Position numbers and translations under genes: made by a program
Notes under the pieces: generated by a model
What the model saw: the letters and a program-made list of their open reading frames with translations, nothing else
The model's database searches: none
Told to the model about the DNA's origin: nothing
Assembly: GCA_963713615.1 (NCBI GenBank)
Contig: CAVQMM010000001.1
Coordinates: 544,001-608,000 of the forward strand
Direction: 5' to 3'
DNA: 64,000 bases
DNA from: an uncultured Chlamydiae bacterium
GTDB taxonomy: Bacteria > Chlamydiota > Chlamydiia > Chlamydiales > JAJFMA01
Shown here: positions 1 to 64,000 of the stretch, piece after piece
How the letters are laid out: each line of letters begins with the position of its first letter
How positions within the stretch are numbered: the first letter of the stretch is position 1

Positions 1-1717
1 CTGGAGGAGGTCCGCAAACGGCTTTAGACCGCTATCACGTCAAATTTTCCGAAAAATTCCATCGCTTTCGCAAATCCTATGGTTCTGCACTGCAGTGGTC
101 ATTAGAAAATCGCATCATAGTACTTATCCTCTTTGGATTGATTTTTGCTAGCGCCTTGTTCCTATCCCCCTTTATTGGACAGGATTTCTTTCCCACCGTC
201 GATGCAGGCCAGCTACGGCTGCATGTCAGAGCACCATCAGGCACAAGAATTGAAGTGACTGCTGAGATATTCAGTGAAGTGGAAAATGAAATTAAAAAAG
301 TCATTCATCCCGATGATATTGAGATGTTGATAGATAATATTGGCATTAATCCAGTGCCTTATACCCTTGCTTTTGGGGATAGCGCTACTATCGGTGGCTA
401 TGATGGTGAAATTTTGATCTCACTCAAAGCTGAAAGGAAATATTCAACCCAGCAATACATGACAATGTTACGGGAGCAGCTGAAACATAAATTTCCAAAT
501 TTACTTTTCTTTTTCCAACCAGCCGATATCGTCAATCAAATTCTTAATATTGGCTTGCCAACGCCCAATCGATATTAAAGTTTCAGGATATGATCACGCG
601 AACAATTTAAAGGTCGCACAAGAATTAGTCGAAGAGATCTCCCATGTTCCGGGTGCTGTCGATGCCCATATTCACCAAATTGTGGATCTTCCTGAATTGT
701 TTCTTGAAGTGGATAGAATGCAAATTGCGCTTGCTGGGCTCAATCAATTAAACGTGACCGATGATGTTCTGATCAATTTCAGTGACAGCACAACAGTGAC
801 TCCGAACTTTTGGCTAGATAGAAAATCCGGTGTCCCTTACCTGATTGCTGTACAAAATCCGAAATACCGCATTAACACTATAGAAGGGCTATTGCATATC
901 CCTATCTCCAGCCCTGAGACTAAGCAATCACAACTTTTATGCGATCTATGCACAGCTAGAACGTCGTTCGACTGTAGGTGTAGCGAGCCATCTTAATATT
1001 CAACCTGTTTATGATATTTATGCTAATGTGCAAGGACGTGATTTAGGGGGTGTTGCTTCCGACATCCAAGACATGGTGGATAAATATAACCAAAAAATGG
1101 CTCCAGGCAATACCATTATCGTCAGCGGGGTAGTATCAAATATGAAGATCGCTTTTACGAAGCTGGCTATCGGTTTTATTTTTGCCATCTTGTTGGTATA
1201 TTTCATCATGGTGATCAACTTTCAATCCTGGCTGGATCCTTTTATCATCACCATGGCGATACCAGGAGCTATCTCAGGCATTATTTGGGCATTGTTTCTT
1301 ACCGGCACCACGTTTAACATCCCCTCTCTCATGGGATCTATCATGAGTGTAGGAATCGTTACGGCCAACAGTATTTTGCTGGTGACTTTTGCAAATTTTC
1401 AGTTAAGAGAAGGCAAAAACAGTATTCAGGCTATTCACGCCGCTGCCGAAACGCGACTAAGACCAATTTTAATGACAGCCTTGGCGATGATTGTCGGCAT
1501 GATTCCAATGGCATTGGCACTGGGTGAAGGGGGCGAGCAAAACGCTCCCTTAGGTAAAGCCGTTATTGGCGGGCTTGTTATAGCGACTTTAACCACATTA
1601 TTTTTTGTTCCTGTGATATTTTCTTACTTGCGGCATAAGGAAAATCCCTATCTGCATGCTAAACCACAGCCTTATGTGCCACCTGAACATCAAGCGATTA
1701 ACCAAGACGAAGAATGA
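1..1717 (+). pseudogene. RND efflux permease (AcrB/CzcA/NolG type), C-terminal part, split by frameshifts
   Basis: ORFs 138-578, 550-996 and 1028-1717 are consecutive pieces of one RND transporter (FFPTVDAGQ, SLMGSIMSVGIVTANSILLV, RLRPILMT, EQNAPLGKAVIGGL). The frame changes near 570 and 950. The gene begins before the window. Confidence 0.85.
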
Positions 1718-2890
1718 CCGAATCAGTCCAGGATAATAAAATGCGATCCCGGCGAAAATGGAAGCTTATCTGTATGACAGCACTCGTGCTGTCTTTGCTC
1801 TTTTTGTGAGGATGGATCCCGCATCTGATCAATACGAAAAAAATTGACTTCCTAGCGGCTGAAGATCCCTTGCCCCGAGTTGCCATCATGCAGCTTAAGC
1901 CCAATACAAAACCCATTGAGTTGATTCTTCCTAGCTCTGCCCAAGCTTGGCATATCACGCCGATATGGGCTCGGGTCAATGGTTACCTGATACGCTACTT
2001 AGTCGACATTGGCGATGCGGTGAAAGTCGGCGATCTATTAGCTGAAATCGATACTCCAGAAACATGATGAGGAGTTAGCTCAAGCGCAAGCGGATCTAGT
2101 AAATTCCATCGTAGAAAAGAGACATAGCCAAAATCACCAGCGATCGATGGCAAAGACTTTGGAATAAAAATATGGAAGCTGTTTCAAAACAAGAAGTGGA
2201 TCAGATATAATGCTAACTTTAAATCTGCAGAAGCCATTGTGGTCGCCAACGAAAAAAATGTCTCCCGATTGACCTATCAGCAACAGTTCAAATATATCTA
2301 TGCCCCTTTTGATGGCATCATTACCCAACGTCTGATCGACATCGGCCACTTGATTTATGGCAATGTCAATGGAGCCCCGCAAGAGCTCTTTCAAATTGCG
2401 CAAACACATCGCATCCGTTTTTTTGTTGATGTTCCACAAACCTATTTCACGCAAATCAAGGACGGGCTTGAAGCTGAAGTCACCATCCCGCAATTGCCCG
2501 ATAAAATCTTTAAAGGAATTGTCACACGCTTTGCCAAGGCTTTAGATCCTACAGCTCGTACCTTATTGACCGAGGTGGATGTAGAGAACAAGGATGGCAT
2601 CTTATATACGGGGTTGTATGCACGCGTAAAATTTCTGTTATGGCCTGATACAATCACTTTTATTATCCCTACGACAGCAGTCATCATCCGCTCTGGTTTT
2701 CCGCATGTGGCGATTGTAGATGAAAACAATACCGTTCACCTCAGTCAAGTACAAATCGGACGTGATCTACGGCAATCAAATGGAAATCACCTCCGGTCTT
2801 AAAGAGAATCAACGCATTGTTGTTATCCCTTCGGATAGAATCATTGATGGTGCGAAAGTAGACATTATTCCTGCTGCAAAGGATGTGTAG
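1714..2890 (+). pseudogene. RND periplasmic adaptor (membrane fusion protein), disrupted
   Basis: The ATG overlaps the permease stop. Fragments carry IWARVNGYL..LVDIGDAVKVGDLLAEIDTPE, APFDGIITQR and DPTARTLLTEVDVEN. There is an in-frame TGA near 1807 and several frameshifts (about 2065, 2115-2170, 2768). Confidence 0.85.
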
Positions 2891-2935
2891 CGAAACAGGC
2901 TCTTGTGAAGTAACTCAAAGGTTGGCTGGCGCAAT

Positions 2936-3162
2936 TTCCTATGTGGTGCAGTGTCATTCCATGACTGCGAGAACGGTTGAAACAGATGCCGTTTGTATCA
3001 CATGGGACGTTTGTTTTGCACGTCTCCACAATTGCAACGGATTGCTCGCAGTCATGGAATGCATGGAATGACTGCGCCACATAGGAAGCCTTGTTACTTT
3101 CAGATATTGGCGACGCAGTCGGTTGGGGCTCCAAAGCGCTTCGCGCTGCGTAACGATTGTGA
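2936..3162. repeat. Palindromic intergenic element plus REP-like remnant
   Basis: Arms ttcctatgtggtgcagt..cattccatgactgcgag / ctcgcagtcatggaatg..actgcgccacataggaa (2936-3087). Part of it recurs inverted at 24384-24432. Positions 3131-3162 resemble the REP arm at 10432-10463. Confidence 0.7.
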
Positions 3163-3198
3163 TTCCAAAGCGCCCCCAACTCTTCACAAGAACCATAA

Positions 3199-3654
3199 TT
3201 ATGAGGTTAGTTTGTTTAGTGAATTGGCGAATTGTTTAATATCTTTTGGTCCAAACGCTGCTGGTCCACCAGTCATTGTGCCTGCATCGCGAAGATCTTT
3301 CATAAAATTGCGCATCGATAAAATCGAACAAATATTCTGTTCATTATAAATTTCACCTCTTGGGTTGAGAGCAATAGCCTTTTTTTTCAAAACTTCCGCA
3401 GCTAGGGGAATATCAGCAGTGATGACAATGTCGTGGATTTCCACTTGATCGATAATGTGTTGATCGGCGGCATCAAATCCTTTGTTCACCACAATCAATT
3501 GGATAAGATCGCTGGGAGGAAAAAATTGATACGTATTAGCCACTAATATAATGGGTATATTTAAGCGACGGCTTGTTTTAAAGACGATTTCTTTAACTGC
3601 TTTAGGGCAAGCGTCCGCATCAATCCATATTTTATTGGGCCTAATTTTTGGCAT
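3199..3654 (-). CDS. YaiI/YqxD (DUF188) family protein, copy 1
   Basis: IWIDADACP, GFDAADQHI, DIVITADIPLA and TGGP motifs. Confidence 0.9.
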   Translation of the reverse strand: MPKIRPNKIWIDADACPKAVKEIVFKTSRRLNIPIILVANTYQFFPPSDLIQLIVVNKGFDAADQHIIDQVEIHDIVITADIPLAAEVLKKKAIALNPRGEIYNEQNICSILSMRNFMKDLRDAGTMTGGPAAFGPKDIKQFANSLNKLTS

Positions 3655-4021
3655 CTTTCTAAACTCTCATTTATCTCAACTACATTGCTAGATGAAATGT
3701 GGATTTATGGTTTACCCATTTAAAGCTACATCATGGACCATTAAATTGCCATAAATGATGGTCGTTAGGACGGCATTGATAGCAGCGAGCTCTTATGTTT
3801 AATTAGCATCGACTGAAAATAATTTGAGAACGAGATGTCTTTTATACAAGGTCGTCGATAGCGTTAGCAAATGAATGTCGGTTTTGATGAAATAAAGCTC
3901 TTTAAGACACTTTCTGAACGTGAAAATGAACTGCCTCAAAACATCAAGTTCCGGCATAAAGGTGATTGATGAGTCTTTCCCTTACAATACAGAAAGTCAT
4001 GTTATCCATTCAAGCCAAGCG

Positions 4022-5167
4022 CTAAAATGGAAGTTCCTCGTGAAAGTGAGAGAGAACTCGACGCAGTAGCTTTTCCGGTCGATTGCCTCGAAGCTCTTGG
4101 ACGTTCGCTTGAAGGGCCTTTATGTGCTCCTCAACTTCTAGGACTTCTAGCTGCATTGCAAAGGTCGGAGGGATCATCTCGTCAGTACAATAATGCCTTA
4201 TGGGCATATATTGAGGATGGCAAAGGAGTGTTTCGAATCTGTTTTGTAGATCTTCTATTTGATCCTTTAGAATAGAATTATAAATTTTGAGCTGGGCATC
4301 ACTTGAAAGTCTGGTCGAATTTTCTTCATTTCCTACTCGATTCATCCACTCTATCTCGAGCGTCAACAGCGTATGCAAGTCATCATTTTCATAGGCGTTG
4401 GTCAGTTTTTTCATCAGCATTTCTTTTTCGGCTTTCTGAAAAGGGTCTTGCTCTAGGTCAGGATGAAGAGCTTTCGCTAGCTGTTTATAGATACTTGCCA
4501 AGCCTTTTTTTTGAAGATTCTCCAGTTCCTGTACCTTGCTAGCTTTCTCTTGAGCCCTTCTTTCCTTTTCCAGTTCGCGTTTTGTTTTTTTTCTTGTTTC
4601 AGGTTCTCTTTCTTTTTGCGCTTTGGCTGCTACATCGTCAATCAAATCGCGGACCTTTTGCATCGTATCATGAAAATCGTCGTCAACGTTTATTTTGGAG
4701 AGGTCAATGTCAAGTCCATGTTCTTTGAACATGTCTTCCAAATATTCTTTCATATTAGAGAATTCATCGGAAATTATTTGCTTGTAATCCATGCCTTCTA
4801 ATTCTTTAAAAATGGCACAGAGTTCAGGGTCGAAATCGTTGAATATTTCTCCATCAAAGGCTTCATTGATTTTACAACAGATCAATTCTTTGAGAAGCTC
4901 TCGCTCCTTCTTTGTAAGGCAGGATAGATTTTTGTAGTGCCCATACATGAGTTTGATGCAATCCTCAAGGGCCTTGTTAGAGGTCCGTTGTCGTGGTAGT
5001 AGCTCCTTATGAAAAAAATCGAGTGCTTGGTTAAGATATGTTTGAGCGGCTTCTAGCTCTTGTTGGAACTTTTCAATTTTGTTTTTGAGGCGATTGAAGG
5101 TTTTTTGTGCGGTGCTTAGGGAATGCTTGTTAGTTTTTTTCTGTTGAGTTTGAACCAAAGTCTTCAT
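4022..5167 (-). CDS. Coiled-coil protein with a partial J-domain (HPD motif)
   Basis: YKQLAKALHPD...MKKLTNAYE. The ATG at 5167 is preferred over the TTG at 5188. Confidence 0.7.
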   Translation of the reverse strand: MKTLVQTQQKKTNKHSLSTAQKTFNRLKNKIEKFQQELEAAQTYLNQALDFFHKELLPRQRTSNKALEDCIKLMYGHYKNLSCLTKKERELLKELICCKINEAFDGEIFNDFDPELCAIFKELEGMDYKQIISDEFSNMKEYLEDMFKEHGLDIDLSKINVDDDFHDTMQKVRDLIDDVAAKAQKEREPETRKKTKRELEKERRAQEKASKVQELENLQKKGLASIYKQLAKALHPDLEQDPFQKAEKEMLMKKLTNAYENDDLHTLLTLEIEWMNRVGNEENSTRLSSDAQLKIYNSILKDQIEDLQNRFETLLCHPQYMPIRHYCTDEMIPPTFAMQLEVLEVEEHIKALQANVQELRGNRPEKLLRRVLSHFHEELPF

Positions 5168-5287
5168 AAGTGATACCTCGAGATACAAAGTTATGAGAAT
5201 AAATGTGAGTCCATTTTTTCAGAGGGCTCTATTTAAGGTATAAACATGGTAGTTATGACTAGCGGCATAACTGCCAGGGGTCAATAA

Positions 5288-5333
5288 CTCCGGATGTAGG
5301 ATTGGAACCTACGACCAATGGCTTAACAGTCCA
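5288..5333 (-). repeat. att remnant: 46-bp copy of the tRNA-Asn 3' half
   Basis: ctccggatgtaggattggaacctacgaccaatggcttaacagtcca matches 19430-19475 with 2 mismatches. Confidence 0.92.
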
Positions 5334-5883
5334 GTGTGAGGTAAAAATTTACGACAATTTGCAATTCGTATCAATAGGAAAATCAAACACGTAAGACTGT
5401 GGGGGTGTTGTGCCTAGGTATTTGTTCATACCGGAGGTTCTTAAAGGCTGGATCACCTCTTCTAGGAAAAGAGTTAAAACGATTCACCGCTGTGATCAAG
5501 GAGTATTTGTTGTTAATCGCAAACTCATCAATTCCCGTCGAATAAGAAGTAAACTGCTGTGTGGCGAGGGCCGGCTGGCTGTATATGTAGCAACGCTTCG
5601 CTAAGCCATGATCTGCCATATTTTTTGATTCCTACTATCGTTTGCTGTAATTAGTATATTTTCGACATCTAAATCAAATATATTTTTATTACTACAGTGT
5701 TATAATGTATTATATAGCCTTGTGTAGTTAATAAAATGGAAAGGTTTATATGGTTAAAATAGAGGCGTCTGGAGACGGTTCAATCAGAGACTACAACATG
5801 GATGACCCGGTTGATGTTAAAAAACCGTCTAGCAAGGGGCATTATCAACGTTTTGACGCGCAGGATCTTAAGGGCTTTAAGTG

Positions 5884-6003
5884 CTCCAGCTACTGGGTAC
5901 ACTTCGAACTTTTGATTGGCTCAGTCTTTCTCAAGAATTTTCAACCCTCTCAAAAGTAATAGCTTAAAATTCAGTTGAAAATAATGTATCCCAAAAGATA
6001 CAA
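5884..6003 (+). repeat. 120-bp duplicate of the TA promoter region at 11101-11220 (orphan copy)
   Basis: Near-identical block running from ctccag(c/t)tactgggtacac to tgtatcccaaaagatacaa. Confidence 0.9.
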
Positions 6004-6174
6004 CGTTTCATGCTTGCTGGTATTGATTTGGATGATGACGGCAGGGTTTGTCGGTGATGGTCTGTTTATTAAAAATATGCGTGAAAATTGCAATATCCGT
6101 ACTATTGTCGATAATCCGTTTGAAATTATCCGTGTTTGCATTGAAAAGTAATTAGTTTTAAGAAGATTGAAAAA

Positions 6175-7614
6175 GTGGAAAATAGAGAGGCTTACTGGAC
6201 TATTTGTCCGAAATGTTATGGATGCGGCAAAAAAAACTTGAAGCTCCGCAAGAAAGCGAGACTCCGCTACCAAACAGCAATTAAGGAATTTGAAAAAGCT
6301 CAAGGGGAAGGGAAGGCTTCGGCTCGCCCTAAGATTACTCAATATTTATGCGATAATTGCAGCGGATCTGGCCTGATTCCTACTACTAGTCACCCCATAG
6401 CAGATACAGAAAACTATCCACATGTAGCAATTATTGGTGCAGGTATAGGAGGCGTGGCTCTGGCTGTAGCTTGTTTGCATCGTGGTATTCCATTCACCCT
6501 TTATGAGCGCGATAGCAGCTTTGATGCACGAGCTCAGGGCTACGGACTTACCTTGCAACAAGCAAGTAACGCAATTAAAGGATTGGGTCTTTTCTCTTTA
6601 AAAGACGCGCGTAATTCCACACGCCATGTGGTGCATACTACAGAAGGAAAAGAAATTATTGAATGGGGAAGGAGGACGCATTCAAACACTAAAAAGTCTC
6701 CAAGGCGTATAAATGTACATATCCCGCGACAGGCCTTGCGCTTAGCGTTGCTTGAGCAATTGGGCGACCATGATGCCGTGCAGTGGGGGCACCGCTTAGT
6801 TGGTTTTAAACGATGTGAAGATAAAAGTGTTGAGCTGAGCTTTCAAGTTAACGGAGAGATGAAGAATACCAAGGCAGATTTGGTGGTGGGTGCCGATGGT
6901 GTTCGTAGTGTTGTGCGCAGCTTGTTGATTGGTGAGGATATTACCCCTTTACGTTACCTGGGTTATGTGGTAATTTTGGGTATTTGTTCTTTAAAGGCTC
7001 TTAAGGGTGTTGAGAGTTCTTTGCTCGACTCAGCCACCGTGTTTCAAACCGTCAATGGCCATGAACGAATCTACATGATGCCTTACTCGTTAGACTTGGT
7101 AATGTGGCAACTTAGTTTCCCCATGCCCGAGGAAGAAGCTAAGGCCTTGAGTGCACAAGGAGCTCAGGCACTTAAAGAAGAAGCATGTCGTAGAACACAG
7201 TGGCATAAGCCCATTCCTCAAATTTTATCAGCAACTCTACCGGCACAAATTTCAGGTTATCCCGTGTACGACCGAGAATTACTCAAGTCGGAATTATTGG
7301 AAAAAGCTGGCGCATTTACTTTGATTGGAGATGCAGCTCACCCTATGAGTCCATTTAAAGGACAAGGTGCAAATCAGGCTCTGTTGGATGCGCTGGCACT
7401 GGCTCGTAACATTTCAATAGCATGTTCTCCCTTGTCTAAATGGAGAGAAACCGGATTGAGAGAAATTGTACTAACTGAATTTGAGGAGGAAATGTTAGCA
7501 CGTAGTGCTTCTAAAGTGGAGGATTCAGCTAAGGTTGTGGAACTTCTACATTCTAAAGGTGTGCTACGTGGTGATGGACCTAAAGGATGGTCTTTGCGAA
7601 GTAACAATCTGTAA
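6175..7614 (+). CDS. FAD-dependent monooxygenase with an N-terminal CxxCxGxG zinc-finger pair
   Basis: GAGIGG, ADLVVGADG and LIGDAAHPMSPFKGQGANQA motifs. CPKCYGCG and CDNCSGSG lie at the N-terminus. Confidence 0.88.
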   Translation: MENREAYWTICPKCYGCGKKNLKLRKKARLRYQTAIKEFEKAQGEGKASARPKITQYLCDNCSGSGLIPTTSHPIADTENYPHVAIIGAGIGGVALAVACLHRGIPFTLYERDSSFDARAQGYGLTLQQASNAIKGLGLFSLKDARNSTRHVVHTTEGKEIIEWGRRTHSNTKKSPRRINVHIPRQALRLALLEQLGDHDAVQWGHRLVGFKRCEDKSVELSFQVNGEMKNTKADLVVGADGVRSVVRSLLIGEDITPLRYLGYVVILGICSLKALKGVESSLLDSATVFQTVNGHERIYMMPYSLDLVMWQLSFPMPEEEAKALSAQGAQALKEEACRRTQWHKPIPQILSATLPAQISGYPVYDRELLKSELLEKAGAFTLIGDAAHPMSPFKGQGANQALLDALALARNISIACSPLSKWRETGLREIVLTEFEEEMLARSASKVEDSAKVVELLHSKGVLRGDGPKGWSLRSNNL

Positions 7615-7796
7615 TCAGGCTTGATCGCTTAGGAAACTTTGGCGTTTGCAAAACCTTGCAAGAGGGAGTTTGCGAGCTCAGGATGCATGATGGACCGGGG
7701 ATCAGAATTTATTACGGAAAGATTGGGAATAAGGCCGTAAAATGGTGCACAACTTTATTGACAGTTTCTCGCTTTTCTATCCAGGAACATGGGAGT

Positions 7797-7840
7797 CTCC
7801 GGATTAGGATTCGAACCTACGACTAATGGATTAACATTCC
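7797..7840 (-). repeat. att remnant: degenerate copy of the tRNA-Asn 3' half
   Basis: ctccggat-taggattcgaacctacgactaatggattaacattcc: one deletion and 2 mismatches versus 19430-19474. Confidence 0.9.
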
Positions 7841-8007
7841 GGCGTAAGCCGATAATCTACAACAAGCCACAAGTCGTAGCAATAGGAAAATCAAACACAT
7901 AAGGCGGTGAGGATGTTGTGGCTAGTTATTTAGCAGTGGATATTTGTGAGCAAGTGCACCACGCAATACGGGCTTTCTACCATGAAAGCTTGGTATAATC
8001 TATCGCT

Positions 8008-8211
8008 CTATGACTTGTTTTTGGGGCCGCTTTTTTTACGCTTAGCTGGTGCGATTGGCACCAGCTCATAGCGAAAAGGAGGTCTATACTTTACGATCTT
8101 ACCATTTTTGCTGAACACGAGAGCCGTGTTGGTGCGGATGGCAGTTTCAAGGGCTCTTTGATAGCTTCTTTTATGCGCCTGTAAAACTGCTTCACATAGA
8201 TCATCGTTCAT
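8008..8211 (-). CDS. Small basic protein coupled to the zeta-like ATPase (putative partner/antitoxin)
   Basis: Its start overlaps the end of 8201-8788. The ALVFSKNGKIV pattern is typical of small partners of this ATPase family. Confidence 0.6.
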   Translation of the reverse strand: MNDDLCEAVLQAHKRSYQRALETAIRTNTALVFSKNGKIVKYRPPFRYELVPIAPAKRKKSGPKNKS

Positions 8212-8788
8212 TTGCAGCCTCTGTCAGCTTTTTCCATAACGTTTCGTTTAAAATATTTAATGGACTATTCCCATCCTTCTTCGCTATCAACGCCATCGAT
8301 TTCTGGCTAGAGTTGTCTATTATTAAAGCAGTATCGGCAAGAGGTAGGTAATGAGCCTGGAGGTGCCTGATGCCCGCATAATAACGTCTAATCACTACTT
8401 CGGTAGGCACATGATGCCCACCTTGTTTGACCCTTTGAGAAACCCTTTCGACGGCTTGCTGTGGACTATCAAGCCATAGAAAGGTTAAACTGATTTCATA
8501 ACCCATTGACTTTGCGTGTTGCAAGTGCTTTACGTAATTGACACCAGAGGCTGTTGTTTCGAAGGCAAAGCTTCTATGACCTTCTAAAAGTTCTTTAAGG
8601 CGCTTTACCATCAATTTGCTGGCGGCTAGGGAGACGCTTTCTGGATGGAGTGGTGCGAGGCCTTTGGCAATTTCGTCAGCGTTGATAAAGTCGTAAAGCG
8701 TCTGGTGTTGGGCCTTCATGAGCTCCAGACATATCGTCGTCTTGCCAGCGCCGTTTGGTCCGGCAATCATCAGTATTTTTTTTGACAT
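8201..8788 (-). CDS. Zeta-toxin-like P-loop ATPase/kinase (COG4185 type)
   Basis: IAGPNGAGKTT, FINADEIA, SFAFETT and RVSQRVKQGGHHVP. Confidence 0.88.
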   Translation of the reverse strand: MSKKILMIAGPNGAGKTTICLELMKAQHQTLYDFINADEIAKGLAPLHPESVSLAASKLMVKRLKELLEGHRSFAFETTASGVNYVKHLQHAKSMGYEISLTFLWLDSPQQAVERVSQRVKQGGHHVPTEVVIRRYYAGIRHLQAHYLPLADTALIIDNSSQKSMALIAKKDGNSPLNILNETLWKKLTEAANER

Positions 8789-9319
8789 ATGACACTCGTT
8801 AGCCTAGTCGCGCAACTCTTTACCATCATTTACATACGATCGAATTCCCGGCGGAGGAGTGATAAAGATTCGTGTTAGCCTCAGAAAAGATTAATTATTT
8901 TTTTTGAGTCGGTTTACCAGAACCGGTGAACGGTTCCACCAGAGATCTTTCTCATTCTCAAGAGGTGTAAAACTAACAGAAGTTCCAGCGAAAGCTTCTA
9001 TGGGCACCTCCAAAATTATCATATCGGAGGACATCATACGCTTTAGGCGTGCATCTTCTGGGTCGGCGAAATAACACCTCTTAGTAAAACCAGAATAAAC
9101 TAAGGTAGGCCCACATTGTAATTCGGAAGGGTGGCAAACAGTGTAAAAAATGGGGGGTAGCAAGACTGTGCTCCAACAATACTCTGAAGAGGTATAATGC
9201 AACAGCTTACAACAAGTCACGATACACAGCAACAGGAAATTCAGTGACTTGGGTATGAATGCTTCTTGCGGGTGGTCGCTGGTTGCTGCTTGTTTTTGTG
9301 GGGCCAGTGCACCGTTCAG

Positions 9320-9566
9320 GGGCACTTTTCAAAGTCCTTTGTATAGCTTTCAACGGGCGCTTGGGCGACTGGAAAAAGGTGGGGTCATCGTCAGCCATCG
9401 AGAAGGCAAAACCCTGGTATATCAGTTTAATCCACGCTATCCCTTTCTCAAAGAACTGGAAGCCTTCTTGCAAAAAGCATACGCATCCTTTCCTGCAGAA
9501 ATTCGGGAAAAATACTATGAGCCAGTCATTCGAAAGCGGCCGCGTCGCCAAGGAAAACCATTATGA
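9320..9566 (+). pseudogene. Winged-helix regulator/antitoxin-like gene, 5'-truncated
   Basis: QRALGRLEKGGVIVSHREGKTLVYQFNPRYP is wHTH-like and its stop overlaps the next ATG. The N-terminal part of ORF 9249-9566 looks non-coding; the boundary is approximate. Confidence 0.6.
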
Positions 9567-9822
9567 TCGACTGGTCAACGGTATCACTCAAAGAGCTCGC
9601 CGGATTTTTATCAGAAGAACTTAGGAAACATGGGATAGATATCATCCTTGTCGGTGGTGCCTGCGCTACCATTTACTCGGAAAACCGTTATCAATCTTAT
9701 GACCTTGACTACATCACATATGAGGATATGAAGAAGGTAAAAAGGGCTTTGATCGAGCTGGGGTTTTCAGAATCGTTTAGCAAGCTTCTATCACTGGAAT
9801 GATAAGCAGGGACTCGAACAGA
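9563..9822 (+). pseudogene. Nucleotidyltransferase (type IV TA toxin-like), internally deleted
   Basis: LVGGAC...YQSYDLD NTase motif. After ELGF the sequence jumps to a C-terminal-type segment (RLASFYHWNDKQGLEQ) in another frame. The middle segment seen in the paralog at 18979 is missing. Confidence 0.7.
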
Positions 9823-9948
9823 GGCTTGCTTTCCCATAGGGTTTTGTTTTGGTGCACAATTGGTGCACTAAAAGAAAACCTATGCGAAGGCTAGGCCTTC
9901 ATTGGGTCTCTCAAAATGGGCAGGGACTTTTGTCCCTATTGGGCCATT

Positions 9949-10797
9949 GAGGTAATTGCAGAAGTCCGATTCTCCGAAGTCAATTTCCTGAAAATCGGAT
10001 GCCGGTGAAGAGAGAGTCATTCACTTCCCAGGCCCGAAGGGTCGATATTGCAACAGGCCATGGCATCGCCATGGTATATGCCAAAACGGTTTTAGCAGCC
10101 TGTAGGGCTGCCATAAAGCGCATGCATAAATGGTGTTTGTAAACTGGCGTCTTGTAGCAGTCCTTCAGACTGCGAAATCCCTTCCTGGCATATACCATGG
10201 CGATGCCACATAGGCCTCAACCTAAGCCTAACAATCGTATCTCGGCGCGCAGCGCTTTGGAGTGCGGTCGCTTGCGACCGCTTTGGGTTCCTTGCGACGG
10301 TCGTGTGCAACGGCATTACTATAATTCCCTAAGGGTAAAATAGTTAGTACATGCAGCCTTCGACGAATCCATACAATGCCGTTTAGCATTGCCGTCCCAA
10401 GGAACGAAAAGCGGTCGCAAGCGACCGCACTCCAAAGCGCTGCGCGCCGAGATACGATTGTGAAGTCCTAAGTCATTGAGATATAAGCTCAAAAGACCTG
10501 TTAGGTTGAGGCCTATGTGGCATCGCCATGGTATATGCCAAAACGGTTTTAGCAGCCTGTAGGGCTGCCATAAAGCGCATGCATAAATGGTGTTTGTAAA
10601 CTGGCGTCTTGTAGCAGTCCTTCAGACTGCGAAATCCCTTCCTGGCATATACCATGGCGATGCCATGGCCTGTTGCAATATCGACCCTTCGGGCCTGGGA
10701 AGGGAGAAAAGCCTGTCTTTCCAGACTGGATAGTGCCATACCACTTAAGCTCTCGAGAATCGATTCTCAAGGGCTCAAATAATTTTGCAATTACCTC
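9949..10797. mobile_element. 849-bp non-coding MITE built from nested inverted repeats, copy 1
   Basis: TIR GAGGTAATTGCA/TGCAATTACCTC, 4-bp direct repeat CATT on both flanks, and a second copy at 54665-57719. Confidence 0.88.
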
Positions 10798-10840
10798 CAT
10801 TTGTCCTTTAGATATTGGCTAGTTTGACAGCGCGAGTTTG

Positions 10841-11000
10841 GGCCTTATTCACCTTTGCGGTCAGTTTTCGGTCGACTGCAAAAGGATCGTCTGTCGCGTT
10901 TTGCTCCTCGGACATAGCTGGCGCTATGCCCTCGTCACAAACCACGACATCCGACCTTTTTCGTCCGACCGAAATTCTGACCGTAAAGGTGAACAAGGCC
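10841..11000. mobile_element. 160-bp MITE with about 34-bp imperfect TIRs and an 8-bp TSD
   Basis: ggccttattcacctttgcggtcag..ttcggtcg / cgaccgaa..ctgaccgtaaaggtgaacaaggcc, flanked by CGAGTTTG at 10833-10840 and 11001-11008. Confidence 0.8.
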
Positions 11001-11191
11001 CGAGTTTGCTGCCATTTATTGCGGAGGACTGCACCAGGAGTGCACCATGATACAAAAATGGCAGCAGCGGCTCTTACCGCAACTGCCTATAAACCAAAGT
11101 CTCCAGTTACTGGGTACACTTCGAACTTTTGATTGGCTCGGTCTCTCTCAAGAATTTTCAACCCTCTCAAAATTAATAGCTTAAATTTCAC

Positions 11192-11221
11192 TTGAAAATA
11201 ATGTATCCCAAAAGATACAAT
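11192..11221 (+). promoter_or_regulatory. Sigma70-type promoter with an overlapping palindromic operator for the TA operon
   Basis: TTGAAA-N18-TACAAT containing TGTATC-N6-GATACA, just upstream of the toxin ATG. Confidence 0.6.
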
Positions 11222-11229
11222 AAGGTTAT

Positions 11230-11574
11230 ATGGAAGAAATCGAAATTGAACTCTACGAAACCGCTACCGGCAAGCGACCCTTTGAGATCTGGATTAAGGA
11301 GATCAAAGAGATCCATACCCGGGCCAAAATCCTGACCAGGCTTGATCGCTTAAAGCTTGGGAATTTTGGCGATTGCAAAACCTTACAAGAAGGAGTTTGC
11401 GAGCTTAGGATTCATTACGGTCCCGGGATTAGAATTTATTACGGGAAGATTGGGAATAAAGTCATCTTGCTTCTTTGCGGTGGCGATAAAGGCTCTCAAG
11501 ATAGGGACATCGTTAAAGCAAAGGAGTATTTGAAGGATTATCAATCAAGGGAGATAGGTCATGGCAAGAAGTAA
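11230..11574 (+). CDS. RelE/ParE-superfamily (HigB-like) addiction module toxin
   Basis: RLDRLKLGNFGDCK..EGVCELRIHYGPGIRIYY..LLLCGGDKGSQ.RDI. Confidence 0.92.
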   Translation: MEEIEIELYETATGKRPFEIWIKEIKEIHTRAKILTRLDRLKLGNFGDCKTLQEGVCELRIHYGPGIRIYYGKIGNKVILLLCGGDKGSQDRDIVKAKEYLKDYQSREIGHGKK

Positions 11575-11845
11575 AAAATATCAAGAGTTTCTACTCGAGC
11601 ATTTAGCGGATCACGATGAAGCCGTCGCGTATCTAAACGCTGCTTTAGAAGAAAGCCTAAAAGGGGATGAAGAATCACAACACCTTTTCTTGATTGCTCT
11701 TCGAAATGTCGCAGAAGCACAAGGCGGTGTTGGTGTATTGGCTAAAAAAGCTCATGTCGGTCGTGAAAGCCTCTACAAAACGCTTTCAGGGACTGGCAAT
11801 CCTAAATGGCATACCTTGTTTCTTTATGTGTTGCCATGGGGCTAA
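11561..11845 (+). CDS. HTH addiction module antitoxin (HigA-like), probable C-terminal frameshift
   Basis: YLNAALEE..ALRNVAEAQGG..RESLYKTLS.GNP. The family-like ending SLCVAMGLNLRLS* lies in a shifted frame ending at 11862. Confidence 0.85.
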   Translation: MARSKKYQEFLLEHLADHDEAVAYLNAALEESLKGDEESQHLFLIALRNVAEAQGGVGVLAKKAHVGRESLYKTLSGTGNPKWHTLFLYVLPWG

Positions 11846-11900
11846 ACCTTAGATTAAGTTAAAATAATTTTTTGAAATTCGATTCTTTTCCAATCATAAT

Positions 11901-13118
11901 ATGGACATAGGCATACAAATGGAACACAACGAGGCTACTCACGAGAAAATGTATGAGTTGCTGATGCATGCCGCATCACAATTACGCAAAAAGTTAGCCA
12001 TTGACGACTTATCATATAGAGTGCAACTTTCTCCCGCGACAGATTCCAAAAAATATTTTTTGCATAATGTTCTCAACGAATTCGACAAAGCCGTATTTGG
12101 TCTAATGTTTGCATGTGGTTTTTTGGCGGACAATCGCAATGCCGCACAACCACAAGAAATAGATAAACCAATGAGCAGCAAGATTTTTCAGACAAAAATA
12201 GATGAACTAGCTCTATGGAGGCGTAAACTTGTCGAAGTCCTAGCTGATTTAATTGGATTTAAGAAAGCGAATGTGGCTACATACTACCACCACTATAACC
12301 TATTACATGAACTCAATAAAAAAAAGAAGGACGCGAAGGATCGAAGAACCTTCTGGGGTTGCACTAATAAGGCCGCAGCAAGAGAAATTAAGGCAATAGA
12401 AGATAATGCCCAGCAAATCTCCATAAACCTAGATCCTCAAAAATGCTGGTACGCTGAAAAAAACAAAGCGGGTCAAATCCAACAAAAACTAAACAACGAA
12501 AGCTCCCGCTTTGAAAGTATCCTGTCGATAGCAAGCAAACATCATAAAGCTCTACTTCTTAGCTATAGGAATGCATTTGGTAAACCAAGCGAACTATTGC
12601 ATCCAGAAAGAATAACAGAAGCCAAAGATACTACGATACAAGACTTCGAACAGGCTATCCGAGGGCTCATCCTCCTTGGATTACACGTCCTTTCGGCCAT
12701 CAAAGATTTGTTAAGAATTCATAATGTTAAAGGAAGCCTGAAACAAGTCGCCAATGCGATCAAAAAAAAACCATTTCCAATCAGCTTATTCACTTTCAGA
12801 ACTAATCCCTCACTTTTCGTAAGAGACTTTGTCATATCACCGATGGGACTAGCTCAAATAATAAAGAAATCTAAATCTCGCTTTGGATACAGAACGTTTC
12901 ATGTGAAATTTCTCATCGCTCAGAAGGGCGTCTCTTCAACAGAAGAGTTCCTGGCCGAAGAGATTAGGCTTCTCGCTCCTTATAAAACCTTAAAGCAAAA
13001 AATATTAAAAATACTTTTGGAGGCTAATCCTTCTATCAAGATAGACAATAGAAAACTCAATAAGGCTATGAAAAACCAAGTTCTTGAATCCTGGCCTCTC
13101 GTGGAAGGAAAGATCTAA
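11901..13118 (+). CDS. Hypothetical protein, 405 aa
   Basis: Long, intact, Lys-rich, AT-rich ORF with no motif I recognise. Confidence 0.7.
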   Translation: MDIGIQMEHNEATHEKMYELLMHAASQLRKKLAIDDLSYRVQLSPATDSKKYFLHNVLNEFDKAVFGLMFACGFLADNRNAAQPQEIDKPMSSKIFQTKIDELALWRRKLVEVLADLIGFKKANVATYYHHYNLLHELNKKKKDAKDRRTFWGCTNKAAAREIKAIEDNAQQISINLDPQKCWYAEKNKAGQIQQKLNNESSRFESILSIASKHHKALLLSYRNAFGKPSELLHPERITEAKDTTIQDFEQAIRGLILLGLHVLSAIKDLLRIHNVKGSLKQVANAIKKKPFPISLFTFRTNPSLFVRDFVISPMGLAQIIKKSKSRFGYRTFHVKFLIAQKGVSSTEEFLAEEIRLLAPYKTLKQKILKILLEANPSIKIDNRKLNKAMKNQVLESWPLVEGKI

Positions 13119-13617
13119 TTTTTCACCTTACTCTTGCCTGTGAAAAGCGCAAATTAGGCTAATAGATAATTTTTTCCATGACTTTACACCAAGTTATTGA
13201 TTGTGGGAAATCAATCTTTTTCTTTTGGATTTGTTCATTCAAAAAAGTCTTGATGTCGATATAATTATCAAAAAAATCAGCTTGTTGAAGTTGTTTTTGA
13301 TAAGGGAAAAATTGTTCCGCTAAATTGATATATCCAAACAGCAAGAAAAGTATGTTATTTATTACAACTTCGGCTAAAGTTTTATTAAAAGTGGGAAGAA
13401 TAGTCAGATCCTGTTTGATTGTAAGCGTCGTGCTGGATTGACGAAAAATTTGTCCTTCATTGAACACGATTCCTTCCGCGGTTGGGCTAGCTCCTTCGTC
13501 AATAGATGCGATGCACTTTCTGGACGAGCAGGAGGCCTTCAGAGGGAGCACTACGGTTGTGGTGCGGAGGAACTGTGGCGTGCAAACCAGGGAATTCTCG
13601 CAAGCTCTGGTTCAGTT

Positions 13618-14475
13618 CTACTCAATAGTTCTTCGAACATAATCGACTATAGCGTCAGGATCAGTTTCTGAAACGGGTTTTATGTTAAAGCCCTCTGAGA
13701 AGGAGTTTCTAATAAACCATTCTTCAAAGGCGAAGCCATCCTGAAAGAGCTTCTCCGCTGTGTTGACATCTATTTTTCTGCTCCTCAGAATGTCGTTAGC
13801 TATTTGTATCGTTTTGCCAAGCTTTTCTTTGGCATATTTGTTGTTCAAGTCGCCATATTTTATTGCATATTCCCTCCAAGGGTTATCGTCAACCGGACCA
13901 ATGGAACGGAGTAGGTAGTTGGCAAAAACAACGTAAGGGATCATGTCCGTTAAAATGGCAAAGTAAAATTCATCGATCGAAGTGGTTTTAGAGAGAAGGC
14001 CAATATGTTTATCACATTCAGGGCTGACGAGCGTATCTTTTGAAGAGAGTCCATATTTTTTCAACCTCTCAAAATGTTCTCCGTAGCCTAAAAACATCTC
14101 CGCAAATTCCCTCAGATTTAAACTATCTTGTTCTTCTTCATTTAATGCTCTCGTAGCCAATGCACGGCCTAGATTATAGATATATAAAGCGTCAGCTCTC
14201 ATGTATTTTCTATCCCATTCTTCTTTGCTCAAGGTTCCCTTGGCCATTCTTTGAACCATTTGAGATTCTATGATGGCGGTCATTTTCTCCGACGCGACCA
14301 TGTTTACTTTTAGCAAGGAGTCGCTTGCCCCAAGACTTTGAAGTATCTTCGGAGATTGCTCCATGGAAAAGGCCTTTGGATCGATGTATCTGTACCCCAT
14401 CACCTGTGTGGATGGTAATAGACAAACTGTAGAGGTAAGTGCGATTTTTGCGTTGGATATCAATCGATGTATCAT
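13618..14475 (-). CDS. TenA/thiaminase II-like (heme-oxygenase fold) protein
   Basis: VQRMAKGTL..YMRADALYI, NPWREYAIKYG and FAFEEWF follow the TenA pattern. A TPP riboswitch lies upstream. Confidence 0.75.
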   Translation of the reverse strand: MIHRLISNAKIALTSTVCLLPSTQVMGYRYIDPKAFSMEQSPKILQSLGASDSLLKVNMVASEKMTAIIESQMVQRMAKGTLSKEEWDRKYMRADALYIYNLGRALATRALNEEEQDSLNLREFAEMFLGYGEHFERLKKYGLSSKDTLVSPECDKHIGLLSKTTSIDEFYFAILTDMIPYVVFANYLLRSIGPVDDNPWREYAIKYGDLNNKYAKEKLGKTIQIANDILRSRKIDVNTAEKLFQDGFAFEEWFIRNSFSEGFNIKPVSETDPDAIVDYVRRTIE

Positions 14476-14657
14476 AGCGTCTTCAGAGCTCCTGTTTATT
14501 TAAAAAGAATTGTGTTGCGCATTGTACTTCAGAACATCACTGGCAGCAGGATTCACTCTTCCCTTGCCAGATCAATACACTTAGGGATTCGCCGTCGCTT
14601 CTTTTGGGTAATGGAGCGCAGAAAAGACAAAGCTACGCTATTGTGGATTGGACTCAT

Positions 14658-14750
14658 GATACCTTCCTACGCTGGCATTACCCAGATCAGGTCTAAGGGA
14701 CTCTCTCAGCTAAATCCTTGAAAAACAAGCGATTTAGCACCCCTGGCGTT
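14658..14750 (-). ncRNA. TPP (THI-box) riboswitch
   Basis: The reverse strand reads GGGGTGC-[hairpin]-GCTGAGAGAGTCCCTTAGACCTGATCTGGGTAATGCCAGCGTAGGAAG, the canonical TPP aptamer signature. Confidence 0.93.
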
Positions 14751-15009
14751 AACGAAATATTTACAGCTGCGATAAGCAGCTGAAAAGTCAGTGTAGTTCT
14801 GTATACCAATTTTTTGCAATAACAAATTGATATGTTGTAGCGTATTTTAGCGGCTGTGAAAACTGATTAGCCTGGTCTTTCGGAAAAAACACCTCTAGGT
14901 CTTATTTGCAAAAAGGACTCTCAAAAGAAAATATTTCGCGTCGCTGGCTACCATCTGTTCTCTTCGCCAGAAGAGCGAGTTGAATTAGTCATAGGAATAA
15001 AAAAAATAA

Positions 15010-15465
15010 TTATGAGGTTAGTTTGTTTAGTGAATTGGCGAATTGCTTAATATCTTTGGGTCCAAACGCTGCTGGGCCACCAGTCATTGTGCCCGCATCG
15101 CGAAGATCTTTCATGAAATTGCGCATCGATAGAATCGAACAAATACTCTGTTCATTATAAATTTCGCCTCTTGGATTCAGAGCAATAGCCTTTTTTTTCA
15201 GAACTTCCGCAGCTAGGGGAATATCAGCAGTGATGACAATGTCGTGAATTTCGACTTGATCGATAATATGTTGATCGGCGGCATCAAATCCTTTGTTTAC
15301 CACCACCAACTGGATAAGACTGCTGGGAGGAAAAAACTGATACGTATTCGCCACTAATATAATGGGTATATTTAAGCGACGACTCGTTTTAAAAACGATT
15401 TCTTTAACTGCTTTAGGGCAAGCATCCGCATCAATCCATATTTTATTCGGTCTAAACTTTGGCAT
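15010..15465 (-). CDS. YaiI/YqxD (DUF188) family protein, copy 2
   Basis: Differs from 3199-3654 at about 4 residues. Homology extends about 125 bp upstream. Confidence 0.9.
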   Translation of the reverse strand: MPKFRPNKIWIDADACPKAVKEIVFKTSRRLNIPIILVANTYQFFPPSSLIQLVVVNKGFDAADQHIIDQVEIHDIVITADIPLAAEVLKKKAIALNPRGEIYNEQSICSILSMRNFMKDLRDAGTMTGGPAAFGPKDIKQFANSLNKLTS

Positions 15466-15679
15466 TTTTCTAAACTCTCATTTATCTCTAGATTACTAGA
15501 ATGAAATGTAACTTACGGTTCACCCAGTTAAAGCTACGTCATGGAATATTAAATTGCCATAAATGATGGCCGCTAGAGGCATTGATAGTACCAGCACTTA
15601 TGGTACGTCGTCAAAAAAATTATGGCAGATCCTTTTCTCTGACAGCTCAGGCTAGGTCTACAAAGATTCCTGTTGCGGA

Positions 15680-15699
15680 ATATTCGTCTACTAGAATAT
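15680..15699. promoter_or_regulatory. Candidate ArsR operator
   Basis: ATATTC-N8-GAATAT palindrome about 40 bp upstream of the arsR-like start. Confidence 0.45.
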
Positions 15700-15740
15700 A
15701 CCTCAATTCGAATATGCATTTTCACCCTAGGAAGGTTGCC

Positions 15741-16106
15741 GTGAAACTGATCCAAATTTATGAATGTCTCTGTGACGAAACCCGGTTGCGCATTTTGAAT
15801 TTATTGTCGATTAGGCCGCTTTGTGTTTCGCATCTACAAAAGATCCTACAACTACCCCAGGTAAAGATCTCCAAGCATCTTACATACATGAAGAAGCGGG
15901 GTATGGTGGAGGCTACTCGCCTTGATAACTGGATGCTCTATTCACTGACCAAGGAGGCTTGTCCAGAGCTTGAGAGCAATCTCAAATGTTTGCAGGACTG
16001 TAGCCGCGAATATCCAGTCTTTACCAAAGATTTAAAACGGCTTCAGCTTCTACACAAGGAGATTGATGAGGTTAAGAAGAAAAATTTATCAAAACAAGAC
16101 AAATGA
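15741..16106 (+). CDS. ArsR/SmtB family transcriptional repressor
   Basis: CLCDETRLRILNLL..PLCV..SKHL..KCLQDC. GTG start with an AGGAAGG RBS. Confidence 0.9.
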   Translation: MKLIQIYECLCDETRLRILNLLSIRPLCVSHLQKILQLPQVKISKHLTYMKKRGMVEATRLDNWMLYSLTKEACPELESNLKCLQDCSREYPVFTKDLKRLQLLHKEIDEVKKKNLSKQDK

Positions 16107-16876
16107 GAATTGATATGCGGTGCATAAAAACGTTTCTCTATATTGCCCTGCTAAGTATGCGTTCCCTTTCCGCCTTCGCAGAAAGTGGGATGGAAGCTCT
16201 ACAACGGGCTGAAAGTGAAGGAAAGCCTCTCTATTTATTTTTCTATAAGGAAGGCAATGACACAGTCCAGCGTTTGCAAGCTATATTTAATCTCACCATA
16301 GGGAAGCTTGGTGATCGGGTCTTGGCAAAGAGCATTCAACTCTCGGATCTTTCTGAAGCAAAGGTCGTGGAGAGGTTTGGGTTGAAGCGCTCGCCGATGC
16401 CCTTGGCGTTGGTGATAGCGCCAAATGGAGTGGTGACGGGTGGTTTTCCCGGTTCATTTACTGAGGAGCAGTTGGTCGCTTCCTTTCAGCCTTTAACTGT
16501 TGCGAACTGCTTGAAGGCTTTACAGAATCGCAAGCTGGTCCTTCTCTGCTTGCATAATGACTTCACCAAAGAGAACGCAGAGGCAATGCAAGGAGTTCAT
16601 GAATTCACTGCCGACGCGCGCTTTGGCGCAGCCAGCGAAGTTATCGTGATGAATCCTAAGGGTGTAGATGAACAGTCATTTTTGACACAGCTTGGAGTCA
16701 ATATTCATTCCTCTAAAGCAACGACAGTGATGATTGCGCCCCCGGCGAACATCGTGGGTGAATATCAAGGAGGGGTTACGAAAGAGCGTCTGGTTACCGA
16801 TCTAACAAAGGCGACATCGAATTGCTGCTGTCCTGGAGGATGTTGCCCGGGCGGATGTTGCTCATCAAACCGTTAG
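16103..16876 (+). CDS. Exported thioredoxin-fold-like protein with a C-terminal CCCPGGCCPGGCC tail
   Basis: Signal-peptide-like N-terminus and two repeats of a thioredoxin-like pattern without CxxC (GKPLYLFFY..IAPNG; KLVLLCL..IAPPA). It is translationally coupled to arsR. Confidence 0.7.
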   Translation: MRIDMRCIKTFLYIALLSMRSLSAFAESGMEALQRAESEGKPLYLFFYKEGNDTVQRLQAIFNLTIGKLGDRVLAKSIQLSDLSEAKVVERFGLKRSPMPLALVIAPNGVVTGGFPGSFTEEQLVASFQPLTVANCLKALQNRKLVLLCLHNDFTKENAEAMQGVHEFTADARFGAASEVIVMNPKGVDEQSFLTQLGVNIHSSKATTVMIAPPANIVGEYQGGVTKERLVTDLTKATSNCCCPGGCCPGGCCSSNR

Positions 16877-16884
16877 GAGGGAAT

Positions 16885-18105
16885 ATGAATTGGAACACAC
16901 TCGTTTTTCGAGAGCTTTTTCAGCGTAAAAGTAAGCTCGTTACTAGTGGATTGGCCATTATTCTTGGCGTTGCCGTGATTGTGACCATCAATACAATCAC
17001 GATCTACTCTGAGAAGGCGGTGGCAAAGGAGCTAGACGCTTTAGGCGCGAATATTCTTATTCTGCCTCCAACAGCAAGTCTCGTGAATTACTATAGCGCG
17101 GATTTACAGGCTGGAGAGTTGCCCGAGGAGTATGTCACCTTGTTGGCAACATCCAATCTAGAGGGTTTAGACAACTTATCGCCTAAGCTGTCGGTGCCTG
17201 TGACGTTGGATGAGTACCAGGCGACTCTCACAGGCATCCTTCCGAAAAACGAGTTCGAAAGCAAAGCCTGCTGGCAGGGCGCCGGAATCTTTTCCAGGCC
17301 CAAGAGCTGTGGTAATGTTGAAGACATTTTTGGTTTGACTACGCGGTCGCCTAAAGAAACGCTAGTACGTAAACGTGTCATCCAGACCTTGGAGTCAAAC
17401 GAGGTTTTAGTAGGCTCTGAGATAGCCGAGAAGCTGAAGTTGCAAGAAGGCGGGACAATCCCCCTGCTAGGTCGTCATTTCATCGTGTCAGCCATTTTAC
17501 CACAGACAGGCACCGTCGATGATGGTCGCATTTTCGCTCACCTTCATACTGTACAAGACCTGACAGGCAAGGGAGCAGTAGTCAATGCGATTGAGGTTGT
17601 CGGATGTTGCGAGCAGATTTCAAAGGGACTTGTGACCAAGATCAATGGATTGCTGCCTGGCGCTAAGGTGGTAACCATCTCGCAGGTGGTCGACACCCAG
17701 GTCAAAACTAATCGGCTAATGAAAAACTTATCGACACTGTTTCTGTTGATCATTGTGGTTATTGGCGGAATCAGCATGGCGAGCGACATGTACAGCAATG
17801 TATATGAGCGTCGTAAAGAGATTGGAACGCTTGTTGCACTAGGAGCAGGGTCTAATGTTGTATTAAAGATTTTTTTGCTTAAAGCCGTTGGGTTGGGTGT
17901 TTTGGGTGGGATCGGAGGCTACATCCTTGGAACCTTCCTAGCTATTGTCCTAGGACCTCTGGTGGCAGGTGTCCCTGTACTACCTATCCCACTGCTCTTT
18001 ATGCTTGCCATTGGCCTTTCCACAGGAATAACTGTGGCAGCGAGTTATCTTCCGGCAAAATATGCGACACACCTTGATCCAAGTGTTGCTTTACAGGAGA
18101 CTTAG
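16885..18105 (+). CDS. MacB/FtsX-like ABC transporter permease
   Basis: N-terminal TM, periplasmic domain, ERRKEIGTLVALGA, SYLPAKYATHLDP. AGGAGG RBS before ATG 16885. Confidence 0.9.
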   Translation: MNWNTLVFRELFQRKSKLVTSGLAIILGVAVIVTINTITIYSEKAVAKELDALGANILILPPTASLVNYYSADLQAGELPEEYVTLLATSNLEGLDNLSPKLSVPVTLDEYQATLTGILPKNEFESKACWQGAGIFSRPKSCGNVEDIFGLTTRSPKETLVRKRVIQTLESNEVLVGSEIAEKLKLQEGGTIPLLGRHFIVSAILPQTGTVDDGRIFAHLHTVQDLTGKGAVVNAIEVVGCCEQISKGLVTKINGLLPGAKVVTISQVVDTQVKTNRLMKNLSTLFLLIIVVIGGISMASDMYSNVYERRKEIGTLVALGAGSNVVLKIFLLKAVGLGVLGGIGGYILGTFLAIVLGPLVAGVPVLPIPLLFMLAIGLSTGITVAASYLPAKYATHLDPSVALQET

Positions 18106-18108
18106 AAA

Positions 18109-18774
18109 ATGATTAAGGCAGAAAAGATTCGTAAGGTTTATTCTCAGCGTGGCCATAAAATCAGTGCAGTTGATGACATCTCCTTGGAGATAGCTTCCGG
18201 AGACTTTGTGTCAATCATTGGGCCAAGTGGTAGCGGAAAGAGCTCACTGTTGCTTATCCTAGGAGGGATGCTGTCTCCTTCAGCTGGACAGGTTTGGATC
18301 GAAGGCGTTCCAATCTATGATCTGAATGCCAATGATCGTTCGGCGCTCCGGCAGAAGAAAATGGGCTTTGTCTTTCAAACGTTTAACCTGATCCCTTATC
18401 TGACTGCCTTGCAAAACGTTCAAGTGCCATTGCTACTAGCAGGGCGTCCCACAGATGAACAGGCAGTGCATGGCCTCAAGCTGCTTGAGAAAGTCGGCCT
18501 AGCCGAACGGGCCGACCATATCCCTTCAGAACTCAGTATTGGCCAGCAGCAGCGTGTTGCTTTGGCTCGCATGCTGGCTAACGAACCCGACATCATCTTG
18601 GCGGATGAACCTACTGGCAATCTTGACCCTGCAATGGGACAGCATGTCATTGACTTCTTGACCGAGCTCAACAGCCAAGGCAAGACAGTCGTCATTGTCA
18701 CGCATGACTTAAGGGTAGCTAAACAAACGAAGCGAACGATCACCATCGGTACAGGCGGAACACTTTGTCAGTAG
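18109..18774 (+). CDS. ABC transporter ATP-binding protein (LolD/MacB type)
   Basis: GPSGSGKS, LSIGQQQRVALAR, ILADEPTGNLD. Confidence 0.95.
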   Translation: MIKAEKIRKVYSQRGHKISAVDDISLEIASGDFVSIIGPSGSGKSSLLLILGGMLSPSAGQVWIEGVPIYDLNANDRSALRQKKMGFVFQTFNLIPYLTALQNVQVPLLLAGRPTDEQAVHGLKLLEKVGLAERADHIPSELSIGQQQRVALARMLANEPDIILADEPTGNLDPAMGQHVIDFLTELNSQGKTVVIVTHDLRVAKQTKRTITIGTGGTLCQ

Positions 18775-18808
18775 TGGAAGAGGGACTTTATGGCAACTAC
18801 GTTACACG

Positions 18809-18875
18809 CATGATACAAAAATGGCAGTAACGGCTCTCACCGCAACTGCCTATAAACCAAAGTCTCCGGATGTAG
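18809..18875 (+). repeat. 59-bp duplicate of 11046-11104 joined to 12 bp of the tRNA-Asn 3' end
   Basis: catgatacaaaaatggcag..aaaccaaagtctcc recurs. Here it continues as ctccggatgtag (18864-18875), identical to 19430-19441. Confidence 0.8.
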
Positions 18876-18944
18876 CATAATACCTCCGATAATTCACAGT
18901 GTAAAGCGATAACCTATGGCACTAGACAATATTTGACAACTTAA

Positions 18945-19281
18945 CTAGAAAACGGCCCAGACGGCAAGGAAAACCTCTATGATTGACTGGGAGAACATCA
19001 CGCTAAAAGAGTTGGCGGGCTACGTTTCAGAGGAACTCAGAAAGCGAGGTGTCGAGACAAATCTTGTCGGTGGTGCTTGCGTTACAATTTACTCTGAGAA
19101 CCGCTATCAGTCTTACGACCTGGATTATGTGACTTACGAGGACATGCGTAAAGTTTAGAAAGCGCTACTGGAAATGGGATTCACTGAGAAGGCTCTCTAT
19201 TTTCAACATCCAGGATGTCCTTGGCTTGTGGAGTTTGTATCACCACCGGCAGCTGTGGGAAACGAATATGTGCGTGATTTT
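18945..19281 (+). pseudogene. Second wHTH-tail + nucleotidyltransferase remnant (paralog of 9540-9770)
   Basis: TRKRPRRQGKPL* followed by ATG 18979 MIDWENITLKELAGYVSEEL..LVGGACVTIYSENRYQSYDLD..MRKV* with a premature TAG, continuing as KALLEMGF..VEFVSPP. Confidence 0.8.
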
Positions 19282-19441
19282 GGATCTCTTCGAAAGTTCG
19301 AAATTGTCTGAAAAACGGCAATTGCTGAATTTGGTCTTTTCGAACTTAAAATTGGATGGAAAAAAGCTGTTTGTGACACTGCGAGAACCATTTCTGACCC
19401 TTACCGCAATGTCACATCAACCAGCGAATCTCCGGATGTAG
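19282..19441 (+). pseudogene. C-terminal relic of a large serine recombinase whose stop codon lies in the tRNA 3' end
   Basis: DLFESSKLSEKRQLLNLVFSNLKLDGKKL..LREPF..NLRM* resembles the C-terminal tail of large serine recombinases. The codons LRM* are ctc cgg atg tag of the tRNA. Confidence 0.65.
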
Positions 19442-19501
19442 GATTCGAACCTACGACCAATGGATTAACAGTCCACTGCTCTACCGCTGAGCTAATCCGG
19501 A
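19430..19501 (-). tRNA. tRNA-Asn (GTT), CCA not encoded
   Basis: Reverse strand TCCGGATTAGCTCAGCGGTAGAGCAGTGGACTGTTAATCCATTGGTCGTAGGTTCGAATCCTACATCCGGAG folds as a cloverleaf with anticodon GTT. Confidence 0.97.
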
Positions 19502-19584
19502 ATAAGGAACGCCCCAAGCATAATCTTTAGGCTGAATTTTTCTCAAGGCTGTTTTGCTGCTAACTTAAAAAAAGGCAAAATTTC

Positions 19585-20253
19585 TCAATAGGTTCCCTGA
19601 TATTGAGTAAGTCCACGTTTGCGCAGATGACATGCAGGACAGTCACCACACCCCTCTTTAGGTACTCCAGCATAACAAGTCAAGGTTTCTTTAAGGAGGT
19701 ACTCCAGCACACCAAGGTCCTTCGCTACTTGTAAACTTTCTGCCTTCGACATAAACACAAGTGGTGTTCGAACAACGAAAAATGGATTGTCGAGGTCAAT
19801 ACGCAGGATCTGCTCTTTGAGGTTCATATAGGCACGAGAGCAATCTCTATAACCAGAATTGCCGTCCACACTTTCAAGGACGCCAATCCACACTTGATCG
19901 GCCCCAATCTTGTCGCCATAGATGGCTGCTAGGCGAACAAAGAGGCCATTACGTCCTAGCACAAGTGTGGTAGGAGATTCACCAACTTCTCTTTGCATTG
20001 GCAAACTCGCATCCATGAGAGCATTAGTGGTAATGTGTCGCATGGCATCAATGTCAACAATTTTTTGCTCTATACCCCATGCTTTGCAAATACGTGTGGC
20101 GCATCCAATTTCATTGGAATGTCGTTGTCCGTACCAAAAGGCTAAAGCGGTGACGTTATTCCTGCCCAACTCTTCAATGGCTAAGCGTAAGGTGATAGAG
20201 GAATCCATGCCTCCAGAATGCAATACGACTGCTTTTGTTGGCTTTGAGGTCAT
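19585..20253 (-). CDS. queC: 7-cyano-7-deazaguanine synthase
   Basis: SGGMDS, YGQRH, GYRDC and TCY..GCGDCPAC. Confidence 0.95.
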   Translation of the reverse strand: MTSKPTKAVVLHSGGMDSSITLRLAIEELGRNNVTALAFWYGQRHSNEIGCATRICKAWGIEQKIVDIDAMRHITTNALMDASLPMQREVGESPTTLVLGRNGLFVRLAAIYGDKIGADQVWIGVLESVDGNSGYRDCSRAYMNLKEQILRIDLDNPFFVVRTPLVFMSKAESLQVAKDLGVLEYLLKETLTCYAGVPKEGCGDCPACHLRKRGLTQYQGTY

Positions 20254-20255
20254 GA

Positions 20256-22181
20256 CTATACAAATTGTTCAACGGGTTCAGGGCGGTGACGCGCTTCCCA
20301 TAGTGCTCTGAATGGAGCACAGTTGGCCAGCAGCTCTTGTTTGGAGCCTTCAGCAAGTTTGATGCCTTCATCGATATAGATAATCCGGTCAGCATCTTCG
20401 ATTGTTGAAAGACGATGGGCAATAATGATTTGGGTTACTTGCCCTTTCAGACCTTCTAAAGCTTGTTTAATGCGTATTTCACTCATATTGTCGAGCGATG
20501 AGGTAGCCTCATCAAGGATGAGAATAGGTGCATTCTTTACCAGGGCTCGAGCAATAGCAAGGCGTTGCTGCTGGCCGCCAGATAGGTTTTTGCCAGCTTC
20601 AGCAAGAAACGTTTCATAGCCCTCAGGTAGCTTCTGAATAAATTCATCTGCATAGGCGCGTTTAGCCGCACGCATCACTTTTTCCATCCCAAAGGGTCGG
20701 CCAAAGGAAATGTTTTCAGCAACCGTATCCATAAATAGGAAGGGTTTTTGAGGAACAAAGGCTATGGCATCGCGTAGAGAACGCTGTGTGAACTCCCGCA
20801 CGGGTTTCCCATCAATACGGACGGATCCTTTCTGTGGGTCATATAGGCGGGGGAGTAGCTGAACAATAGTCGACTTGCCGGCTCCTGTTGGTCCCACCAG
20901 AGCGACAGTTTCGCCTTTTCGAACTTTAAAGCTGAGGCCGCGAAGGACCCAACGATCGGCATATTTGAACCAAACATTTTCAAACTCTATCGAGTCTTCA
21001 AATGATCCAAAAGCCAAAGCATTTGGCTCATCTTGAATCTGTGGGGTGATATTCATCACTTCATGCATACGTTCAGCAGCTGCAACACCGCGTTGTATTT
21101 GGTTGTTTTCTTCGGCAAATTTTTTCACAGGTTCATAGAGGAGGTACAGCAGTGCGCAATAGAGCAAGATTGCGGTGAAATCCATTTGCAAAACGTGAAG
21201 ACCATACAGCATGACGGTAGCGATACACATGACGGCGATGGTGTGGACGATGGGTCTAGACGAGAGGTCATAGGTAGCGCCCTTTTGCTCTAGCCTGGCA
21301 AGCATCTGGTTCTGCTCTCGATATTTTTTGAGAGAGAAGTCTTCCATAGCAAAGACTTTGACGGTCTGAATGCCTGCGAAGAAATCGACGAGCACAGAAC
21401 CAAAGCGTTCTTGATTTTTTTGAATCTGTCGGGAGATTTTTTTCACCTGACGTGCGATGAGAAAAATGGGGACTGCGATGAGAGGTAAGCCAAGAAACAC
21501 GAGTAGGGTGAGTTGCCACGAAGCTAAGAAGCACCACAGAAGAGTTGTGAGGATGACAAAAGGCGATTGAAAGTAATTGATGAGTGTGGCGGTGAGAGCT
21601 TCGGCGATCACGCCAGCATCCCCAACGGCGCGTGCGGAAAGGCCGCCGATATCATGGCGTTGATAGAATTCCATGGGGAGCATTTGTAGGTGCTCGAAGT
21701 AGTTTTGTCGTAGGTCACGACTGACGCGAATGGCTACAAGTCGGGTTGTGAAGCGATGTGCGAATTGAGAGATGGCTTTCAGCAGGGCTATTGTCATTAA
21801 GAAGATAGCCAGATAGCCGATTCCTTGTTCAAAATGAAACCAGCTATTAGCATACTCGATAGCGGCATCGACCCTGTCGCTACCATGTTGCCGCATGAAG
21901 TTAGCAACTTCATCGATAGAGACTACATTGGTATGGTTGGGATCAAGGTCATTCCAGCGCGAATCCAAGACGTCTCTGGTAATAGTCTTTTTAGTAACGA
22001 CTTTGCCATTTTCCATTGGGGCGAAAAGCTCGAAGGCATCGGGACCCTTCTTGGTAATAATGGCGAGGGCTAGTGTTTCGAGCTGTGCTGCAAAAGTAAA
22101 CACGATCATCGACACGATGGTGACAAAGAGGAGAGCCAGGTGCCGGCGATTTTGAAGGGCGGCTTTTAGAAGGAGTCTCAT
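20256..22181 (-). CDS. msbA: MsbA-like ABC exporter
   Basis: TMD plus NBD (GPTGAGKS, LSGGQQQR, LDEATS). Lies next to accA as in Chlamydiae. Confidence 0.8.
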   Translation of the reverse strand: MRLLLKAALQNRRHLALLFVTIVSMIVFTFAAQLETLALAIITKKGPDAFELFAPMENGKVVTKKTITRDVLDSRWNDLDPNHTNVVSIDEVANFMRQHGSDRVDAAIEYANSWFHFEQGIGYLAIFLMTIALLKAISQFAHRFTTRLVAIRVSRDLRQNYFEHLQMLPMEFYQRHDIGGLSARAVGDAGVIAEALTATLINYFQSPFVILTTLLWCFLASWQLTLLVFLGLPLIAVPIFLIARQVKKISRQIQKNQERFGSVLVDFFAGIQTVKVFAMEDFSLKKYREQNQMLARLEQKGATYDLSSRPIVHTIAVMCIATVMLYGLHVLQMDFTAILLYCALLYLLYEPVKKFAEENNQIQRGVAAAERMHEVMNITPQIQDEPNALAFGSFEDSIEFENVWFKYADRWVLRGLSFKVRKGETVALVGPTGAGKSTIVQLLPRLYDPQKGSVRIDGKPVREFTQRSLRDAIAFVPQKPFLFMDTVAENISFGRPFGMEKVMRAAKRAYADEFIQKLPEGYETFLAEAGKNLSGGQQQRLAIARALVKNAPILILDEATSSLDNMSEIRIKQALEGLKGQVTQIIIAHRLSTIEDADRIIYIDEGIKLAEGSKQELLANCAPFRALWEARHRPEPVEQFV

Positions 22182-22226
22182 GAGTATCGTATCGGGTAAA
22201 GGATTCAGATGCGGAGTGTTACGATA

Positions 22227-23201
22227 TCACGTTGGAGAATTTTTTGGTCGGAAATTGACTTGGAAGGCGCCCATGCGGCGGAATTTGAGATAGCGACGTT
22301 CTAACAAGATTTCTTGGGGGAGGTCTTTAAGGATGTCCCACTGTTCTAGAATGAACTGTTTTACGTTACTTAGGGTGGTTTGGGGGTCGTGGTGAGCGCC
22401 ACCAAGGGGTTCCTTGATGATTGCGTCGATGATTTCAAGCTGCAAGAGGTCTTCAGCTGTCAGTTTGAGTGCTGAGGCCGCAATATTCTTTTTATTGGGG
22501 TCCTTGTAGAGAATGGAAGCACAAGATTCTGGTGAAATGACTGAGTAGTAGGCATGTTCCAACATAGCAACGACATCGCCAATAGCGATGCCTATGGCGC
22601 CGCCGGAACATCCTTCGCCAATCACGACGACGATAATAGGTGTCTTCAAGCTAGACATTTCACGAAGATTTTGGGCAATAACCCACGAGATGCCACGTTG
22701 CTCCGCTTCCAGGACGGCATGAGCTCCAGGGGTATCCACTAAAGAGATCACTGGAAGACCAAATTTTTCGGCTAATTTCATGAGGCGTAGAGCTTTGCGG
22801 AATCCTTCTGGCTTGACCATTCCAAAATTACGCTGGAGGCGTGTTTCGGTGTCATAGCCTTTTTCTTGGCCAATAATGACACAGAGTAGGTGGCCAATAC
22901 GCGCAAACCCACCTATTAGAGAAGGGTCTTCGCCGTAGGTTCGGTCTCCACATAGCTCTACGAACTCATCACACATTTCCGTGACGTAATTGATCGTGTG
23001 AGGCCGCGAAGAATGGCGACAGATTTGAACACGTTCCCAAGGAGAGAGGGCTCCATAAACCTTTTCTTTAAGCTTGGCGAGCTTGGACTCCAGCGTGTGA
23101 ATTTCCTTGGAGAAAAGAGGGTCATCCTTGTTTTGTTTTTTTAGCCTTTCCAGGGTTTTAATATATTCCTGAATTGGCTTTTCGTGTGGTAGAGTGTCCA
23201 A
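22227..23201 (-). CDS. accA: Acetyl-CoA carboxylase carboxyltransferase alpha subunit
   Basis: [38 protein letters not shown]. Confidence 0.97.
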
Positions 23202-23221
23202 GGTATCACCTCTTGTGCTGT

Positions 23222-24265
23222 TTAGTTGCGCTGAGCCACTTCTTTGCCCGGAGGGGTGGCTTCATAGAAATTACGCACCAACTCTACAGTTGTTGGTCGA
23301 GATATGATTATCGAGAACAATTCTTCAATATCAGCCGTTGCCATGCGGATGCAGCCATCACTAAGATGCTTGCCAAGACCATTTGTATTGTTGGTATCCT
23401 CACGCCATTGGCTGCTTTTTGGGTCGATGACCCAAGGAACACCATGGATGCCCAAGCCTTTGGCGGGCTCGGTGCAGTCGGCAATTTCCTGTTCAAAGGG
23501 TACCCAACGAGTGCCGAAGACGGATATTAGCTCTACCTTTTCGCCATTATGAAAGCCCTTCATATTGGGGCGGTAGGTTGCGATGCGATCGCCAAGGGAA
23601 TATTTACCAAGGGGAGTAAGAAAACCAGAGGCTCGCGAGGAGTCAATACGGCCGAGGCCTACATTGTAGGTTTTGACCAGTACACGTTCTTTGGCATCGC
23701 GATCGATGTAGTAGAAAAGGAGCTTGCATCGATGAATGTCGACTACGAGATAGAACTCAAAATTCTTATCAGGGGTAAGCACATTGAAACGGTCACCTTC
23801 AGAGATGTCCTGCTTGAGGTAATCGGGTTTGCCATTGAGGCTTCGAGCTATGAAGTGTCGTGAAGTGCGGTAATGGGAGGCATAGTCGGAAAGCCATGCC
23901 GGGCGACCTTTGAGCCAAGGTACTTTGCTGTGGTAAACGATTGTTTCAATGATGGGGAGTTGAGGTGAGCCTTTATTAAAAAATTCGCCGATGCGGTCAA
24001 CTTGAGGTACTTGCCTTTCGCTTTCCGTTGCACGCGGTGGTGTGTGTACTTCTGAGGTTGCAACGACAACTGGACGAGGTAATTTCTCCACAGGAGGTGT
24101 GGGTGTGACTACGCGCACTTCGCCTCCGACTGGAATAGCTACAGACCCAGAGGAGACTGTTGTCGATGGAGAATTTGACGAAGTGTCTCCCTTGAAGAAG
24201 GAGATCAGCCCAATAGTTCCAAAAAGCAACCCGGCAAAGATAAGCAGCAATCGAGGCAAAGACAT
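23222..24265 (-). CDS. L,D-transpeptidase (YkuD) family protein with an N-terminal anchor
   Basis: GLGIHG...SDGCIRM catalytic motif. Confidence 0.85.
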
Positions 24266-24560
24266 AGTCCATCCTTGTTCATAAGGTGTGACACGAGCCA
24301 CGATCATAAGGACTGTGGACTATTTTGCCAAGAGGGTTATACCATGCGCGCTTGGGTTTTATGTGAGGCGGTCATTCATGGGCGTGTGAAATCAACAGAA
24401 TTTGTTTCGACCGTCCTCGCAGTCATGGAATGCATAGTGTTGCACACATCTTTTTCCAGACAGCGGCACGTATCCGAAATAGCGTTTATCCGAATGAATG
24501 TAAGGATTTAAATGTTAGCTAAATAACATGAGTGAAGCTGTACGCATCGACCTTAAGCCC

Positions 24561-24670
24561 TCACAATCGTTACTCGGCGCGCAGCGCGAGTGCGGTCGCA
24601 AGCGACCGCATTCCAATGCGCTGCGCGCCGATTAACGCCATGCATGGATTGGCTGCGGCACATAGGAAAT
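24561..24670. repeat. REP-like hairpin of the same family as the MITE core
   Basis: tcggcgcgcagcgc..tgcggtcgcaagcgaccgca..gcgctgcgcgccga followed by ctgcggcacataggaa. Confidence 0.75.
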
Positions 24671-24763
24671 CGCTACAATAAGATGAGGGCGACATCGACT
24701 AGAGTCTTCGATGTCGCTCCTCCCAAGAAGTGCATATCGGCTCCGTCAGGAAACATGCCTAAA

Positions 24764-25090
24764 TTAGGAATCTTCCCGCGCATTAGCAGCTTCGATCAGT
24801 TTGCGCATGCGTTTACCCGGAGTGAATTTCACAGCTTGACGGGCAGGGATTACAATGGGGACTGCTGCATTTTTGGGGTTACGTCCAATTTTGCGCTTTC
24901 TAATTACAACTTCAAAAACGCCAAAATCACGAAACTCCAATCGCTCTCCCTCGGATAGGCAGTGAGTCATCTGATCAAGGAAGGCCTGGATGACGTGTCG
25001 CACATCATTAGGGTGAATGCCTTTTTCCTGCGATATAGAGGAAATTAGCTTTTTTTTGGTCATCGTCTTCTTCTTTGTCAAGGTTGACAT
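24764..25090 (-). CDS. ihfA: Integration host factor/HU family DNA-binding protein
   Basis: LEFRDFGVFEV..KIGRNPK..VKFTPGK. Confidence 0.9.
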   Translation of the reverse strand: MSTLTKKKTMTKKKLISSISQEKGIHPNDVRHVIQAFLDQMTHCLSEGERLEFRDFGVFEVVIRKRKIGRNPKNAAVPIVIPARQAVKFTPGKRMRKLIEAANAREDS

Positions 25091-25370
25091 AAGCTCGGTA
25101 CTCCTTGGGTTAAATTGGGGGGTGGGGGTGTTAGGAAAACAGTGAACATTGTCGTATCCTACTCATTTTCAGGCAAGTGTTTTCCCACTCGGGATAGGTC
25201 TTGCTCGTCATTCTCGATAGCACAGGTCTAATGGAATTGGGGGTGACTGTCGAGTTGTCATTAGTCGAGTTACTTACCATCATAGACATAGCGATTTAGG
25301 TTTCAACAATATTTTTTACAGATGATTCTGAGTAGGAGACAAAAAATCTTATGTTGCTGAGGGTAAGGGG

Positions 25371-26645
25371 TCATGCGTCTAGGCGCACAAGAAGCTTATT
25401 CTTCTTCCCGGTAGCCAGCAGCAGCAGTTTACCTTCAATAAGTTGCTGTTCGCCTATGGTGTAGTCGATATTCTCAACTTTAACATTGTTGACATAGGCG
25501 CCACCGCTCTCAATAAGGCGTCTAGCTTGTCCTTTGCTGGTTTGTAAGCCAGTATGAACGAGTAGGTCGATTAATTTGGTATTCACAACTTCATTTCGAT
25601 TGAGTTGACGACTGGGCATATCGTGCGCTAAAGCTTCGAGGGTTATGGCATCCAAGGCTGTATCAGAGCCGGGGGTGACCCCTTTTGTTACGGCCAGAGC
25701 TGTTTGTAGGCCTTGCTCACCGTGGACGATGCGGGTGACTTCTTCAGCCAAACGCTTTTGGATTGTGTTTGGAATATAGTCACTTTTTTTCATCAGGTCT
25801 TCATATTCGCGGATTTCCTTCATATCCAAGAAGGTGAGCATGCATAGGAGGCGGATGACATCGGCATCAGGCATTCTGAAAAGGTGCTGATAGAATTCAA
25901 ATGGTGAGAGGCGCTCTGGTGATAGCCAGATAGCTCCTTTTTCAGATTTTCCAAACTTCTTTCCATCGCTACGGGTGATTAGCGGGAAAGTAATCCCGTA
26001 TGCTGGTTTGTCAGAAACTTTTCTGATGAGGTCAGTGCCAGCGGTGATATTGCCCCACTGGTCGCTACCACCAATTTGTACCTCTACGCCGTGGTTTTGA
26101 AGAAGATAGAGAAAGTCATATCCTTGCAAAACTTGGTAGCTGAATTCGGTAAAACTCATGCCTTCTTCAGACTGAAGTCTGGTTTTTACTGAATCTTTGG
26201 CGAGCATGGGGCCGATGCGGAAATGCCTTCCGATATCGCTCAAAAAGCGAATAAAGGAGTAGTCTTTGTACCAGTCAAAGTTGTTCAGTAGAATTGCTGC
26301 ATTGGTAGGAGAGTTAAAGTCCAATATGGTTTCCAAGTCCCTTTGGATACCTTCGAGGTTGCGTTGTAGGGTGTCTTCATCAAGCTGAGGCCTTTCCTGG
26401 CTTTTACCTCCTGGATCGCCGATGAGGCCTGTAGCGCCACCTACAATGGCTACTGGGGTGTGGCCTAAGCGCTGGAACCAGGCCAAACCCATAATACCGA
26501 CTAGGTTTCCGAGGTGCAGGCTATCTGAGGTTGGATCAAAGCCACAGTAGACACGCATAGGTTCATCAGAACGAGCGCGCACATCTTCGCTCGTCATTGC
26601 ATCAATAAAGCCGCGTTCTTGTAGGATATCAATAATGTTGGCCAT
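25371..26645 (-). CDS. tyrS: Tyrosine--tRNA ligase
   Basis: YCGFDPTSDSLHLGN, QIGGSDQWGNI, KFGKS and a C-terminal S4 domain. Confidence 0.98.
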   Translation of the reverse strand: MANIIDILQERGFIDAMTSEDVRARSDEPMRVYCGFDPTSDSLHLGNLVGIMGLAWFQRLGHTPVAIVGGATGLIGDPGGKSQERPQLDEDTLQRNLEGIQRDLETILDFNSPTNAAILLNNFDWYKDYSFIRFLSDIGRHFRIGPMLAKDSVKTRLQSEEGMSFTEFSYQVLQGYDFLYLLQNHGVEVQIGGSDQWGNITAGTDLIRKVSDKPAYGITFPLITRSDGKKFGKSEKGAIWLSPERLSPFEFYQHLFRMPDADVIRLLCMLTFLDMKEIREYEDLMKKSDYIPNTIQKRLAEEVTRIVHGEQGLQTALAVTKGVTPGSDTALDAITLEALAHDMPSRQLNRNEVVNTKLIDLLVHTGLQTSKGQARRLIESGGAYVNNVKVENIDYTIGEQQLIEGKLLLLATGKKNKLLVRLDA

Positions 26646-26710
26646 AAGTCCCTCGAAAATTCGATATAATGGTCAGAGGTATAATCTGTAAGTGGTTTTC
26701 TGTCAACATA

Positions 26711-27466
26711 CTAAAAGGGATTTTCGGAATCCAAGAAGGTCGTTTGGATTTGTAGTTCATCTTGGATATAAGCTGCGATGGCCTTGGGTCCGATTTTCTC
26801 GGTGGCAGCGTGACCGAGGGCGAAGAAGTGAATCCCTTCTTCCATAGCGAGGTTCCATATGGGTTCATCAAAAGAACCAGTGATAAAGGCATCTATCCCT
26901 TGGGCAATGGCTTCTTTGATGGACCAATGTGCGCCACCTGATACCAGAGCGATCTGTGCGATGAGGGGCTTTCCGCCGGGAGCATGGTGAGCGGGATGAT
27001 CATAGTAGGTTTCTAGATGTTTTTTTAGTTCTTCTACCGGAATATTTGGTACCGAGCCCTTAACACCTATTAGAGATCCTTTAAACATTCCAAAGGGTTG
27101 CAGAGACTGCCAGCCCATCTCCTGGGCTGCTTTCCAGTTATTACCGACTTGAACATGAGCATCGAGCGGAACGTGGTATGCAAGGAGACTAATACCATGG
27201 TCCAGAAGGGCTTGTATTTTGCATTTTTTCACCCCTGAGATAACGGGGCTATCACCTTGCCAGAAAATGCCGTGGTGCACCACCAAAGCATCTGCTTCTG
27301 CAGCGATAGCGGCACCAATGATTTCTGATGAGCAGGATACGGCCGTTACGATGCGTTCGATAGTGGGTTTGCCTTCTATCTGCAATCCATTTGGGCAGAC
27401 GTCGGAGAACAGATCGATGGCCAATAGGGTATTCAGGTGTCGACAAAGTTCTTGTAATGTAATCAT
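26711..27466 (-). CDS. Nif3-like dinuclear metal centre protein
   Basis: NGLQIEG, VHHGIFW, YHVPLDAH..GNN, GHAATE. Confidence 0.93.
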   Translation of the reverse strand: MITLQELCRHLNTLLAIDLFSDVCPNGLQIEGKPTIERIVTAVSCSSEIIGAAIAAEADALVVHHGIFWQGDSPVISGVKKCKIQALLDHGISLLAYHVPLDAHVQVGNNWKAAQEMGWQSLQPFGMFKGSLIGVKGSVPNIPVEELKKHLETYYDHPAHHAPGGKPLIAQIALVSGGAHWSIKEAIAQGIDAFITGSFDEPIWNLAMEEGIHFFALGHAATEKIGPKAIAAYIQDELQIQTTFLDSENPF

Positions 27467-27531
27467 GATGAGCTCCAAAATTCGGTTTAGAGGAACTTTA
27501 TACCACAAAACCCTAGTGTAATTGAAGCGAG

Positions 27532-28275
27532 ATGATGGCTAATACTGACGCTATTTCAAAAGAGTCCCACGAAGAGGCTAAAAAAGCTGCCGGTTTTGCT
27601 GCTGTAGAGATGCTCCGGGATGGTATGAGGGTTGGATTGGGCACTGGTTCAACAACACATCATTTCATTCGCCATCTAGGAAAGCGTTGCTTGGAGGGCC
27701 TGAAGGTTAATTGTGTTGCCAGTTCTAAGGCATCCGAGCAATTAGCTGATCAATGCGGCGTTCCAATGTTAGACATGTCCACTGTCATTGCTCTGGATGT
27801 AACGGTGGACGGTGCTGACCAGATCGACGAGAACCGGAACATGATTAAAGGTGGTGGTGGTGCTTTGCTGCGGGAAAAGATTCTAGCGAGCCTGAGTGGG
27901 GAAATGATCGTGATCGTTGATAGCAGCAAGGTTGTAAAGAACTTTGGATCTTTTCCCCTTCCGATTGAAGTGGTCACTTTCGGTTTTGAGGCTATCCTGG
28001 AACGCATTCGGCGACAAGGGTATCTGGTAAACATTCGTCGCAATAAGTCTGGAACGTATTATATTACGGATGGCGGTAACTGCATACTAGATTTGGATTT
28101 GAGGGAGGTGACTACTCCATTAGAACGAATTCATGAGGAACTAAGAAGTATTCCAGGCGTCATAGAGACTGGATTTTTCACTGGACTAGCAGGGCGAGTT
28201 ATTGTTGGCAGTGATGATGGATCAGTGGAAATATGGGATGCGCGGCCGAGGAGGCGAACGTATGCTGATGTTTAA
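27532..28275 (+). CDS. rpiA: Ribose-5-phosphate isomerase A
   Basis: GLGTGST, DGADQID, KGGGGALLREK. Confidence 0.97.
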   Translation: MMANTDAISKESHEEAKKAAGFAAVEMLRDGMRVGLGTGSTTHHFIRHLGKRCLEGLKVNCVASSKASEQLADQCGVPMLDMSTVIALDVTVDGADQIDENRNMIKGGGGALLREKILASLSGEMIVIVDSSKVVKNFGSFPLPIEVVTFGFEAILERIRRQGYLVNIRRNKSGTYYITDGGNCILDLDLREVTTPLERIHEELRSIPGVIETGFFTGLAGRVIVGSDDGSVEIWDARPRRRTYADV

Positions 28276-28681
28276 AGAACTCATTCAGGTTTCATTCGAC
28301 AAGATTGTTCAGACACGTTCTTACACAGTTGTCATCCTCGGAACTGCGCAAAAGCGTTTTGCTATTTATGCGGATTCTTCGGTGGGACGCCGTCTTCAGA
28401 TGCACCTAACCGGCGCTAATAAGCCGAGGCCGCAGACTCATGATCTGATTGTTTCTCTGTTTCAAGGACTGGGTATACGCATCAAACAAGTCGTAATCAA
28501 TGATCTTCAAGATACGATTTATTTTGCTCGGCTTTATCTTGAGCAGCAACGAGGGGATCTGCGGCACATCATCGAAGTTGACGCGCGGCCAAGCGACTGC
28601 ATTACACTTGCTCTAATGAGCAATGCACCGATTTTTTGTACTAAAGAAGTGCTGGAAAAAACGGTGGCCCTGGAGGATTAG
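28262..28681 (+). CDS. Bifunctional nuclease (DUF151) family protein
   Basis: RPQTHDL and DARPSDCITLAL. Confidence 0.9.
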   Translation: MLMFKELIQVSFDKIVQTRSYTVVILGTAQKRFAIYADSSVGRRLQMHLTGANKPRPQTHDLIVSLFQGLGIRIKQVVINDLQDTIYFARLYLEQQRGDLRHIIEVDARPSDCITLALMSNAPIFCTKEVLEKTVALED

Positions 28682-28719
28682 TACCCACTGATGTGGTACT
28701 TCCTCCGAGATCGGCCTCA

Positions 28720-29037
28720 TTAATACTTGATATAAAAGTTATTTCGCGCCAGGTTAACGATTGTAGCAACGGCTTCCTCAGCATCTTCACCTGTGGCCTC
28801 GACACCGATCTTTGCGCCTTTATGAGCCGCCAGCATGAGAATGCCTAGCAGCGATTTGGCGTTTACCTGACAGTTTTGGTACGACAACTTAACATCAGCT
28901 TTAAATGCTGCTGCGCATTTTACCAACTCTGTCGAGGGGCGGGTGTGCAATCCCTTGTCGTTACCAACGACAAACATGCCTTTGGCTTTCGATATTTTAG
29001 CAGATGCCTTGAGGGACGTTCTGACTGCGTCTGACAT
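28720..29037 (-). CDS. ptsH: Phosphocarrier protein HPr
   Basis: GLHTRP and NAKSLLGIL. Confidence 0.95.
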   Translation of the reverse strand: MSDAVRTSLKASAKISKAKGMFVVGNDKGLHTRPSTELVKCAAAFKADVKLSYQNCQVNAKSLLGILMLAAHKGAKIGVEATGEDAEEAVATIVNLARNNFYIKY

Positions 29038-29408
29038 AGGTCCTCTCGCCCGTGAATGGTTCCTAATACAACATCTTACGATTCGCTACGTGATCTTATG
29101 ATCCGGCTACATGCATGCAATGACTTACCGCTGAAAGCGCCCAAATAGAGGCGATGTCCTGCTTGTCATTGCGTTAGATGGCATACCCGCCGCGGCTTTT
29201 CTTCGCAACGTAAATGTTTACCTGGAGCGATGAATTATACCGCGTGCGGTTAGATTTGACGCATTCGACTAACGCGAAAACTCCCGCAGTTGTACGATCG
29301 CAATTGGGTTCATAGTTCTAATATTGAATTACTTGCAATCATTCAAATCCGGGGCTTTGTCGCATACGCATTAAGCTAAGAGAATTAAGAATTTTTACCA
29401 CCGGAGGT

Positions 29409-29827
29409 GCATAGAAGCTCGTGGGGCTTTTTTAGGATTTTCACCGCCGAGACACCGAGATAGGAAAGAGAGGAGAGAGGAAGAGGAAAGAATGTTCAGT
29501 TACTACAGACTCTGGACAAAATCCAGTCTAAGGGTTCTCGCAGGAATACGATTCTGTAGTGCCCTTAGACAGGACTTTGTCCAGAGTTGGTAGTAACTGA
29601 ACAGGTCCTCAAAAAAGTTAGATTGAGCACCTGTGCCATTTGTGTGTCTTTGGGCAAAATGCTGTCTAAGGGCTTTACCAAAACGCTAACCCCTCAAGAG
29701 GCCCTTGGGCAGAATTTTGCCCAAGGACACACAAACGGCACATTCTCTCCTAATCCTCTCTCTCCTATCTCGGTGTCTCGGCGCCTCGGCGGTAAAAATC
29801 CTAAAAAAGCCCCACGAGCTTCTATGC
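29409..29827. repeat. Composite palindromic element: outer inverted repeat enclosing two related hairpin modules
   Basis: Outer arms gcatagaagctcgtggggcttttttaggatttt / aaaatcctaaaaaagccccacgagcttctatgc. Inner hairpins lie at 29493-29603 and 29632-29742. Confidence 0.88.
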
Positions 29828-29920
29828 GCCTGGACTTGCGATTTTGTGAGGTTGTGCGTGGTCCAAATTCCAAATTTGTGATCAAGTGTGGTATAAACCT
29901 ATTTCATAATAGAGCACACA

Positions 29921-31768
29921 GTGAGGATGAAGTTAATGGTTAGAAATCGCAGCGAAGTTCCGAAAGAGGATCAATGGTGTGTTGAGGATTTATTTGCCGA
30001 TCTTGGAGCCTGGCAGAAGGCTTTCGATGAAGTGAAGGGATTGGATAAGCAACCCCATTGGCCTGAGATAGCGGCCTATCGTGATACGCTATCTGATGGT
30101 GCCACGCAGGTACGAGATACCTTGGAATGTATCCTGGGATTGGAACGACGGCTTGCTGCGCTGCATACCTATGCACACCTAAGGCACGACGAAGATATTA
30201 CTCATGCAGCACACAAAGATGCCTACGTACGCATTATAGGGCGCTTTCATGATTTTGCGCAGGAGACCTCGTGGTTTGAACCCGAGTTATTGGGGCTTCC
30301 TGAAGAGCTTCTAGAAACGTATGTTCAAGCGCCTGAGCTGGAGAGGTACCGCTTCCATATCGAGAAAATTATTCGTATGAAGCTGTATACGCTGCCACCA
30401 GAGCAGGAAGAACTGATGGCGATGGCTGCTAAAGCCTTTCAAGCACCTCACCGAGCTTTTTCAGCGATCAATGACGCAGATTTTAAATTTGGCAAAGTTG
30501 TTGATAAGGATGGTAGGGAATACGATTTAACGCACGGGTCTTATGGAATCTTCATCCGCTCTCACGATCGAGTCCTTCGAGCTAATAGCTTCAACCGTCT
30601 TCACGGTCAGTATGAGTCCTTTCAGCATACCTTGTGTGAACTTCTAAATGGTCAGGTGCAGCGTCATCTATTTGACGCGCGTGCCAGAGGCTTCTCATCT
30701 TGTGTCGAGGCTGCACTATACCCCAAGAATGTTAATGTTGACGTTTATGATTCTCTCATCAAGGCTGTCAGGGATAACATGGACGTTCTACATGACTATA
30801 TGGGGCTGCGTAAAGAGCTTCTAGGAGTTGATGAGCTACATATGCATGACCTTTATGTGCCACTGACTTCTCAAATAGATCTTAAATTTACTTATGAAGA
30901 AGCCGAACAGCTTGTAATAGATTCTGTTGCTCCTTTGGGTAACGACTATGAGCGATTTTTACGAGAAGGTTTGAAGCAACAACGCTGGGTTGATCGTTAT
31001 GAAAATGCCAACAAACGTTCTGGAGCCTATTCCAGTGGATGTTACGATAGTCATCCCTATATCTTAATGAACTTTAAAGGGGTGCTGCGAGATGCGTTTA
31101 CCTTAGCGCACGAGGCAGGACATAGCATGCATAGTCTGTACAGCCGCCGCACACAACCATTTCATTATTCCAGTTATCCCATCTTTGTTGCTGAAGTAGC
31201 CTCTACGTTTAATGAAGAACTCCTCATGCAACGCCTTTTAGCGCAGGCTACGACTAAAGAAATGCGCATCTTTCTCATCAATGAAAAATTAGAAGACATC
31301 CGTACAACGCTCTTTCGGCAAACGATGTTTGCTGAGTTTGAACGTCAGCTGCACCGATGGGTAGAGATGGACACACCATTGACAGTGAATCTACTAAGCA
31401 CCGAATACGCTAAATTAAATAAAGCGTACTTTGGTCCAGAGGTGATTGTGGATGATGCCGTAAAAGTGGAGTGGGCACGAATTCCACATTTCTACTACAA
31501 CTTCTATGTCTATCAATACGCTACCGGAATCAGTGCGGCACTGGCATTAGTGGATCAGGTCACGCAGGGAGGAGTTGAGGAACAAGCGGCCTACCTCAAG
31601 TTTCTTAAAGGAGGGTGTAGTGCGTATCCTCTTGATCTTCTCAGAGCTGCAGGTATTGACATGCGCTCGCCCCTTCCCGTCGAACGCGCCATTGGTCGTT
31701 TTCGAACTCTGCTTGAGGAACTGAAGACGCTTACTAGGAAAGAGGGCAGTGATCATGACAAAGGATAA
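29921..31768 (+). CDS. pepF: Oligoendopeptidase F
   Basis: KRSGAYS, HEAGHSMH, AEVAS, WARIPHFY. Confidence 0.96.
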   Translation: MRMKLMVRNRSEVPKEDQWCVEDLFADLGAWQKAFDEVKGLDKQPHWPEIAAYRDTLSDGATQVRDTLECILGLERRLAALHTYAHLRHDEDITHAAHKDAYVRIIGRFHDFAQETSWFEPELLGLPEELLETYVQAPELERYRFHIEKIIRMKLYTLPPEQEELMAMAAKAFQAPHRAFSAINDADFKFGKVVDKDGREYDLTHGSYGIFIRSHDRVLRANSFNRLHGQYESFQHTLCELLNGQVQRHLFDARARGFSSCVEAALYPKNVNVDVYDSLIKAVRDNMDVLHDYMGLRKELLGVDELHMHDLYVPLTSQIDLKFTYEEAEQLVIDSVAPLGNDYERFLREGLKQQRWVDRYENANKRSGAYSSGCYDSHPYILMNFKGVLRDAFTLAHEAGHSMHSLYSRRTQPFHYSSYPIFVAEVASTFNEELLMQRLLAQATTKEMRIFLINEKLEDIRTTLFRQTMFAEFERQLHRWVEMDTPLTVNLLSTEYAKLNKAYFGPEVIVDDAVKVEWARIPHFYYNFYVYQYATGISAALALVDQVTQGGVEEQAAYLKFLKGGCSAYPLDLLRAAGIDMRSPLPVERAIGRFRTLLEELKTLTRKEGSDHDKG

Positions 31769-31775
31769 TGATCTG

Positions 31776-31820
31776 GCGGGCGTTTACAAGTAAGCAACAG
31801 GCTAACTTGTAAACGCCCGC
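31776..31820. terminator. 20-bp stem-loop after pepF
   Basis: gcgggcgtttacaagtaagc-N5-gctaacttgtaaacgcccgc. There is no clear U-tract. Confidence 0.55.
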
Positions 31821-31830
31821 TAGGTCACGT

Positions 31831-31891
31831 TTAGCACATTGTTTGTCGATGTGCTAATTCACTTGCTCAAAATTGAGTTCCCTGCTATCTT
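31831..31891 (+). promoter_or_regulatory. CIRCE (HrcA operator) variant and groESL promoter
   Basis: TTAGCACAT-N9-ATGTGCTAA (31831-31857) followed by TTGCTC-N17-TATCTT. Confidence 0.85.
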
Positions 31892-31952
31892 TTTGATTTC
31901 GGAAACGTCCTTAGAGGCACTTTAAGATAAACCACAAGAGGAGACTAGACCT

Positions 31953-32270
31953 ATGGCACAGACACAGCAGAATACCAAAATTAAGCTGCGCCCTCTGGGC
32001 AATCGCGTATTAGTGAGACGTCTCGAAGCTGAAGAGACTTTGAAAGGCGGAATTATCCTTCCTGATACAGCCAAGAAGCAGCAGGAGTCCGCTGAGGTTG
32101 TAGCAATCGGACCAGGCAAGAAAGACAAAGAGGGGAAAGAGATCCCTATCGCTGTGAAAGTTGGTGACATCATTCTCATGGAAAAATATTCCGGACAGGA
32201 AGTGACTGTCGATGACGAAACTTTTGTGATTATTAAAGCAGACGATCTTATCGCCGTCGTCGAGAAATAG
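31953..32270 (+). CDS. groES: Co-chaperonin GroES
   Basis: LRPLGNRVLV, GGIILPDTAK. Confidence 0.98.
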   Translation: MAQTQQNTKIKLRPLGNRVLVRRLEAEETLKGGIILPDTAKKQQESAEVVAIGPGKKDKEGKEIPIAVKVGDIILMEKYSGQEVTVDDETFVIIKADDLIAVVEK

Positions 32271-32301
32271 AGTTATTATCGTTACAAGGACAAGGAGTTA
32301 G

Positions 32302-33930
<1,629 letters not shown>

Positions 33931-33943
33931 AAGCATCCTTCGT

Positions 33944-33980
33944 TAGCCGGGGCTATTCAGGTCCCGGCTATATCGTTTTT
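33944..33980 (+). terminator. Probable intrinsic terminator of groESL
   Basis: tagccggg...cccggcta followed by a T-rich tract. Confidence 0.6.
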
Positions 33981-33983
33981 AGA

Positions 33984-34267
33984 GTAGGGGTGTGTTAAAC
34001 TTTTTTTAACGCAAACATACTCTACCAGGGCACGAAGCATTAAAACGATTTTTTGAACTTAGTTTCCTCCCGTCCTCCTTGTGCGCGAGCCTGTGTGTGT
34101 GCCCATAAGTTCATGGGGCTTTTTTAGGATTTTTACCGCTGAGGCGCCGAGACACCGAGGAGAGAGAGGATTAGGAGAGAATGTGCCGTTTGTGTGTCCT
34201 TGGGCAAAATTCTGCCCAAGGGCCTCTTGAGGGGTTTGCGTTAAGAAGAAGTCAAACATACCCCTAC
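33984..34267. repeat. GTAGGGG-ended inverted-repeat element containing half of the 29.4-kb element
   Basis: Arms gtaggggtgtgttaaactttttttaacgcaaac / gtttgcgttaagaagaagtcaaacatacccctac. Positions 34105-34236 match the reverse complement of about 29685-29825. Confidence 0.75.
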
Positions 34268-34331
34268 CCTATTCATCGCAATAAATTCGAGCAAGTGGTA
34301 TTCTATTGGTCTTCAACAAGATAGAGGGCTA

Positions 34332-35102
34332 TTGGTGAGAAAATTATTTTTTCTTTTTGCTGTACTACTTATCTGCGTCAGCTGGGCTGCATGGACCTAC
34401 CGCGTACATTTAGCTTCTGAAACCTTAACCCGCAGCCTAGGCGTTACAGCACAGGTACAGGATGTCGAGTTGTCCACTCATGGCTTAATTCTGCGTGGCC
34501 TTTCCTTAGGAGGGTCTGATGATCGTAAAGACCAACGTGCCATCTGTGTTGATTCCATTCGAGTAACTTTGAAGCCCTGGAATCTGTGGCAAAATCCGGC
34601 GCACATTTCTGAACTTAGTGTGGATGGCGTCTATTTGCTCTTGGATACAACATCGTGGCAAGCATTTGCACGAAATTGGGCTGTATTATTCGATCATTTG
34701 ACCTCTAAGGACTCTAAGGAGTCTAATGCTGAGAGTCATGCCACTTATGAGCCTAAAACCTATGTGATTGATCATGTTGTTATCACAAATATCCATGTTT
34801 CGAGAGACAGGAAGTCGATTCCTAAGCTTAGGGGTTCTGTGCCTGCTTTGGCTAGATTAGAGCTAGAGGATGTGGGATCGCGCTCTCCTCGCTCTCTACC
34901 TCAGACTGTACAACTTGTTTTAGGGGCCATTCTTGAGAATGTGACAGTTCTTCATCCTGAGTTCAGCAATGTTGCGGACCATGTTGTGCGCAATGCCGAT
35001 GAAGAGCTCCAAAAGGTGATGAAGTCGATCAAAGAGCAGTATCACGACACGAAAAAGGAAGGCATCTGGAAGCGTGTTCGGGGCTGGTTTGACTGGATGT
35101 AG
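34332..35102 (+). CDS. AsmA-like N-terminally anchored protein
   Basis: N-terminal TM followed by beta-rich AsmA-like segments (VQDVELS..LRGLSL, HISELSVDGV). Confidence 0.6.
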   Translation: MVRKLFFLFAVLLICVSWAAWTYRVHLASETLTRSLGVTAQVQDVELSTHGLILRGLSLGGSDDRKDQRAICVDSIRVTLKPWNLWQNPAHISELSVDGVYLLLDTTSWQAFARNWAVLFDHLTSKDSKESNAESHATYEPKTYVIDHVVITNIHVSRDRKSIPKLRGSVPALARLELEDVGSRSPRSLPQTVQLVLGAILENVTVLHPEFSNVADHVVRNADEELQKVMKSIKEQYHDTKKEGIWKRVRGWFDWM

Positions 35103-35104
35103 CC

Positions 35105-36613
35105 TCACTTGTTAAATCGCTGGGGGAATAATTCTACAGCTTTCTTCTTAGCCCAATCCTCCGATAGGAAGTGGTCTGGAAGATCAGAGCCTCTCGAGAT
35201 TTGTGCTTGTCTGACATTGTCCACAAAATGTTCATCTTCGGGATAGATTTGAGCGTAAGATTGAGGCGAAGTGACATATTCAAATCCGAATCCCTTCGAA
35301 GCCGTCATGATTTCATTGATGGAGTGGTCCTTTGAATCTAACATCCAGCCAAGACATGCAAGACGTCCTTTTTGTAAATCTTCCTTGGAATCCATTCCAA
35401 AATAAATACCCATCGTCAGAATCAGGTCAAGAGTCCCAGAGATTCCTGCAGCAGCAGGAGCTCTGACCGCTTCTATGGCGGTTAGATAATCGTGAGGGAT
35501 TTCCCTGTCAGCGTTTGTCAGAGGGCGGAACAAATAACTACCTGGTGTCCATTCGACTGGATTCTTTGCCTTTTCATGAAATTGTTCTTGCATCTGCGGT
35601 GGCATCTTTGTACTAGAAGGGCTGAGCTCCCCTGTGGCATGCCTGAGTTCTCTTTCACTCAGTTCAATTCTTCGTTGTGCATTGATGGGTGGATTGTTCT
35701 GAACTAACTTTGTCTTTTCTTCAATTGGCATGGGCGCTCTTAGCTTATCATCCCTTGTACTGTTCGCATAGGTTGTGTACGCGTAGGGAGGTAGATTTTT
35801 CTCTTGAACGGTCTTAAGCATCGGCATATTCAACTCAAATCCGGCGTTGGTTTCTTTCAATTTTTGATTGATCTTATCTGACATCTCAAGATCTCTTAAG
35901 ATCGCATTGGTGAAACGCCAAGTACATTTGTAGGGAAAATACATTTTTTCTCGTAAATTTCCTTCGGAAATTGCCTTACGTATGGAGAGTAAGTTTAGAC
36001 CCACACTACCTGCCTCGTCCTTAACTCCCTGAACCACTACCGACGATGAGGACGGATTCTCTTTTTTTTCCGCCATAATATCTATGAGCATTTCGTTAAC
36101 TTTTAATACAATAGCAGTTTGCTTTACATTTTCTGGCGTTGAAGCATTAATTCTCTCTTCACCCTCAAGCAGGACCTGGGCGTAGGCATTGAGAAAAGTC
36201 ATGAGACGTCCAGAAAGATTGTCAGCAAACTCAAGAGCATCAGGATGAGTGGCTGCGACATCAGCCACTGAGGCTTCTAGGGTATGTAGGGATTCTTTGT
36301 AATCACTAATACAACTATCTGCGATCAAGTGGATTTGTTCAGTGGATAGAGACTTATGCAATTCTTTGGGAATATCAACTTTTGGAACAATATACTGATA
36401 ATTGACTGGTCCCTTTAATTCCTTGACCATGCTTTGAGCTTGAGCTGATGTAACGGATGGAGACTGTACGTTACTCCCTAAATTTTTTATTGCTTCCAAG
36501 GGTAATTTGTTTTCAGGTTTTGATTCAGGTTTATTTGGAATATCACTAGGTGGAGTATTTTCGTTGAAACTATTATTGTAATTGCTATTATTTGAACTAT
36601 TTCTTACATCCAT
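35105..36613 (-). CDS. Hypothetical effector-like protein
   Basis: Intact AT-rich ORF with an N/S/P-rich disordered N-terminus. The C-terminal region has GISGT..HSINE. Confidence 0.7.
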   Translation of the reverse strand: MDVRNSSNNSNYNNSFNENTPPSDIPNKPESKPENKLPLEAIKNLGSNVQSPSVTSAQAQSMVKELKGPVNYQYIVPKVDIPKELHKSLSTEQIHLIADSCISDYKESLHTLEASVADVAATHPDALEFADNLSGRLMTFLNAYAQVLLEGEERINASTPENVKQTAIVLKVNEMLIDIMAEKKENPSSSSVVVQGVKDEAGSVGLNLLSIRKAISEGNLREKMYFPYKCTWRFTNAILRDLEMSDKINQKLKETNAGFELNMPMLKTVQEKNLPPYAYTTYANSTRDDKLRAPMPIEEKTKLVQNNPPINAQRRIELSERELRHATGELSPSSTKMPPQMQEQFHEKAKNPVEWTPGSYLFRPLTNADREIPHDYLTAIEAVRAPAAAGISGTLDLILTMGIYFGMDSKEDLQKGRLACLGWMLDSKDHSINEIMTASKGFGFEYVTSPQSYAQIYPEDEHFVDNVRQAQISRGSDLPDHFLSEDWAKKKAVELFPQRFNK

Positions 36614-36974
36614 AAATTGCTCCAGTAAGCTAATTTTTATTAGATGCTGCAAAGCAAAACAATTTAGTATAGATTTAGTCGATCATGTGCTGTGTAGTTA
36701 TTATTCTGTGAAGAGGGTAATAGTTTATTTACATACAATCATAGTTAATGAAGTATTATAGCTAAATTTTATTATAATTTATTATTTAAATATAATGCAA
36801 ATTAACGTTTCGATGATGTTTACCTAGTTTTAGAGGTTATTAGGCAATAGTAATTATGTTTTAAAAATAGAAGTTTTAAAAAAATATATATATACAATAA
36901 TTATTTAAAAATGTTATAATAGTGTTGTAAAAAAAAGATAGCGGTAAAGTAATAATTTGTGGGAGGTGTTTAGT

Positions 36975-38591
36975 ATGATAGTTGGTAATAATCAGTTAAA
37001 TTCGCCAGTTGCCTTAGCTAAAGATGGTTTAGTTAATACGATTAATGTCAAAAAAGACGTAGGGGCGGTCCAGACATTGGAAAAGCTTCATACGATTATT
37101 CAGGCTGTGGAAACTGTGAAGAAGGGAGCAACGAGCCGAGGCTACTGCGCCACGTATACATTGTTAAGTGGTCTCTTTAAGGTTGCCACTGGCAACTGGT
37201 TTTCCGGTGCCGTTGCTACTGGGGCTGGAGCAGTCGAACTTTACAAAATTTTTGGTAATCACCAAACAAATGATCTAAAGCGTTTGCTTGAAGATACAGG
37301 TGCTGGACTAGAAATGCTGCAAGCTTTGGATCAGGAAAATAAGAAATCTTTGATTTCCCTGGAGAGCGATCTTCAGAAGGTACAAGCAGGAATTAATGAG
37401 TTAACTAACAAGCTCAGTCAAGTGGAAGGGATTGCTACTTTCGGTCGTGTTGAATTAGAGCAACTCAAAGAAGAAGCCAAGGTTGAGTATACGAAAGCGA
37501 TTGCGATACAGCAAAAAGTCCTAGAAAAGCTCACTAGTGCAAAGGAAAAATTATCTAAAGGAACAGAAGCCTTAGCTAAATCTAAAGAGAGCATTCGTCA
37601 ACTCAGCGCTCAAGCTGATCAGACGGTTCGTAGCAGTGATGTAACGAAGGTTTTAGAGCAATTCCAAAAAGTGACCGAAGGAGCTATCAGCCAGTTTAGC
37701 AGTGCTCAGAAGATTATTGTTGAGGCTGACGAAGAGTTAAGCCAGGCAATCGGTTTGCTGCACGATTCCAATAAACAAAACGAACGTGCGATTACGGCAG
37801 CTACGACGGCTATTGCTACGGCATCAGAAAAGTTTAAGGCAATCAAAGAAATAGCCAAACATGAACAGCAGAAGGAAATACTCCAAGACAAAACGAAGTG
37901 CATGGAAAACGAAATTAAATTAATGCAAAAACGTGTCGATGAGCAAGAGGAAATCGTTAGAGATGCACAGCAAAATATTAAGGATGCCCAAGATGTGATC
38001 ACCTTCGGTATGCAGAGCGTGATTATCGGTGGTGGACTTGGAGCGTTTTTCGGTAATATGGTCGGTGCGCCTGTTATTGGAGCTCCCGTGGGTGTTATAG
38101 CCTATCATAATTGGCATAACGGCGGTGTGATTAGTCAAGCCACTTCCGCGGTTACGGGAAAAGTGCGCGGAGCGGTGTATGGAGCTGAGATTCATAAGCC
38201 AGCGGCTCCTGATGCCTCTAAGGAACTTCTAAAATTCACCTTTGATAACACCTCCAGTGGCTGGGGTGGTTGGATGTTAGGAAAGCGCTCGGCAACGGTA
38301 GGAAATCTCGAGATTAGTCTCGGTAAGGAAAAGATCAACTACCGCATCAATTTGAACAGCAAGATGCCTTTATCCATTACGGATATGGTTGATCTGCGCA
38401 AGCGTCTCATGGCGGCTGTAAGCAAGAACCCAGCTCTTGCAACTGAAGCGGAAAGCATTGTAAGTGGCTTGAAGACTCTTGAAATCAAGCGAGATGAACG
38501 CTCCACTATCAACGGTGTCGTTGGATCGTCAACTCCTTATTTTGGTGTTGACTACCAAAACCTTATCGCTCGTGCAAAGCAACAACGGTAG
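36975..38591 (+). CDS. Coiled-coil protein with two Gly-rich hydrophobic segments
   Basis: A long heptad-rich region is bracketed by TLLSGLFKVATGNWFSGAVATGAGAV and VIIGGGLGAFFGNMVGAPVIGAPVGVIAY. Confidence 0.75.
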   Translation: MIVGNNQLNSPVALAKDGLVNTINVKKDVGAVQTLEKLHTIIQAVETVKKGATSRGYCATYTLLSGLFKVATGNWFSGAVATGAGAVELYKIFGNHQTNDLKRLLEDTGAGLEMLQALDQENKKSLISLESDLQKVQAGINELTNKLSQVEGIATFGRVELEQLKEEAKVEYTKAIAIQQKVLEKLTSAKEKLSKGTEALAKSKESIRQLSAQADQTVRSSDVTKVLEQFQKVTEGAISQFSSAQKIIVEADEELSQAIGLLHDSNKQNERAITAATTAIATASEKFKAIKEIAKHEQQKEILQDKTKCMENEIKLMQKRVDEQEEIVRDAQQNIKDAQDVITFGMQSVIIGGGLGAFFGNMVGAPVIGAPVGVIAYHNWHNGGVISQATSAVTGKVRGAVYGAEIHKPAAPDASKELLKFTFDNTSSGWGGWMLGKRSATVGNLEISLGKEKINYRINLNSKMPLSITDMVDLRKRLMAAVSKNPALATEAESIVSGLKTLEIKRDERSTINGVVGSSTPYFGVDYQNLIARAKQQR

Positions 38592-38615
38592 GGCGATCAT
38601 CCATTAATGTGTCAC

Positions 38616-38660
38616 AAAGACGCAAAAGTAACGATCCTAATCGTGCTTTTGCGTCTTTTT
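38616..38660 (+). terminator. Intrinsic terminator
   Basis: aaagacgcaaaag...cttttgcgtcttt followed by T's. Confidence 0.65.
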
Positions 38661-38727
38661 CTATGTTAATGATTTGAAATAGGATACAGTATTTGTACAT
38701 ACTTCAGAACGTGCAAAGGTTATTTCC

Positions 38728-39846
38728 ATGGCTCACAGCAAGCTTATCGTTGTCAAAATAGGCACTAGCACCCTCACAAATCGTACTAAGCAGCTGTCTC
38801 GTCCGCATATGTTGCAGGTTGCCAGCCAGGTTTCTGCTCTGCATGAAATGGGCCATCGCGTCATCGTAGTGACTTCGGGATCCGTTGCTGCTGGACGTGA
38901 GGAGATGGGGCATAAGAAGTATGCTGCTACCTTGCCGGCAAAGCAGATGTTGTCCTCGATTGGACAGGTGCGCCTTATGGAGGCATGGTCAGGACTTTTT
39001 GGTATTTTTGGACTGACTGTTGGGCAGATTTTGTTAAGCCGCGGGGACTTTGCTAATCGTCGCCACTACCTCAATATTCGTGACACGATATGGGCGCTTC
39101 TTCATCATGATGTCATCCCTATTATCAATGAAAATGACCCTGTGGCTACGGCTGAGCTACGTTTTGGTGACAACGACAATCTCGCCGCCTTAGCGGCAAA
39201 TCTAGTTGCTGCGGATCTGTTAGTGATTATCACGGACCAGCAAGGTTTATATACCGCCGATCCCTCTAAAGATTCTAAAGCCACCTTGATTTCTACGGTT
39301 GAGGAGATCGATGAACGTATTATGGAATTGGCTGGTGCATCATCGTCCTCGGCACAAGGAACTGGTGGAATGTACACAAAGTTGCAAGCGGCTCGTCTGG
39401 CGACTGCGAGTGGAACACAAGCCGTGATTGCTTCGTTGCGTGAGCCTGATGTCCTTATTCGCCTTGCTAAAGGAGAGTCCCTTGGGACACTGTTTACCTC
39501 ACATACGACCCCGTTGGAAAGCCGCAAACGCTGGTTGCTGTCGGAACGGATACAAGGTGTCATTAGCGTTGATACTGGAGCCAAGAAGCAAATTTTGGAA
39601 CGTGGTGCTAGCTTGCTGCCAGTTGGCGTCTCAGCAGTTGAGGGGGATTTCGAACGAGGTGCTGTGATTGGCGTGCATCTTGCTGATGGCAAGCCTTTTG
39701 CTGTAGGTATCACTAACTATTCTAGTGCAGAAGTCCGCAGGTTGCTTAAGGCACAATCAGAAGAAATCGAGAAGATTTTAGGATATAGCCTAGGCGACGA
39801 GATCATCCATCGCGATAACCTTGTAGCCAGGAGCAAAGAGTCATGA
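38728..39846 (+). CDS. proB: Glutamate 5-kinase
   Basis: VVKIGTS, PIINEND, FGDNDNL, GTGGMYTK and a C-terminal PUA domain. Confidence 0.97.
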   Translation: MAHSKLIVVKIGTSTLTNRTKQLSRPHMLQVASQVSALHEMGHRVIVVTSGSVAAGREEMGHKKYAATLPAKQMLSSIGQVRLMEAWSGLFGIFGLTVGQILLSRGDFANRRHYLNIRDTIWALLHHDVIPIINENDPVATAELRFGDNDNLAALAANLVAADLLVIITDQQGLYTADPSKDSKATLISTVEEIDERIMELAGASSSSAQGTGGMYTKLQAARLATASGTQAVIASLREPDVLIRLAKGESLGTLFTSHTTPLESRKRWLLSERIQGVISVDTGAKKQILERGASLLPVGVSAVEGDFERGAVIGVHLADGKPFAVGITNYSSAEVRRLLKAQSEEIEKILGYSLGDEIIHRDNLVARSKES

Positions 39847-41108
39847 GCCTTATAGACCTCTGCAAAGAAGTTAAAAAAGCAGCCACTGCCATGGCTAGCG
39901 CTGAAACGTCAGCAAAAAACAAGACACTGTTGGCCTTGGCTGTATTGCTAAATAGAGAGCAGGCCAATCTTTTGGAATGCAATAAGAAAGATCTAGAAGC
40001 AGCGCGTGAAGCTGGCGTCGGCGAGGCTATGTTGGATCGCCTTAGCTTAGAAGGACGCATTGAAGGGATGGCGCGCGATGTCTTATCCGTCGCCAAGCTC
40101 CATGACCCTGTGGGAGAGGTCTTTTATGAGACCATTCTTCCTAATGGTCTTAAGTTAGTGAAGGAACGTACCCCCATAGGCGTTTTGGGGGTTATTTACG
40201 AAGCGCGGCCCAATGTAACCATCGATGTTGCTGCTCTGGCTATCAAAAGCGGTAACTGCGCGATTTTGCGCGGTGGCAAGGAAGCCTTGCATACGAATCG
40301 CGCTCTTGTAGATATCGTATCGAGGGCATTGAAGGAGGGGGGGCTTCCGTGGCGGGCTATTCAATTTATTGACGATACTAGCAGAGAGAAGGTCTCGGAG
40401 CTTCTTAAAATGCATGCTTATGTGGATTTGATTATTCCACGTGGAGGAGCCGCCCTACATCAATTCTGTCGTGAAAACAGCGTTATTCCAGTTATTACCG
40501 GAGGTATGGGCATTTGTCATCTATTCGTGGATGACGATGTCGATGTTGTAGCCGTGATGCCTGTTATCGAGAACGCCAAGATTCAAAGACCCTCAGCATG
40601 CAATGCTTTGGACACGCTATTGGTACATACTGCGGTGGCAGATACTATTTTTCCATTGCTGATAGAGCAATTGGGAGGCAAAGGTGTTACTTTTTGTGTC
40701 GATGCCGATGCCATGGAACGCTTTAAAAAATATGTACCAGCTGGTTTTGATAAAGTTCGTGTCGCGGCAGAAGCTGATTGGGATACCGAATGGCTAGGGC
40801 TGACGCTAGGAGTCAAAATCGTCTCCTCGCTTGATGAGGCCATTGCTCATATTCAGGCGCACAGTCAGGCCCATAGCGATGGCATTCTTACCCGCAATAT
40901 GGACCATGCGCGGCGTTTTGTTCGAGAAGTGGATTCAGCAGCTGTATACGTCAATGCTTCTACGCGCTTCACCGATGGGGGGCAGTTTGGCTTGGGTGCT
41001 GAGGTTGCTGTCAGTACACAGAAGCTACATGCGCGCGGACCTATGGGGCTGCAAGAGCTTACCACCTATAAGTGGGTGGCTTGGGGAAATAACCATGTGC
41101 GTTCTTAG
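39843..41108 (+). CDS. proA: Gamma-glutamyl phosphate reductase
   Basis: IYEARPNVT, PSACNA, NASTRFTDG, STQKLHARGPMG. Confidence 0.97.
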   Translation: MSLIDLCKEVKKAATAMASAETSAKNKTLLALAVLLNREQANLLECNKKDLEAAREAGVGEAMLDRLSLEGRIEGMARDVLSVAKLHDPVGEVFYETILPNGLKLVKERTPIGVLGVIYEARPNVTIDVAALAIKSGNCAILRGGKEALHTNRALVDIVSRALKEGGLPWRAIQFIDDTSREKVSELLKMHAYVDLIIPRGGAALHQFCRENSVIPVITGGMGICHLFVDDDVDVVAVMPVIENAKIQRPSACNALDTLLVHTAVADTIFPLLIEQLGGKGVTFCVDADAMERFKKYVPAGFDKVRVAAEADWDTEWLGLTLGVKIVSSLDEAIAHIQAHSQAHSDGILTRNMDHARRFVREVDSAAVYVNASTRFTDGGQFGLGAEVAVSTQKLHARGPMGLQELTTYKWVAWGNNHVRS

Positions 41109-41138
41109 ACTTATGGTTGCTTCTACTGCTGACCATCA

Positions 41139-50906: not shown

Positions 50907-51674
50907 GTGATCCAGATACCTCTGTCCCATCTATGCATAGGAGGACTTCCGATACAGCTAATGACCTTTAAGGATTCTTTGGATAGCGTTTGGTTTGACA
51001 TAAGCATGCGCCCCGTGCGAGTTTTTTTTGTTAATGCCCACTGTGTGACTATTGCTCAAAGCCATAGCGAATATCAAAAAGCGGTGCAACAAGCGGAGTT
51101 TGTTTTTAACGATGGTGCGGGTATTGAGTTGGCTGGGCGCCTATTAGGGACTCCCGTAAAGGAAAACCTTAACGGGACAGACTGGATTCCAGCCTTTTTT
51201 GATCGCCTAAACGCTGACAAGCACCAGCCACGTCGCATTTTTTTCTTGGGAGGAACACCTGAGTTGGTGCAGGCTAGAGGTGGATATTTATCGGAGCGTT
51301 GGCCTAGTATTATTTCCGTAGGCAGTCATCATGGCTATTTTCAGGATGATGCCCCGGTGTTGGAGGCCATCCAAAAGGCTCATCCAGAGGTGTTATTAGT
51401 TTGCATGGGGGTTCCGAAGCAAGAGCTGTTTCTAGAGCGTAACTGGGATATTTTAGTGAATAGTGGTGTTAGGTTGGCTATTGCTGGTGGGGCCATCTTT
51501 GACTTTCTCACTGGAACAGTTCCCCGAGCACCTGATTGGATGCGGAAGGCAAGGTTAGAGTGGCTTTATAGGCTGTGGATTGAACCACGCAGATTGTGGC
51601 GACGTTATCTTGTGGGCTTATTTCCCTTTGCATGGGTGGTAACGAAAGAGTGGGTAAGAAAGGTTCGAAAGTGA
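50907..51674 (+). CDS. WecB/TagA/CpsF glycosyltransferase
   Basis: NGTD, HHGYF, MGVPKQE, RAPDW...EWLYRL..EPRRL. Confidence 0.93.
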   Translation: MIQIPLSHLCIGGLPIQLMTFKDSLDSVWFDISMRPVRVFFVNAHCVTIAQSHSEYQKAVQQAEFVFNDGAGIELAGRLLGTPVKENLNGTDWIPAFFDRLNADKHQPRRIFFLGGTPELVQARGGYLSERWPSIISVGSHHGYFQDDAPVLEAIQKAHPEVLLVCMGVPKQELFLERNWDILVNSGVRLAIAGGAIFDFLTGTVPRAPDWMRKARLEWLYRLWIEPRRLWRRYLVGLFPFAWVVTKEWVRKVRK

Positions 51675-51687
51675 AGAGGTTCATCGC

Positions 51688-53193
51688 ATGATCATTGGTA
51701 ATTTGCCCGCCGGTCCATCGGATCTTGTGCGGCAACTAGTCAATCTCGCAATCAACTGTGGGCGTAGCCTGCAGAGCCCTCAGACGGGATATGTACATTA
51801 TAATTACAGGCAGTTAGATTATTCCACCTACGATACGATCCCGTTATACGAGAATTTTCTGCTTGCTTTGGCCCTCATGCGCGAACGAACCAGCGAGAGT
51901 TTTGCTGAAGGCAAAGCACTGATTGAAAAGCTTCTGTACTTTCAGGTCGCAGATGGGTCAGACTCGGCGGGTAACTTTCCTGTGTATCTTCACGAATATC
52001 CTGTATGTAAGGACCGTAATGTCGCTGCTCACATCCTTCCAATTTGTTACTGGATATTGCGCACGTTTCCTGTTGTATTGGGCCAGGAGTTACGAGAACG
52101 CTTCGAGACTGCTACTCAAAGAATGGTAGAATATTGTCTGCGCTTTAGGGAAACACTATCCTTTGTTAACCAATTAAAAATCGCCATTGCATCAAAGGCT
52201 TTGAATACCTTGTGGGGCAAGGGCAAGGATCAATTGGCCGACAGAATATTGGAGGAACTAGTCCTCCGATCGCAAGCAGAAAATTTTTCCAGTTGGTATG
52301 TCCCCGCAATGGCTGGCGAAGCATTGATGGCTTTGCAAATGATCTACCCAAAGATCGGTGATAGCCCCTGGGCAGCTTTGTGGAAATGGGCTGAAGATAC
52401 CTGGCATGTTCACACAGCATCTTATGTGGGCCCTGGGTATCGCGATTACCAGGCTAAAGAGCAGCCAGAGGTTACTACTTTAGATTTGATCATGGGTTTT
52501 CACACGGGTGTTTATTCCTATCGTACTATGGTCAATAGCCCCAGATTGCTCACCGCTGCTTTGATTCATCCTACCGATGACATTGTGTATTATCCTTCGC
52601 TGCCTCGACATCAGGAGGGCGTTGTGGAGGGAAGGCCATGGTTTATCTCCCAGGACCGCCTTTGGGCTTGCAGTGCATTGAAAAAACACATGGTCGATCC
52701 AAGTCAAGATGGTAGCTATAGCGCCGTACGACTCGTGTGGGGCGACCTCAATTGCGCGCATACTTTTGTATGCCAAGGATGCAATGCGACAGATATTAGT
52801 TTTGTTGCTGTTGAACACGGAGTGGATGTTTTGTTGAAGTTGCCCGAAGAGATTCCCTCAGAGGTGAAGCAACGCAATCGTGAAGTGACGTTTTTCCTCG
52901 ATGCTCATGAAGATGTTTCGTTCATTGTGGGGGAACATGCCGCAGCGAATACTTTTCAGATTGACGAGCCCGTCAAGATCAGTAGTGGGAGTATGAATAT
53001 TGACCTTCGTATGTTTGTGGAGGAGGGGTCCGGCCACTTCTTTGGCCATATTGTGAAAGGTAATAGGCCTTCGCAAAGATACTGCACTGGTGATGGTCGG
53101 TTTAAGACATATGACTGGCAACTCTTCCTGCGCACCGTGGATCGCGAAAAGAATTGCAGCATTCGTGTTGAAATTCGGTTTATGCCGAAATGA
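51688..53193 (+). CDS. Hypothetical protein, 501 aa
   Basis: Long intact ORF within the operon. The N-half is helical and the C-half beta-rich; no family recognised. Confidence 0.75.
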   Translation: MIIGNLPAGPSDLVRQLVNLAINCGRSLQSPQTGYVHYNYRQLDYSTYDTIPLYENFLLALALMRERTSESFAEGKALIEKLLYFQVADGSDSAGNFPVYLHEYPVCKDRNVAAHILPICYWILRTFPVVLGQELRERFETATQRMVEYCLRFRETLSFVNQLKIAIASKALNTLWGKGKDQLADRILEELVLRSQAENFSSWYVPAMAGEALMALQMIYPKIGDSPWAALWKWAEDTWHVHTASYVGPGYRDYQAKEQPEVTTLDLIMGFHTGVYSYRTMVNSPRLLTAALIHPTDDIVYYPSLPRHQEGVVEGRPWFISQDRLWACSALKKHMVDPSQDGSYSAVRLVWGDLNCAHTFVCQGCNATDISFVAVEHGVDVLLKLPEEIPSEVKQRNREVTFFLDAHEDVSFIVGEHAAANTFQIDEPVKISSGSMNIDLRMFVEEGSGHFFGHIVKGNRPSQRYCTGDGRFKTYDWQLFLRTVDREKNCSIRVEIRFMPK

Positions 53194-53205
53194 TATGGGA
53201 GAATA

Positions 53206-54603
53206 GTGGTGAGACTTTCAGAGCGTTTTCAGTTGGCGTTGGGGTCCCATCTTGGGACGGTATTTATCGGCTTAATGGTCCTGCTAGGCCTATTGGCCCT
53301 TATCTATTGGTACTTAGTGATCCGTCAAAAACGCCGCGATTTGCTCGCCTTTCTTAATCGGTCTTATTATCAGAAGGCTACAGAACTGGCTAAAGGGTTC
53401 ACTTTTGTAGGGACCCATAAAGCTGATTTTTTTGGCAGACAGACAGTTGTTAAATGGACTAGTGGAAGCTTTGGTCTCTGCTCCATTCCACCGCCGAATT
53501 ATGTGGATCAAGGTGTCAAAGATCGCCTTCGTTGTTTTCATCATGCTAAAGAGCATCTGTCATTGCCTCTTTTTGTCCCGGTATTGTGGTCTTGCATCGA
53601 CCCTATACTGGCTGTTATCGAAGGTGGCCTGGTCGATTCTCGTGGGCGGTTGTTGCCAAGCCTCCGTCACTACCTTTTAGACGGGAAGCTGGGGGTAACC
53701 TCTAGAGAACAGATCTTACTCGAGCTTGCTCGAGCCCTCGCACGTCTACATGAGCAACGCGCGGAGTTTGGCGGATACTTATATCATGGCTTTCTGCTGC
53801 TGCGGTCATTGTTTTTGGAGCTGGATGCTGATTATCGTGTCGCGCGTTTGCTTGTGGCTAACACAGGCATGGCTTTTGCAATGGGACCTCAGCGTTTTGC
53901 TCAGCTACTTGTTCAGCTTAAGGAAGGACGACTTCCCATAGAAAAATATAGTGCTAATGAGATGCTAGAGCAACTCGCTATGTTGGCGCCTGAGCAACGG
54001 AATCCCCACCGGGTCTCTGAGGTGGGACCTTCTAGCGACTTTTTCTCTTATGGAGCTTTAGCAGTAGCCCTTTTAGGCCAGCAGCGCTTTGCATCAGTCG
54101 AAAAGATTGATTGGGACAAGGTGCCGGAGCGGTGGCGTCCCTTTCTAAAGGCTTGTCTCTGTACTGAACCTGGGCAACGGCCACAGGACTTTCACGAATT
54201 AGAGGATTGGTTGGACGATCCTGAGCTGGCCCTCACCTATACTCATAGTGCCGCGGAACCCGCCATGCCTGGGCTAGAAGAGAAGCATAGTGCCAATCTT
54301 TTAACGGATATGTTAAAGCGTGCTCATGTTGTAAGTCCCGCAAGGCCCAATAGCGATGAACTAGAACGCTATCTTGCTGAGGGGCTAAAGGCAATCAAGG
54401 GCGAGAAGTGGCATGTAGCGCGCACAAGTTTTCAAAAGGTGATTAAGATCGATGGTTGCCATGCAGTGGCTCATGTCAATATGGCTATTGCTTGCTACCA
54501 ACTGGGAAACCGTCGTGAAGCTGAAGTCCACTATGATGCCGCTAAGAAGGCAGACCCGCTGGTAGCTAAGGGCTTTCGACAGCACCTAGCCTTCCGTCTG
54601 TAA
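53206..54603 (+). CDS. Membrane-anchored kinase-like protein with C-terminal TPRs
   Basis: TM, LARALARLH..YHG, LAPEQ, SDFFSYG, ACLCTEPGQRP, then TPR AHVNMAIACYQLGN. Confidence 0.75.
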   Translation: MVRLSERFQLALGSHLGTVFIGLMVLLGLLALIYWYLVIRQKRRDLLAFLNRSYYQKATELAKGFTFVGTHKADFFGRQTVVKWTSGSFGLCSIPPPNYVDQGVKDRLRCFHHAKEHLSLPLFVPVLWSCIDPILAVIEGGLVDSRGRLLPSLRHYLLDGKLGVTSREQILLELARALARLHEQRAEFGGYLYHGFLLLRSLFLELDADYRVARLLVANTGMAFAMGPQRFAQLLVQLKEGRLPIEKYSANEMLEQLAMLAPEQRNPHRVSEVGPSSDFFSYGALAVALLGQQRFASVEKIDWDKVPERWRPFLKACLCTEPGQRPQDFHELEDWLDDPELALTYTHSAAEPAMPGLEEKHSANLLTDMLKRAHVVSPARPNSDELERYLAEGLKAIKGEKWHVARTSFQKVIKIDGCHAVAHVNMAIACYQLGNRREAEVHYDAAKKADPLVAKGFRQHLAFRL

Positions 54604-54886
54604 AGGACTAAAAGGACCAAAGAGACATAAAGGATTTGTAAGCATTTGCCTTCTGAGTCCTTTAGAGGTAATTGCAGAAGTCCGATTTTCCGAAGTCAAT
54701 TTCCTGAAAATCGGATGCCGGTGAAGAGAGAGCCATTCCCTTCCCAGGCCCGAAGGGTCGATATTGCAACAGGCCATGGCATCGCCACATAGGCCTCAAC
54801 CTAAGCCTAACAATCGTATCTCGGCGCGCAGCGCTTTGGAGTGCGGTCGCTTGCGACGTAAGCGTCAATTGAGGCCATCTGGCGAT

Positions 54887-56431
54887 TTATTCGGCAGTGG
54901 GGGCTGATGAGGTGGATGAGGCCTTTGCTTGTCGCCTGGCGGCAGCCCAAGCGTCGGGCAGAAGCTCGTGAAGTTTTTGAGAATTATGGGCTGGCAGGCG
55001 CCTCATCACATCCTCTAGGTATTCGTGGGGGTTGACTCCTATCGCGCGGCAGGTCTGTACCAGGCTTAGCAGTACGGCGGAAGCTTCCCCACCCTCCTCG
55101 CTTCCAATAAACATCCAGTTCTTGCGGCCAATAGCTAGAGGGCGTATCGCTCGCTCCGCTACATTGTTGTCGAGACGCGCAAATGCATGTTGGGTGTAGT
55201 TTTTCAGATGGGGAATTAAGCTGCAATAATAGCCTAGAGCCTCCCTTAGATTCGATTTGGGAAGAGCCTTGCCATTAACCAGCCGGTCCTTGATGCGTGC
55301 AGTCAGCTCATCTATTATTGGAGCTTCTTTCTCTTGTCTTATCCGCAGACGTTCCTCTGGAGAACGTTCCCAAGCAACTCTCTCTAACATAAATAGATAT
55401 TTTATCTTGCGCAGTACCCAGCTAACAAATTTTTTATCGCCACCTACAGCGTCGAAAAACTTGCGCCGAATGTGACTCCAGCATGGACACCAAGTGAATT
55501 GCTTCTTATTAGCCAGTGCTTCATAGGCTCCATATTTATCCGAATGGACAACACCTTTATATCCAGCTAGTATTTCCACAGCATGCTTGTGGCAGCGGTC
55601 CGTGCGAAAATGATAGACTCGATAAGGCGGATTTTTTTCCTGCCCTCCAACGATCACCCACATAAAAGCCTGGTGCACCTTTCCCTTACCAGGGACAAGC
55701 ATGTCCACAGGAGATTCGTCCACAAAAACATTGTTGCTGCTGAGCACGCGAGCAATCATTTCTTCATATAGCGCCTTTAAGGCATATCCACAGCGCATTA
55801 CCCACTTGCAAAGTATTTGTCGGCTGATGAGAATGCCCTCGCGAGCTAAGATTTCCGATTGACGAAATAAAGGAAGGTGATCGGCGAATTTTTTCACGAT
55901 CACACTGGCTAAAAGACTTTCATCGGCTTGACAGCGAGGAAAAATGCTATCTGGTAAATCTGCGATAAAAACGCCCTCTTCACTATGTGCTCTACATGCA
56001 TACTTGGGACGTACTAGCTCCTTGACGTAGTAGCTACCTGGCGTATGCGCTATTTTGTGAGTGACTTCTTCGCCAATTTTGACGAGGGCTTCACCCGTTG
56101 TAGGGCAAACTTTTTGATCCTCTGGCAAATCTAAAATACAGCGTTGAACGGGAATATTGTCTGGAAGCGTAATTTTATCTTTGCCATTGCGCCCCTGCTT
56201 AACCCGTCGATGAGCAGGCACATTTATTGTCTCTTTTTGCTCTTCGGAACCAAGATTTTCGAAACCTTCCAGGTAGAGTTGTTGACCGCCATCGTCGACT
56301 ACTTTTTCCGAACGTTTCCCAAAAATCTGACGCCTAAACCATTCAAGCTGCTCCTTGAGAAAGCTATTCTCATTTCGCAGGGAATAAATTTCCGATTGAA
56401 GCTGTTCTAGTGATAGTGTTGAGGTTTCCAT
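54887..56431 (-). CDS. tnpC: IS66 DDE transposase TnpC
   Basis: FGKRSEK, KFADHLPLFRQ, VDESP, CWSHIRRKF, DNNVAERAIR..GRKNWMF. Confidence 0.96.
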   Translation of the reverse strand: METSTLSLEQLQSEIYSLRNENSFLKEQLEWFRRQIFGKRSEKVVDDGGQQLYLEGFENLGSEEQKETINVPAHRRVKQGRNGKDKITLPDNIPVQRCILDLPEDQKVCPTTGEALVKIGEEVTHKIAHTPGSYYVKELVRPKYACRAHSEEGVFIADLPDSIFPRCQADESLLASVIVKKFADHLPLFRQSEILAREGILISRQILCKWVMRCGYALKALYEEMIARVLSSNNVFVDESPVDMLVPGKGKVHQAFMWVIVGGQEKNPPYRVYHFRTDRCHKHAVEILAGYKGVVHSDKYGAYEALANKKQFTWCPCWSHIRRKFFDAVGGDKKFVSWVLRKIKYLFMLERVAWERSPEERLRIRQEKEAPIIDELTARIKDRLVNGKALPKSNLREALGYYCSLIPHLKNYTQHAFARLDNNVAERAIRPLAIGRKNWMFIGSEEGGEASAVLLSLVQTCRAIGVNPHEYLEDVMRRLPAHNSQKLHELLPDAWAAARRQAKASSTSSAPTAE

Positions 56432-56513
56432 ATGCTCTAAATCATATCACAGACCCCCTCTATTATCAAGTATTTTATCTAATAAAATGCACATTGTTTT
56501 TAGGATTTTAGGC

Positions 56514-57095
56514 TCAATGACTACTCTCCAACAACATTAGAAATTCTCGACGATCGATAGCGGAATCTGGAATGCTTCCATTGCGAAAACTTCCTTTTTC
56601 AAGTCGCTTGTACCAGACGGCATGACCATTACCATCCCAGTAAAAGACCTTCACTAGATTTCTACGACGATTTAAAAAAACGAAGTAGGCCCCGCAGGTA
56701 AATTCGCCCGAGAACGAACTGTCAACAAGATTGCTCAAGCACTCAAATCCCTTTCGCATATCGATCGGCTCTTGATAGAGAAAGACACCCTTGTTTTTCT
56801 GATATGACGACCTCAGAGTTTTGCTCGCAGACTTTAGGGTTAGATAGACGCTCTTCTGATCAAGCGAAAGCTTGAGCTCGGGCAGGGTAATGTCTATCCA
56901 ACCCGTCGAGGAAATGTGGTCGGGCGGGCTAACTTTAAAGCGTTGGTACCAGTACAAGAGCTGCTGGTAGCTTATATTGTTCTCTAGGCACCACCTGCGG
57001 CCACTCTGACCGCTCGCCATCCATTGGTCTATGCGTCGAGCCCACTCAGAACGCTTCCTTTTGAAATCCATTAGTATCTCCATGGTTAGGGTCAT
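56514..57095 (-). CDS. IS66 accessory protein, fused TnpA (HTH)-TnpB
   Basis: The N-half W..SGQSGRRWC.ENNIS..LLYW is TnpA-like. The C-half PIDMRKGF..YFVFLNRRR..VKVFYWDGNG..YKRLEKGSF is IS66 TnpB. Confidence 0.85.
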   Translation of the reverse strand: MTLTMEILMDFKRKRSEWARRIDQWMASGQSGRRWCLENNISYQQLLYWYQRFKVSPPDHISSTGWIDITLPELKLSLDQKSVYLTLKSASKTLRSSYQKNKGVFLYQEPIDMRKGFECLSNLVDSSFSGEFTCGAYFVFLNRRRNLVKVFYWDGNGHAVWYKRLEKGSFRNGSIPDSAIDRREFLMLLESSH

Positions 57096-57787
57096 GGAGA
57101 AAACTTAGAACCTCGCGGAATTACGAAAAAGGTGGCTTCAATTGACGCTTACCTTGCGACCGCTTTGGGTTCCTTGCGACGGTCGTGTGCAACGGCATTA
57201 CTATAATTCCCTAAGGGTAAAATAGTTAGTACATGCAGCCTTCGACGAATCCATACAATGCCGTTTAGCATTGCCGTCCCAAGGAACGAAAAGCGGTCGC
57301 AAGCGACCGCACTCCAAAGCGCTGCGCGCCGAGATACGATTGTGAAGTCCTAAGTCATTGAGATATAAGCTCAAAAGACCTGTTAGGTTGAGGCCTATGT
57401 GGCATCGCCATGGTATATGCCAGGAAGGGATTTCGCAGCCTGTAGGGCTGCCATAAGGCGCTTGTATAAATAGCGTGTGAATACTGACGTCTTATGGCAG
57501 TCCTTCAGACTGCGAACCACGTTTTGGCATATACCATGGCGATGCCATGGCCTGTTGCAATATCGACCCTTCGGGCCTGGAAAGGGATAAAAGCCTGTCT
57601 CTCCAGACTAGATAGTGCCATGCCATTTGAGCTTTCCAGAATCGCCTTCTCGCAAAAAAAGGTAACCTTTTTTCCTAAGAATCGATCCTTAAGGGCTCAA
57701 ATAATTTTGCAATTACCTCTTTATGTCCTTTTCGTCGCTTTGGTCCTTTCAGTCCATCCAAGAGCGACCGCACTCTAATAGTTGTCC

Positions 57788-58720
57788 TTAGGGGGCAGCG
57801 GTTTGGACCTCTTGAGCTGCTTCAGGTTGCAGAGATTTGCTGTCGAGAGCACAACCCATTGTGTGGAGGCCGTTATCGACAAAGAGGAGAGTACCGGTAA
57901 TGGCGGAAGCTAATGGAGACAGTAGGAACACGGCAGCATTAGCGATTTCCTCCGCTTCAAGAGATTTTGTAAGCGGTGCATTGACTTCAGCGTAATCGAT
58001 CATCTTGTCGATGAAGCCAATAGCTTTGGCGGCACGGCTTCGCAAAGCGCCTGCGGAGATGACGTTAACACGAATACCCCACTTACGCCCCGCTTCAAAG
58101 GCTAGTGTTTGAGTATCACTTTCGAGAGCAGCCTTCGCCGAACTCATGCCTCCACCATAGCCTGGAATGACTTTTTGAGAAGCTATATATGTTAGGGATA
58201 ATGCTGAACCACCTTCATTGATGATGGGTCCAAGGTATCTAAGTAGGCTGATGAAGGAGTAACTTGAAGAGCTTAGTGCTGAGAGGTAACCTTCACGGCT
58301 TGTTTCTAGCAGGGGTTTTTGTACCTCAGGGGCATTCGCTAGCGAATGGACAAAGATGTCTATCGATCCAAAATCGTTCTCGATTGCTGCAGCCACTTCA
58401 GAAATGGTATAGCCCTGAACTTCTTTATAACGCTTATTTTCGGAGATATCAGCAGGGACATCGGCAGGAGTGTCATAGGCGGCGTCTAATGGATAGATTT
58501 TTGCAAATTCCAACATTCCGCCATTGCTTAATTGGCGTGAGGCGTCAAACTTGCCATTTTCCAATGCCATGGTAAACATTTTTAGGAGGGGAGTCCACGT
58601 GCCTATGATAATCTCAGCTCCAGCTTCAGCAAGGGCTTTGGCAATGGCCCAGCCGAATCCTTTGTCGTCGCCGATACCTGCTACGAAGGCTCTCTTTCCT
58701 TTTAGATCAAACTGAAGCAT
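57788..58720 (-). CDS. fabI: Enoyl-ACP reductase (chlamydial/plant type)
   Basis: [41 protein letters not shown]. Confidence 0.96.
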
Positions 58721-58823
58721 TGAATACCGTCCTGTTCATCTATGTTGAAAAGGACTTTATAACAAACTACGGAGAAAATTGCCAATAGCTTGTGGAGTTG
58801 TGGAGTTGCACTACGCGCGGCAT

Positions 58824-61010
58824 TTATATCACATGCGATACAGCTGTCTCGGAGGGGGTAGTGCTGGAAAGAAAAGATGAAGATGACCCAAGCGGTGGAA
58901 TGCTGGGCGGTTGGTGCTGCAACCTCGCTACGGTACTTTGAAGATCTTTGATGGCTGATGAAAGATGCGCCAACGCAGTATGAAACTGTCTAATTGATGC
59001 GGTGCTTTGCTGTGCTGCCTCGCTGAGCTCCTCAATTGAGTCAGTGATTTGCTTAGCGCCCGCGCTCTGTGTCTCCATGCCTTGGTTTACCGATTCAAAG
59101 CTAGCCGTTTGCTGTTGTACCTGCGCTATGATTTTCGTCAGTAGGCCACTAATGGTATTGGCTTGTTTGACGCCTTGGCGGATATCCTCGGAGAATTTTG
59201 CCACTCCTTCCACACTGGTGGAAACGGCGGAGACCATTTGGTGAACAACTTTTTCAATGTCCAATGTCGCAAAGGCCGTTTGATCAGCCAGCCGTCGAAT
59301 TTCAGTTGCGATAACCCCGAAGCTACCGCCTTTGGCCCCAAGCTTATGAGCTTCGATAGCAGCATTAAGCGAAAGAAGATTGGTACGGTCAGCAACCTTT
59401 GTGATGGTAGTGATAACGCCGGTGATGACACCAGTCTTTTCGTTCAGGCTAGACAGTTTATCAGCTATTTCCGTGGTGGCATCTACAAGCTGTTTCATGA
59501 TATTTTTCAGCTTAGCGAGTCCTTCCTTACCGGTGGCTGCTAGCGTGGACGTTTCTTCAGCAGCATGTGTCACCTCGTGAATGTAATTGGCAAATTCACT
59601 CGCTGTAGCAGAAATCTCTTTGGCCGTGACCGCGATCTCTTTGGTTGCTGTTTCTTGCTGTACGATAGTGGTTTCCTGTTCCTTAGCAGCGGCAGCGATT
59701 TCTGTCGTCGTCGTCGTAAGCTGGACACCGGCCCTTTGCAGATTTTCTAGAACTTCCTCGATCGAGATAGCCATTTTGTTTAAAGCCATCCCCACCTGTG
59801 CAATTTCATCATGTTGCGTCACATCGACCCTCACACCCAAATTGCCTTTGGCAAGATGATTGGCGGTGGCTACCAGCTTACGCAAGGGTGACAGCATCGC
59901 TCGCAATAGGACAAAGGAGCTTATAAATGCCACTAGAGCGATCGTCATCGAATAGACTAGGGTCATGAGACGCTGATGCTTGGTCATTTCATAGGTTTCT
60001 AGAAGGATCCGATCCAACTGCTCTGCTCCGAGCTCGGAAAATTGATATGTCTCACTAAGAGCTCTGGTACTGCTGACCATTAGAGTACCAGCCGGAATGG
60101 TGATTGTATTCCCATCAAGAATGTTTCTTTTGACGATGGCTAGAAAATCCGTGATAGCGGTGGAGAGGCTAGCCATAGGCTCTTCTAGCGCTGCTTTAAG
60201 TTCGAGGTCATCGAAAGTGTTTTTGCGTGCTTGAGCAGCTTTCCAGAGCGATGAAGTCACATGATCGAGAAAATGTTCGGTGAGTGCGATATGGCCTATC
60301 AAATCCGTTTTGTCTACTGGTGCCAAGGCCTTTTTTGCCGCAGCCCTTTCAGTGGTTGAGGCCACATACATTAATTCCTGCTGTAACTCTGGCATGGAGA
60401 TAAAGATAATATACGATAGATAGAAGCCGGCGCTTTCGGTTGTTAGAACGATAGTAGAGGCATCTCCAGCTAAGGCTGAGAGCGTTCGCAAATTGGTGAT
60501 AAGTTGATTATGTTGTTGAAAGTTAGCATCCGGTGTTAGGCTTTTATAACTGTCTTGAAGGGCGCCCCATTCTTGCTTAAGCTTGGTTGGTGTCCAATTA
60601 CTCTGATGCCACTCGGTGATAAAATTTTTCTCTGAAAAAAGGAGAGGGCCAATCACTCTATCGTTTTCTTCAAGCTCATTGAAAGTTTCAGAGATTTGTT
60701 GCTCTTCGTGAGCCAAAACATTTTCCAGGGAGGTATCGCCCATCAGGAAGCGCTGGCTAGTCTGTTGATGTTCAGTAAGGTACTTTATCAGTGTGGTGAT
60801 GGGCCGTACATACCGTACTCCTAGCAAGGCATTATATGCGGTGGCCGCGGCGTCGGTCTCTTCACGTACGGTGACGAAAGTCATCGTTCCCATGCTGAGG
60901 GCGAACAAAAGACAAATGACCCCAAACTTCTGAACAAAGGAAAGCCGATTGATCAGCTTTCTCTTGATTCGCGGAGGCTTGTCTTGTGGTGAAGGCTTGT
61001 CTTTAACCAT
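58824..61010 (-). CDS. Methyl-accepting chemotaxis protein (2 TM, HAMP, MA domain)
   Basis: VADRTNLLSLNAAIEA..GSFGVIATEIRRLADQT and HAMP DEIAQV..ALNKM. Confidence 0.92.
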   Translation of the reverse strand: MVKDKPSPQDKPPRIKRKLINRLSFVQKFGVICLLFALSMGTMTFVTVREETDAAATAYNALLGVRYVRPITTLIKYLTEHQQTSQRFLMGDTSLENVLAHEEQQISETFNELEENDRVIGPLLFSEKNFITEWHQSNWTPTKLKQEWGALQDSYKSLTPDANFQQHNQLITNLRTLSALAGDASTIVLTTESAGFYLSYIIFISMPELQQELMYVASTTERAAAKKALAPVDKTDLIGHIALTEHFLDHVTSSLWKAAQARKNTFDDLELKAALEEPMASLSTAITDFLAIVKRNILDGNTITIPAGTLMVSSTRALSETYQFSELGAEQLDRILLETYEMTKHQRLMTLVYSMTIALVAFISSFVLLRAMLSPLRKLVATANHLAKGNLGVRVDVTQHDEIAQVGMALNKMAISIEEVLENLQRAGVQLTTTTTEIAAAAKEQETTIVQQETATKEIAVTAKEISATASEFANYIHEVTHAAEETSTLAATGKEGLAKLKNIMKQLVDATTEIADKLSSLNEKTGVITGVITTITKVADRTNLLSLNAAIEAHKLGAKGGSFGVIATEIRRLADQTAFATLDIEKVVHQMVSAVSTSVEGVAKFSEDIRQGVKQANTISGLLTKIIAQVQQQTASFESVNQGMETQSAGAKQITDSIEELSEAAQQSTASIRQFHTALAHLSSAIKDLQSTVARLQHQPPSIPPLGSSSSFLSSTTPSETAVSHVI

Positions 61011-61198
61011 GGTACTCTCGATTACCAGTTCTCATTCAGATGCATAAGCGCTTGGTTCTTCAAAAGCAAGAAATTCGTGAGAATTTCTAACGCAAAGGCG
61101 CCAGGAAGAGCTCACTTTCGTGCTTGGTATAAATCCTCTTCCACCAAAACTTAGAAACACACTACACTACAAGTGCTACAAAGAGAGGGGATTTCACT

Positions 61199-64000: not shown

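Follow-up and report, generated by a model that had tools for sequence, protein, structure and literature searches.

The stretch of DNA analysed here (the window; 64,000 nucleotides, G000:C1:544001-608000) comes from the near-closed assembly of an uncultured Chlamydiae bacterium, 3.97 Mb in 3 contigs. Positions are those of the window unless preceded by C1, the contig of this genome (G000). An 849-bp palindrome lies at 9949-10797, and its parts are listed in Table 1. We refer to the outer ends as A, to the 126-bp interior of each 148-bp module as B, to the 309-bp centre as C and to the 54-bp REP arm as R; composites are written as A[B], A[C B] and so on. The element is located in a mosaic island of degenerate copies of a tRNA gene and duplicated segments, which also carries a toxin-antitoxin pair of RelE/ParE type and a zeta-toxin-like P-loop ORF (5288-5423, 7796-7931, 19430-19501; 8201-8788; 11230-11845). 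A search of Rfam at gathering score returned nothing in the 849-bp element, and in the window only a tRNA and a TPP riboswitch, both elsewhere.

Table 1. Features of the nested palindrome, of a second family member and of a solitary repeat in the window.
Feature	Position	Strand	Details
Left target duplication	9945-9948	.	4 bp, CATT; outer MITE A, GGAC/GTCC-type repeat context
Layer 1, left end of outer MITE A	9949-10024	+	TIR GAGGTAATTGCA at 9949-9960
Layer 2, left REP-like arm	10025-10083	+	59-bp perfect inverted repeat with 10643-10701; small hairpin, spacer, second hairpin
Layer 2, left hairpin	10058-10074		CCATGGC-ATC-GCCATGG; contains the 11-bp core (10061-10071)
First 148-bp module	10061-10208	+	Core, 126-bp doublet interior (B), inverted core
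Layer 3, inner MITE C	10209-10517	+	309 bp; TIR CATAGGCCTCAACCTAA at 10209-10225/10501-10517
Layer 4, left REP arm R	10231-10284	+	GGAGTG foot and hairpin
Layer 4, right REP arm R	10408-10461	-	Inverted partner, giving a REPIN-like doublet
Second 148-bp module	10518-10665	+	Identical to the first; carries the most frequent B haplotype (35 of 84 extracted)
Layer 2, right REP-like arm	10643-10701	-	
Layer 1, right end of MITE A	10702-10797	+	96 bp; TIR at 10786-10797
Right target duplication	10798-10801	.	4 bp, CATT
Solo partial REP R	24592-24631	-	Outside any wrapper; 95% over 40 bp
Second family member	54665-57719	+	A[C + one variant B]; 4-bp duplication TTTA; carries an IS66 insertion
IS66	54858-57152	-	2,295 bp, in R hairpin (54-bp arm); 8-bp duplication CTTGCGAC
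IS66 ORF, TnpC	54887-56431		
IS66 ORF, fused TnpA/TnpB	56514-57095		

The five repeat layers described in an earlier note on this sequence (12-bp TIR, 36-bp arms, 148-bp modules, 17-bp arms and 54-bp arms) were all recovered in place with 0 mismatches. The 23-bp inverted repeats attributed to each module are also perfect, but they are not the module's own ends and form, with the 36-bp arm, one 59-bp perfect repeat unit. Layer boundaries had thus been misplaced: the 11-bp core TGGCATCGCCA is part of this unit, and it is this core that the inner element duplicates. Only ORFs of at most 88 aa overlap the element; folded as single-stranded DNA, it reached -303 kcal/mol (z = -33 against 20 shuffles). 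Different 4-bp duplications do flank the two copies in the window, CATT/CATT and TTTA/TTTA, both exact. The statement that the element occurs twice did not survive: the 849-bp form is unique, and the second window copy differs in make-up, with one 148-bp module and not two (a variant about 85% identical) and a full right end of 136 bp. The 96-bp right end of the first copy reflects a private 40-bp deletion, the junction of which occurs once in the genome. What the first reading missed was the identity of two layers, the 17-bp layer being the ends of a second, IS231-type MITE (C) and the 36- plus 23-bp layer a REP-like repeat that belongs to a distinct Y1 enzyme, as well as the variability of the family, whose inner modules differ in number, side and orientation across about 100 copies.

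The outer layer is, as proposed in that note, a MITE with REP/REPIN-like cargo, having TIRs, no coding capacity and many dispersed copies. The TIR of A gave 328 genome matches with at most one mismatch, and 96 left-right pairs of A ends of varying make-up were classified genome-wide. A 4-bp duplication was found at 40 of these 96 pairs (shuffle mean 7.3, maximum 17). Copies outside tandem arrays showed 4- or 5-bp duplications in 38 of 73 cases (shuffle mean 5.3), and the missing perfect duplications at the other 35 suggest later recombination between copies. Insertion follows a marked target preference, with GWC at positions -8 to -6 in 158 of 202 unique flanks against a background of 2.7%. 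The target is a 9-bp-periodic GGAC/GTCC repeat, of which 121 triple units were counted versus 2-3 for control spacings. Inverted runs of these 9-mers flank both four-helix-bundle genes of the genome (TIGR02436/TIGR04258), at C1:1850749-1851412 (L366) and C1:3217496-3218375 (L367). This gene layout is REPtron-like, although the protein does not belong to the known nucleases, and the literature searched listed nothing relevant.

Across 301 genomes of the phylum, 30 (this one counted) have the 15-bp A end, with balanced strands in several of them. It also bounds unrelated MITEs of 57-480 bp, many with 4-bp duplications. Chlamydiae and Parachlamydiales MAGs are among the named records listed that bear these MITE ends, and the FabI of this genome passes PRK06300, a model of the chlamydial type; the host is likely an environmental chlamydia. 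In another chlamydial MAG (L085, 2501-2984), the outer TIR surrounds a nested palindrome unrelated to this one and containing a hairpin of the layer-2 type, which suggests that the same design was assembled there independently.

The earlier note had raised the prospect of an autonomous IS with the same ends. Two such elements exist in metagenomes (L174 and L184), and none was found in this genome. They measure 1,447 and 1,546 bp and carry the exact A TIR around a DDE_Tnp_1 + DUF772 transposase; neither has a matching target duplication. The best NCBIfam match of their transposases is IS1182 (NF033551), at 85.9 and 71.6 bits, and because these scores fall far below the 270-bit cut-off we file the partner of A only as IS1182/IS5-like. 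Homologues of the A-type transposase occur in 26 of 300 scored genomes, and chlamydial homologues with a one-mismatch TIR have 4-bp duplications in three of the five cases in which both ends were found. In this genome, DDE_Tnp_1 gave 31 matches, and none of the 11 representative loci inspected has A ends. The DUF772 and DDE_Tnp_1_6 profiles were matched in none of five genomes, nor was the L184 protein, whose best tblastn hit in this genome had an E-value of 0.07. Inspection by eye of 85 ORFs inside A-type ends revealed only IS66, IS1634-like and unrelated genes, and a TIR search of the genome contigs returned MITEs and chance coding matches, with no autonomous IS among the matches listed. A resembles IS1182/IS5-like DDE ISs and MITEs in the TIR that it shares with DDE_Tnp_1 + DUF772 elements and in its 4-bp duplications, but differs from them in its strong preference for GGAC/GTCC repeats and in wrapping varied palindromic cargo.

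The cargo directly beneath A has its counterpart beside one of the six Y1 genes of the genome. A few bases past the stop codon of the intact gene at C1:3243391-3243843 begins a BIME-like array of the 59-bp unit, devoid of A ends, which differs from the layer-2 arm at 3 of 52 bases. The 150-aa product is identified by NCBIfam as an IS200/IS605 transposase (57.6 against a cut-off of 55). By its motifs it would belong to TnpA-Y1 subclass 1.2, defined by DH[IV]H, WQ, Y---Q--HH, about 148 aa and low copy number: it has DHVH, WQ and YIRNQRQHH and is present in low copy number. The accessible text of Quentin et al. 2018 (PMC6006769) presents subclass 1.2 as lacking REPs and as 'generally without' terminal structures, and a term search of the supplements to that paper found neither CCCAGGGC nor GCCCTGGG. 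Homologues of this Y1 were detected in 31 of 301 genomes (this one included), and 29 foreign loci were among the matches listed. A cognate hairpin lies near the gene at 11 of 12 loci with at least 52% identity, at 1 of 17 with 36-45% identity and at 0 of 56 control loci of DDE transposases, the hairpin pattern having been set after the loci had been viewed and the related genomes not being independent. Y1 enzymes of the subclass-1.2 type thus appear, on sequence evidence, to have cognate two-hairpin repeats nearby, both here and at 11 of 12 close homologues, contrary to the REP-less status given in the accessible text of PMC6006769. No homologue of this Y1 was found in viral sequences.

Most copies of the layer-2 repeat lie away from the native array. 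Of 286 arms in the genome, the A-internal spelling accounts for 266 and the native spelling for 16, so that A likely did most of the spreading. We considered B as a MITE of its own with a 23-bp TIR and rejected this reading, since the supposed TIR turned out to be one half of the hairpin of the native REP. Another Y1 carrying the Y---Q--HH motif (L002, C1:3872945-3873400) is flanked by different hairpins of its own.

The third layer is a further MITE, inserted in the layer-2 hairpin. IS231A prefers palindromic targets bounded by G/C. The ends of C fit the signature CAT-------AA--TAA, which Table 1 of PMC2266710 gives, with direct repeats of 10-12 bp, for the IS231 subgroup of IS4. Of 92 pairs of C ends, 70 have identical 11-bp direct flanks, seven have inverted cores and 15 are of other kinds; the flanks fall into five hairpin-core variants that match on both sides. 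The window copy of C is flanked by inverted cores and not by direct repeats. A broader C-type end pattern yielded 228 matches, versus 0 for the reversed control. R is also entered by sister MITEs with C-like ends; of the five pairs of this kind listed, three have 10-bp duplications. An unrelated MITE of 221 bp, from G117, has a TIR identical to that of C and a 12-bp repeat. IS4-family genes were found in 14 of 301 genomes; among 26 loci, two have paired C-type ends and two more have one end near the gene. The former (L372 and L373) are autonomous IS4-family elements in other chlamydial genomes, and the YREK motif (Y-2-R-3-E-6-K) is present in three of four IS4 elements checked. No IS4 transposase in this genome exceeded the cut-off, and viral sequences contained no paired C-type ends. 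In its end signature, 11-bp direct repeats, passenger DNA and lack of a transposase, C resembles the MIC231 cassettes and IS231-subgroup MITEs as they appear in the accessible part of PMC2266710. It differs from them in that its passenger is a REP doublet, its host is likely a chlamydia and nearly all copies lie in one REP hairpin inside another MITE. Other palindromic repeat families occur in the window (29407-29742, 34099-34241, 44476-44591 and 63757-63798), one of which has IS231-type ends, CATA[CT]GC[AG]TTAAGCTAAG, elsewhere in the genome.

The passenger of C, the REP doublet R, leads to a RAYT gene, as the earlier note had anticipated for the innermost REP. This single-copy gene (C1:3256585-3257115; 176 aa) passes NF047646 (83.9 > 80) and is bordered by three R copies on each side, in inverted orientation. 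The 54-bp arm and the flanking repeat differ at 3 of 54 bases. Genome-wide, 257 R-like matches were found, 192 of which were counted in inverted pairs less than 400 bp apart. The foot of R is GGAGTG and not the canonical GT[AG]G tetranucleotide; a REP with the same foot is listed in Table S1 of PMC6006769, and R accordingly fits this variant rather than the canonical REP type. The association of a footed hairpin with a single-copy RAYT in inverted clusters, and its inverted doublets across the genome, are those of REP/REPIN/BIME systems with RAYT (TnpAREP), whereas many R doublets ride in DDE-type MITEs rather than alone, and the foot is GGAGTG and not GTAG. R also contains two terminator-like hairpins and resembles a terminator on both strands; the region has five such hairpins against a shuffle mean of 1.4. 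No sigma-70-like promoter was found in the element region, and one RNA run gave a few contigs of low depth. Gaps that contain A are enriched between convergent ORFs (24 of 67 versus 462 of 2,625; p = 3e-4, with crude ORF calls).

R is in turn the target of larger elements. Thirty-four of 36 IS66 ends and all 13 of 13 IS1634-like ends abut it. There are 18 full IS66 copies in the genome, with fused TnpA/TnpB, and 16 of equal length show 0-8 differences; IS66 therefore appears REP-targeting and recently active. Transport of IS66 by A as a 3,055-bp unit was rejected, the IS66 orientations being opposite in the two copies compared (C1:598665 and C1:938906). Insertion specific to REP palindromes is described in the accessible text of PMC1525189 for IS1397, IS621, ISPa11 and ISRm22, the last of the IS4 family. 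Compared with these cases, targeting here is chained over several levels, largely by non-autonomous elements, and extends to IS66, which has 0 mentions in that text, and to an IS1634-like IS.

We then considered how the modules are combined. Modules of the composite family match about 100 kb, or about 2.5% of the genome. The 96 pairs comprise 34 A[B], 25 A[C B], 12 A[B C], four elements with two Bs, one A[C B C] and 20 partial or degraded copies. B is diverse (39 haplotypes among 84 extracted) and C nearly uniform (mean of 0.96 differences in 309 bp, 40 copies). C is found left or right, in either orientation, next to many B types. This uniformity beside varied B fits recent, repeated insertion of C into older doublets; gene conversion could explain part of it. 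The model drawn from the earlier note is a fixed 849-bp MITE that captured REPs once and moves as a single unit. The window site itself, with intact TIRs and the CATT duplication, agrees with this, as do the 752-bp A[C B] copies, which are 98.4-99.7% identical at different sites with duplications of their own (11 pairs above 95% among 23 compared) and likely did move as units. The census nevertheless largely refutes it, and we regard it as very improbable: two Bs are present in only 4 of the 96 elements, no two of which agree in all three of core orientation, C orientation and right end; the deletion junction of the 849-bp form is found once; and C changes side, orientation and B partner. Gene conversion, too, can make composites nearly identical at sites whose duplications are intact, and can spread C with no fresh transposition.

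The 11-bp cores have a polarity, 280 of 303 reading a>b, a>c or c>b, as predicted by insertion with direct duplication. That the B-less junctions came from random slippage is unlikely, as the core orientation is one-way. Tandem arrays of A[B] with 5-9 units were found at four places (C1:476526-478848, 1173286-1175474, 2273505-2280484 and 2600817-2603417); three have a common 43-bp spacer, and the fourth a 22-bp spacer that is also a contig joint in run X3. At C1:199814, B was duplicated in situ and the copies have common private mutations. These arrays, the in-situ duplication, the strict polarity and the intact Y1 gene with its BIME-like array could also be accounted for if the subclass-1.2-like Y1 recombined single-stranded hairpins at the 11-bp core, adding, deleting or inverting B and C cassettes in a BIME- or integron-like manner on top of transposition by A. 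TnpAREP does cleave and recombine single-stranded REPs in vitro, according to the accessible text of PMC8266576. We nonetheless consider such shuffling unlikely, given that insertion of C with direct 11-bp duplication fully accounts for the polarity, that C has IS231-type ends with autonomous relatives and that in a sister MITE the duplication is of 10 bp, in another target.

Separate counterparts of every layer exist elsewhere (IS ends, Y1 array, RAYT locus), and copies vary in module number, side and orientation. The palindrome is probably a non-coding composite of four nested repeat layers. Different mobile elements likely inserted, each in the palindromes of another, and recombination among the roughly 100 related copies then likely reshuffled the layers. 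For the order of assembly and the enzymes involved, we infer the following. The IS1182/IS5-like MITE A would have captured a REP-like doublet of the Y1 nuclease and spread it through 4-bp-duplicating insertion into GGAC/GTCC 9-mers. The IS231-type MITE C, already carrying the RAYT REP doublet, would have repeatedly entered the layer-2 hairpin, duplicating its 11-bp core, after which composites of A with C and B presumably went on transposing by the ends of A. The transposases of A and C, neither of which was found in this assembly, would have acted in trans. The 849-bp copy itself likely arose when two copies, one carrying B to the left of C and the other to the right of it, crossed over inside C, leaving two Bs and inverted cores. 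Such a crossover between A[B C] and A[C B] places inverted cores around C, as in the window copy, and the reciprocal A[C] arrangement with inverted cores exists in five pairs. Since the window copy has kept its CATT duplication, the crossover would have been of the conversion type or would have preceded insertion. The two of four two-B elements that have direct cores need another route, such as local duplication.

A different origin of the two-B arrangement would be mis-joining of near-identical repeats during assembly, the family itself being real. The abundance of matching modules in the genome and the uniqueness of the 849-bp form leave room for this, and no contig in four sequencing runs spans the whole element. 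We rate it as barely plausible, in view of the near-closed assembly, the matching 4-bp duplication in the flanks, and the distinct private mutations of the three other two-B elements. Contigs of peat and soil runs, which may include the source sample, also hold the modules and several of the individual junction types, at high summed depth. None of the sequencing runs contained half of the locus words, and no empty site of the window copy was seen. The whole element had no match in five related genomes, in a search run without a positive control.

MITEs, REPINs, BIMEs and REP-targeting ISs are already known, as covered in the accessible text of PMC1525189, PMC3733652, PMC8266576, PMC3184786 and bioRxiv 10.1101/2021.07.10.451892. 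The open literature, taken without ISfinder and most subscription journals, held no description of this element or of nested MITE-REP-MITE-REP composites, nor of REPs for TnpA-Y1 subclass 1.2. Within these limits, both the four-system nest and the subclass-1.2 REP association look new, the latter being the most worth a bench test: the published classification gives this subclass no substrate, and the layer-2 repeat is a defined candidate DNA substrate that makes it directly testable. The locus is an uncommonly clear record of mobile elements in bacteria landing in one another, every layer of which can be traced to an enzyme family, and it yields three transposase-target pairs with strong site preference. 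It also bears on how REPs spread, as this REP-like family was likely amplified mostly by hitch-hiking in a DDE MITE and not by its own nuclease. At their share of the genome, the modules are abundant enough to drive rearrangements. The selective logic is likely safe-harbour insertion into intergenic repeats. A more far-reaching view is that subclass-1.2 Y1s form a separate REP system with untagged two-hairpin repeats, that the Y1 actively recombines the 11-bp core, and that the approximately 100 composites constitute a non-coding system of cassette shuffling across the genome, central to a targeting cascade of several levels that starts at the repeats tied to the four-helix-bundle genes; we hold this to be rather doubtful.

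A separate 162-bp MITE lies 42 bp to the right of the element (10840-11001). It is bounded by 25-bp inverted repeats starting GGGCCTTATTCACC and by a 6-bp duplication, GAGTTT. Its ends occur 128 times genome-wide, mostly with 6-bp duplications among the 40 listed, and some copies lie inside ISAs1 transposase genes and inside A elements.
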